64,000 bases of DNA from Carcharhinus amblyrhynchos (GCA_965287045.1 OZ336878.1:69316001-69380000); one strand, 5' to 3'. Shown: positions 1-64,000, counted from the stretch's first letter. Numbers and translations are program-made. The notes: generated by a model from the letters alone, not told the origin.

Positions 1-700
1 GAACAAGGACAAATGCATTTCATGTGAATAATTGGGAATATATGCACTCCAGGAGGAAACAACATGGAGAGGCAGTAAAATCTAAATGGTATTATTTTGC
101 AGGAAGGTGGAGGCAGTGCTGGAGAAGAGAGACTGGGGTACAGATTCGAAGTGGTGAGGAAGGCTAATAGAGTAACTAAAATTGAATGGGATACTTAGTT
201 TTGTAAGTGGGAGCATTGGATGCAAAGACAAGGAAGTCGTGCTAAAGCTTTCAAATTTCTGGTTTGGTCTCGGCTGGAATATTGTATACAATTGTGGGTG
301 CCACAATTTAGGAAAGGATAAAGAGCTTTATACCTGAGAGAGGGACTTGAGTTGTGTGGAGAAATTAGAGAAGATTGATTGATCTCACTATAGTTCATTG
401 AAGATTTAATAATGGCGTTCAAAATTGAGGGGTTTTGTTAGAAGAAGTTGGGGGAAGACTGTTTCCTCTGTTCATCAGATAGTAAATTTAAAATAGCTGG
501 CAAAAGTTTTAGCGAGGAAGTGAATTTGTATTTTCAGGGTTAAGGTCCAGAACACTACCTGAAAGGGTGATGTCATTCCATAGGAACTTTCAAAATTCAG
601 TTGGATGTGTAAATTATAATTTCCAGTGCTTTGGGGGGAAAACACTGAAGTGTGGAACTAAATTGGACAACTCTTTCAAAGACACTGGCACGACAGACTG
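1..700 (+). mobile_element. Degenerate CR1 LINE 3' fragment
   Basis: Decayed ...RxxLEYCxQxWxP... coding remnant (ggctggaatattgtatacaattgtgggtgcc) and CR1-like 3' end; boundaries approximate. Confidence 0.6.
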
Positions 701-2494
701 AATAGGTCTCAGTGCAAAAGATTAATGAATTCTTATCTCACTACTCTTAAATGTATCAATGCTATTTTCCTCACCTGTTCTCTGTGGCAGCAAGTTCCAC
801 TTACTAATTATTATTCTACTACAGATGTTTGCGTGAATATTTGAACGGTTTTATTATTCATTAATAACCATCTTTTATTTATAAACCTTCATTTTGAGCT
901 GCTCCCAATTCCTCATCTCCTAGAATTGGAAACAATGCCACACCTGCCCTTTCAAATATCTTCATAATTTTAGAGGCTAGGAGGTCACCTCAACCTTTTC
1001 TTAGAGAATAATACGAGGACTATTTAGTCCTCATCTTGAAAAGTGCAACAGAATATATTGTCCATCACTACGTAATCTGACCCTTAAAAGTGGTTCACTG
1101 GCTTTGGGAGATACCTTATGGCTTGCATTAAGAAATCATGTAAATTTAAGCATGTTTCTTCATGGATCATGCCTTAAAGTAGGATAGCATATTAAAACGG
1201 AAGAAAATATGGCATCGCTTCCAAAAAAACACTTTACTGTAGTGGCTTGCAGAATGTTGATAAATGCAACATGTAAACCAGCTGCAAGCTAAGTCTGTGT
1301 GTTGGCAATCCTGTTGATGTATTCTGCCATAATTTATTATTTGCATTATTTGAGGTGCTTTGTAAAGCTCACACGTCAGATCTAACCAGACCATCCTGGA
1401 CTATAGTAAATACTGACCTGATCACGGACTTGGTCGTTGAAAACTTGATTAATCCTTCTCGAATGCAATTCTACACCAAAAACATTGTCGGAATTACAAA
1501 TCTACCACTGCCATTGTTGCCTTCACTTCTCATTGAGCGCCCCGAATGAGTGTTATAGTGAAGGCAGCTCTGATAGATTCACGCTATCACAACTGACAGG
1601 AGTTGAGAGTTGAAAAGAGCATGCCATTGTATTTAAAGTTGCATAGAGTGCTGCTTATGGAGAAGGATATGAAAGATAGGGGCTAGAATTCTTCCTTGGG
1701 AAGATCCAAGCTTGGGAGACTTTTGTGGCTGGGATTGGTGGACAGGACTGTCGAGAAAACCCATGGTATCGTTTTTGTTATGTCTGCAATGCCAACGAAT
1801 ATTTGTAGTTCATATCAACTGTAACTCGCCTGTTAATTTATGTTCATTCTGATTCATTACAAAATAAGAGCTACACAAAGTGTTGTTTAGTAATTTCTTG
1901 ATTTAGGCATCATTCAGTAAATTTGGTTCCTTTGGTTTGCGGAGTTCTTTGAGGGCCATAACAAAAAAAATTCCTGCAAATAATGTTTTGTGATACAATG
2001 CATGAAAGCTGCGGCATAACTGGGAGAGATAGTGACCTTGGACCAATGATTCATGAGCCATTCTACCACTATTTCCTCATCGCGTATTTGGATCTTTCTT
2101 ATAACAATTGATGAGACATTGATCTCTGCAATTAATCACCAATTCCATTATTGTAAAATGAAACGAGCAAGATGCTGGAAGATAAACTATATGAACCTCG
2201 GTCTTTTTGTTCTCATTGAGCAGCTCCTCTGCTTTTGAGACAACAAAAGTATTTGTATTTAATCTTTTAGATTGAAACATGAAAATATTGAAAATAATTA
2301 AGTATTAGGGAGACAAAAAAGCAACTTACTTGTATTAAGTTTCTGAAACTGTAGTCATTACAGTAAATTTTGTGTGCAAGGCCTGCAGTATCAGCAAAGT
2401 GTATCACTGCGTTGTCAGTCATGTTTCTATAAATTCACAGCACAGCAATTGCATTTAGAGTGGCATGCTAGTTGGGATCAGATACTGCTTCTGA

Positions 2495-2600
2495 TTGCAA
2501 AAGAGAAAATGCTGGAAAATCTCAGCAGGTCTGGCAGCATCTGTAAGGAGAGAAAAGAGCTGATGTTTCAAGTCCAGATGATCTGTTGTCAGAGCTAAAA
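2495..2600. mobile_element. Penelope-type terminal fragment with decayed hammerhead motif on - strand
   Basis: gaaaatgctggaaaatctcagcaggtctggcagcatctg...; reverse complement of 2558-2596 reads AGCT-CTGACAA-...-GAAACATC-AGCT. Confidence 0.55.
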
Positions 2601-2616
2601 GGCATAGAAAGAGGGA

Positions 2617-2619
<3 letters not shown>

Positions 2620-2686
<67 letters not shown>
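2620..2686. repeat. (GT)n microsatellite followed by a G-run
   Basis: About 33 perfect TG units seen directly. Confidence 0.98.
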
Positions 2687-2689
<3 letters not shown>

Positions 2690-2827
2690 GAGGGGGGGGG
2701 TAAAATTGAGAAAAAGGAGAAGGAAAGGGAGGATAAAATCAGGGGAAAGAGTGGGTGGTAGGGACTGCTTCTGATTGACCCAACATAAAAACATATGTGT
2801 AAGTATGTTTTTTGTTGAACTATACAG

Positions 2828-3057
2828 ATGTTTCTAGCTGGCGAGATGGTGGTGGAAAAACTCTTCCCATTATGCCTGGTGGATCGCTGGACCAAGATGG
2901 TAAGCCTTTAGAAGATGGAGGGACTGCCACACCAGAACAGAATGAAAGCCACAAAGGTCTTGAGAAGTGGGAAAAGGTATCATTATCTCTGACAAAGATA
3001 AATGGACAGCTGATTATTCCACCTGCACCACAATTTAGAGGAATATTGCCACCTTAT
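2828..3057 (+). CDS. PRRC2C: PRRC2C internal coding exon (first in window; upstream exons outside window)
   Basis: tatacag|ATGTTTCT...CCTTAT|gtaagt; encodes VSSWRDGGGK...PQFRGILPPY, matching the PRRC2 family SWRDGGG motif at the end of the BAT2_N region. Confidence 0.93.
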
Positions 3058-3873
3058 GTAAGTAATTCATTGAGTTTTATATAGCACATTTCACATCTTT
3101 TTTACATTCCAAAGTTCTTTATAGCATATTCATTATTTGAATGTGCTTACACTTCCTGTGCCATGTGCAAACCTTAGGGTGTTTCATGTGACCTGGAGGT
3201 GCGTAGGAAGCACCTCAGATTGATCAAACACAAACAAAACAGAGTATCAAGGGTGAGGAACTTCAGTTATGAGGAAAGACTGGAAAAGTTTGGTGACTTG
3301 ATAGAGGTGTTCAATATCCTGAAAGGTTTTGAGAGAGTAAGGAAAAACTGGCTCTGGAAGGAGAAGCTTCAGCAGCAAGGCAATGATTTTTTTAAACACT
3401 TAGCAAATCAATATCTCTTTTGAGACTCTATTCAAATCTGTTACAGACCACGAACATTTTCATTATTTGCCTTCGTTGTTGTCTGAAGCTAACTTGACTT
3501 AGTGTGCGTTTAGATTACTAAGCCCTAAGCTCTGAAATTTCTTCGCTAAACCTCTCCATCCCTGTCCTGCTTTAAGCTAGCCTCTTTGCAAGCTCTTGGG
3601 CACCGCACTGTAATCCTCTCAGTTTTTGTCCATTTGTACTCCTGCGAAGTAGCTTGAAAGATTTTACCAAGTCTTAAGGCACTGTACAAGTGGAACTCAC
3701 CCTTGAAATCACCAGTTAAAGCTGCACAGGTAGCAATTTATAAAGGCAACTGTAAATGAATACCATAAAAACTTGAAATTCTGTGAAACTTTGAATAAAA
3801 TACTAAATTTCCTATCTAATTTATAAATCAAATGAGTCAATCGGTTATGTGTGCTTTTTCCCGCAATTTTCAG

Positions 3874-3935
3874 ATGGCTCACTCACCTAAAATGCAATTT
3901 CCACACCGACTACCATATCCTGCACCAAATATTAA
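3874..3935 (+). CDS. PRRC2C: PRRC2C coding exon
   Basis: ttttcag|ATGGCTCAC...ATTAA|gtaagt; MAHSPKMQFPHRLPYPAPNI; phase 0 to 2 links the flanking exons. Confidence 0.82.
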
Positions 3936-4465
3936 GTAAGTACTATAAATTCTGAAAGTGATTATATACTACAGATTATCCAGATGTCTTCATGCTTCTG
4001 TTGATATACATTTTCACTTACTTTCATAAATCCGTTTTAGGTCAGTTAATTTAGAGAATTGTATTGTCTCTTTGAACATGTCTGAAGTCTAAAACGATGC
4101 TGGAATTGAAGTTATAAAGAATTCTTTTCATTTGTAATGTGTCCTCACAGAAATGATGTACAGTTGAAATTAAGTTTGAATAAGTGTCTGTTTTCAATGA
4201 GCACTATCTTATCCCCAGGCTGCACATAACTGAATACTATATAAGCCTTTATATTAACAGCTTCTTAACTTTTTCTTTTAGTTTGTATTTGAAATAAATT
4301 GTACAGCTTTTGGCTCTTCCCTCTTTCTGCTTTTGAGTTTTCATTTCTGTATTTTACCTTTGTGGTTGAAATCACTCCTAAATGTTATGTCTCCCTAATA
4401 ATTTTTCCAATTAATCCATATTTTCTACTAATTAACTTTCTCCCAATCTCTCCAATACTGGTTAG

Positions 4466-4599
4466 AAACCAAAGTAGTTCCTTAAGGCAACAACATTCAC
4501 AATGGTGTCAAGATCTTCTTGAGCGTCCCTCCATTATTAGAGAAAATGAATTGAAGGAGCTTGATAACCTGGACACGGAAACTGATGATGGCTGGGCAG
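4466..4599 (+). CDS. PRRC2C: PRRC2C coding exon
   Basis: ggttag|AAACC...GCAG|gtaaaa; encodes RPSIIRENELKELDNLDTETDDGWAG (conserved PRRC2 DDGWAG motif). Confidence 0.93.
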
Positions 4600-4680
4600 G
4601 TAAAATGGAAAAATTTTAGAGTTCATTGTTCACCAAAAGCTCAAATAGAGGCATTCAGTTGAACGTTTTGTGCATTTCAG

Positions 4681-4771
4681 GAGCACAGTCAGAGGTGGAT
4701 TATACAGAGAAACTCAATTTTAGTGATGAGGATGAAGGAACATCTACCCAGAAGGAAGACGGTGAAAGCTG
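4681..4771 (+). CDS. PRRC2C: PRRC2C coding exon
   Basis: tttcag|GAGCACAG...AGCTG|gtatgg; AQSEVDYTEKLNFSDED (conserved EVDY.EKL.FSD motif); follows an 81-bp intron. Confidence 0.93.
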
Positions 4772-5989
4772 GTATGGTTTAATTTTTAAGTGATACGTTA
4801 TGCAGTAGTCAAAGCTATAAAATCTGTTTGCTCAACGTTTACTTTCATTACGTTAAAAGTTAGGGCATTTTAAAAAAGAAAATTGTCACCAATTCTTGGT
4901 ATATCTAATGGTGTAGTCATTGACATCCAAAATTTGAATCCCTGACTAATGTTTAATTTTGGCTAGTTCTGCCTCAATTTTCCTAATTTTGAAAGTACTA
5001 GGTTCACAGTAGACCAACCTGTCAGTTAATTGCATTTCAGGCTTGCTTTCAACAATCTTTCTTGTGCAGATATCTTGATGTCTTTCCAAACCTGTGTACT
5101 TTTCTTTTGTTTGTCTCAACACAGTCCAATCCTAACAGTTGATACTAATCAAAGTGTATCACTTACTTGAAATATCAGCTATAATAATAGAATATTGATC
5201 GAGTGTGATAGGTAGTAGTGTTTTCTTGTCCAAATTTGACCTGATTCCGTGAAACTTCAAGGGATCTAGAATCAATCTGAGTCCCTGCTGACTCTCATTC
5301 AGCTTTGGCAAGTTGGTTGCCTGTGGGCTAGAGCATTAATGTTTAAGATGACACCCATTCTCAGCCCCAAAAATCATGTTTTTTACTTGGCAAATAAATT
5401 GATCCTTTCAGCCATAACATGCTATATTCTCATTAGTAATTGGCTTTGATTTTTCACCCCACAAATGGGTGTTTTGACTTGTAATTGGGTGCAAGGGCAA
5501 TACGGGTAGTGTTGCAAAGATGCCTGGGAATTTCAGGCACATCAACAGAGATTGGATCCCGCAAGATCAGCAACAAAAGTGGCGACCATCCATTCCCACA
5601 CTGGCAATTCACTTTCATACTCGGTATATTAATCAACCTCTATTTATCGAAGCTTCAAAGGTCGACTTACAAGCTAAAGTCTATAGATACCCAGGGTTGG
5701 TGATAGCAGAATCTGCAACGATGTCTGCAAGCAATGATTCTGAGTTTGTGAGTATGTCAGACTACGGTGTTACTAGTCTATGGGACAGACTTTTGTTTTG
5801 GAACAAGTCCCCAGATGTTTGTGAAGATGTATGTGGATGTTTATGTTCTGAGAGGAATTTGTAGTAAGAGTTCCCTAGGAGACCATGTTGGGACTCTTGC
5901 TTTTCCAGTGCATTAACGCACTGGATCTTGGCATACAATGCCAAAGTTTTCAAATAATATGAAGCTTGGAAGCATTGTGAACAGTGCAA

Positions 5990-6810
5990 AATAGTGTAGA
6001 ACCTCGGGCAAAAACAAGTTGGTGGAATGGGTGAATAACGCTCAATGTAGAGAAATGTGAAGTGATTCATTTTGCTAGGAAGTATGTTGGGGAGACATTA
6101 TGAAATAAATTGTACAACTCTAATGTGGGTGCACGAACTGAGGGACTTGGGTGTATATGTGCATAAATCTTTGAAGATGGCAGGATGAATTAAGAAAGCA
6201 GATAATAAAGCAGAATATCTTGGACTTAATGAATTGGGACATAGAGTACAAGAGCATGGAGGTTATGTTGAATTTGTATAAGTTATGCATTCAACCTCTG
6301 TATTGCATCTGGCTCTAGGCACTTCACTTTAGAAAGGATGTGATGCATTAGAGAGGGTGTAGAAAAAGTTCACAAGAATGGTTCCAGTGAAGAGGAACTT
6401 CAGTTATGGAGATGGATCGGAGACATTAGGAATGTTTCCCTCGAGTAAAGAAAGCTGAGAGGCAATTTGATAAAAGTATTCAAAATCAAGAGGTGTCTGG
6501 ACAGAGTAGATGGGGAGAAACTGTTCCCACTCACGAAAGAATCAAGAAGACACAGGTTTAAAGTAAATAATAAAAGAAACAAAGTGAAAGGAGAAACCTT
6601 TTTACACAGTGAGTGGTTAGGGTTTGCAATGTATTGACTGGCACTGTAGTGGAGGCAGTTTCAACTGAAGCAATCAAAAAGGGATTTGACAGTTATCTGC
6701 AAAAGGAAGAATATGCAATGTTATGGATGCTAGATGAGTTGCTCATTCGGAGTGCCAATGGAGGCACAATGGGACAAATGAACTTCTGCACCATATCGAT
6801 TCTGTGCTTT
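5990..6810 (+). mobile_element. Degenerate CR1 LINE 3' fragment
   Basis: NVEKCEVIHF and ALERVxKKFTRMVP remnants plus CR1 tail. Confidence 0.75.
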
Positions 6811-8023
6811 TGTGGGGACTTTGCAGGGTCAACTGGACAATGTATCCTTGTTTCTGGTACTTGAGTCAATGCCAGATTGTCTGTCCAATCTTCTGATTTT
6901 TCAGATGCAGTTTGGTACAATCAGGTGCCCTGAGAGGCCACTTCAGTGGGCAGTGGGGCAGCTACTGTGAGGTTGGAGTCACACGTAGGGCAGACCAAAT
7001 TATCTTCTCTGAAGGACGTTAATGAACCTTGTGGATTGTCATGACAATCTGGTGGCGTCGAAGGGTCTAGTTTTTATTTCTGATTTATTTATTAATTGAA
7101 TTTAAATTCTCCCATTGCCTTGGTGGAATTTGAACTGGTATCTCCAGAGCATTTGTATTAAAATCCCAGAAGGGACCAATAACCTAATTAAAAAGATTTT
7201 TCCAGTGACTGATGGAAATCATTGAAGTACAGGATTTTTGCTTTAAGATTTCTAATGTAACAAGCAAACTACAATCAATATATATCAAACATTACTTAAC
7301 AGGCAACTAAGACAACAAACTGAAAACATACTTTTGCATTAACTAACCTAATCCTGTAACCTCTTTTGCAGTGCACTGTTTTTGGAAATGTAGCATTACG
7401 AAAGCAGGTCCAAAGTTATTCCCAGCTTTCCAACAACTGAATTCTCCCTGTTGAAACTTCCAGAGTTGTCTGAAAACCATTCCACTCAGCCCAAGCCTTC
7501 CAAATCTGACTCTGATTGGCATGGCTCATTCCTGTGACTTCCTGTTCCTTAAATCTCCAAACGTTCTGTCAGTTTGGTCCTCTTTTTGACTAGAACACAA
7601 CCCTCATCATTCTGCTTAGTTTTTTACACATAACAATCATCTGCTGTTCACAGCAACAGTTGTTTTGCTTCTTCACACTGCAGTAATTCCATTGTCGCTC
7701 TCGCTCATGTGCTCTCTCTCCCCTGCTCTCGTCTCATAAAACAAGTGTCCCTGGTGTGAGGACTGTTGTCACTTGATATTCCAACAGGTTTCTATTGGAG
7801 TTTCTTTCCATTTGGCAGCCAGATCACGTGGACCTAGCTCGCAACAGAGATCTTTAGTACGGCCATATCCTTATCCAGAACTTTCCATTCACCTCAAATT
7901 CAAGGAGACATTTTAAAGCATAACTTGTCTTGTAAAGTTCAGCATTGAAAAAATTATTTTGGGCCTCTGCAACACTAGTGCAGAATCATTGCCACCAAAC
8001 TACCATTCTCTATTCAACCTTTC

Positions 8024-8676
8024 CATAAGACATAAGAGCAGAATTAGGCCACTCGGCCCATCAGATCTGCACCGCCATTCAATCATGGCTGATATTTTTC
8101 TCATCCCCCATTCTCCTGCCTTTTCCCCATAACCCCTGATCCCCTTATTAACCAAGAACCTATCTCTGTCTTAAAGACACTCAATGACTTGGCCTCCACA
8201 GCCTTCTGTGACAAAGAGTTCCACAGATTCACCACTCTGGCTCAAGAAACTCCTCCTCATCTCTGTTTTAAAGGATCGTCCCTTCAGCCTAATGTTGTGT
8301 CCACTGATTCTAGTTTATCCTACTAGTGGAAGCATCTTCTGTACATCCACTCTATCGCAGTATCCTGTCAGTTTCAATAAGATACCCCCCTCATTCTCCT
8401 GAATGCCAACGAATACAGACACAGAATCGTCAGCCGTTCCTTGCACAACAAGCTCTTCATTCCAGGGATCATTCGTGTGATCCTTCTTTGGACCCTTTCA
8501 AAGGCCAGCACATTCTTCCTTAGATATGGGGCCCAAAACTGTTCACAATACTCCAAATGGGGTCTGAGCGGAGTCTTATACAGCCTCAGGGATACATCCC
8601 TGTTCTTGTTTTCTGGCCCTTTCAACATGAATGCTAATGTTGCATTTGCCTTAATAACTGCTGACTGAACCTGCAC
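8024..8676 (-). mobile_element. CR1 LINE 3' end
   Basis: ORF 8374..8676(-) RPHLEYCEQFWAPYLRKNVLAFERVQRRITRMIPG; (cataaga)n terminal repeat at 8024. Confidence 0.9.
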
Positions 8677-9276
8677 AATAAATTCCCTTTTTAACCTTTT
8701 TAAACTCTTCCTGAATTGACTGAGCTTTTTGTTCTCTTCTGATCCTACTTTGAAGTTGCGAGGGTATATTATCTATAATGTTTAAACCCAGAAGTTATTG
8801 TTGGCAGTATTAGCAGATAACTGAGGATTTTCTTCTACAATTTTAACAAGACTGTTGACAGATGTGTTGAACATTTGTTGCTGATACTGCAAACTGTAAT
8901 TTCAGGGCTTTAATGCAGGCATTTAAGTACCATCTTTGTTAACTTGGATAGCTTAAGCTTCTCTGTTCCATTTTCCCTTTCCAGTTGAAGTCTCTTTCAC
9001 TGCTTTTTTGTGTGTCCTTTGTAAATTGAGAACACATTTTTGTAATGTGAGTCCATCTTGTAATTTTGTGGCCTGTAATTTCTTTAACTTCTGTGAAACT
9101 TTGTCTAAAAGTTTCTGGAAGTCCAAATAAGTTACATCATGAGGAATGGCACTATTTACTTTGTTTATGTAATATCCTTTGAGACTTGTTGATCAAGATT
9201 GTCTCCTTGAGCCCATGCACTATTAATCTATTTGTTGCACAAGTCCCTTCCATTTTAACTGTTATTGATCTCACTT

Positions 9277-10013
9277 GGAAAGGCTAAGTAAATGGGCTTG
9301 AGCATGGCAGATGAAACATAATGTAAGTGTGAAGTTATTCACTCTGGTGGACAAAACAGGCAGAATATTGAATGGTGAGAGGTTGGGAAATGCAAAGGGA
9401 CTTGGGTGTCTTCGTTAATGAGTCACAAAGTTAGCATGCAGGTGCAGTAAGTGGTGTGTTGGCCTTCATCAAAAGGGATTTTGAATATAGGAGTAAATAT
9501 GTTTTGCTGCAGTTGTATAGAGCTTGGTGAAACCTCACCTGGAGTATTCTGTACAGTTTTGGTCCCCTTTCCTAAGAAGGGATACACTTACCACTGAGGG
9601 AATGCAATGCAAATTCACCAGATTAATCCCTGGAATGGTAGAATTATCTTAGCGTAGATCTGACGAGACTAGTTCTGTATTGCCTAGAGTTTTGAAGAAC
9701 GAGGAATGATTTTGTCTGAAAATTCTTAGTGTGACAGGGTGGATGTTGATCAGATGCTTCCCCTAGCTGATGAGTCTGAAGTCAAGGGGCAGGTGATTTA
9801 AGGCTGAGGTGAGTAATTTCTTCACTCAAATTTTTCACCTAGATGGCTGTGAAAGCTCAATTATTGAGTATGTTTAAAACAGAAATTGATAGATTTTGAA
9901 GATTAATTACATCAAAGAAAATGAAACTAGCTCTGGGAAAGTAGTGTTGAGGAAGATGATCAGCCATCAAGCTCAGTGGGCTGAATGGCCTACTCTTGTT
10001 CTATGTTCCTATG
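9277..10013 (+). mobile_element. CR1 LINE 3' end (degenerate)
   Basis: KPHLEYSVQFWSP remnant; ends ggcctactcttgttctatgttcctatg. Confidence 0.85.
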
Positions 10014-10284
10014 TGTGTGAGCTTATAGTTGCCTAGGCTGGTTTTCTTGCTTTAAAAAAATGTACATATGCTAGTGTCTGTTCTGTGGATCCAATGCTTA
10101 TTGCCTGAGATAGTTAGTAACCTTGAATTGTAAATTTACCCCCTTCCCAATCAGGCAGTATCTTGTGTTACCAAAGAGATTTTTTTAGTCTGACATTCTG
10201 TACAAGCTTAAGTAATGTTGCCATTGACTTCAAAATCCTTCATAATACTCGTTGTACTACAGAAATTGAATTGTGGGTTAATAT

Positions 10285-12240
10285 ACTTTTTAAATAGTGG
10301 GGTTACATTACCTGCTCTCCAATCTGTAGGAACTGTTCCAGAATCTATAGAATCCTGGAAGATAACCAATGCATGTGCTATTTCTGGAGCCAGTTCTTTA
10401 AGTACTCTGGGATGTAAATCATGCCCTGGGGATTTTTCATCCTTCAATCTCATCCATTTCCCCGACACAATTTCTCTACTAATACTGGTTCCCTTCAGTT
10501 TCTTGCTCTCACTAAACTGTGTTCCCAAACATTCCTCTTATTTATGTCCCTCTTTGTGACGACAGAACTGTATGCATTTAGTTGGTCAGCTATTTCTTTT
10601 GTTTCCCGAATTCCCCTGTTTCTGACAGTAAGGTTCCTACATTTGTCTTCAGCAATCTTTTCCTCTTCACATGTCTATATAAACTTTTACTTGATCAATT
10701 CCTTCGTTCTCCTTTGAATTCTAATCCTCAGGCCTTGTTTTTTTCTGACCAATTTGTATGTCCCTTGAAGCTAATACTATTTAATTCCTCTTGGAAGCCA
10801 TGGTTTGGTCACTTTTCCCATTTTACTTTTGCACCAGGCAGGAATAAACAATTGTTGCAATTCACCCATGCGGTCTTTGAATGTTTGCCGTTACCTATCC
10901 ATCATCATCCATTTAAATAACGTTTCCCAATCCATCATAGCCAACTTAATGCCTCATTCCATGGTAGTCTCCTTTATTAAGACTCAGGACCCTAGTCTGT
11001 ATGTCCACTATGTCACGCTCCATCTTGATGAAGAACTCTATCATATCAAGGTGGCTCATCCCCAAACAACCAGATCGCCAATTTTTCCTTTTTCATTACA
11101 TAATACCTAGTCTGGGATGGCTGTCTTCCAGTTGTTTCTTCAACATATTGGTCCAAGAAAACCACCCTGCATACACTCCAGGAATTCCTCCTCTATGGTA
11201 CTGTGACAAATTTGATTTGCTCAATCTATATGCCATCCATAATTACAGATGTTCCTTTATTGTCTGCATTTTTAATTTCCTGTTTAATTCCATCCCCAAC
11301 ATCACCACTACAGTTTGAGGTCTATGTACAACCCTCACTAACCTTTTGTCCTTGTGTTTCGCAGTTCTACCCAGACACATTCTACATTGTCGGAGCTAAC
11401 ATCTTTCCTCGCTGTTGTTGACTTCCTCTTTAACCAGCAATGCAACTGCACCATTTTTTCCTTTTTCTGTCCTTCCTAAATACTGAATACCTGGTTGTTC
11501 ATTTCCCATCCCTGGTCACACGACAGCCATGTCTCCTTAATCCCAACTATATCATACTTATTCACATCTATTTGCGCAATTAGTTGATCTACTTTATTGT
11601 GAATGCAACATGCTTTAAGGCACAAATCCTTAAGACTTGTCTCTTCAACATTATTTGTCCAGTTTCCACTCATTTTCACGTGGCCCTGTTTGATTCTGGG
11701 CCTTGATTTCTCTGCCTGTCACTTTTCTTATTCCTCTTTATTTTTGTTTTTGTCCTCAATTCCCCTTCCGCTGACCTTTTGCACAGGATTCCCCCCCCAC
11801 CTCTGTCCTGACTGACGCCCTTAAAATACTCCTTTACAGACATCAGTCCTGGCCCTGCCCAGTTGTAACCCCACCACTTTGTACTGGTCCCAATGTCCCA
11901 CAAGTATACAATCTCTCTCTCACACACTCACTCACTTGCTCGCTCGCCCTTCAGGTATCTGATATATCGTGCTATTCTACTCTGACTAGCATGTGACACT
12001 GATGGTAATCCTGAGATCACTGTATTTTTCAACTTACTGCCGAACTTCCTATATTCTGCTTTTAGGACCTCATCCTTTTTTATTTATGTCATTTGCACCA
12101 ATATATACCACGACCACTGGCTGTTCACCATCCCCTCCAGAATGTCCTGTAACTACTTTTGAGGCATCGAGCTGAGCACCGGAGAGGCAAGATACCATCC
12201 TGAAGGAATCCATTTCCTGTGCAGTTGAATTCCCTATAAC
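10285..12240 (-). mobile_element. CR1 LINE fragment (endonuclease to start of RT, internally deleted)
   Basis: ORF 11476..11679(-) NKVDQLIAQIDVNKYDIVGIKETWL (APE endonuclease N-terminus); ORF 10208..10528(-) KSPGHDLHPRVLKELA...VPTDWRAGNVTPLFKK. Confidence 0.85.
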
Positions 12241-12698
12241 TCTATTACATTGCCATACTTCACATCCCTAGTTCGTGTAAGATGTTAATTTGTCTCATAT
12301 TAATCATATCTTTTGCTAAACTCAAACTTGATTTGCATTTTTGGCATTTCTTACCCCACATTTCTCATCCGTTTTCTTCTCCCAGCCAGTTAATCTGGGT
12401 TGGCCCTCATTTATTCCACAAAAATTGGCTAATGTTCGGTTCTGCATTTCATCTTGGAATGATTTTTTCCTTTAGTTTCAATGAAGCGTGTTACAGTGAG
12501 CTTCATTTGGGTAAATTCCTTTACATTCAAAGTTTATCTTAGTTTAAAATCAAAAAGAAGTTACCAATATTTGGAATTGTAACTGACATACCATTGGAGG
12601 GGAAAGTTTGGATGTGAAATAGTCACATTGACTTTTGTTGGGATGCCATGTTTTGAAGATTGCTGAAATTCACTTCTCGTTTCCTTTGGTGGTGACAG

Positions 12699-12882
12699 TG
12701 ATGAGCAAACCAACAAAGCTGAGCGCCTTGGGTCAAAAACTTCAGAGAGTTCTGACGGCCAAAAAGAAATCAATGAGTGTCCCAGCAATAAAGGTTCATC
12801 AGATGAGAGTGCAACATTGCAAGCAGCGCCGCAGTCACCGAACAAGAGCTCTTTGACCAGAGGCCTACACACTGACCGTCAG
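12699..12882 (+). CDS. PRRC2C: PRRC2C coding exon
   Basis: gacag|TGATGAG...CGTCAG|gtagac; open frame DEQTNKAERLGSKTSESS...; phase 2 to 0 fits the chain. Confidence 0.8.
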
Positions 12883-13244
12883 GTAGACCCTGTTTTGATC
12901 TCAATGTGACACTGTTAACAATAGAGCACTCTATAGAATGAAAAATATGAATTTCAGAGAGCCTTTCACAACTTCATGACATCCTTACAGCCAAGAAGAT
13001 TTCATTGTTGAAGTAACTGTCAGTTGTTCTTGACTTGTAAAGTTTCTCTTTCATTGTGTTCCCTTGTATTTACACTTTCCTGATTACATAAAATAAATTT
13101 GAAAAATCGTGTTAAATGTGAAAAATGCTGAACTACTAATGGTTAATGATAGGTTGTTTCTCCACATAAAATTGGACTGATTAATTTTGACTTCACTGCT
13201 TTATTTTGTAAATCTCCCAGCACACTTCATTTTTTTATATTTCC

Positions 13245-15110
13245 AAATCAGGATGTTGAGAGGGAACTTGCAGTGTTCCCATGTATCGGCTGTTGTTGTC
13301 CTTCAAGATGTTAGCGGTCATGGGTTTGAAATGTGTCTAAGGAACCTTGGTGAGTTCCTGCAATGCTGCTTATAGAAACTACACATTGGTGGTAGAAGGA
13401 TTGACTGTTTGTGAAAGGTGTAGAATGCTAATGGGCTTCTTTGCCTGAGACAAACTTCTTGAGTGTTGTTGGAGCTGCACTGTTCCAAGCAAGCGGAGCA
13501 AGTTTTCCTGTACACCCCTGACTTGTGCCTTGTAGATGCTGGACAGACTCTGGGGAGTCAGGAGGTTGAATTACTCATCATAGGATTCCTAGCCTTTGTA
13601 CTGCTTTGGTTGCAACTGTAATTATATGGTTAGTCCAGTTCCAGTTCTGGTTAGCAGTAACCCCAAGATGTTGCTAATGGGGGATTCAGCGATGGTAATT
13701 TCATTGAATATCAAAGGGTGATGTTTAGATCCACTCTCGTTGGAGACGGTCATTGCTTGGCATTTGTAAAGTGCAAATACTACTTATCCCATGTCAGCCC
13801 AAGCCTGGATATTGCCTGCATCCTGCTGCATTTGAAATGAACTACTTCATTATCTGAGGAGTCACAAATGGTGATAAACTTTGCGGTCACCTGTGAACAT
13901 CCTCACCGGAAGGAAGGTCATTGATAAAGCAGCTGAAGATGATTAGGCCTAGGACGCTACCCTTTGGAACTCCTGCAGTGATGTCCTGGAGCTGAGATGA
14001 CTGACGTCTAACTATCACAACCATCTTCCTTTGTGTCAGGTATGACTCCAACCAGTGGAGCATTTTCTCTTTAAATTCCCATTGACTCCATTTTGCTAGA
14101 GAGCTTTGATGCTGTACTCTGTCAAATGTTACCTCGATGTCGAAGACAATCGCTTTCACCTCACCTCTGGCATTCAGCTGTTTTGTCCATGTTTAAACTA
14201 AGGCTAATGAGACAGGAGCTGAATGATCCTGCAGGAATCCAAACTGTGTCAGTGAGCATGTTAATGCTGAGTAAGTGCTGCTTGATAGTACTATTGGTGA
14301 CCCCCTTCCACCAGTCTGCTGAAGATCGAGAGTATCTGAGTGGCATGATTGGATTTCTCCTATTTCTTACATGTAGAATATGCCTAGGCAATTTTCCACA
14401 TTGCTAGCTAGATGCTAGGGCTGTAGCTGTACTGGAACAGCTTGGCTAGGGGTAGAGCTTAAGTCTTCAGTAATATTGCTTGAATATTGTCAGGGTCCAC
14501 AGCCTTTGCAGTGTCTAGTGCTTTCAGCCATTTGATATCACATGGAGTGAATCAAATTGGCTGAAGACTGACACCTATGATGCTGGGAACCTCCGGAGGA
14601 TGTTGAGATGAATTATCCACTTGACATTTGTTGCAAATGCTTCAGCCTTATCTTTTGCACTGCTATGCTGGTCTCTTCCATCGTTGAACATGGGAATATT
14701 TGTGGAGCCTTCTCCTTCAGTGAGTTGTTCAATTATCCACCACCAGTCCAAAAATGTGTGGGTTAGATGGATTAGCCATGGTAAGTGTGTGGGGTTACAG
14801 GGATAAGGTGGGGAGCAGCCTGGGTAAGATGTTCCGTTAGAGATTCGGTGTAGACTTGATGGGCTGAATGGCCTCTACTGCACTGTAGGGACTCTGATTA
14901 AACGGTGGTTATAATAGGATTGTAGAGCTTAGATCTGATTTGTTGGTTGTGAAATTTCTTTCTATTACTATTTATTACATGCTGTTTATGCTGCATGTTT
15001 ATTACATGCTGTTTATGCACGTGTGTAGTCCTGTATTATGACTTCACCAGGTTGCACCTCATTTTTAGGTATGCCCAGTGTTTTTCATGGTGTGCCCTCA
15101 TGTCACTCTT
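13245..15110 (-). mobile_element. Old LINE (CR1-clade) RT fragment interrupted by a SINE piece (~14745-14897)
   Basis: ORF 13887..14159(-) AIVFDIEVTFDRV...GVPKGSVLGLIIFSCFINDLP; similar sequence recurs at ~40580-41150. Confidence 0.8.
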
Positions 15111-15497
15111 CATGGCGTTGAATGGAACTTCTACTGTACAAGAGGAAATAGATTGTCGTCAATTTTGCCTCCCCAAAGATGCTCTGAATTTGTATTGTAA
15201 ATAATACTTTTAAGCATAAGACAGGGTTAAGTATCTGTTAACAAATGAGAATATACCCCAGTTTCTCTTGAAATAAATTGGACGAAGTGGAAAAGTATAA
15301 TTAGCACGCATAATCGTGTGTAATTATTTGATATCGAATGCAAATACTCCAGTCTCAATCCTAAAAGTCATTGCCGTTCTTGTAAGCAGTGGTTCCTTTC
15401 AGCTATGTATAAATTCTTGAATTGTTGGCCATGTTAATTGAAATTGCTGTGGGGTGTAAAGTTTAGAATAACAGGCTGATATCTGTTTACACTTTAG

Positions 15498-15584
15498 GAT
15501 TCAGGAAGGGCATCAGTGCTAGCTGCGGCACGTGAATTGCGTGGAACAGGAAGTGTTCCTGTTAATCAGAAACCAGCTCCCCAG
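15498..15584 (+). CDS. PRRC2C: PRRC2C coding exon
   Basis: ctttag|GATTCAGG...CCCCAG|gtaatt; 87 nt, symmetric phase 0, DSGRASVLAAARELRG... Confidence 0.75.
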
Positions 15585-15741
15585 GTAATTCAAACAACAA
15601 AAAAATCAGTTCAAGAAAGATTTAAGTTAACGCTGCCTCACACCTTTATTTAGTAAATCTTTTGGTAATTAGATCAATTGATGTACAAGATTAATAACTT
15701 AATCGAACAATTCTTTACTTTTCTATTCAATTAAATCATAG

Positions 15742-16458
<717 letters not shown>

Positions 16459-18481
16459 TAATTTATAAGAAATCATTTTGTAGATAGCCAGATTATTCTC
16501 TGCAGAGGGTTTGGATTCTAACTTCAAGGTTTATTTCAGCCATGTTCCAATTTTACGAGGTCACTGCCTACCTATCATTAACTTTTAGTCAGGAATATGA
16601 TGTGCAGGAGCAGTCTGACACTTAGCTCTGCTAAAAGTTTAAAAGTAGGTAATAGATTTAAAAATAATGCGTCAATCGTTCCTGCTTTATTTTGAGAACT
16701 GTTTTGTTTTTATATGTAATGCACATAGATTTTTTTCTGCCATTTTTTGTGTTTAAATGCTTTTAGAATTGTGTGTGGATTACGTATTTGATTCAGTTAG
16801 AAATTACATAGCTTGTATTTGCGGACACAAACATTGAAATATTTAGTTTTCCAATCGTTAGACATATGCTTGTGCGACTGTGCATTGAAGAAATCAAGAC
16901 AGTTTGTTGACTTTGAGGAAAGTAAGCAGTTCATTATCTGGGGAACTTGTGGGTTCTTTTGCGATGTGCTGAGTTTAATCATCATCCATTACCAAAATTG
17001 TTGCTAGAATTGTAATTTAACCTCTTTCCCTTCCATTCTGCAATCTTTTATTTGTCTTTGGAAGGGATGAAACTGTTGTATCTCAGACCTCCATGAAGTA
17101 GGCAAATTGAAGGTTTATTCTCTAGCTGTGGCAATATATCATCAGATTGGGAGATATTTCTCATCAGGCCAAATGTCTCTGCAACTGAAGGGAATGTTGT
17201 TGCCTGCTGTTAGAGCAGCACTAGTGCTCTCGCACCTAGCTACCTAGAGTAGCATTTCCAGTTTGCTTTTAAAATGCAGGGAAGTTCTACATCCTTTCTC
17301 TTCAAAGCAAATCTGGTCAGGAACAGAATAGGGTGGTCTGCACCTGGCACCCTTTCCCACTTCATAATAATAAATGCTAATGAGCTAATGTTTAGCATTA
17401 TTGCACTTGTTGCAGTAATGGCTGTGGTGGGCTGAATGCTTTGGCAGCTTCTCTTAGCTGCTCCTTGAGAAGCGTGTGTTTTACAGCATAACCTGGTGTT
17501 TGAGTCAGAATGCTTGTTAACACTAATTTTCTGACCTTGTGCTCATCCTGCTACATGTTAAAGTTGTGGTGCTTTATTTCTCTTTGTTAGTTTCCTTTGT
17601 TTCTAGTTGACCTCAGGACTTGTGCCATCCACTTGCATAGTAGTAAACAGCCAACATCAGTGCAGTCCCAATTGAAGCCTTTTGCACATCCCAGAATTTA
17701 ATTATTTCAACATTGATGCTCCACCATGCTTTCAGCTGCCGAGGCCCTAAGCTCTGGAGTTCCCTTCCTAAATATCTGTCTTCCTTTAAGGCACTTATTA
17801 AATGTAACAGTTTAGTCTTTGTCACATAGAGAGATAACATCCCATTGTGTCAAATTCTGTTCCGTGGAATTCCTGTGAAGCACCTTGGACATTACATGCA
17901 TGCATGTTATTGTTGATTCTTAGATTTTAAAATGGCTTTGTGAAGGTATTTCAGTTTGTAGCTTTACGGTAGGGTTTCCATTTTGCATTGAAGCTGTGGG
18001 CAACCGTTTAGGCAATTTACCTTCCACAGATCCCTCATCAAACACTGCCAAGAATCTAGAAGTGACCCTCAATGATACAGGCATATGGCAGTACCAACAG
18101 CACTGTACAACAGTTCTATACTTAGCTGCAGGTTTTTATTTTAATTCTTTTAATTTTATTAACTCTTCATCTATAGAGGAATTTTATGTGAATTTCATGT
18201 TTCCTTTTCATGATTCCTTTGCATTTTATATGAAGTGTAAAGTGTATCTTTTTCTTCGTGAAAACAAGAATATATGCAATCAAAATGCTCTTCTGAAAAA
18301 AGAGTTGGTTTTGGCTTCTTGAATACAACAGAGTACAAAATTGTGATTACCACCTGCCAGCCCAAATTTCCTTTAATTTTTAATGTGTACCTATTCATCA
18401 TATAAAGATAGCTTTGTTTTAACCAGGCTTGGTATTGTTACTACCCAGCAAATTAGCAATAAGATTGAATTTTTTTGACAG

Positions 18482-18654
18482 ATGATGCTTCTCAGTCTAT
18501 CAATCAATTGGACAGTACTTTCAACGAGAAGGAGGTTACTCAAGCACCAAATGACACTGATGGTGACTTGGGGTCCCAAACACGGCCTACTGTTCCCACA
18601 GGTTACTCCAAGCAATTTCAGAAGTCACTGCCACCCCGATTCCAGAGACAGCAG
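18482..18654 (+). CDS. PRRC2C: PRRC2C coding exon
   Basis: tttgacag|ATGATG...CAGCAG|gtagga; ends GYSKQFQKSLPPRFQRQQ (conserved). Confidence 0.94.
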
Positions 18655-19070
18655 GTAGGAAATAGGCTGGCTCCTTGAGTGAGCTAAGGGATTGTGGAAT
18701 TGGCTCAAAGGAAATTGATTCATCATCAGCGCACAACATCGATGTAATGTTTTTCTTAGCACAGTTAATCAGCACTTGTTAAATCAAGGGCTCTGCTCGT
18801 GCCAGGTATTAGCATGATGAGAATCAGAGTTTTAGTCTAGCACAAACCAATACTGTTGCTTGTAAGGTACCTGAAGCTTTTGTACAAATAAGTCCCAGTT
18901 TGTCTTTGAATTCTGGGGTCTCAACACAATTTCAAGTGCCTTTTTAATAACAGTTTTATGCCAGGGTCTGTGAAGTAAAGTTAGGCTGATTAATCATGAA
19001 GTCTGCAATTTGACTTGACCAGTAAGAAGTCTCACAACACCAGGTTAAAGTCCAACAGGTTTATTTGGTA

Positions 19071-19107
19071 TCACAAGCTTTCAAAGCAATGCTTCTTCAT
19101 CAGGTGA
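19071..19107 (-). ncRNA. Minimal hammerhead ribozyme motif (antisense arm)
   Basis: Reverse complement TCAC-CTGATGA-A-GAAGC(ATT)GCTTT-GAAA-GC-TT-GTGA. Confidence 0.62.
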
Positions 19108-19123
19108 TGAACGTAATCCCAAC

Positions 19124-19160
19124 TCACCTGATGAAGGAGCAGTGCTCTGAAAGCTCGTGA
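19124..19160 (+). ncRNA. Minimal type I hammerhead ribozyme motif (sense to PRRC2C pre-mRNA)
   Basis: TCAC-CTGATGA-A-GGAGC(AGT)GCTCT-GAAA-GC-TC-GTGA: intact CUGANGA and GAAA boxes, helix I TCAC/GTGA, 5-bp helix II, palindromic AGCT at helix III, UC cleavage site. Confidence 0.72.
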
Positions 19161-19516
19161 TACTAAATAAACCTGTTGGACTTTAACCTGGTGCTGTGAG
19201 ATTTCTTACTATGCTCGCCCCAGTCCAATGCTGGCATCTCTACATCTTGATTTGACCAATAAGGGTGCCTAATCTATGAAATGGAAAACTTGTACTTCTA
19301 TAAGAGGTCCATTTTTGAGGTTGGGCTGGGTAAATGATGCAACGTTTGTATGGCTGTGCTGCACCAGACATTGAACACAAGCAATTGGGAATATTCTATA
19401 TCTGTTAGTTCAAATGCAATTCTAAATGGTGCTGTCTGCTACTACTAAAATGCTTTTAAGGCATTGTAACTGTCTATACATTGGAATCTTTTGTTGAATT
19501 AATTTTGTTTTCTTAG

Positions 19517-19808
19517 GAACAGATGATGAAACAACAGCAATGGCAGCAGCAATCACCTGGCATTCATCAACAACAAACACAATCCCAGACTCCAACCCAA
19601 CCTCAAGCCCAGTCCCAGCCTCAGCCATCTGGAGCTCCTGTGCCGCCTCCACAGCATAGGCCCTTGTATCAGACTCCTTTAGCCCCACCTCATCATCAGC
19701 ACTTGGCTTCCATGGGATTTGATCCACGTTGGATTATGATGCAGTCCTACATGGATCCACGTATGATGTCTGGAAGGCCACCAATGGACATGACACAAAT
19801 GCACCCTG
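19517..19808 (+). CDS. PRRC2C: PRRC2C coding exon
   Basis: tcttag|GAACAG...CCTG|gttggt; EQMMKQQQWQQQ...MGFDPRWIMMQSYMDPRMMSGRPPMD. Confidence 0.95.
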
Positions 19809-19897
19809 GTTGGTAATTTTATAAGTAGCTATATATGATGTGATATTTTTATCTTGAACTTTAGTGTGATCATAGTTTTCTTGTTAGTGCTCTGGGA

Positions 19898-21222
19898 GCA
19901 AAGAATGGTACAGCTCAGGAGCAGGCCCTTCAGCCCACCAAGTCTGTGCCAACATAAATGCCCCTCTAATCTAATATTTTCTTGCCTCTGTGTGGTCCAT
20001 ATCCCTCTATTCCCTGCCTATTCATGTATCTATCCAGATGTCTCTTGAACATTATTATAGACTCTGCTTCCACCACCACCTCCACCAGCACATTCCATAC
20101 ATTCACCCTCTGTGTAAAAAAATTGCCCCTTCCATCTCTTTTAAACTTTCCCCTCTCTATCCGAATATTTGACCCTGGGGAAAAAGACTCTAACTATTCA
20201 CTCTATCCATGCCTGTTGTAATTTTGTGGACATCTGTCAGGTTCCCCCCTCATCCTCCAATGCTCCAATGAAAACAATCCAAGTTTGTTCAGCCTTTCTT
20301 CATAATCCACATCCTCCAAACCAGGCACATCCTCATGTAAATCTGCTGCACCCTTTCCAATGCGTTAACATCCTTCTGGCAGTATGGTGACCAGAATTGT
20401 ACACACTTCAAATGCGACCTGACCAAAGTCTTATACATTTACAACATGATTTTCCAATTCCTATACTCAGCGTCCTGACCGATGAAGGCCAGCATGACAT
20501 ATGCCTTCTTGTCCACCTGAGTTGCCACCTTCAGGGAACTATGGATCTGCATGCTTAGATCCCTTTATGCAAATATTTCTAAGGGCTCTACTTCTGCAGT
20601 AGACCCTCCAAATCGCATCACCTCATGTTTGTCTGGGTTAAATTCCATCTGCCATCTTTTGGCTCAGGTGTCCAGCTGATTTATATTCTGCTATATCCTC
20701 TGACAATCATCCTCAATATGTGCTACTCCCCCAGTTTTTGTATCATTTGCAAATTTACTAATCAGACCACCTACATTTTCCTCCAAATCATTTATATGGA
20801 GGCCCTAACATTGATCCTTGTGGAACACCATTTGTCGCAGACCTCCAGTTTGAAAAGTACCCTTCCACTACTACTCTCTACATTCTATGCCCGAGCCAGT
20901 TTTGTATCCATATTACCAGCTCACCTCAGATTTCTTATAACTTTGTCTTCTGTAACAGTCTACAGAGGAACCTTAGCGAAAACTTTACTAAAGCCCATGT
21001 GTACAACATCCACAGTCCTGTTCTGTTCAATATTTTTTGTCACTTCCTCAAAGAACTCAGTCAAGTTCCTGAGACATGATCTCCCCTTCACAAAACTATG
21101 CTGCCTATCGCCAGAAGCCTATTCTCTTCCAGATGTGAGTACATCTGACCTTAAGAATCTTCTCCAATGATTTCCCCACCACTGATGCAAGACTCATAGG
21201 CTTGTAGTTTCCCAGATTGTCA
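19898..21222 (-). mobile_element. CR1 LINE 3' fragment
   Basis: Reverse complement of RT C-terminal region (tttgcaaatttact = SKFAND on - strand) and CR1 tail starting near 19898. Confidence 0.8.
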
Positions 21223-21927
21223 ACTCGAGAGTACCTGCTGTTGCAGTGAATCATGCTGAAAAGAGTGTGCGGACTTGATGCAAGCGGGATTGAATTTAGT
21301 TTAATGCCCGTCTTATGTGATTTTAGTTGCTGAGCACTACCAGTAACTTAGCATTCTCTGTATAGAATTGGAGAATGCTTACAGCACAGATGAAAGTCAT
21401 TCAGTTCATCATGTCTGCCAGCTCCCTCCAAGAGCCTACTTTTGTTGTAGTCTTGCAACTTTCCTTTCTTCAGATACATAAAGCTGTTTGGAAAAAATGT
21501 TATACAAGAGTCAGCCAGTCACAAGCTCACCTTTTTCAAGAGAACTTTCTCAGTAACTTTCGACGTAATTGATGCCCAATAAAACATCAGCATGTTGGGC
21601 ATCAGTATATCAAAATCAAAGTTTTTTTTAAGTTTCAAAATAGAATGCAGATATTTCATATTCATCATGAAGCATCTATAGGGTACAGAATGTGAATTTA
21701 AGTAGATTAATAATAAGGCTTGACTGTTGTTTCATAAGGTAGATTAATGCTTTTCATGCCCGACATATTGTTTCTTATGATCTGTTTTTACTTCCATTTT
21801 GCTCGAATTAAACCTGTACTCTAATCTTTATAGGGATCCTACGGGTCTATGAATACCCCTTTCAGGGATCAAGCTATTGCTGTGACAGTCTGTTTGAAAA
21901 TCATTACTTCTATCTTGTGCCTAATAG

Positions 21928-22138
21928 GTATGATGCCAACAAAACTAATGAGAAGAGATCAGATGGATAATTCTGGTTCAGGGCCTGAATCATTTGACCA
22001 TCTGTCACGACCAGCCAGGGATCTCACCATTCAATCCACGGAGCCTCGATTGGTATGGAACTCAGAACCATATCCTCATTCAGAATCACAGCAAGCTACA
22101 ACGCCTCCAGTAGTGGTGGAAGAATCCAAAGATTCAAG
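21928..22138 (+). CDS. PRRC2C: PRRC2C coding exon
   Basis: aatag|GTATGATG...TCAAG|gtgggt; MMPTKLMRRDQMDNSGSGPESFDHL. Confidence 0.92.
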
Positions 22139-22236
22139 GTGGGTTTTGTGGCATGACTTCTTCGAAGATGAGTGTTGGTAAGAGTTACTTTGCTTGTTTC
22201 AAAGACCATTGATCCTTACAAGTCTGGTTCACAGAC

Positions 22237-23297
22237 TTGGTATCAATGGGTGCTATTCTGTTTGGCGGTTGGTGAGTAGTGGAGTGCTGCAGGGATCGGT
22301 GCTGGGGCCTCAGCTATTTACCATTTATATAGATGATCTGGAGGAGGGGGCTGAGTGTAGGGTAACAAAATTTGCTGATGACACAAAGATGAGTGGAAAA
22401 GCAAATTGTGTGGAGGGTGTGGAAAGTCTGCAGAGGGATCTGGATAGGCTGAGCGAGTGGGCGAGGACCTGGCAGATGAAGTATAATGTTAGCAAGTGTG
22501 AGGTTATCCACTTTGGCAGGAATAATAGTAGGAGGGATTACTATTTAAAGGGCGAAAAGCTGCAGCATGCTACGGTGCAAAGGGACCTGGGGGTCCTTGT
22601 GCACGAGTCGCAAAAACCCAGTCTGCAGGTGCAGCAGGTGATCAAGAAGGTGAATGGAATGCTGGCCTTTATAGTGAGGGGGATGGAATATAAAAGCAGG
22701 GAGGTCTTGCTGCAACTGTATAGGGTACTGGTGAGGCCGCAGCTGGAGTACTGTATGCAGTTTTGGTCGCCGCACTTGCGCAAGGATATTTTGGCCTTGG
22801 AGGGAGTGCAGAGGAGGTTCACTAGGCTGATAGCGGAGATGAGGGGGTTGGCCTATGAAGAGAGACTAAATAGACTGGGTCTGTACTCGTTGGAGCTTAG
22901 AAGGATGAGGGGGGATCTTATAGAGACGTATAAGATAATGAAAGGGTTGGATAGGGTAGAGGTAGAGAGATTCTTCCTGCTTAGAAAGGATAGCAGGACA
23001 AGAGGGCACAGCCTCAAGATGGGGGGGGGGGCCGGGGAGGGGCGCAGTTTAGAACAGAGTTGAGGAGGAACTTCTTCACTCAAGGGGTGGTGAATCTCTG
23101 GAATTCTCTGCGCATTGGGAGGCTACCTCGCTCAATATATTTAAGTCATGGGTAGATAGGTTTTTGACAGACAAGGGAATTAAGGGTTATGGGGAGAAAG
23201 CGGGAAAGTGGAACTTCAGATCAGCCATGATCTTATTGAATGGCGGGGCAGGCTCAAAGGGTTAGATGGCCTACTCCTGCTCCTGTTTCTTATGTTC
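22237..23297 (+). mobile_element. Young 5'-truncated CR1 LINE
   Basis: ORF 22194..23063: GVLQGSVLGPQLFTIYIDDL...TKFADDTK...RPQLEYCMQFWSP; ends ttcttatgttc. Confidence 0.95.
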
Positions 23298-23757
23298 ACT
23301 CTGTGGCCTGTGCTAAATTTGTTAATCTTAGCCAGACTAACAAAGTTGTTCTAATTTGATATTGTACCTTTTCCAGGGTAGGAAATATGGCCAGAAGGAA
23401 ATAAAAATCTACCTGGCTATCTGTTCCTATTTGTTATTCAATGTTGTCTGCTGATATTTTGTGTGGATACTGGATGAAGACAAAATGGGGTTCAGATACA
23501 ATACCCTGTCACATTCAGATAGCTTACTGGTGCTATTTAGGCTCACTAGCTGAGCAAGGGCTGCCTGTGCCGACCATGCATAGTGTAGCAGGAAACCTGT
23601 TACGAAATCTCGAGTTTGTGATGTATTAAGAAACTGAGGTGGTGCTTCAATGATGAATGTAATTGCTGATTTTGTGGTGCATGATTACAATGTATGTATG
23701 TTCCACTGTTCAGGCATTCTGAAACACTGATGTTTAATTGTTTTGTTATACCTTTAG

Positions 23758-25977
23758 GTCTGAGGTGACTATTGAACAAGAGAGAAAGCCTGCTTACTCC
23801 ACAGAAAAGAGGCAATTATCGCCACATTTGAATCTGTTGAACCAGGAACTTTTTAGGGAAAAGACAGAAGATGAAAAGGGGAAATTTACAAGCAAACCAC
23901 TGGAAGATATGCAACCTGTTCAGACTGACAAGGTGGCTGACACTGTGAACTTAGAATCTGTGGATTCGGCTGTGACCCGGGGCTCGCAGGAGGAACCTAC
24001 AATACAGGCAGAAACTCGAACAGTTTTAAAGAGAAGTCTATCCCACGGGTCAAACCACTCACTGAAGTTGGAGGATCAGAAGGGTGATCCTCTCCCAGTT
24101 GTAATTAAAATACAAAACCGGGCTACTGAATCAAAAGATCAGCAAGACAAACTAGAAGAAAAGTCAAAAAAAGAAAATAAAACATTTGAAGGAATAAAGA
24201 ATGAAAAACAATTTAGAAGAGAGTCCAGGTATGACACACGTTGGGGTCCTAGACCTGGATCTAGTAGGAGAGATGAAGGCTACATGAGGCCAGTGCGTCG
24301 TTCTGGCCCAATCAAAAAGCCAGTGCTAAGAGATATGAAAGAAGAACGTGAACAAAGAAAAGAAAAAGAGGAACGTCATTCCATTCCAATCAAAGGTAGT
24401 AAAGCTGCAAAAACTGAAAAGAGAGAACCATCTCAGTCAATCAAAGCTATCAAACCCGAACCTGAAAAGACTCTTCCAGATGGTTCTGCACCAGTAGTTA
24501 AAAAGGTCAGCCAGGATGTAAAGCCATTAATAGATAAAACTGAGTCACTTGCTCCTGTCATGTCAGTTAGTAAAACTATAAGCAATCAAGCTACTTCAGT
24601 CCAAACACCAAAAGATGAGAAGCAAGAGAAACCACATGTTAAAAATCAGATCTCAGAAAGGCAGCGTATTGATAATAGGTTTCCTGTCAGGCGGGATTCT
24701 GGGTTACCCCCTCGTAACTATCGAAAAGATGTTAGGGAGCAACGTGACTGGTTTCCTGACCAGGGATATAGGGGAAGAGGTCGTGGAGAGTTTTATTCCC
24801 GAGGGCGCAGCTTTAGAGGATCCTATAACGGTCGTGGGCGTGGAGGAAGAGGCCGCAGCAGAGAGTACCCTCGTTACAGGGAGCCAAGACAGAGGTCAGA
24901 ACATGTTACGAGTGTACCTTCATTTAGGCAAAGAGAAGAAAGCGAAACCCGTAGTGAAAGCTCTGATTTTGAAGAGATTCCTAAACGCCGCAGACAACAT
25001 GGCTCGGAAACAGATTCTGATACTGAAGCTCATGAAAGTGCAAGTGATACAATTTCTGACAAAGAAAATCCAACTAAAGGGAAGCGTTTGAAGAAAGAAG
25101 GTCGGCCTGAGAGCAAACCCATTCAAAAGTCCTTTAGGTCTGAAAGTAACTTCAAGATTGATAATAGATCATCAGAAAAGCCCCCCTTAAAAGAGGATGA
25201 CCCAAAGCCAAAACCTGGTTTTCTTCCTAGAGGTGAACCTTCAAGACGTGGAAGGGGAGGAATGTTTAGAGGGGGTGGTCGGGGTGCTGGAGGCCGTGGT
25301 GGTTCAAGATCTGCGCCATTGAGGAAGCCAGGGCCTTCTAATTCTATGTGGCCTCCAAGGTTAGATACTCCCAGAAGAGACGATGGGGAACTGAAAAAGA
25401 TGGACCATTTTGAAACGCTTCCTTTTGATAGGAGACATGTTAAATCAGAGCGTAAATTTGACCACAGCAGGGAACGACTTCGTAAACAAAGACCCACACG
25501 GCCACCAAGACAAGACAAGCCACCAAGATTCAGGCGTTTGAGAGAGAGAGAAGCCGCAGCTAAAGTGAATGAAACTGCTGCAAATGTAGTGACAAATGCA
25601 ACGCCTAATAGTGGTGTGCAGGAACACGCGCATTCTCTAGACGTAGCTGGGAGCAAGTCACCAGATTTGTCCAATCAAAACTCTTCTGATCAGGCTAATG
25701 AAGAGTGGGAGACTGCTTCTGAAAGCAGTGACTTCAACGAGAGGCGTGAAAGAGACGAAAAGAAAATGGTAGATGTCAACTTGCAGTCAACAAAGTCTGG
25801 AGAAAGTAGTCTCCTTCCGAAGAGGGATGCTGCAAAGAGAAGTTTTTCCAGCCAGCGTCCAGGTGCAGACCGACAGAATCGTAGAAGCAACAGTGGAACA
25901 AGCAAGCCGAACAGAAATTATTCTGGGAGCAAGAATGAAAGACGAGGTGGACTGTCGTCAAAGCCTGGTAGAAGAGG
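23758..25977 (+). CDS. PRRC2C: PRRC2C large (2220 nt) coding exon with RG/RGG-rich segments
   Basis: ctttag|GTCTGAG...AGAGG|gtacgt; within the 763-aa ORF: WGPRPGS, GPIKKPVLR, RGRGRGEFYSRGRSFRG, RQDKPPRFRRL, SPDLSNQNSSDQANEEWETASESSDF. Confidence 0.97.
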
Positions 25978-26983
25978 GTACGTGAAAAGGCATGTTTTCC
26001 TTTTGGTGATTTTAAGGGTATTTCTTTAACAGGATAGACTGTGCCATACATGGCCTTTCCAATTCAATTTTTGGACAAGTCTGTTCAAACCATTTTTTTT
26101 AGCAAGGCACGGTTTTGAGTGGTTTCTGACATCTTAAAGTACTTAAACTGCAATTTGCATTTAATTTGAAATTTGGTCAACAACTTTGCCAGCAAACAAT
26201 AACTTATCCAAGTGAACTTGTGTGCTAAAAATATTGACAACGCTTAACCTGTGGAAATTGATGCGCTATTTTTATCCTTTTACATTGCCAAAGTTAGAAG
26301 AGCAACATTTTTTAAAATCATTATACCGATGTAAAGAAGCTGCGTGTTTTTCCTCTCCCATCAGTATAATGATTTTTACCTTGTGCTTTACACTTTTGTC
26401 ACTGCCAGAATTTGCATCATGTTTCCTAAATAGTTAAATATGGAGCTTATTCTAGTGAATAAATGAATGATGCAGAAAAAAAATTCTAAGTTCACAAAAT
26501 AGGTGACTCCTGCAAGCTGTACTGGCTCTGTGCAAGGCGCATACGCATGTGCACTGTACAAGTCCAAGTGTATGGGCAGCATCACATTTATAGTGGTTTA
26601 AACATTCCACAGTGTTTGAGGCATTATCAAAAAAGAAGATACAGAGCTAAGGAAGAATATATTGGGGGTGATAAAAAGAGGTGCATTTTGAGGAGTGTGC
26701 AGTGCACTTTAGTAGGGAAATTTCATTGTGAAGCCTAGGCATGTGAAGACATGGCTACAGATGGTGGAATTAAGGGAAGATGAATAAGACACCAAGGAGG
26801 AATCAAGAGCTAAGGTATGGAACTGGAGGCTGTTACAGAAATGTAAAGGAGCAAGGCCATGAACAATGTCCCAAACTGAGGTAATGGGAATGAGGAGTCA
26901 GTGCACGCAAATGAGGGCAGAATTTGACAAATGGGCAGGACTGGCTATTAGGTTGCAGGCAACAGAGTTTTTATTGAGCTTAA

Positions 26984-27210
26984 GCACAGTAAATAGTCTC
27001 AACACCAGTTTATAGTCCAACAGGCTTATTTGGTAGCATAAGTTTTTGGAGCGTTGCCCCTTTATCAGGTGAGTGAAGAGTTCAGTTCACAAAACCAAAT
27101 GATAGCACAAGCTCCGAAAGCTCATGCTACCAAATAAACTGTTGGACTTTAACCTGGTGTTGTGAGATACTAACTATGCCAACTCAGTCCAACAGCTGCA
27201 ACACCTCATC
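26984..27210. mobile_element. Second, more decayed copy of the fold-back Penelope-type element
   Basis: Homologous to 19021-19246 (ctcaacaccagtttatagtccaacagg / ctgttggactttaacctggtgttgtgaga); flanked by attgagcttaa / attgagctaaa. Confidence 0.78.
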
Positions 27211-27587
27211 ATTGAGCTAAAAGTTATGAGGGTGTGGGTTAAAAGCATGGCCAGGAGATCAATGGAATAGTGGAGTCCAGAAGTGAATACACTTTCAATG
27301 GAAATACTAGCTGCTGGATATGTTCATTTAGTGGGAGCAGTATGCTTGTGAATTTGGGTGAAAGGCATATTGGAGTGGAGTAGAAGGGGCTTTTCTCTGC
27401 TTTCCTTGAAAGTGATTATTACTGGTATCTACTGGTCAAATTGAGTGCTCCATTCTTTCACACAAATATCCCCATGAGCTCAAAATTAAATTTTTATTAA
27501 AAAGTCCTCATTAAGCATTTGATGCATTTTCCAGGATATACTGCTGCTGATATACTGAAATATTGAATATTGAAATATTGAAATACT

Positions 27588-27948
27588 GATGGATAGGATA
27601 GAGGTGGAGAGACTCTTCCCGCTCACAAAAGACAGTAGGACTAGGGGGCACAGCCTCAAGATAAAAGGGGGGCGGTTTAGAACGGAGTTGAGGAGGAACT
27701 TCTTCACTCAAAGGGTGGTGAATCTCTGGAATTCTCTGCCCGTTGAAGTGGTGGAGGCTGCCTCGCTAAATATTTTTAAGACGCGGGTTGATGGGTTTTT
27801 GATGGGAGAGGGGATTAGGGGTTATGGGGAGAGGGCGGGAAAGTGGAACTGAGCAGCGACAGATCAGCCATGATCTTATTGAATGGCGGGGCAGGCTCGA
27901 AGGGCTGGATGGCCTACTCCTGCTCCTATTTCTTATTATGTTCTTATG
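27588..27948 (+). mobile_element. Young CR1 3' end (same subfamily as 22237)
   Basis: MDRIEVERLFPLTKDSRTRGHSLKIKGGRFRTELRRNFFTQRVVNLWNSLP; (ttcttatg) tail. Confidence 0.92.
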
Positions 27949-28795
27949 ATGTCAGAGCAGCTGTCACAGTGTGCTGCTTCAATTTATATTATATCACTGT
28001 GACCATGTTTTCTTCATATGGCTTATTATTTTTATGAAGAATTTAACTCAAGTTCTTGGAATTTAATGGGTGGATTTGTAATCAAGTTTTGGAGATCAGG
28101 TCCGACAAACACTGGATGAAGTGGTAACTGGTGGTATTTATCCAAAAAAAAAGCATGAATAGGTTTCTATTATTTATTGAATCTTGTCCACTGATTACTT
28201 CGTATTTTGCTGAGTATTATCAGTAAAGTCAGCTGTACTTTTATAACATGGGTGGTGTCTGAAATGAACACTGGACATTTAAGGGCTGAAGCACTTGGAA
28301 TCCACTAAGCACTGCCATGCATCTAACTTGAGCTGGGAGTGATTAATGTTGGCATTTGAGCGCCTGGCCGAAGCTAATATTTAATTTATATCACCAACAT
28401 CACACTTTTTTGTTCAGTGCAAAGTTCATAGAAAATATCATGATTGTTGGGGAAGATGGAACAAAAATAGCCATCTTTATTTTAGAAAATGGGGTTTTTG
28501 TATTTTTAACATGTAGCTTTCACAAATCAAGAAATGGTAATTGTTTGACAATCGGTCGTTCTTAAACAGTGGGATCTGTAATTCAGGGGACAGATGTAAA
28601 TGATATGCAAGAATTAATCAATACATTTTCAGCTTAAAATAATCATGCAAAGTTGGTTTTGTACACTTCTTTCAGCAGGATACATTTTTTCCCATTTTCT
28701 TTTACCTGACTGGAGTGAAGGTTGAGGGCATGTAATGCACTGTTATCTTGAGGGGATGGTGGTTAGTTTCTTGATTGTATGGTTTGTGTGATTAG

Positions 28796-29001
28796 GCCTT
28801 TTGAAGAGAGAACGGCAATGATTGGTATTGATCCCACCAGCAGTAATATGGCTCATCATCCAGGGGAAAATAACAATACAGGCACAGCTACAAAGTCTAC
28901 TAAAGATGCAACTGGAAAGAAAAGAGAAGAATCCAAATCGGCTAAAAAACCAAAAGAAAAGCCTGATGCCCTGTCACAGTTTGATTTGAACAACTATGCT
29001 A
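28796..29001 (+). CDS. PRRC2C: PRRC2C coding exon
   Basis: attag|GCCTTTT...GCTA|gtgagt; ends DALSQFDLNNYA. Confidence 0.93.
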
Positions 29002-29673
29002 GTGAGTATTACTTCATTGTCAACAGTTGACTATAGTTTATGTATAAACCGTAATTCAGTTCTGATTTAATTACCCCATATTTATGAACAAACTGCCAAA
29101 TGTAAGTTTAACTAACTATTATAATGGTCTTATTAATCAAGGGAAGGACACATATCTTTCCTCAGATAACGAGTTGCCTCTGATGTTCCTTTGAAGGTGA
29201 CTGCTATCAAATATCCAAATTAGGAAATCATATTAGAGCTCCGTTGATGCCGTAATGGGGGTGTGTGGGTTTATAATCTTTCAGATTGCTGAATTTTTAG
29301 TCTTGGCTGTACCACCATAGAAGAGCATCACCTGGCCATTGATTTCTCCATAAGGAAGAAGCATCCGGGAAAGTTATCCCTGAGTAACTATCTCTCTGTG
29401 ACTGGTTTAGATTGAATTGGTTGTCTGACAGCTGGTTTTTCCATCCCTCTAGCTTAGTTACATGATAATGTGGTTTGGAGTCCCTCTAGTTTTCAGTGCA
29501 AATAGATCTCCCTGCTTTTCCTATGTAAAATGATTTTGTTTTTCTGGTGAGTGGAAAATTCTTGCTTCTGTGTTTGGTGAGCTGTTATTTTATTCTCATA
29601 TTCTGGAGAATAATGTCTGGTGTTGCAAATACCAATCAAGGTGGTTATGCTGCTATTTCATTTCTTGTTGTAG

Positions 29674-29828
29674 GTGTGGTGATCATTGATGATCACCCAG
29701 AAGTGACAACTGTTGAAGACTTGCAGTGTAGTACAACTGATGATGGATTTACTGAAGTTGTGTCAAAGAAACAGCAGAAACGTCTACAAGATGAGGAACG
29801 CAGAAAGAAGGAGGAGCAAGTTGTCCAG
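29674..29828 (+). CDS. PRRC2C: PRRC2C coding exon
   Basis: ttgtag|GTGTGG...GTCCAG|gtgacc; VVIIDDHPE...DDGFTEVVSKKQQKRLQDEERRKKEEQ. Confidence 0.95.
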
Positions 29829-30011
29829 GTGACCGATTTGATACGAAGAGTATTTACTTGAATATGCAGGCAGGAACAGTTCATGCTACGCCAAGCAAAT
29901 TCAGGCAGTTAACGTTCGCGACAAGCGAAAGTTTTAGCCAGTACTTCCATAAAACGGCATTACTCTCATTATCAAATCTATCATCGTTGACTAGAAACTT
30001 AGCTGCATTAA

Positions 30012-30880
30012 AAAACATACGAACTCAGCAGGAACAGGCAATTCGGCCACTCGAGCCTGCTCTGCCATTCGATATGATCATGGGTGATCTCGGCTTCAAC
30101 TCCACTTTCCTGCCCATTCTCCGTAACTCTTCAACTCATTAATGTCTGCCTATCTCAAATTTTTTCAATATCCTGGCATCCGCCACGCTTCAGGATAGAG
30201 AATTCCACAGACTCATGCCCCTTGGAGAGAAGTATTTTATCCTCTCTATTTTAAATCTGCTATCTGTTATCCTAAAACTATGATCTCTAAATTGCCCCAT
30301 GAGAAAAAACATCCTGTATATTTACTGAGTGCCCTATTTAGCATCTTGTATATTTCAACTAGATATCCCTCATTCTCGTAAGCTCGAGAGTTTAGCCCTA
30401 GACTGCTCAAACCTTCTTACAACAAACCCCTCATCTCTGGAATCAATCTAATGAACCTCCCCTGAACTACCTTCAATACAACTACATCCCTCCTCAAGGT
30501 GTCCAAAGCTGTGCACAATACTCCAGATGCAGTCTCATTAATCCCTTGTCCGGTTGCAGCAACACTTCCTGACTTTTATACTCTTTCTACAGCACTAAAT
30601 ACCAAAAATGCATTTGCCTTCCTTACTACCTGATGTACCTGCACGCTAATTTTCTCCGATTCACGCGTGAGGACACCTAGATTCCTCTGCAGTGAAGCAC
30701 TTTGATGTTTCTCTCCATTTAGATAAGAAATTACCTTTGTATTTTTCCAGCAGAAATGGATAACCTACATTTATCTGCGTTAAACTCCATCTGCCATGTT
30801 TTGGTCCACTCACCTAACCTATCCATGGCCATTGTAAATGGCTTATTTCTTGATCTCAACTTACTATCCCACTAATTTTA
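30012..30880 (-). mobile_element. Degenerate CR1 3' fragment
   Basis: aacatacgaactcagcaggaacaggcaattcggcc start and tgcacaatactccagatgcagtct (RLHLEYCA on - strand). Confidence 0.8.
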
Positions 30881-30984
30881 TTGTTGGGTAGTACTTATTA
30901 TGATGGCTATAAGAGCAGACAAGAAGTATGCATTCAGTAACAAATGACTCATATCTTGATGTCCCAAGGCTTGTCCACCATTAT

Positions 30985-31185
30985 AGAATCTCATCGAGTT
31001 ACACTGACTGCAATCCCATCCAGGCCCTTTCCCTGTAACCCCTCGTATTTACCCTGCTAATGCCCTAAGAAGCACTAAGGAGCAATTTAACATTACCATT
31101 CAATCTAATCTGCACATCTTTAGACAGCAGGAGGAAACCAGAGCAGCCGGAGGAAACCCAATCTGGCGCGGGGAGAATGTGAAGC
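30985..31185 (-). mobile_element. HE1-like SINE fragment
   Basis: Similar to 57195-57510 (tttaccctgctaat...ctgcacatcttt...ggaggaaaccca). Confidence 0.7.
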
Positions 31186-31282
31186 ACTGATCTGAAATTG
31201 GCTCTGTCCATTCCATTGATAGAATTTTTACATGTATTTGTATTAATAGTGTTACTTACAATGTATTTTGGTGTTTTTGCAG

Positions 31283-31694
31283 AGCTGGAACAAAAAGAAC
31301 GTGAATGAGAAAGGGAGAGGCCAGAGTTCTAAACTGCCACCACGATTTGCAAAAAAACAGCAACAGGCAGCCCAACAAGTACAGACACCAACTTCAGTCC
31401 AGTCACAAGTTCAACCCCAGCAACAGGCTGGGACCCTGACTTCAGCTACTGTTGCAACTCAAGATCCAGCACAAATTCCAATCTCTGCACCAACAGCATC
31501 TCCAACTGAAGCTCCCATTACAGTTCAAGAACAGTCTAAGGTGCAAGGAGGAAGCTGTGCATCAGGAAATAACACAGAGTGTTCAGTTTCAGGCAAGGCA
31601 GTGGCTCCTTCACAAGCACACAGCACACCAGAAACGGAGCTGTGGGACAACAAGATGAGTTCATCTGCTGTGCTTTCTGATATCACCACAAACT
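31283..31694 (+). CDS. PRRC2C: PRRC2C coding exon
   Basis: tttgcag|AGCTGG...AACT|gttagt; SWNKKN...SKLPPRFAKKQ...TELWDNK. Confidence 0.93.
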
Positions 31695-32297
31695 GTTAGT
31701 ATGGGTTATGTTTTCTTTAAGCTAATCATTATTTTGTTTCTTAATTTCTATTTGCGCCCTTTTGCATGTGCCACTTAAAATTTGTTTTATTTACCTTCTC
31801 AAAAAGCCATTGTTGTATCCCCATTTCTATGTCTCCATATTCATATTTTTCACATATTTATCCACTTTTCTTTTTAAAAGTCTTTCTTGGTTACACTTCC
31901 AATATTTGTTTCTCTGCTCAAGAGAATTTCTCCTAACCCAGCCATTTTTTCTCCTGTTAGTCTTAAATTTATGCCTACTAGTTACTGGCTGAGTGACCAT
32001 TGGAAATAGTCCTTCCTATTAAAAGTTCCCAGTGGACTAGTTACACTGTGGTAGTGACTGATCTTGATTCCTTCCTGTATCCTGACTGGCTTCCTAAGAT
32101 GAAAACCTGCCTGTCAGGTAGTCATGATAGGGATAGACAGACATACCCCTGAGTCATAATTGACTGGTGCTTCATTTATGTCTGACATTTCTTTGACCTT
32201 TGTATTCAGCAATTTATCATTGTCTTTTGCAAATATGTATATACAATGTCATTAATTATTCATGTGATTACTGGCCATAAACATTCATACGTTTTTA

Positions 32298-32445
32298 CGT
32301 TTATTAATGTCACAAGTAGGCTTACATTAACAAGTGAAGTTATTGTGAAAATCGCCTAGTCACCACACTCCGGCACCTGTTTGGGTACACTGAGGGAGAA
32401 TTTAGCGTGGCCAATGCACCTAACCAGCATGTCTTTCGGACTGCC
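32298..32445 (-). mobile_element. tRNA-SINE 3' fragment
   Basis: Reverse complement of the tail at 63500-63550 (gtaagcctacttgtgaca..aataaa). Confidence 0.75.
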
Positions 32446-32934
32446 ATCTGCCCACCCCTTGTAGGAACTTATTCTGCACTTGATTTGTATTGAATCTCCG
32501 ACATGCTTTTTAGAACAAAGATTTAGTTTATAAAAATATTTGACAGAGGTTTCTGTTAATACTCACTGATGGCCAATACTAGAAATTGGTTCAGAAGTTA
32601 GAGAATTACAGCTTATTTTTGTAAATGTAATTAAAGTTGCTGGAATCCCAAAAACTCTGGAAGTGCACGTCTTCCTCTAATTGCAACATTTCAGTTTGCA
32701 TTCCATGGATTTTTTAATTATTTGACCTTGACTGCATATGGTGGAGCAAATTTGAACAACAGTTAACGAGGTTACAGAACTGCTTATCTGGGAAGGATAT
32801 CAGAGAAAAAACTAATTGCAAGTCTGTTATGCGTTTACAAATGAAGATAGGAAATAGTGAGAAAGCTTTCTTTCGGAACGTGAGAAAAGACATAGTATAA
32901 AGTAAAATTACTCTAATTACACTTCTTTTTGTAG

Positions 32935-33020
32935 TGGGACCCATTAGCCCTCCACAGCCTCCACCTGTCAGTGCATGGAATAAGCCGTTGACTTCTTTTG
33001 GATCTTCGCCAACACCTGAG
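32935..33020 (+). CDS. PRRC2C: PRRC2C coding exon
   Basis: tttgtag|TGGGACCC...CCTGAG|gtaaga; GPISPPQPPPVSAWNKPLTSFGS. Confidence 0.93.
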
Positions 33021-33134
33021 GTAAGAGTAATTATTTGCAGAGTAATGAGTTAGATTTTTAAAAATGCCACTCTTGGTGCTTCAGCCTGAGTTGGAACACA
33101 TCACCTCTGAACAGGCAGCCCCTAATTTTTACTA

Positions 33135-34000
33135 GAGCAAAATACTGCAAATTCACAGAAAATGCTGGAAATACGCAATAAGTCAAGCGGCATTTATGGA
33201 GAAAGAGAAACAATTAATATGTCTGCCAGTGGCCTTGTATCAGAATTGAAAAAAGTTAGGTGTTACTGTTTTAAACAGCTACAGGGGGAAGGCCTGTGAT
33301 ACCGATTAAATTGGATAATGGTGTATGGTAAATGGAAATTGTAATGTGATGCCATGGATCAGGAAGTGTTATAATCAGGAATGGCAGAATTATCAGAAAC
33401 AGTAGCTGATCAAAAATGGGTCAAATGAGGTTAACTGTAGCTGTTGAACTCATTACATCTGGAAAGCTGAAAGGTGCATAAGATGTTATTCCTCGAGCTT
33501 ATGTTGAGCTTCACTGGAACAATGCAGGAGACTGAGAACAGAGCTGGGAGTGAAGCAGAGAATTAAGATAACAGATCATCGCCAACTGGGGTTATGTTTG
33601 TGGACTGAATCAAAGTGTTCTGCAAAGCTGTCAAGCAATCTGCATTTGGCCCCTGCGATGTAAAGGGACCCCACTGTAAGTAGTATATGAAGTACAAGTA
33701 ATTCACTGTTTGGCCTGGAAGGAATGTTTGGGATCCTGGATGCAAATGGGCAGGTGTTTGTGATAATTTTGCTATTGATATTTACAGTTCCTCTAGACCC
33801 ATTGTATCACATTCCCATCTTCTACCTTGCATCATAATCACTTTGTCATTTAGTCTCACTTTTGTTCTTCAGCCCATTTCCCACCTTGATTACTTGTTTA
33901 ATTTTTTCCAGTTCTGACTGAACGCTATTGACCTCAAACACAACCTGTCGTCCTCTCCAAATGTTCGCTAACCTACTGAGTATTTCCAGCATCTTTTTTA
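33135..34000. mobile_element. Decayed Penelope-type element with inverted termini
   Basis: Left end aaaatgctggaaatac..., right end ...gagtatttccagcatctttt (inverted); same family as 2495-2600. Confidence 0.55.
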
Positions 34001-35240
34001 TTATTCATTTCAACTGCCTAGTTCAAACTGCAGTTCACTTGGTCAGAAGCAAGCATTGTCTTGCACTCAAGAACAGAGTTGTTCTCTTTGCACATAAAAT
34101 GCAAATTTTTAACAAAAACAGCTTAGAGTATCTGGATCAATATTTTAATCAACTCCTGATGTCCCAAAACTTAATTGAGCATTTAATACTATATTGGATT
34201 TATACTCCATGCTACATTGAACAGTCATTGCAAAACTGCTTGCACAAGGATTTTATCCCACCTGTCAATAAAGTCCAATTGGAATCCTTTGAAATTGCAG
34301 TCTAAGCACCTCCACTATTTTAGATTTGATGTATTTTATTCTTCTGCAAGAATTGAATAGGTAATAAAGTGAAGTAAAAATCAGGTTTATGTCAGTTGGC
34401 CCAAGGTACTCCATGTGTACATGCACTGTTTTCAGAGGGGATCACAAATAGCGATGAAAAGTGAGATCCCCAGCAGGTACTTTCTTCTAATCTCACCTTC
34501 CCTGGCCACAAGCTCAGAGGACAATTATATAACCTTGGCTGAAACCAAAGGTCAATTGCTGGTCTGTAAAGCTCAGTACTACACTCAAAGGTGCACTCAT
34601 CACTGCAATACTTTGGAATGCTTTGTGTTAAACAGGGACAACATGCATTCTTTAGTATTGAAATTATAACCCTTTAAAAGGACAAAACATTTTTCAATTG
34701 AGCCACTTCTTAATTCATATTTGTACCATTCTAATTGGAGGTTTGGGGCACTTCAATTTCACAATTTGGCTCAATGTTTTACCTCTAAACATCGCTATCC
34801 TTTATTGGTTGTGCTAAAACACGATCAGGTATCCTGGAAACGTTATCAAAACTTAATTTCTGTGAGGCGAATGAGTTGTTTCAAAATATTTGTTTGTTGC
34901 TTCTTGTCATTTTCCATTTGTTTGCACTCAGCCAAAGGTTACAACTTAGCAACACCAAGGATTTTCTTAATCTATTTTTACTCTGACATTTCTTGTCCTG
35001 GGTTTTACTTGCTGAGCTTCAAGTTAGAGGAAAATAAATCAGTCGTCTGCCTTGTTCTGGCCTTTTAAGTGCAATAATAAATACTTGCTTTTAAAGAACT
35101 TGTGCTATATATCTACATTTGGTTATGAAATGTAATTCATTAATATTCATTACTGTGGTTTAGAATGTTGATCAGGAGTTGCTGACTGATGCAGTTGTTC
35201 AATGTGACTGCATAATATTGCTTTCCATTCTCCCCCTTAG

Positions 35241-35480
35241 GGAGTAGCTTCCAGTCAGGAAAGTGGAATTGAGCTTGCCATTGATTCAGGTCAGTTGGCT
35301 GCACCAAAAAGTAACACCACCGCCAGCACCACCTCAACAGCCACTACCACTACCACTACTGCTACAGCTGCAACAGAATGTGAAACATCCCTATTGGAAA
35401 AAGCAACTGAGAATAAGTTACTAGAACCAAAAGAGCAGAGACAGAAGCAGCCTCGTGCAGGCCCAATCAAAGCACAAAAG
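35241..35480 (+). CDS. PRRC2C: PRRC2C coding exon (Thr-rich tract)
   Basis: cccttag|GGAGTA...CAAAAG|gtaaag; ends KEQRQKQPRAGPIKAQK. Confidence 0.92.
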
Positions 35481-36556
35481 GTAAAGCACTTTCTTTGCAA
35501 ATTTCTTCAGAAATTATGGAGGGTGAAAGCACATGCTGTTTTTGGTGTGTAAATTGTCCAATTTGTGAATAGGAAGATCTACCTCCATGATTTGGTGAAT
35601 TACTGAATGATTTGTATCACTTCATTGTTAGCTTCATGAAAATGCAAACTCAACATCAGCCTCACTGGGAGTTTCAAGAAATTGTTGCATTTGTACATCA
35701 CTCATTTAATGCACCATAATAAGTTAGGGCTATACTTAGCAGTTCAAGTACCTTATTAATGCTGAGATTTACATTGCTGCAATGTTACTCAACCTCTCAA
35801 GTCCAGGAAAGGAACAATTGAAACTGGAATCTCAATTCTGCAGTAGTAAATGGTCCTTGGATAGTTTTAAATTAATTTCAAAAATTATTTTTGTCGTTCT
35901 TGCCTTCAATTGGATTTTCTGTTTTTCTGTACCTTCACACTCCTCATCCTTTTTTCCCCATGTTTCTTTCTCATTCCTTAAATCTTATTGGCTGAAGTGA
36001 TATATTGGTTCTGCTGTTTCACCAAGGTACCAGATACTGTATCCATCATCAGGTCACACATTCAGTAGTATGCAGCAGAAATTGTTTTTGACCTACAGGG
36101 TGAGAAAAATGTCCAACTAGAGCAACATACCATGAGGTGCCCCATTTCTGGGCCAATAAGTATATATTGTACAGTCGATAGTTTGACTTGTAGCCAAAAT
36201 ATGGTGCTATCCTGAGATTGTGTTGCAGAAAAATAATTTACCGGCTCCCTCCATCCTACCAAACTGTGTGCACAAACTCAGTGGGATCACGTTATCCAAT
36301 AGGTGGTGTAAACCAACAGAATGGTGTATACCCAGATTGAAGTGCAACTTCTTGATGATGTAAGATACTTTTCAGGATTTGTAATATTCATTTGTTAGAA
36401 GCTTGCTAAGTGCTAGCCACTCAATTTACTGGAACTTGATTGGCAGAGGTGGAGGCTGGAGTCAAATTTGTATTTATAACTTGGTGACTTGTAACAGACC
36501 AGGCATATTTAGAGCTGCTTTAAGTCACTACTTACAATTCTGGATCCTATTTCTAG

Positions 36557-36808
36557 CTTCCAGACTTGAACCCAGTGGAGAACAAAGAGCATAAACCAGG
36601 TCCTATTGGTAAGGAGCGCTCGATGAAAAACAGGAAAGTCAAAGACATACAGCAAACAGAAACAGAAGGAAAAGATGAGCCTCCAGCTGCTCCTGTTGGG
36701 AGCCCAGAGCCTGCAGTAACACAGGAGCCTAACATGGTAACTGAATTGAGCACTGAGGCAAAGACAATGATCGCTGTGCCAACGCCAGAATTTGAAGAAA
36801 ATTCAAAG
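36557..36808 (+). CDS. PRRC2C: PRRC2C coding exon
   Basis: ttctag|CTTCCA...TCAAAG|gtaatt; ENKEHKPGPIGKERSMKNRKVK. Confidence 0.94.
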
Positions 36809-37244
36809 GTAATTTAAAAATTAAATTGTTAACAATTTGATCAACTCTTATCCATAGCTACCAAAATACTTCCTATTGTGCAACAAAACCTGTTAATGGT
36901 TTTATAAACCAAAGGCTGTCAGTTATTAAATATTTATGAATAATCATTTTCTCATGTCATTTCTGTAGCTATTTATCGACTAATTATATAGAATCAAAGC
37001 TTTTTTTATATACCATGTGCATGCATTTAAGTTTCTCAGATTAACTTGAAAAATTGCAGTTTGATCTTTGCACTCTACTGAGTTAACTGATATCTGCCTG
37101 AGATGTTTACAGGAGTGCTTTAGGTAGTTTGCCTTAAAAATCTTCGGATTAAGAAGAAGAATGTCCCTTTATCACTATTCAATTGAAGCTGTGAGAACTA
37201 ATCATTAGCTAGTAGAACTAAAATTAAAATTTAAAATCAGTCTC

Positions 37245-37470
37245 TGTTTAAGACATATTTTTTGAATGTTTGTAGACCTTTGAAACTCTTCCCCCAGAAA
37301 ACGGTGGAATATTTTTGAGGTCATTAGATTCTTAACTAGCAGGAATGCCTAAGGTTACAGGCGGGTAGGTGGAATGTGGAGTTGAGGCTGCAATCAGATG
37401 AACCATGGTCTTACTGAATGGCAGAACAGGTCTTGAGGGCTCAAATGGTCTACTCCTAACTTGTATGTTT
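37245..37470 (+). mobile_element. CR1 3' tail remnant
   Basis: ...agatgaaccatggtcttactgaatggcagaacagg...atggtctactcct. Confidence 0.65.
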
Positions 37471-38197
37471 GCATTAGAGATGCATGCATTTAGATGTTAC
37501 TTCAGGGCAAAATAATAGTCGTAATTTCCCCTCATGATCATGTAGTCTAATAACATTCAATGTAAATGGTCACAAATAAATATAGCAACACATCAGCAAA
37601 GGTTCAGTATCGTGGGATGGAAAGAGTAGAATATTGGTACAAAGAAATGTTGGAGGTTGTGAATTATTGTGATTTTTTTAAAACATGAAGTAACTTACAT
37701 TGATTGACACACTATCAGCTGCTAATCAGACAGTCTGATCAGTGTTGACTGTCCCACTGAAGTTTCTGAGATGAGAATTATCCAACTTTATACAATGGAA
37801 AAAATGCAAATGACGGGCAATAGCACCAACATCAGAAGTCTTGTTGTAAAAGGGCATTCTCCAGTCAAACTAAACCATGATCGCTTCGGCATTAGGGAGA
37901 ATTTTATTTTGCCAGTCCTATTGAAGTAAAAATTGAGATCGATTTACAAACAAATATAAATTAACTTGGGTGTTTTTGTAAAATGCAACCACAAGTATCC
38001 AAAAGGAGTGAAAGTTGAAATAAACCAAGGAAGTATGTTTGAGTTACCGATCTTTCTTGGAGCGATTCAGTTACATTTTAACCCCAAATTAGCACTTGAT
38101 TTTGACTTTTTATTCCAATGAAAACTGTAATCTGCACTTAATGGAACAGTGTATGTACCTTTACAGTAAAGTTAAATGTTCAACAAGGTCAGCATCA

Positions 38198-38465
38198 GGA
38201 GAAGTGGTGGCCTAGTAGTATTATTGCTAGACTATTAATCCAGAAACTCAGCAAATGTTCTGGGGACCCGGTTTCGAATCCTGCCAAGGCAGATGGTGGA
38301 ATTTGAATTCAATTTTAAAAAACTGGAATTAAAAAACTAATGACCATGAAACCATTGTCGATTGTCGGAAAAACCCACCTAGTTTATTAATTAATTAGGG
38401 AATGAAATCTGTCGTTCTTACCTGGTCTGGCCTACATGTAACTCTAGAGCCGCAGCAATGTGGTT
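38198..38465 (+). mobile_element. tRNA-derived SINE, 5' part (continues at 40006-40095 after CR1 insertion)
   Basis: A-box-like tggcctagtag, B-box-like gtttcgaatcc; body resumes after the CR1 with atgtggttgactcttaactgccc. Confidence 0.75.
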
Positions 38466-40008
38466 CTGAAAGAAATGGCAGAGGTGATAGTGGATGCCTT
38501 AGGAATTATTTATCAAAATTCGCTGGACTCTGGGGAAGTGCCGGAAGATTGGAAAACAGCTAATGTTACGCCGCTGTTAAAAACAGTAGCAGACAAAAGG
38601 CAGGGAATTATAGGCTGGTTAGTTTAACGTCTGTAGTTGGAAAAATGCTAGAATCCGTCATCAAAGAAGAAATAGCGAGGCACCTAGAAAAAGAATGGTT
38701 TGATCAAGCAGATGCAGCACGGATTCGTTAAGGGGAAGTCGTGTTTGAAGAATTTATTGGATTTCTGTGAGGATGTGACTAGTGCGGTAGACAGAGGGGA
38801 ACCGGTGGATGTGGTGTTTTTAGATTCCCAAAAGGCATTTGATAAGGTGCCTCAAAAGGTTGCTACAGAAGGTTAGGGTGCACGGAGTTGGGGTAAGGTG
38901 TCAGCGTGGATGGAGGATTGGCAGTCTAATAGGAAGCAGAGAGTTGGTATCAATGGGTGGTGTTCTGATTGGCGATTGGCGACTAGTGGAGTGCCGCAGG
39001 GATTGGTGCTGGGGCCTCACCTGTTCACCATTTATATAGATGATCTGGAGGAGGGGGCTGAGTGTAGGGTGACGAAATTTGCTGATGACACGAAGATGAG
39101 TGGAAAGGCAAATTGCGTGGAGGCTGTGGAAAGTCTGCAGAGAGATTTGGATAGGCTGAGCGAGTGGGCGAGGACCAGGCAGATGGAGTATAATGTTAGC
39201 AAGTGTGAGGTTATCCAGTTTGGCAGGAATAATAGTAGGAGGGATTACTATTTAAAAGGCAAAATGTTGCAGCACGCTACAGTGCAGAGGGACCTGGGGG
39301 TCCTTGTGCACAAGTCGCAAAAACCCAGTCTGCAGGTGCAGCAGGTGATCAAGAAGGCGAATGGGATGCTGGCCTTTATAGCGAGGGGGATAGAATATAA
39401 AAGCAAGGGAGGTCTTGCTGCAACAGTACAGGGTACTGGTGAGGCCGTAGCTGGAGTACTGTGTGCAGTTTTGGTCGCTGCACTTGGGAAAGGATGTGTT
39501 GGCCTTGGAGGGAGTGCAGAGGAGGTCCACTAGGCTGATACCGGAAATGAGGGGGTTGGACAATGAAGAGAGACTAAATAGACTGGGTCTGTACTCGTTG
39601 GAGTTTAGAAAGATGAGGGGGGATCTTATAGAGACGTATAAGATAATGAAGGGGATGGATAGGGTAGAGATAGAGATTCTTCCCGCTTAGAAAGGAATAC
39701 AGGACTAGAGGAGACAGCCTCAAGATAAGGGGGGGTGTAGTTTAGATCAGAGTTGAGGAGAAACTTCTTCACTCAAAGAATGGTGAATCTCTGGAATTCT
39801 CTGCCCATTGAAGTGGTGGAGGCTACCTCGCTAAATATATTTAAGTCACCGGTAGACAGGTTTTTGATAGACGGGAATTAAGGGTTATGGAGAGAAAGCG
39901 GGAAAGTGGAACTGATCCACTTCAGGTCAGCCATGATCTTATTGAATGGCAGGGCAGGCTTGAAGGGCTAGATGGCCTGCTTCTGCTCCTGTTCCTTATG
40001 TTCTTATG
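38466..40008 (+). mobile_element. Young 5'-truncated CR1 LINE (RT domain, frameshifted)
   Basis: VPEDWKTANVTPL, QHGFVKGKSC, GVPQGLVLGPHLFTIYIDDL, FADDTK; highly similar to 22237-23297. Confidence 0.95.
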
Positions 40009-41394
40009 TGGTTGACTCTTAACTGCCCTATGAACAAGGGCAACTAGAGATGGGCAATAAATGCTAGTCAGCCAGCGACACCCACGGATGAATTTTTAGA
40101 AATGTAGGTTTTAGTCTTGTGGCTGATTTTTTTTTCAATAAGCAAAGTTGTGTAACTCTATATAATTCTGGTTTATTTGTCCAGAGGTAGTTTCCCCTAA
40201 ATGATTGGGAAATGATTCCTCTAAATGATTGAATGGACTTCTAAACTATAGTAAATAACACAATCCTTAAAGTCTCATTACTGTAACCTAATTTTATTTT
40301 TAAATGGAAGCTAATTTATGCTGTAGCTCAGGTATGTTCAGACTTCCAATTGTAAACCACATGTTCCTCAGCTTCACAGAAGGAAGCCATTCAGTTCGTG
40401 TCTGCACTGCCTCTCCAAATGAGCGTTATGACTTAGTGCCATTCTTCTGCTTTATCCTGTACCCTAGTACATCTCTTCCATTCAGATAATCATCTAATGC
40501 CCTCTTGAATGCCTCTGTTGAACCAGCTTCCACCACACTTCTACGTGGTGCATTACTGATCTGAACCACTTCTTAAAAATTTATTTTATTGGATGTGAGC
40601 ATCGCTGGCTAGGCCAGTATTTACTACCCATCCCAGTTGCGCTGGGATGGTGGTAAGTTGCCACCTCGAACTACTACAGTCCCTGTGGTGTGGCTATACC
40701 CACGGTGCTGTTAGGGAGGAAGTTCTGAGATTGCAGGTAGTGGTAGTGGTGTGCTGTGCTGTGTGTCTACCATCCTTGCCCTTCCTTGGTGGTAGAGTTT
40801 CAGGTTTGGAAAGTGCCCACAAGTGAGCCTTGATGAATTGCTGCAATGTATCTTACACAGTGGCGGCAGTGTGCACCATCTGTATCAGTGGTAGAGGGAG
40901 TGAATGTTTAAGTTGGCTACTGGAGTGCCTTTCAAACAGGCTATCATATCTTGAATTGTGTTAAGTTTCTTGTGTTGTTGAAGCTGCAGTCATCCATGCA
41001 AGCGGAGCATTCCATCACACTCCTGACTTGTGCCTTATCGATGATGGTGAGGCTTTGGGGTAGTAGAAATGCATTGCTTGCTGCAGAATTTCGATCTCTC
41101 TTCTAACCGCAGTTTTTATGTGGTTGATCCTAAGTTTCTGGTCAATGGTAACCCAGGCCATTGCTGAAATACTTCGGATGTGGCCCAAAAAAGATTGGAT
41201 ATCTTGATTCTTAACTAAAATAATACAAGCTGAATTTCTAAAGTGGGATTTGTTAAAAGTGGGATTTTAACAAAAGGGTTGAATAGTCTAAATGATATTG
41301 GTGTATTTGGTGTAGCCAGTGTGATTTCAAATGTATGGCATGGTCACGTGAATAACCTTAAAAAATCTGAATATGTGCAAATTTTAACTTTTAG

Positions 41395-41487
41395 GAATCC
41401 ATGACTGATTATACAGTGCCTTCTTCATCATTGTCAGATTCTGTGTCTTCTGGCAGTAGCAAAATAGAGGACTCCTTGGCCAGCAAT
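41395..41487 (+). CDS. PRRC2C: PRRC2C coding exon
   Basis: ttttag|GAATCC...AGCAAT|gtaagt; ESMTDYTVPSSSLSDSV. Confidence 0.9.
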
Positions 41488-42050
41488 GTAAGTAAGCCAA
41501 AATAGAGTACGTTGTCATTTTCTTGGACATCATGATGTGCAGTTCCACTTCACGAATATTTATGATCCGATGAATATTGTCTTGAGTAATGTGCTTTAAA
41601 CTGAAACCTGGGAGTGCCTTTTAGGTAATCTCATCACCAGGTTAAATATATCATGGTTGAATATCTCTTAAAATGGGAATGGCAGACATGTTTATACACC
41701 CTAGTACTGACTGTTGGCTCCTTTGAAATATTGACTTATTTGACTTATTACTTTTTTTTACTTATTTTAACTAAAGCAGCCTAAATGCATTTTAAGACTT
41801 CCCACTCCCTAAGCACTTTTTAGAAACTTGGTGCATATGAAGTTGTCCGGAATTTTGAGCCATTAGAAATTAATCCTGAAGCTTGCATTCTTTTATATCA
41901 CCACAGTCCTCTTGTGTAAATGGGGATAAGGATAATTCTTGTAGTAACTTGCTAAATGTAATTATTAGTTCAGGATTTTTCTGAACATTTTTGGATACTG
42001 CAGTTTTTCTAGTTCTAGTGAGAGTGTGATGTGTGTTGCCTGCATTTCAG

Positions 42051-42152
42051 GTGCCCCTGCCCCACACCCTTCCCATCCCCAGGAGGGAGACTCTACAACA
42101 GAGCTCCAGCCTGACACCAGTCTCTCCCGCCACTGTCGACTTCACCCTCAAG
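42051..42152 (+). CDS. PRRC2C: PRRC2C coding exon
   Basis: tttcag|GTGCCC...CTCAAG|gtatgt; VPLPHTLPIPRRETLQQSSSLTPVSPATVDFTLK. Confidence 0.94.
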
Positions 42153-45100
42153 GTATGTACTTGATCCCTCTAGGGGTATTTTGATGTGCAGGGAGAGAGC
42201 TGGGTGTGATGCAATTTATACATCGTTTTACCCTACATCTTACCTTCCATCACCTCTCTACCTGAATATCCCATGTCCATTAAACTTGTCATGGTCTGTA
42301 ATAGTGGCTACTCCTTAATATATTTACTTATCTGGTGTATGCTTTATGGCTGAAGAACAGAAATATAAATGGCAATCACACTTTATCCAAAATAAAAATA
42401 CTTTGTACCTGCAGTGCCACGGGTGCTCCAAGCTGCGATTTCAATTTAAACAGTTTAAATTGCTATTGCAAGTGTTGTACAGTCTTCTATGAAGTGTCTT
42501 GTAAGTTTGCTTCTGTGTTGTCAACAATTGCCTAATAAGGTGCACTGCTTGCTGAACACCACTGTCAGGCAGCTGTATTTGTTGTCTTCTATGAATTATT
42601 TTTCTCAAGAACGGCAGATGACATTACATAGCTTGGCTATCGGTACCCCAGCAGTTGGTGAGAACTAATTATCTTGATTTCAAACTGGATAATGGCTTTG
42701 GATCCTACAAATTTCCAGTATGATTAGAAGCAGGGTATGAGAATGAGGTGAAATGTAAAAGGAAGTAATATATACATAATTCAAGTTATTATTTTTCACT
42801 AATTGAACAAGAAATTAATGATGGAAAATATTGAAATGCTAAGTTCTTTCAGCACAATCTCCAAGACTTCCGAATCCACCCCAAAGCGTGCTCTCCAGAG
42901 CAGTGCATACTATTCCCAGCTGGGGCCTAAGATTTATCTTGAATTCCCTGTTTTTATACTCAGTGTGCCTGTTCAGAAAGCAAAGTATCCCTTGTTTTCT
43001 TAACTGCCTTATCAGCTTGCACGTTTACTTCAAGCATTGTGAATATGTACTCCAGATCCTTAAAAATTCTGCACTTTGGATTGTGCTGCCTCTGCCATGT
43101 TTCTCCCAAAGTGCACCATTTCATACTTACGTACCTTAAATCACATCTGCCCATTTCACCAGTCTGCTGATATCCTCACCATTTGCTATGTTCAGAATGG
43201 TAGCCCCTCTTCTCAAGTCCATAACCAGAAAAGCAATGGTCCTAATGTTGATGTAGTAGCCCTATAACACTGCAGGATTATTGGTGCTGTGGATTTCTTC
43301 GTATTTACCTTGGTGTAGAATCTGTGAAAATGTATCAGTTGGAAGAATGGAGAATTTGGAGCAGGGCTTTAGGGCTGCACAAGTGCAGAGAGGAGGGTTA
43401 ATGCCATTGCCTGATTTAAACTTAAAACTGAGAATATTCAGTTTGAAACTTTGGGGGGTTGGGAGCCAGTAAGAAAATAGGTGATGGGTATGTCTGAGTT
43501 GGTGGGGAATTGAATATAAGCAATTAGTGAGTTGAAGTTTGGGGAGGTAACAGATGCGAGACAAGCCAAGAGAACATTCATATCGTCAAGATTGAAGGTG
43601 ACAGATGAATGTTTCAGCAGTATTTGGGCTGAGGTGGAAGTGAGTATCAATACAAAAGTGTAAGTAGGTGATCTTTGACGGAAAGAATATGGCATCAGAA
43701 ACTCAGCTTTGTATCAAATGGAACACCATGATTACAAACAGTTTGACTTAATCTGATTTAGTTTTCAGATGCAGAATTTGGCTTCAGTCGTCTTGTTGAG
43801 TGAGAGGAAATTGCAGCTCATCCAAAACAGTATATCAGGCAAACAATCTAGCAACAGAGGCAGTGGAGTAGTTGAAAGAAATAATAGCAATGTAGATCTG
43901 GGTGTCATCAGCATACGTGTGGAAGCTGAACAGTGTTTTCAGACGAGCACTGCGGATGTGACAATAGGTACTTGGGAAACCCTAGAAGTACTGTTATGCA
44001 AATGATGGAGAAATGGCAGAAAATGTTCTCTGTCCTGTTGGAGGGTTAGAATGGAACCATGGAAGAATAGTCTCTGACCTGGACAAAGTGCTTATTGAAA
44101 GCCTCTCCAGTGGGTGATCACGTCAAATACTAGAAAGGGTGAGGCGAAATAACTTATTGACAGGGCGACAATGAGTATTATTTGTGACTTTGGGTTGTTT
44201 TGGTGCTGATTGGAGAGAGGTGAACAGAGTTTTTGAATTATAGGCAGGGATTAGGGAAAGACGGTTAATTATTTTGAAAAGTGACAGCACACTGATGATA
44301 GGGCAATCGTTTTCGAGAGTGAAGGGAACATTAATTGTTTTTGAAAGTGCAAGGGCTAGTAATTTTGTGGGAATCATTTTGTGTTTAGAAAGGGAAATTG
44401 GATAGTCAGTTCAGTAGGGAAAATGTTGAGTCAGGAGATGAGCCTGGGTAGGGGAGAGGACCATGCTATTGCAATGAATGTGAAATGATTTATTCTGAAC
44501 CTGTGTTCAATCTAATTTACTATTCAATAATGTTGCATATCCATTTATTCTCCTACTTTTAAAATGACTGCCTTTTGAGGACATTAGCGAAAGTTGGTGG
44601 TCCTGATTCTATCCTGTGCTTTTCTAATTTGACTGAAAAGCATTTCGCTTGCTTATTCTATGGTAGGTTGATAGTTGTGTTACCCAGCTGTAGAATCTTT
44701 CAAGGACATGTGTGCAGGCCAAACAGGATAGAGATGGCAGTGTCATATCCCTGAACGCAATTAGTAAACCAGTTGGTTTTTACAACAGTTTGGCAACTAT
44801 TATGATTGTTTCTTTTCTGACAACAACCTGCACATTGCCAGGTTTGAGTTGAGTTTCGCAATTTGTCATGCTGGGATTGGAGCGCTCAAAGTTTAGATTG
44901 TTAATCCCAATTCCATAAGCATTATGTGACCCTTGAGCACTTTGATGCTGGGTATAGCATACCGTGATTGTGGCATGACAAATGAAGGTGAGACAGCAAT
45001 GAGGGGGTAAATAAAGATGAGAGCATACAATAAAGTTAACAATATAATACATCATAAAACTTTAGCAATGATTCATGTTCTGCCACCTTGAATTTGTGTC

Positions 45101-45188
45101 TTCGCTGACTTGGTACTGTAGAGGAAACTGCAGTCCAAAGACTGAAATGTTAATCATTCCTGTACATTCCTCCTCCTTTGCTTAACAT

Positions 45189-46054
45189 CCATCTTTAAAT
45201 GAATAAGCCTTCACCCAAGTGAGAAACATGATCTTTTATATTTCCTTGCTGCATTTAATCTTTCCCAGCAGGCAGTGAAATTTATATATTCACACTGCGA
45301 ATATTTCATTTCCTTTTGATATTGTTCCTGTTTTGTACCAGGAACAGGTTTTGAAGCTTTACCTGTTTGATATTATTCATAAATTATGCAGTTAATAATT
45401 TAGTATTTGCAGTTGCACGCTTTCTTGGAATCCCCTGATAGCCAAGGAAGTAAAAGGGCTCAACATTTGGCTCTAATTTCAGTAAGGTTAAAGTCATCCA
45501 AAGTTATTTTACTAAACGATGATGCGTAGCGACTCATTCTGAAAGTACAAATGAATAATGGGTGTGGACAAAACTAGGATGCTCTGTGATGTGCTGCACT
45601 ACCTGCCAGCACTTGCTGCAGCTTGTGTATTTAATAACAGGGGGAACCTATTAGCCTTTGTGAGGAGAAAAATAATACAGCATAGCCAAATCTATGATTT
45701 TTGTGGACATTCACTGTTTAATTGCAGTTTTTGGCACACAACCCTCATTACAATTCCTTCAATCAAATTGAGAGATCCATCAGTGCCAGCAATTAGATTT
45801 AATGACTGTAAAACCGCCACCATGCCTTTGCAACATTGGTGCACGTGAAGTCATCGTGTTGACATCTTGCATGGCATGGCTTTTTTTGCTGAACTAATTC
45901 TAGGCTTCCAGCGTGCTAACCAAGAATGCCTGGAATGTTGGATAATCCTAAAAAAGGCGAAATGTCCTTGGACTGTTGTGCCCTGCTTGCAAACTTTGTA
46001 GCAACCAAGGTGTGCTTTGCATTGGCTCAGGGCAGATGGTGAGGCGGTTGGATT
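45189..46054. repeat. Intronic duplicated segment, copy A
   Basis: Collinear, same orientation and roughly 80% identical by eye to 48637-49544. Confidence 0.9.
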
Positions 46055-46803
46055 CCTTGTGTGCAAAGCCAACCCCGTCAATGCAAAACTAAGCAACTGT
46101 GGGTGTGTGTGGTATGTATGTGTGTGTTGGAATGAGTGATCTAGTTTTATAGAGATTGAATTTCATTCGGAGAATGGAAAGCTCTTGTTGCAAAGGTAGG
46201 TGACATTTTATCTGATGTAATTTTCTAGATCACGTTTTAGAAAATGCAACAAGTTTTATTTTGGACGTTTTGAGAGAAAGTTTTAGGATGTTTAAGCCTT
46301 TTACTTATCAAAATGTTTTTAAAACACTGGTGATTTAACTTGCAATGTTTAGAGCTTTGGCATGTGTAATTGATTTAATGGGATGCAAGAATCTCAACAT
46401 TTTGAAAATATCAATGAGTTTGATGTAAATTATAGCAATGCAAATTTATTTTGTCCCTCAGGGTTTGCTCAATTATCCACTGTTTCATGTTACTGTATGA
46501 TACTTAGGAAATGAAGTTGATGTGAGAGAGAAATTTTGTTCAAGCTTTTGAATGTTGTAGAAGCTATTTAGTATACGAGATATGTTATTGTTATTTTGCA
46601 AATAATACCTGTATATCATTCCCTGATTTACCTCAAGCTTAGATCATTTTTTGAAGTCTTTTTGTATTATTTTTGAATTGTGAACATTGTGACTTGGGAT
46701 GCTAAATGTTAAAGCAAGATTGTGATGTTAAATTGAAACTCCCTAAAAAAGAAGAAAGTCTAGTTTGAACAAATGGCAAAAAAAAATGCTTCTTCTTTTT
46801 AAG

Positions 46804-46990
46804 ATGGAATGTGCACGAAAGGCATGGGAGAATTCACCAACGGTAGGTGAGAAAAGCTCTCCAGTGACCTCGACAGCATCATCAATCAGCAGCGGTAATG
46901 GAGGTAGCAGTAGCACTTACAGTTCCTTCTCCAGTGCATCCATGCCTCCTATTCCAGTAGCCTCAGTCACACCCACTACATCCTTGTCAG
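46804..46990 (+). CDS. PRRC2C: PRRC2C coding exon
   Basis: ttttaag|ATGGAA...TCAG|gtaact; MECARKAWENSP (conserved ARKAWENSP motif). Confidence 0.95.
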
Positions 46991-47077
46991 GTAACTACAA
47001 AGTAGTAAATCTGTTGTGCGTTGTGTGAATGAAGATTTATCTGTGAAACGGCAAATTTAAGTACTCAACCTTAGCGT

Positions 47078-48470
47078 AGAAACATACATAGAAACTAGAA
47101 GGAGGAATAGGTCATTTGTCCTTTTGAGTCTGCTCCACAATTCATTTTGGTCATGGCTGATCATCAAATTCATATACTAATCCCGCCTTTCCTCCATATC
47201 CCCTGATCCCTTCAGCCCCAAGAGATGTATTTAATTCCTTCTTGAAAACACAATGTTTTTGCCTTACTACTTTCTGTGATGTGAATTCCACAGATTCACC
47301 ATTCTCCGGGTGAAAAAATTTCTTCTCACCTCAAATTGTGACCCATAATTCTTGACTCCCCCACCATCGGAAACGTTCTTTCTGAATCTACTCTGTATAA
47401 TCCTGTTAGAATTTTCTAAGCTTCTATGAGATTTCCCCTTGCTCATCTAAACTCCATAATAGAATATGATCCTAACTTAGTCTCTCCTCTTGATAGTTCT
47501 ACCATTCCAGGGATCAGCCTGGTAAACTTTCACTGCACTCCCTCTATAGCAAAAATATCCTTCCTCATACAAAGACACCAAAACTGCCCAAGTGTAGCCT
47601 CACCAATGCCATATACATTTGCAGTAAAACATCCCTGTTATACTCACATCCTCTCGCTGTGAAGGCCAACATACTGTTTGCGTTCTTTACTGCCTGCTGT
47701 ATCTGCATGTTTACTTTCAGTGGCTGATGCATGAGGACACAAGGTCCCGTTGAATTCCCAACTCTCTCAATTTACACCCATTCAAACAATAATTTGCCGC
47801 CTTATTTTTGCTACCAAAGTGGATAACCTCACATTTATCTACTTTATACTGCATCTGCCACACATATGCCCACTCACTCAGCCTGTCCAAATCTGCATCC
47901 TCCTCATAGTTCACTCTCCCACCCAATTTTATACCATCTGCAAATTTAGCGATAATATGTTTAGTTCCCTCATCCAAATCATTAATATATAATGTGAACA
48001 GTTAAGGTCCTAGCACAATCCCATTAGTCACTGTCTGCCAATCAGAAAAAGACTTATTTATTCCAACTGTTTGCTAATCTGCTATGAGACCTTGTCAAAA
48101 GCTTTTGAAAGTTTAAATAAACCACATCCACCAGATCTCCCTGGTCAACTCAACTTGTTACATCCTCAAAGAATTCCAGTAGACTTGTCAAGTCCTTTCA
48201 TAAATCCATGCTGACCGTATCTGATTATACCACTGCTTTTCAAATGCTGTGCAGTGAAATCCTTGATAATAGACTGGCAATTTCCCTACTACTGACATTC
48301 AGCTCACTGGTCGAGAGTAGCCTGTTTTCTCTCTATCTCTCTTTTTGAATCGCAGGCTTACATTAGCTACCTTCCAATCTCTAGAAATCATCCTGAGTTC
48401 AAAGACTTTGGAAAATGGCCACCAATTGATCAGCTATTTCAAGGGCCACTCTGGGATGAAGATTATCAGG
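47078..48470 (-). mobile_element. CR1 LINE 3' fragment
   Basis: ORF 47717..47977(-) IAKFADGIKLGG...VDKCEVIHFG; tail tagaaacatacatagaaac at 47078. Confidence 0.88.
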
Positions 48471-48636
48471 CCCAATAAATCCAGTAAATTTGCTACTGGC
48501 TTTAGGAGTTGGCAATACTATTAAACCCAGTGTAAAAGGAGGTCTGCTTTGCGCAGATGGTTCCCCAGCAGTTACATTTTCAAATCATTTACATGTCCTG
48601 AATGAAAAAGTAAAACATCAGCAACTGCAAAATGTC

Positions 48637-49544
48637 CCATATTTAAATGAATATTCCTTCACCTAAATGAGAAGCATGATCTTTTACATTTTTATAGCTG
48701 CATTTCATCTTTCCCAGCAGGTACTGAAATTTATATGTCTGCAACGTGAATGTTCCCTTTTGATACCTTTCATGTTTTGTACCAGGAACAAGTTTTGAAG
48801 CTTTATCCATTCAATATTCTTACATCATGGAGTTAATTTAGTATTTGCAGCTGTGTGCTTTTTCTGTAATCTCATGATAGCCAAGGAAGTAAAATGGCAC
48901 CTCATTTGGCTGCAATTCCTCTAGTTTCAGGAAGGATAAAGTCAACCAAAGTTATTTTACTGTATGGTGATTTATGACTCATTCTGTAAGTACAAATGGG
49001 TAATAGGTATGGACAAAACCAGGATGTCCTGTTCTGTGCTCCACCACCAACCAGCTTGCCAGCACTTGGTGCAGCTTATGTATTTAATAACAGGGAGCAC
49101 CTGTTAGCCTTTGTGAGGAGAAAAATAATAAAGCATAGCCAAATCTATGTGGATCTTCACTGTTTCATTTGCAGCTGTTGGCACACAGCCCTTATTGTAA
49201 TTCTTTGATATTAAATCTTTTAATCAAATTGAGACCCATCAGTTCCAAGCAATTAGAGTTATTGATTGCAAAACCTGCTACCATGCTTTTCCAACATTGG
49301 TGAAATTGAACAGTCATTGTGTCTGCATGGCATGGATTTTTTTTGCTGAACTAATTCTAGGCTTTGAGTGCTAACCAAGAATGCCAGGAATGTTGGATAA
49401 TTCTGAAAAAAGTGAAATGTCATTTGACTGTTGTGCCCCAATTGCAAATTTTGCCTCCCTCATCAAAGACTGAGTCTACTGCAGTAATGTACCAACCAAG
49501 ATGTGCTTTGCATGGGCTCTGACCAGATGAAGAGATGTTGGATT
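48637..49544. repeat. Intronic duplicated segment, copy B
   Basis: Shared blocks with copy A, e.g. ttagcctttgtgaggagaaaaataata and tttttttgctgaactaattctaggct. Confidence 0.9.
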
Positions 49545-49810
49545 TGGGTCTGTTTAAAATGGGGGAAAAAGTCAGAAATATTTTCACGTTAATTGTTAGT
49601 TTTTTTGGTTTGAAAATGCCTACAAGCTAGTTGTTGCAGGTAAACTTGGACGAAGCAAATTTCTGATCAGATTTACATTTTACGTATTTTCATTTATGCT
49701 CCATCTTAGCACTGGCTGGCGTAAATATAGATAATTGCTAAATGTGCATTCAAATTGATTAGATTGCGATTGTATAAGCTAAGCAATATAGTTTTTCTTG
49801 TTCTCAACAG

Positions 49811-50014
49811 GTACAGGAACATATACTACCTCCTCGTTGAGTACAAAAGCAACCACCACTTCCGACCCACCCAATATTTGTAAAGTGAAGCCTCAGCAGC
49901 TGCAGAACAGTAACATAGCCCCTGCAAGCCACTTCTCGCAGCTAGGTTGTGTAACCTCACTCATACCCCCTCAACAGCAAAGTCCACAGGTGTATGTCTC
50001 CCAGTCTGCAGCAG
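49811..50014 (+). CDS. PRRC2C: PRRC2C coding exon
   Basis: caacag|GTACAG...GCAG|gtatgc; DPPNICKVKPQQLQ. Confidence 0.94.
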
Positions 50015-50979
50015 GTATGCAGTGAAACATCTGGTCAGCAGATTTGAAGTTATCAAAGATTGCTTGGTTCCCAAGTATTTTTTAACTGCCCATGAATTTC
50101 ACTTGAGCAATTTTATAGTAGCTGCCCTAATGATGTAGTGTTTGCCAGAAGAAACAGCATATTTCAAAATAGGTACAGTGACTAACCTATTTACAGTGTT
50201 CTAACCTGTTTGGAATTGTACCCAAAAAAATCAAGGGTCCTTGTAGCTTGTTGAAAATTCATGTTCTTTGTGTTTATTTACATTCTTGTGATAGGAATAC
50301 TAATTTAAGGAACACTGACATGGTCTCCTAGCTTTGAAATGCAGTTTTTCCTTCCACTGTGCATATTTGTTGCATATGAAGTTGGGTCTGAGCAATTTAA
50401 TCTGAATGCATCAGGCCTTAGTTTATTTCAGTTAAAACAACAACTTATCTAGGAATTTTACAACAATGAAGATTAATAAAGTAGAGACCAGTATGAGCAG
50501 AGCTGAAGGAGAATTAATTGTAAAGCTAATATCAATATATGTAAAGAATGCCTAAAATTTCTTCAACTGAAAGGAAATGCTGTTTGTTTAACAGACGTAA
50601 AAGCTTTTACATAACAAAATTGTCTTTTGTTTTATCTGGTATTTAGTTTGCTTTATGAAAACTTGTTTAAACGATGCAGTTTATATTGTATTGCACTTCA
50701 TGAAAAGTGCTTTTGGGAAAGTTGAAGCTTAGTGCACCCATGTGCTAGCCATTCTCGAGTCAGCATACAGAGGTTCTTTTTAAGGTCGTCTTCAAATTTG
50801 CATCTGTGAGCAATATGCTAGTTTTCACTAAAAATTAATGTCTTGACTGTTCTAGACTTTATTTTGCTTTTAACACTAGTTCAATTTGTCTTATTTTGAA
50901 AATGCCAGCAATGATTGAATTTTTTTATGGTTGAATACAGTAAGTGTGAAGAATAAAACATTTTTGATTTCATTCATAG

Positions 50980-51101
50980 GGCCTGCGGGACAGATCCCGA
51001 CCTTTTACATGGACACCAGCCATTTGTTCAATGCACAACATCCCCGCTTGGCTCCCCCATCTCTGGCTCAACAGCAAGGCTACCAGACCGGCCCTTCACA
51101 A
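50980..51101 (+). CDS. PRRC2C: PRRC2C coding exon
   Basis: tcatag|GGCCTG...TCACAA|gtatgc; QIPTFYMDTSHLFNAQHPRLAPPSLAQQQG. Confidence 0.92.
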
Positions 51102-51936
51102 GTATGCCTGTCAGAATCTCTCAGCATTTATATGATTTTTTGAGGATAGTACATTTGGGTAGGACATTAAATTTTCTTTTGGCCAAAGTAAACCTACATG
51201 AGGACACTTCATTAACTGGGAGTTTCCAGTTTTATTTTTTCCCCTTCAGACCTGTTGAAAGGTTTGTGCTTCAGGGCCTTTTGTCTTTAGCTACCCTTGA
51301 AGTGAATGAATACCTAAGTTGGGGACATGCTGCTTTATGTTCTTAAATTGCTGGCGGGCCACCAGCTTCCTGGGTAAATCACCAAAGCAATGTTTATGAT
51401 AGTTGCCAGTTAATTTGTACAGTCACTTTAGTGTGACATACCAGAGAAGATATCTAAAGAAAAAAATATTTTGTACGAAGTAACATCATGTTTATAAATC
51501 TATTACTGATATTTGGATTACTTGTATGCCTGCAGACTCCTATACTTGAATGCATTTCTGTGAATTCTGATTGACAAGCTGAAAGTGGCATTGAAAGGTT
51601 CTTTGCCTAATCAATTCGAGTTTCCGCAATGAACAATTATGATAGAAGGAGTACATTTAGGTACAGTCTTGAGTGAGGGCTGCATTTATCTCTCAACACT
51701 AGAACATTGTACTGAATTCAGAGAACCTGTTCACTATGCCCCTCTTCCAAAAGGATAGTCACTATTGAGAACATGTATTACTGTTCTTGGGGAAGACTGT
51801 TGACTGTGGGAAATGAGTTATGGATTTACTTCCTGCAGTTGTATGCTTAACAACATCTCTATTTTCTTGTGGAAAATTTTATTTTGAGGGAATGTGATGT
51901 TTCTTGAACTAATTGCTTTCCTTTTTATTGCATTAG

Positions 51937-52073
51937 CCAACTGCAGTTCAACAGATCTCAATACCTATATATGCACCAATTCCGGGTCAACCACAGGCTC
52001 AACTGAGTTTAGGAGGGGGCCCTTCTGTCTCCCAAGCCCAGGAAATGTTCAACACATCTTTACAACCTTTTAG
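51937..52073 (+). CDS. PRRC2C: PRRC2C coding exon
   Basis: cattag|CCAACT...TTTAG|gtaaag; PTAVQQISIPIYAP. Confidence 0.92.
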
Positions 52074-52595
52074 GTAAAGTTGCTCCCAGCAATTTTTAAT
52101 CTGTATCGTGGCAGTTACACATTCAATTTTTTTCTCCTTGTTATTAAGACTAGTGGCTTCTCTTGATTGGTACAAATCCTATCAAAGGCCTAGTGTAAGC
52201 CCAGCCCAGAAATAACTAAGTGTTCAAGCAGTGGTAGCTCCCACTGATCAAAAAGAATAAAAATTTCAACACTTGAATCAACATAATTTGTGTAGTTAGT
52301 ACTACTATTTAAGCTCGCAAGACTCACTTTTTTTTCTATTCTGTTCTGGATACTTTGGTCTGTGCTTAATTTTTTGATTTTTCCCAGAAGGTTTACTGTG
52401 TAAATCAGCACAAATATTGTGATTCAGTTCTTGTCTTGCAGACCTTGCATTCCTTTCCAAAAATATCTAATGCTTGTAACACATTAAATTTGAATATTAT
52501 TTGGGACGTAACTTGAAAATGTAATTTAAAGATATCCTCATGCGCTTATCTGTATCAGTGCTGTTAACTTTTTGCTGCATTATTTCATCCTACAG

Positions 52596-52830
52596 GACCC
52601 AGCAGGCTTTCATGCAAAACAACCTCTCCCAACCATCCCCTGTAGTTCTCTCGAGTACAGCTTTACACAACTTCTCTGCAGTTCAAGCCCAAGATCTAGC
52701 TAAGGCTCAGTCTGGTTTAGCATTTCAGCAGACTTCCAATGCACAGCCTATTCCTATCCTATATGAGCATTCATTAAATCAGGCGTCAGGTCTGGCTGGT
52801 TCTCAACTTATTGATACCCATCTGATACAG
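52596..52830 (+). CDS. PRRC2C: PRRC2C coding exon
   Basis: ctacag|GACCCAG...ATACAG|gtatgt; QQAFMQNNLSQPSPVVLS...GSQLIDTHLIQ. Confidence 0.93.
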
Positions 52831-53682
52831 GTATGTACAAATAATTTACTCATTGGTTGAGGTTAATAAGGGCAATATTGTTTGTATTGAAACTTTTTCA
52901 GTCTGCATTTATGATCAAAAGTGTTGCATGGGTCTGCTTTTAAAGGGGAACTCTAATCAATGGCATGTGCAGGGTCTGAGAACAGGAGAGGCCGAAGCAG
53001 GCAACTACAATATATGCTACCATACCTTTCAACATTATCATAGGAAAGTAAGTACTCCCTCTAAAGAAATATTTTCAAAAGAAAACAACATATACATTAT
53101 CTGTATTGCTAGTAATTAGTTTAATCAGAAAAATCATGTAAATTGATTTTCATGTCGTTGTTTTAATCCAGCACGAAAATACAGAATGATAAAGTAAATT
53201 AGGCTAAATATAAACTCTTGGGGGCAGGTATGCCACCATTTTTGCACGCTTATGACTCTACTCTACTCAAAAATGAATCATTCCAATAAGTTATTCACCA
53301 ATACAGGCGATCCTGCTTCTCCTAGTACATGCTGCTTTAATTTTGAGGAATTCAGCTTGTTACCATACTGCGTTTTACTAAAGACGCCTTATATTTATTT
53401 GGTTCTCATAGCTCAACATGGCCAGATTTCCTAGAAAACAAATGTATTTTTACCTCCGTTTACTGGTAAACCTAGCTACTGTTGAGTCACAAATATTGCC
53501 TAATTTACATAGTCATACAAGCTGAATTCCTCTGGGGCACAGGACTGTGATGGTGAGTAGCCTATCAGAAGTTTTACAGTTTTTAAATAGAGTAGAGTTC
53601 CCTTTTAATTAATTGTAAAAAATGTGCCATTTAAAATAGTTATTCTTTCTACCAATGTACTTAACGACTTGTTTCTGTGTAG

Positions 53683-53793
53683 GCGAGGCCAGGTCTTACT
53701 CAGCCGTCCAACCTCTACACAGGCCAGGTTCAACAACCTGGCCAAAATAATTACTACAGCACAGCACAGTCACCCAATGCTGCTCTTCAACAG
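53683..53793 (+). CDS. PRRC2C: PRRC2C coding exon
   Basis: gtgtag|GCGAGG...CAACAG|gtaaaa; ARPGLTQPSNLYTGQVQQPGQNNYY. Confidence 0.92.
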
Positions 53794-54266
53794 GTAAAAA
53801 AACCATTGGGTGTCTTTGTGTCTAAGATATCAGAATAGTCTAAAAAGGCAGCTATGTTTTAAAAAAATGTTAAAATTGAGAGCATCCTCTCTAACACTCT
53901 GTGTACTTGCAATATATTCTGGTTATCAATTGTTTGACTAGCTCTTAATTTTCCTTGTAATATATTTTCTTTTCATCATGGGTCGAGGCCATCTCCCTCA
54001 GATGGGAATATTTTTTGGGGACTAACTGTCAGCGCTTTGTCCATCTCGTTCTCTAATTGATTGAGGCAGTGCTCCAGTGGAACCTCAGAACTGATTCTCT
54101 GAATTTGCATCCTTCCTGTGGGACACTGTCTGAACTAAAGAAACGTTGCTAGCTTTTCTATTGTCGCTGTTCGAGTAAATCAGTAGATTGGTGTAATTGT
54201 GTACGACTGTTAGAGAAATTGAAGAACCTGTTGTTACCAGTGCTGACTGTTTTCATTTCCTCATAG

Positions 54267-54482
54267 GTAACTTTACCTCTTCCGGGTTCACAGCTTTCCT
54301 TACCCAATTTTGGATCAGCAGGACAGCCTTTGATTGCTTTACCCCAATCGCTACAACCTTTACAGCACACTCCAGCACAGGCACAGCCTCACAACCTGAG
54401 TAGGCCAGCACAGATCAACCAACCCTTTAGGGGTCTAATTGCAACAGGAGCACAGGCTGGCATGATTCCTGCACCAGGCAAG
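54267..54482 (+). CDS. PRRC2C: PRRC2C coding exon
   Basis: tcatag|GTAACT...GGCAAG|gtaggg; VTLPLPGSQLSLPNFGSAGQPLIALPQ. Confidence 0.93.
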
Positions 54483-54679
54483 GTAGGGATATGAAAGGGA
54501 TTGATCAGTAATTAATTGGAATTGTTTTTATCATCAAATTTGGTGTAAAAATGTGTTCAATTTGCAAATGTGTAGACGTTTAGTTGACATTCAGTTGATA
54601 AAACAGTTTTGTAACTGTTAAGCTTACAATATTCATAGCTAGGATGTGTGAGTAAAAGTGAAATATTTTCTTATTTCAG

Positions 54680-54783
54680 ATGCCTGAGATGGACCTAAAA
54701 CCTTATGGATGTAGTGTAGATGTAAAACCAGGTACACCACCAATTAGTGTACGAAGTATTACACCAACCTCCAGTCCTTTCAG
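54680..54783 (+). CDS. PRRC2C: PRRC2C coding exon
   Basis: tttcag|ATGCCT...TTCAG|gtaaat; MPEMDLKPYGCSVDVKPGTPPIS. Confidence 0.92.
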
Positions 54784-55942
54784 GTAAATTCTGGACAATG
54801 GAGAGAAAAGTAATTGTGACACTACGTAAGGATCTGCACGTACATTGATAATATCAAACTATACCCCCGCCCCCAGTTGCCCGTTTTTTTCCAACTGCTA
54901 TTCCACATCCTAGGCACCGTGCAGTCCCCATCCCAATCTCTGTTCCCTCACTCTTGATTCCATCCCCACCTTAAGTTGCTTCTCAGACTGAAGCAAACCC
55001 TTCTGGCCCTTGTCCTCCTACTTGATCCATAGCTGAATTTCTGCCTGCACATCCTTTCCCTCACAAATAGGACCTACATCTATCTCCTTCATTACTGCGC
55101 ATCACTGTAACTGCTGCTGGAACCCTCATCCATGCTTTTGTTCCTTCCCAACTCAACTACTCCTGGCTGGCCACCTATCTTTTCACCTTCCACAAATCTA
55201 AGCGCGTCCAATTCACCGCAACCTGTTTTCCAGCTTGCACCATGTCCAATCTAAAACTAATCCTTATTCAAGTGCCTCCATAATGTTTCCCCTCTTCACC
55301 TCTAACTTCCTCATTTTTACAGTGCTTCAAGAGCTTTGCGTTTCTCCAGCTCTGACAATGATCAACTCCCACTTCCTTCGTCTCACTGTTGATGGCCATG
55401 CCTTCAGCTTATTTTTAGAATTCCCAGCTGCATTGTCTCTTTGTCCCATACTGTTAGCCACCTGACCTGACACTATTCTTTTGCTTGGTGTCAGATTTTG
55501 TCTTGTTAGTTCCCTATAAAGTAGTTCAAGACTTTTTTCCTCGTTAGAAGTGCTATATTAATATAAGCTGTGTTGCTGGCACTCAGTGAGAACATTGATT
55601 GGCCTGTATGTGCTATTCCTGATGATGTATTTGCTTGTTGAGGCCATTTGTTGAGCTGAACAAAAGTCATAATCACCCATGCAACTTGATCACACCAAGT
55701 TAATTCATTGAGATGTATTAGATACATGGTACATTTTAAAATGTTAGCAATATAATAAGACAAGGGGACACTAATCTACATTTTAACTATTCGATTTTGA
55801 AAAAAGCATTGCTCTGTAAAGGGGTTCTGTCCTTTATCATCTGTTAAGTGATATATGTCATACCTTTATTATCCTATAACTGCAGACAAATACAGATTTA
55901 TCTTTATAAACTTGCATTTTGTGATTGATTTTTCATTTTTAG

Positions 55943-56066
55943 AGCCAGTTCTACGAGTCCAAACAGTCAGTCCAGCAAAATAAACAATATGGTCTATCAG
56001 AAACAATTTTCCTCTGCAGCAGGGGTTCGGATTGCACAACCATTCCCAGCACAATTCCCACCACAG
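55943..56066 (+). CDS. PRRC2C: PRRC2C coding exon
   Basis: tttttag|AGCCAG...CCACAG|gtgtgt; ASSTSPNSQSSKINNMVYQKQF. Confidence 0.93.
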
Positions 56067-57194
56067 GTGTGTATTTTTAAAACCAAACTGAAGACCCTTT
56101 GGCTCTAATACCTTTATAACACTTTACTTTTGGGTTACATACCTTCAGATAACAACAACACCTCAGCATTTTTGAAGAGCATGCAGAGGCTTTTAATCTT
56201 CTTCTGTCATGACTGGCTCATAAAATATTTTGTAACCAATGTATTTTTTTCTTGTGGTGTAGAAGGGGAGATTCTTGGGGCTAAGTGACAAAGTTTAAAA
56301 ACTCCAAAGTCCACATAGCGATTGCCTCCCCAGGCTGGCATTTCAGCTTGCAGTCTGTGCTTCTAAGCATTCAGCTTCCTTAAAGCTTCTTATTCTTTCT
56401 GCATGTAATTTTATTTTATCTGTAAAATTTAGAATTTTTATACCAATATTTTGTGGCACTTTGTCCTTTAAAAGCCAAAATTTATTATTTTATTTCTCAG
56501 AGCAAATTGTGTTTTTGATTGTAAATTGGTGTCAAAGAATAAAGATGCTAGATGTTGTCATTGTAACACTATAAACGCAGCCTAAAATGTCTATTGTGTA
56601 AATATACATTAAACAGGAATGAGAAGTACATGAGCAAGGCAGTAATCAATAACATACCCAGGTGAATAAACTTGTTTGGTAGCATGTTAGAAGTTAACGC
56701 TGTTCCTGCCATTTCTGTTTTTTGAATAGTCTCTTGAAACGTTAAAGCCAACCCAATAGTGTGACCTTTAATTTTTTTCATGTTTGTAAAGGAGCAACTG
56801 CAGAAAGAATACTGTAATTGTGAAGGACTGTACTGTAATCAAATGGCTGCGATTGTTTTTAAAAAATGTTATATCTTTAAATTCTGAAGAGTCTTCACTG
56901 TTGATAGGAGTATGTCTTTGTTCTTGATTTAGTTTACTTATCGTAACACCAGTTTTTATGCTTAATTTACCAGAACCTTTTCTACTCAAATGTTTTGTCA
57001 CTACAATGAGATTAGATTTCTTTTATGTTATTTAATTCAGACTGTCAAGTAATTGGGTTAGTTATTGGGTTAACTATTGGAAGTCTCTATTTGTGTCTCC
57101 TTGCCTGAATATGCTGACTGAAGCAGAAAGATGCGCATATAAACAGCTCCGGTGTATTTTAACAATATGGCCATTCTTTGTGTGTGTGTGTGTA

Positions 57195-57510
57195 TATAGA
57201 TTCATAGAATCCCTTTAGTATGGAATGGGACCATTTGGCCCATTAAGTCTGCACTGACAACAATCCCACCTAGGCCCTACCACTGTAACCCCATGTATTT
57301 ACCCTGCTAATCCCCCTGACACTAAGGGACAATTTAGCATGGCCAATTCAGCTAACCTGCACATCTTTGGAGTATGGGGGGAAACTGGAGCACCCCAGAG
57401 GAAACCCACGCAGACATGGGGAGAATGTGCAAACTGCACACAGTCACCTGAGGTTGGAATTGAACCTGGGTCCCTGGCGCTGAGAGGCAGCAGTGCTGAT
57501 CACTGTGCTA
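57195..57510 (-). mobile_element. HE1-type tRNA-SINE (near full length)
   Basis: Reverse complement starts gcacagtgatcagcactgctgcctctcagcgccagggacccaggttcaattcc (A/B boxes) and ends in a CR1-like tail. Confidence 0.85.
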
Positions 57511-57873
57511 GGCTGTTGATTGAATGGAGCATCCAAATTTGGAACCCAGTTTGATGAACATTTAACATCCACAGACAGAAACTTTACAGCGAGAGTCACT
57601 GGGCGATGTTCAGAAACAAAGAACCAGACTGAATTGCTGTCTCTTTTGCTTTTAACCAATTGGAACATTGACCGTTACTGCCTACCCAGTGCAAACGTAT
57701 CAATTCTCAACCTAAATAAAATGCATCTGATATGAGGATCCTGTTTTGCCTTCAGCCTTTGTGTTTTATGTAGCTTCCACTTGTGTTAAAATGATACTGC
57801 TGATTATAATGCAGGCGTCACACAGTCCGGACATGAGAGGGGAATTACATTCCATTCTAATTGTTTTCACCAG

Positions 57874-58107
57874 ATGCTTTCCCAACCTAACCTGGTCCCT
57901 CCATTGGTAAGACCTCATGGAAATACTTTTTCAGCTCCTGTTCAGAGGCCTCCAATGCCCCTGGCAAATCAGATGCAACCTCAAATGACCACAGGTATCA
58001 TCTGCCATACTCGTCCTCAGCATACACCAAGGGTTCCTTCAGGACCTACACAGGGGATCCGTGGAAACCAGGCCCAAGCTGCAATGATGGCTGAACAGGA
58101 TTTGAAG
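57874..58107 (+). CDS. PRRC2C: PRRC2C coding exon
   Basis: caccag|ATGCTT...TTGAAG|gttagc; MLSQPNLVPPLVRPH...AEQDLK. Confidence 0.9.
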
Positions 58108-59015
58108 GTTAGCATTACTGGCAGTTATGTAGAAAAATTAATTACATAAATTATACCTGTTAAAAACCTTGATACCAAATGCGACTGTGGTCCTAATCAG
58201 AACATGAAATGTGGACAGTCAAGATTCTGCTTAAAAATATATGTACATTATTCTTATAGTGGCTTATTTATTAATTAATTGATCTGGAACATTAAAGAAT
58301 GCCACTATTTTTATTAAGTTGGGAAAGTACATTAATTATCAGTGCTGGCAGGCATATTGTAATCAACCTATTCCTGCTGCAGTTCTTAAATTTCTAACTT
58401 TCCACTTGCATGAGGAGTATGAATTACCATTGACCCTGGGGATAATGAAAAATAATTATATTTTTCTGCCAATAATATTTCATTATGATGTCCACACATT
58501 AATTTTCCAATACAAAGAGAATAAATCCAACCTACAAAATAAAAATAGGATTTGATATTAATTAGTTTTCTTGGAGGAACAGATTTGACACCCATCCATC
58601 CCCCTATTTCGAACTTGACAGCTTGCAAGCATATCAGCTTTGTAGCAGCTTTACAGTATAAACATATTGGAAGCCTGCTATGAATTTTTCAGGTATTTGA
58701 ATTATCACAGCCATGTTGTCTTGTTGGGCATTTACACACATTAAGCAGGGAGGTTTAATAATTTTGAACATGTTTCTGAATACCATGTAGAGGATAGTAT
58801 CAAAAACTTGTTTCAGAGATGCTCATATCTTTGCAACCAGTTCTTGCCTGTGTGCTGTCATTGGGTTGGTTTCCAGCACACCTTGAAAGAGGGACAATTT
58901 CTGTGAATGCTTTCCAGCTCTTTGCCACATTACTAGATCTTTTTTAGTGCGTGCCTCCAGTTCTTGTCCAAAAGGTTCATCAAAATACTCAATTGTTTAC
59001 CCCTTTATGTTTAAG

Positions 59016-59282
59016 GCTAAGCAGCGAGCCGAGGTGCTTCAATCCACACACAAGTTCTTCTCTGACCAGCAGCAGCAGCAGCAAATCAAACAGCCAATGA
59101 GCAAGGTTCACAAAAATGAGAGCAATGGGAGTAAACCGACTGAGAGCGGAGCAGGTGTTACGAGCACAAGAGACGAGAAAGTGGAAGAAAAGCCCAACTC
59201 AAGTCAGCCGGCCATGTCAAAACCCGTTCGAACTGGACCAATCAAACCTCAGGCAGTTAAAACAGAAGAAACAAAATCCTAA
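59016..59282 (+). CDS. PRRC2C: PRRC2C terminal coding exon (stop TAA)
   Basis: tttaag|GCTAAG; AKQRAEVLQSTHKFF...KPVRTGPIKPQAVKTEETKS*, resembling the PRRC2C C-terminus. Confidence 0.93.
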   Translation, partial: AKQRAEVLQSTHKFFSDQQQQQQIKQPMSKVHKNESNGSKPTESGAGVTSTRDEKVEEKPNSSQPAMSKPVRTGPIKPQAVKTEETKS

Positions 59283-60430
59283 GTTGCTGTGAGAACAGAG
59301 TAGGTGTTCTAAACATCCTCGGGTGTAATGAGAGCTCTTCTCTGTGAGATAAGAGCAGAAGAATAGAGCTCAAAACATGAAATTTCTTTTATAACAAAGA
59401 AGTGAGATGTGAAGTAGTTAAATGAAAACTGAACTATCTCGAGATATGCAGAATCAAATGGATCATTATTTTGAGCAACGGTAAAGCCCAGATGTGTAAA
59501 CTAATCCTATGATGAACATTTAGTGTTGACTTCTGAATCTTGAAAATTTGAAAAGGCAATGTCTGACTTGTGTGGCATTTCCTTTCCATGAGATAATCAC
59601 TGAAATTAAGTAAAAATGGCCAAGCCAGTGAATGGAGGCTGACCAGTTTTACACTTTTAAAGACAGCAATTTAATAATCCTCTTGTTAAAAATGTATCAT
59701 TTAAACATTTTCATAAGCTTAATTACAGTAAAGTCTACAGTGATTCACTTATGACTGAGTTCAGCTCCCTTTTTGAACCTATTAAATTCCAATTGTGTTT
59801 ACGCATACACCATTTTAATCACAAGTCTAATATTGCCTTTTTTGATTGTATGCTAGTATTATAGTTTTAGGATGTACTGTATTATACTACGTGAATGTAA
59901 GATATCTTGTCTATCTGCTTATGATCAATCATTAATTAGTGACTGTGCTAGCAACACAGCTGTTTTTATTACAGAAATCTTACCCAGGTTTGATACAAAT
60001 AAGGTTCTGATGAAGGTACAAAACAATAGAGAATTGCTGTTATTGGTATTTGGAAACATTGGCACAAAGCGTGAACTGAAAGATTGATTTATTGATGTGT
60101 ATATTTTTGTCACATGGCTGGGGTGGCACTTGGGGAAGCTACACTGCTGAAAAGGCTGCTTACCATCAGTAATGTGTTTTGGCACTCAGTTTTATTTGCT
60201 TACTTTGAAAATTCAGCTGTGATGTCTGACTTTTGAGATTTGTATTCCACCTGTACTGTGTATTCGTTTGGCATTGTACAGAAGTTAACAGCCATATTGG
60301 TATAGAAATATTATACTTTAATTTTTTCATTTGTACAGGGTTAACGCACTATTAAATATGTACGATCTTATTTACGATTAATTTGGTTTGGTTACATAAC
60401 TAATAAAAATATGCTCTGAAATTTTTCAGA
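59283..60430 (+). other. PRRC2C: PRRC2C 3' UTR (approximate end)
   Basis: Repeat-free AT-rich stretch after the stop codon, ending at ATTAAA (~60351) and AATAAA (60402-60407) followed by U-rich sequence. Confidence 0.65.
60402..60407 (+). promoter_or_regulatory. Polyadenylation signal AATAAA (PRRC2C)
   Basis: Canonical hexamer about 1.1 kb after the stop codon with a downstream T-rich tract. Confidence 0.55.
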
Positions 60431-60717
60431 TTCTTTTACCTTGTTTAATAGCAAATCATATTTCTTTCCTCCACTTAGAGTACTTTCATCATGCTGCCAG
60501 GTGCAATGTGTGGTATATTTTGCATTATCAAAACTTTAATGTTGGATGGAGAAACACTGACTTGGCTAATGACCATGGATTTACTTCTCTTTCCCTTGCC
60601 CTACTTCCCCTCACCTCTTCCAGATTTTACTTTCTCGTTAAAGCAAATGAGCAGTAGGATGTGTGTTTGAAACTTCGGGGCCAAAGTGACAACATTGGTT
60701 GGCTGTGTATTCTGCGA

Positions 60718-61275
60718 TTACATAGGATAGGATATACAACACAGAAAAGGCCATTTGGACCAACCAGTCCATTTCTGGTGCTTATGCTCCACTTGAGCAG
60801 CTGACCATCTTTTTTTATCTAAACCTACAATCATCTCTTTCCCACAAGTGCTCATCAAGATTCCCCTTAAATGCATTTATGCTAATTGCCTCAAATACTC
60901 TTGGTATTCTGTAATTCTGTGGAGAAGAAATTTCTTCTGAATTCCCCATTGGATTTCTATCTTATATTGGTGGTCTCTAGTTACGCCCTTCGCCGCAAGA
61001 GGAACCATTCTCACTTATCCACGCTACCAAAATGTTTTATAATTTTAAAGACCTTTGAGGTCACCTCTTAGCCTATTTTCAAGGGAAGAAAAACCCAGTC
61101 TGTTAATTCTTTCTTGATATGTATACTCGTGCACTTCTGGCATCATCCTTGTAAATCTTCTCAGTATTCTCTCCACTGCCTCTATATAGTTTCTGTAATA
61201 CGGCATCCAGATTCCCAAGCCTGGTTTAACTAAGGTTCAATACAGGTTTAGCATAACCTCCCTACCTTTCAATTC
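60718..61275 (-). mobile_element. Degenerate CR1 3' fragment in the PRRC2C-MYOC intergenic region
   Basis: cataggataggatatacaacacagaaaaggccatttggacc... CR1 tail in reverse. Confidence 0.65.
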
Positions 61276-62329
61276 TGATGATGGTTCCTATTGAAGATAC
61301 TCATTTCAACACTTTCCATATGCTCAGAGATGAGGTGTTTTCCATAAATAATGCTGATTGAAATTATTTGCCCTTGTATGAGAAAAGAACATACATAAAG
61401 TTCTATACCAACTTCAACTTTTATTTTACAAAAAGCAAAAAAATCCAGTGCTGGTACTTTTGAAAAGTGGGAATACATTAGGTATGGGGTGCAGAGATCC
61501 AGTCTTGTGGTGCACATCTCTCACTTGGTAAATTTGAATTCTTAACTCAGTCCAATTGTACAACTTGAAACACTGTTAGTGATTTGAAAGCACATTCTTT
61601 TTGTGTTCCAGCACACACGCAAGGATCTTGTTTTTCTCATGTCTAATGAAAATAATACAGATTCGTGTTTGAATAGTTTTCTTCATGATTGTTTACATTT
61701 ACTAACAAGGCACAGCGATTATTTTTTAAATGTATATTTGCTTGTATTATTTTTGGTCTAGAGATGACTGAAGCAGTAGAAAGTACAAAAGATGTTAACT
61801 TCAAAAGTGCAGTCTGACACTTGTATATGCTCACCGAAAGAAAAGATCAAACCATTGAGTTGGACCAGGCTTTTCTTTAAAGCAAGTATCGAATTAATTG
61901 AGCCAATTTTGGATTCCGTCCACGTTTTCTTTACTCCACAAACCTTTAATTTTTGACCATGAAGGAAACAAAAGGATTGAACAGCTATCAGTAAAGCAAC
62001 TAAACTCCGGTTCTGAGTTGAACTGAATGCTGTCAGATTATATTGGGACTGTGGTTAAGAATGAGGAATGATTTTACATGCATAATCTAACATCGTTATA
62101 AATTTTCAAGAATTTTTAATTAAATTGAGCATTATCTGAGTCACAGCTATTCAAAACATTTAATATTGAATTACTTTAACATTTTCTTCACTCTTAAATG
62201 ATAAGCTGGTCCCTGCTCTGAAATTAGTGCTTAAATGACTGCGGTGCTATAATTAGCCATTATATACATTTTTGAAAAGAGAGAAAATAACAATTTGTTT
62301 CTAGTCCATCAAAGATATTTTGGAGGCTT

Positions 62330-63114
62330 TCATACTTTTGAAAGCCTAATGTCATACATGACCATGTTGAAATTGTCCCAAACCAGGATTTTCTTTTCTG
62401 CTGGGTTGTAGTCAGTCATGCTGTTGTAACGGTAACGGTTTTCAAATGGGATATTCAGCACCTTGCTGCTGTTAGTGTTGGTGTTGTAGGCAAAATTGAT
62501 GATGGCGTTGTGATTGGAATAACTGTTCAGTGTGTAGAGTGTCCCGCAAATCATGAAAGAATTAGCAACTGATCTTTTGCGTATAGACGTTGTCCAAGTT
62601 TGCTGCGTTTCCAGGGTGTTTGGATTCAATTTGGAGATCACAATGGCTCCTTGAGCCTGATTGGTACTGTAGGTTACCCAAAGCCCCAGCTCATCTACAG
62701 CAAAATCTATGTCTGTATAACCACCCCAGGAATATGGGTAGACTCCTCGGTAGCCTGCGTTGGGCAAGTCCTTGCGAACTAAAATGGTCTCTGTTTTCAT
62801 GTCGTATCTCAATAAGGTTCTTGACCTGCGTTTCTGGTAATATAAGGACCCTCGGTAAATGACGCTCCCTGTGCTTTCTACTGGTTCAGGTAACACATAA
62901 ACTTTGTTGGGGTGGCCCCTCATGAACTGATCTAAGTCATGATACTCATACAGCTGCCGAATGTCAGTGCCAACTGTGTTGATTCTCCAGATGGACTCCC
63001 TGGTGTATGGTGGCACTGGCTCGGGATCTTTCATCCAAACTCCGTACTTGCCTGCAATGTTGTCTGCCTTTTGGAAGGTAACTGGTTCTCCTACCCATTC
63101 TAGCATTCCACAAC
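62330..63114 (-). CDS. MYOC: Myocilin last exon (olfactomedin domain)
   Basis: Acceptor ccctggcag|GTTGTGGA on - strand; [11 protein letters not shown]...[10 protein letters not shown]...[21 protein letters not shown]...[27 protein letters not shown] aligns with human MYOC exon 3; convergent to PRRC2C as in human. Confidence 0.95.
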
Positions 63115-63258
63115 CTGCCAGGGCAAGATTAAGAAACAAGTTGATTCAGGCACTGCATTTAACTTCCTTATACCACACAAGCAGGGACTTAGTTCCCAAG
63201 TCAGCAAACTGAATCTGAGAGTTGACCCCCTGATTGAAAAGGTACACTACATGCAAGC

Positions 63259-63550
63259 ATGGTGGCACAGTAGTTAGCAGTGCTGCCTCACAGTGCCAGG
63301 GACCCAGGTTCAGTTCCCAGCTTGGGTCACTGCGGAGTCTGTGTGGTTCTCCCTGTGTCTGCCTGGGTTTCCTCCATGCGCTTCAATTTCCTCCCTCCCA
63401 CAGTCCAAAAGATGCGTAGTTAGGTGCGTTGGTCATGTTAAATTCTTCAGTGTACCCAAACAGGTGATGGAATGTGGTGACTTGGGAATTTACGCAGTAA
63501 CTTCATTGTAGTGTTAATGTAAGCCTACTTGTGACACTAATAAATAAACT
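63259..63550 (+). mobile_element. HE1-type tRNA-SINE in MYOC intron
   Basis: ggtggcacagtagttagcagtgctgcctcacagtgccagggacccaggttcagttccc head; aataaataaact tail. Confidence 0.85.
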
Positions 63551-63802
63551 AAAAAAGATTTTAAGCTCTTGGGTGCCTTGACTTTTTAATCTTTTTGGAA
63601 TAAGCCAGAACAAGGAGACACAATCCACAGACAGGCCATTCATGACCGAGAACAGAGTGTAGCGAAAATGTGTAATTCTCTTCCCAAAATTGGGGATGGT
63701 GGGTAAATTGAGGTGTGCAAGATGGGTCAACAGGTTTTTGAGTTGGTATCAAAAGAAAATGAATCAAAGGTGGTTAAATGAAGCTGAAGTACAGATCTGA
63801 AA

Positions 63803-64000
63803 CAACCGGTAGATGTGGTGTTTTAGATTTCCAGAAGGCATTCGATAAGGTGCCTCACAAAAGGTTGCTGCAGAAGGTTAGGGTACATGGAGTTGGGGGT
63901 AAAGTGTTAGCGTGGATTGAGGATTGGCTGTCTAACAGGAAGCAGAGTGTTGAAATAAATGGGTGCTTTTCTGGTTGGCAGTTGGTGACTAGTGGCATGC
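63803..64000 (+). mobile_element. Young CR1 RT fragment (runs to window edge) in MYOC intron
   Basis: PVDVVFLDFQKAFDKVPHKRLLQKVRVHGVGG, near-identical to 38800-38990. Confidence 0.9.

What the first reader, a model, noticed from the sequence alone, without database searches (positions are those of the whole stretch)
45189..49544. ~870-bp unexplained segment duplicated into the two introns flanking the ARKAWENSP exon
Seen: 45189-46054 and 48637-49544 are collinear direct repeats, roughly 80% identical by eye with several indels, one on each side of exon 46804-46990. They contain no exon copy, and I see no TIR, LTR, poly-A tail or RT remnant; they match no other repeat in the window. Copy A has several 8-bp stems (45323-45346, 45421-45449, 45898-45935) that are partly broken in copy B. 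Known: cis-duplication into a neighbouring intron is a common way intronic snoRNAs spread, and PRRC2 paralogues are snoRNA hosts (PRRC2A/SNORA38, PRRC2B/SNORD62). Inference: an unannotated intronic ncRNA or regulatory module, or else an unrecognised old transposon.
Basis: partly seen in the sequence, partly recalled or inferred. Interest (0 to 1): 0.72.

Follow-up and report, generated by a model that had tools for sequence, protein, structure and literature searches.

The report
Old local duplication in PRRC2C introns
An 870-base piece of otherwise unique intron DNA occurs twice, once on each side of one exon of a shark-like PRRC2C gene; it is not a transposon or a recognisable snoRNA and is most likely an old, inert copy-and-paste accident, with only weak hints of a hidden RNA or splicing signal.

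Summary
The duplication is real: 45189-46054 and 48637-49544 are collinear, 84.4% identical over 834 ungapped columns with 19 indels, with sharp ends and no flank or exon homology. No third copy was found in the genome, and two related organisms carry both copies without a crowd of look-alike contigs, so a transposon family is unlikely. Three other local pairs turned up in 0.72 Mb of this genome, so such pairs are not rare. Best reading: an old one-off local copy, mostly neutral (0.55). Weak hints remain: RNA-type contigs from two studies start at the same base (45514), one stops at a fork that needs copy B, and both copies keep an RBFOX/QKI-type motif cluster in a shared predicted hairpin below an exon that is skipped in two RNA-type runs. 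Conservation in distant sharks, the decisive test, could not be run.

The parts
45189..46054 (+). Copy A of the duplicated segment (866 bp), in the intron 42153-46803, ending 749 nt before the exon
48637..49544 (+). Copy B (908 bp), in the intron 46991-49810, ending 266 nt before the next exon; only 1 CpG against 11 in A
46804..46990 (+). PRRC2C-like exon MECARKAWENSP (187 nt) between the copies; not duplicated
   Evidence: gene name recalled
49811..50015 (+). Next exon, joined to 46990 in RNA-type contigs
42051..42152 (+). 102-nt in-frame exon above copy A, skipped in the laid contigs of two RNA-type runs; a matching exon-like frame exists in the paralog
41395..41487 (+). Upstream exon that X21 and X22 contigs join directly to 46804
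47075..48450 (-). Decayed CR1-type LINE fragment between the exon and copy B (RT similarity 47329-48067, about 51% amino-acid identity); ends approximate; not part of the duplicated unit
45240..45352 (+). Three hairpins predicted in copy A only (z -2.9; matching part of B z +0.5)
45514..45814 (.). Span of a 301-nt low-depth contig in RNA-type run X13; a contig of X22 starts at the same base. Candidate discrete RNA; not more structured than shuffles (z +1.3). Equivalent in B: 48962-49274
45651..45696 (+). Best-kept block; one mismatch to B here, inferred identical between the copies in organisms A, B and J from matching contig breaks
45785..45909 (+). Predicted hairpin shared by both copies (consensus z -3.6, no compensatory change inside the stem) holding TGCATG, GCATG and ACTAAT at 45868-45898 (B: 49324-49355)

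Best explanation
The two segments are copies of one 870-base stretch of unique intron DNA, likely made by a single old local copying event and likely drifting apart without strong selection since. Inferred mechanism: during repair of a break, or a replication template switch, about 0.9 kb was copied from one intron into the neighbouring intron 2.6 kb away in the same orientation, without the exon. Both copies are transcribed as part of the pre-mRNA and removed with their introns (splicing across both introns is shown), so the protein is unaffected. Which copy is the donor is not known. The event is about seven times older than the split from organism B.
For: Shown: even divergence, window-variance P 0.17-0.69 and longest identical run 27 against 31 expected; indels of all lengths and no codon pattern; sharp ends with no flank homology (P 0.13-0.79 for four flank tests, 0.06 for one exon test; nhmmer blank); no third copy in two genome DNA searches, one pattern search or 724 kb of sampled genome; both copies lie on long contigs of organisms A and B, so not an assembly artefact; organism B differs at 20 of 938 bases in element-only contigs and 53 of 2069 in flank-dominated contigs, Fisher P 0.52; RNA-type contigs splice straight across both introns; 3 other local pairs of 250 bp or more without further hits in 724 kb.
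Against: Two separate regions give consensus-fold z of -3.5 or lower (3 of 38 windows) against 2 of 532 windows in 14 simulated neutral pairs. All 4 of 4 GCATG and QKI-type motifs of A are kept in B where 42% of 5-mers are. If the contig forks are read correctly, related species have a 44-46 nt identical run (P about 0.02). RNA-type contigs of two studies share a start (P about 0.006 if placed at random, post hoc). B is unusually CpG-poor. The related organisms are only 1-3% diverged, so the conservation test has little power, and even divergence also fits even constraint over a much longer time.
Confidence: 0.55

Rival explanations
1. The segment is a splicing-regulatory module: an RBFOX/QKI-type motif cluster set in a hairpin that would tune inclusion of the 102-nt exon at 42051-42152 or of the exons just below the copies; duplication gave a second module and both have been partly kept.
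For: TGCATG, GCATG and ACTAAT within 31 nt in both copies; the only such clusters in 247 kb of strand scanned; 45865-45950 is 91% identical; shared hairpin z -3.6; the exon above copy A is skipped in X21 and X22 contigs. That these motifs bind RBFOX and QKI is recalled.
Against: Cluster defined after seeing the data; the paralog's matching intron has no similar segment; the cluster is 3.7 kb from the skipped exon, and the longest exact complement between a copy and the tested regions is 12 nt; no compensatory change inside the stem; overall identity not patchy.
Confidence: 0.2
2. Each copy yields a discrete stable intronic RNA of about 300 nt (45514-45814 and 48962-49274) that is not a classical snoRNA.
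For: The X22 contig stops where DNA runs X5 and X7 fork between the copies, which by inference needs copy-B words in that run too. A box-C-like word lies 2 nt inside the start in both copies.
Against: Each is one contig at depth about 3 in runs chosen because they held copy A; X21 has its contig elsewhere (45270-45429); the span folds no better than shuffles (z +1.3 and -0.2); no box D at its end, no guide; identity 85.5%, the same as the rest; 301 nt could be a single fragment; DNA in the libraries is not excluded.
Confidence: 0.15
3. A classical C/D or H/ACA snoRNA was cis-duplicated with its flanks into the next intron.
For: The layout, copies in adjacent introns of one host, is the usual one for vertebrate snoRNA paralogs (PMC2653536 passages).
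Against: No Rfam match; the only CTGA kept in both copies follows a U-run; no antisense longer than 10 nt to this genome's 18S, 28S or U2 and none kept before a D-like box in both copies; candidate H/ACA region folds at z about 0 with different structures; no short conserved core.
Confidence: 0.05
4. Two independent insertions of an old, unrecognised transposon.
For: Sharp ends; the genome DNA search warns that it skips very common words.
Against: No third copy; at 80% likeness A and B attract single contigs in X5 and X7 while the adjacent LINE attracts thousands; no terminal repeats, target duplication, tail or ORF.
Confidence: 0.05

Closest known systems
Local non-tandem duplication or templated insertion; class 2 templated sequence insertions (PMC5110952, passages)
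   Same: Unique sequence copied without target-site duplication, poly-A tail or element ends; donor left intact.
   Different: In that paper the experimental inserts were 73-414 bp and came from distant sites, not nearby; here 870 bp, 2.6 kb away, same strand, shared by related organisms and old; no empty site available.
snoRNA cis-duplication into neighbouring introns (PMC2653536, passages); SNORD62A/B in PRRC2B (recalled)
   Same: Two copies in adjacent introns of one host gene of the PRRC2 family.
   Different: There a short core keeps boxes, guide and structure; here 870 bp diverge evenly, with no kept box D, guide or fold and no Rfam match.
Intronic RBFOX/QKI splicing-regulatory elements near cassette exons (recalled)
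   Same: TGCATG, GCATG and ACTAAT cluster in the intron below a skipped exon.
   Different: 3.7 kb from that exon, inside a duplicated block, no pairing partner near the exon found, conservation untested.

Membership tests
Box C/D snoRNA | Box C (RUGAUGA) 4-5 nt from the 5' end | tested here: inconclusive
   No perfect box; one-mismatch words at the same column in both copies (45516, 48964) and at 45519 in A.
Box C/D snoRNA | Box D (CUGA) near the 3' end, kept in both copies | tested here: not met
   3 CTGA in A, 5 in B; only 45889/49346 is shared and none lies at the 45814 end.
Box C/D snoRNA | 10-21 nt antisense guide before box D or D' | tested here: not met
   Against this genome's 18S, 28S and U2: longest match 10 nt, once per copy, unshared; 19 control windows give 0-5 such matches. 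U1, U4, U5, U6, U12 and 5.8S not tested.
Box H/ACA snoRNA | Hairpin, H box, hairpin, ACA, same fold in both copies | tested here: not met
   The one H/ACA-like pair examined (45666 and about 45739) folds at z 0.0 and +0.3 with different structures.
Box H/ACA snoRNA | Bipartite pseudouridylation pocket matching a target | not tested
   No shared hairpin to test.
Any Rfam family | Covariance-model score over the gathering cut-off | tested here: not met
   0 in the window; 3 matches at E 0.9-1.9, far below cut-off, in 44500-50000.
Transposable element family | Dispersed copies | tested here: not met
   A whole-genome profile search could not be run.
Transposable element family | Terminal repeats, target duplication, tail or element ORF | tested here: not met
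Class 2 templated insertion | No target duplication, no poly-A tail | tested here: met
   Junction sequences.
Class 2 templated insertion | Donor at a distant locus | tested here: not met
   The only homolog is 2.6 kb away.
Class 2 templated insertion | Empty site with microhomology or microdeletion | not testable with these tools
   Both deep runs laid hold both copies; no outgroup with an empty site.
Conserved non-coding or splicing-regulatory element | Conservation above neutral flanks in distant species | not testable with these tools
   Only relatives 1-3% diverged were reachable; P 0.52 and 1.0.
Conserved non-coding or splicing-regulatory element | Preferential retention of protein-binding motifs | tested here: inconclusive
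   4 of 4 kept against 42% background, but clustered and chosen post hoc.
Protein-coding exon or small ORF | Frame kept, third-position bias, homologs | tested here: not met
   96-aa ORF in A (45558-45848) is frameshifted in B and by a 2-nt deletion in X17 and X22; no homolog, no Pfam.

The most novel reading that the evidence does not exclude
Each of two neighbouring PRRC2C introns releases a stable RNA of about 300 nt, of no known family, with a fixed end at 45514 (48962 in B), next to a hairpin-embedded RBFOX/QKI module: a duplicated intronic RNA class in sharks that is not a snoRNA.
Probability: 0.12. Interest if true: 0.7.

Novelty: new member of a known kind. Interest (0 to 1): 0.25.

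Why it matters
If ordinary, it is a clean example of unique intron DNA copied across an exon into the next intron, the raw process by which intronic elements spread, and little more. If the weak hints hold, it would be an undescribed intronic RNA or distal splicing module in a translation-regulator gene, with two copies that serve as each other's comparison.

Tried and rejected
No listed holder was on record as RNA; this is no evidence on expression. 8 of 22 runs were laid; the other 14 and their small shares were not used. In the RNA-type runs laid, the other unique intron parts (and copy B in X13) showed no contig; lack of cover proves nothing and was not used as evidence. X18's contig ends at a PstI site (45616-45621), so it was read as restriction-based DNA data. 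SNORD62 family search of the genome: 0 matches but its control did not ring, uninformative. Metagenome scans with two patterns: 0. Pattern search in the genome: 6 non-self hits, none extends beyond about 60 nt, chance. Paralog on C25, 59.5 kb: no similarity to A or B, no snoRNA match, only an 18-nt tmRNA-arm hit at 14 bits. Tandem duplication with later loss of the exon copy: no remnant, not excluded. Capture at the LINE's 5' end: no target duplication enclosing B (read), not supported. Poison exons inside the copies: splice-like words exist but donors are not shared at usable sites and no joint enters either copy (the joint table was cut). Splice or poly-A forks as cause of the 45514 start: no fitting site by inspection. 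No tRNA. The A-only hairpins are within background: 8 of 307 intronic windows reach z -2.9, 4 of 16 copy-sized blocks reach -3.3. A whole-genome profile search and the large HMMER protein search were not run. Paper searches: PRRC2C + intronic + conserved noncoding 0; SNORD62 + PRRC2B 0; searches listed nothing on these introns; some searches were for methods and background. No supplements were read; snoRNA catalogues in supplements could bear on the host claims.

Full report
Observation. The two segments are real direct repeats. Self-BLAST finds them and nothing else touching them. The alignment has 834 ungapped columns at 84.4% identity, 77 transitions, 53 transversions, K2P 0.177 and 19 indels of 1-36 nt.

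Copy number. Two DNA searches of the genome, one with each copy, return only the two copies (the tool warns that common words are skipped). A 20-nt pattern with 2 mismatches gave 6 other places, none extending. No further hit occurs in 724 kb of sampled genome. In deep runs X5 and X7, laid at 80% likeness, both copies are covered by long single contigs with about 1% and 2-3% differences and summed depth 2-20, like their flanks, while the LINE fragment draws thousands of contigs (depth is not a copy number, the contrast is what counts). So the pair is not an assembly artefact, predates the split from these organisms, and is unlikely to be a transposon family.

Ends and origin. Homology starts and stops abruptly. 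Flanks show no similarity above shuffles or by nhmmer, and there is no remnant of a second exon. No terminal repeat, target duplication or tail was seen. This fits one copying event of about 0.9 kb into the next intron (inferred); a tandem duplication with clean later deletions is not excluded. Class 2 templated insertions share the junction features but came from distant donors in the experiments described (PMC5110952, passages). In the 724 kb sample 4 of 213 local pairs of 250 bp or more had no other hit, ours included; the other three are non-tandem, 66-93% alike, and may be low-copy elements, so one per about 240 kb is an upper estimate. K 0.177 against 2-3% for organism B makes the event about seven times older than that split; sharks mutate slowly (7e-10 per generation, PMC10587355, passages), so it is old, but no date can be given.

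Selection. Identity is even along the pair: variance and best-window tests give P 0.11 or more and the longest run is 27 against 31 expected. In organism B, element-only contigs differ at 20 of 938 bases and flank-dominated ones at 53 of 2069 (P 0.52); in organism A 5 of 459 against 10 of 901. These tests are weak because the relatives are close. Against neutrality: contig breaks in X5, X7 and X22 imply a 44-46 nt identical run in those organisms (P about 0.02; it could also be gene conversion), and B has 1 CpG against 11 in A, with TG facing 7 of the 11 in the alignment and CA none (post hoc).

RNA family tests. Rfam gives nothing. Only one CTGA is shared, after a U-run; one-mismatch C-box words occur. 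Antisense matches to this genome's own 18S, 28S and U2 reach 10 nt once per copy, unshared and no more than in controls. The one H/ACA-like arrangement examined folds at z about 0. The A-only hairpins (z -2.9) are matched by 8 of 307 background windows and lost in B. Consensus folding gives 3 of 38 windows at z -3.5 or lower, in two regions, against 2 of 532 in 14 simulated neutral pairs (14 of 16 planned pairs finished, 25 shuffles against 40). The sense-strand one, 45785-45909, is a long irregular hairpin with 4 one-sided changes and no compensatory change inside the stem. snoRNA paralogs in adjacent introns keep guide and structure (PMC2653536, passages); this pair does not. The PRRC2B-like paralog has no similar segment and no snoRNA match in 60 kb. 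The 96-aa ORF in A is not conserved and has no homolog.

RNA data. 22 runs from 13 studies hold copy-A words; 8 were laid. X13, X21 and X22 are RNA-type by their spliced exon contigs, which cross both introns without entering a copy. Each also has one contig at depth about 3 inside A: 45514-45814, 45270-45429 and 45514-45677. Two share a start where DNA run X5 goes on: a weak hint (P about 0.006 under random placement, post hoc). The X22 contig stops at the same place as the forks in X5 and X7, which by inference from 31-mer assembly (PMC12424806, passages) needs copy-B words in that run; its continuation to 45814 would be 148 nt, under the stated 150-nt limit. But the runs were selected for holding A, the contigs are at the detection floor, X21 points elsewhere, the span is unstructured, and DNA in the libraries is not excluded.

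Splicing hint. X21 and X22 join exon 41395-41487 directly to 46804, skipping the 102-nt exon 42051-42152. Both copies carry TGCATG, GCATG and ACTAAT within 31 nt, the only such clusters in 247 kb of strand, all kept, inside the shared hairpin. The motif meanings are recalled, the cluster was defined post hoc, and no pairing partner near the exon was found. PMC11469349 (passages) concerns a different PRRC2B exon; PMC10234308 (passages) does not mention PRRC2.

Verdict. Most likely an old, one-off local duplication of unique intron DNA that is spliced out and drifts (0.55); a duplicated splicing module (0.2) or a discrete 300-nt intronic RNA (0.15) remain open; classical snoRNA and transposon are each about 0.05. 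New member of a known kind; interest 0.25. Distant-species alignment and raw RNA reads would settle it.

Noticed in passing
window 42051-42152: 102-nt in-frame exon skipped in the laid contigs of RNA-type runs X21 and X22; a matching frame exists in the C25 paralog, so likely an old cassette exon.
   Followed up: partly
window 48637-49544: Copy B has 1 CpG in 908 bp (window median 9 per 870 bp); TG faces 7 of A's 11 CpGs and CA none, a one-strand pattern without explanation.
   Followed up: partly
window 49127-49132: AATAAA in copy B inside the best-kept block; A has AATACA. No sign of use was tested.
   Followed up: no
window 40530-40730: Strongly folding intronic windows, z -4.1 to -5.2, stronger than anything in copy A's sense strand; probably a palindromic repeat.
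   Followed up: no
window 19021-19210 and 26987-27192: Two palindromic elements of about 190 bp, 76% alike, MITE-like.
   Followed up: no
window 22230-23297 and 38937-40003: Two CR1-type LINE 3' fragments, 89% alike, with RT frames.
   Followed up: no
G000:C98:27138-75074 and G000:C45:1851201-1958921: U2 snRNA matches in two array types: a 407-bp period on C98 and a 10.5-kb period on C45.
   Followed up: no
G000:C3:60115937-60119709, C9:69202410-69208365, C25:5129125-5130134: Three other local non-tandem pairs without further hits in the sample.
   Followed up: partly
L008 about 6640-7120 (G000:C25, near 5145640-5146120): G-rich minisatellite in the PRRC2B-like paralog that reads as a GNGLGA-type repeat frame.
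   Followed up: no
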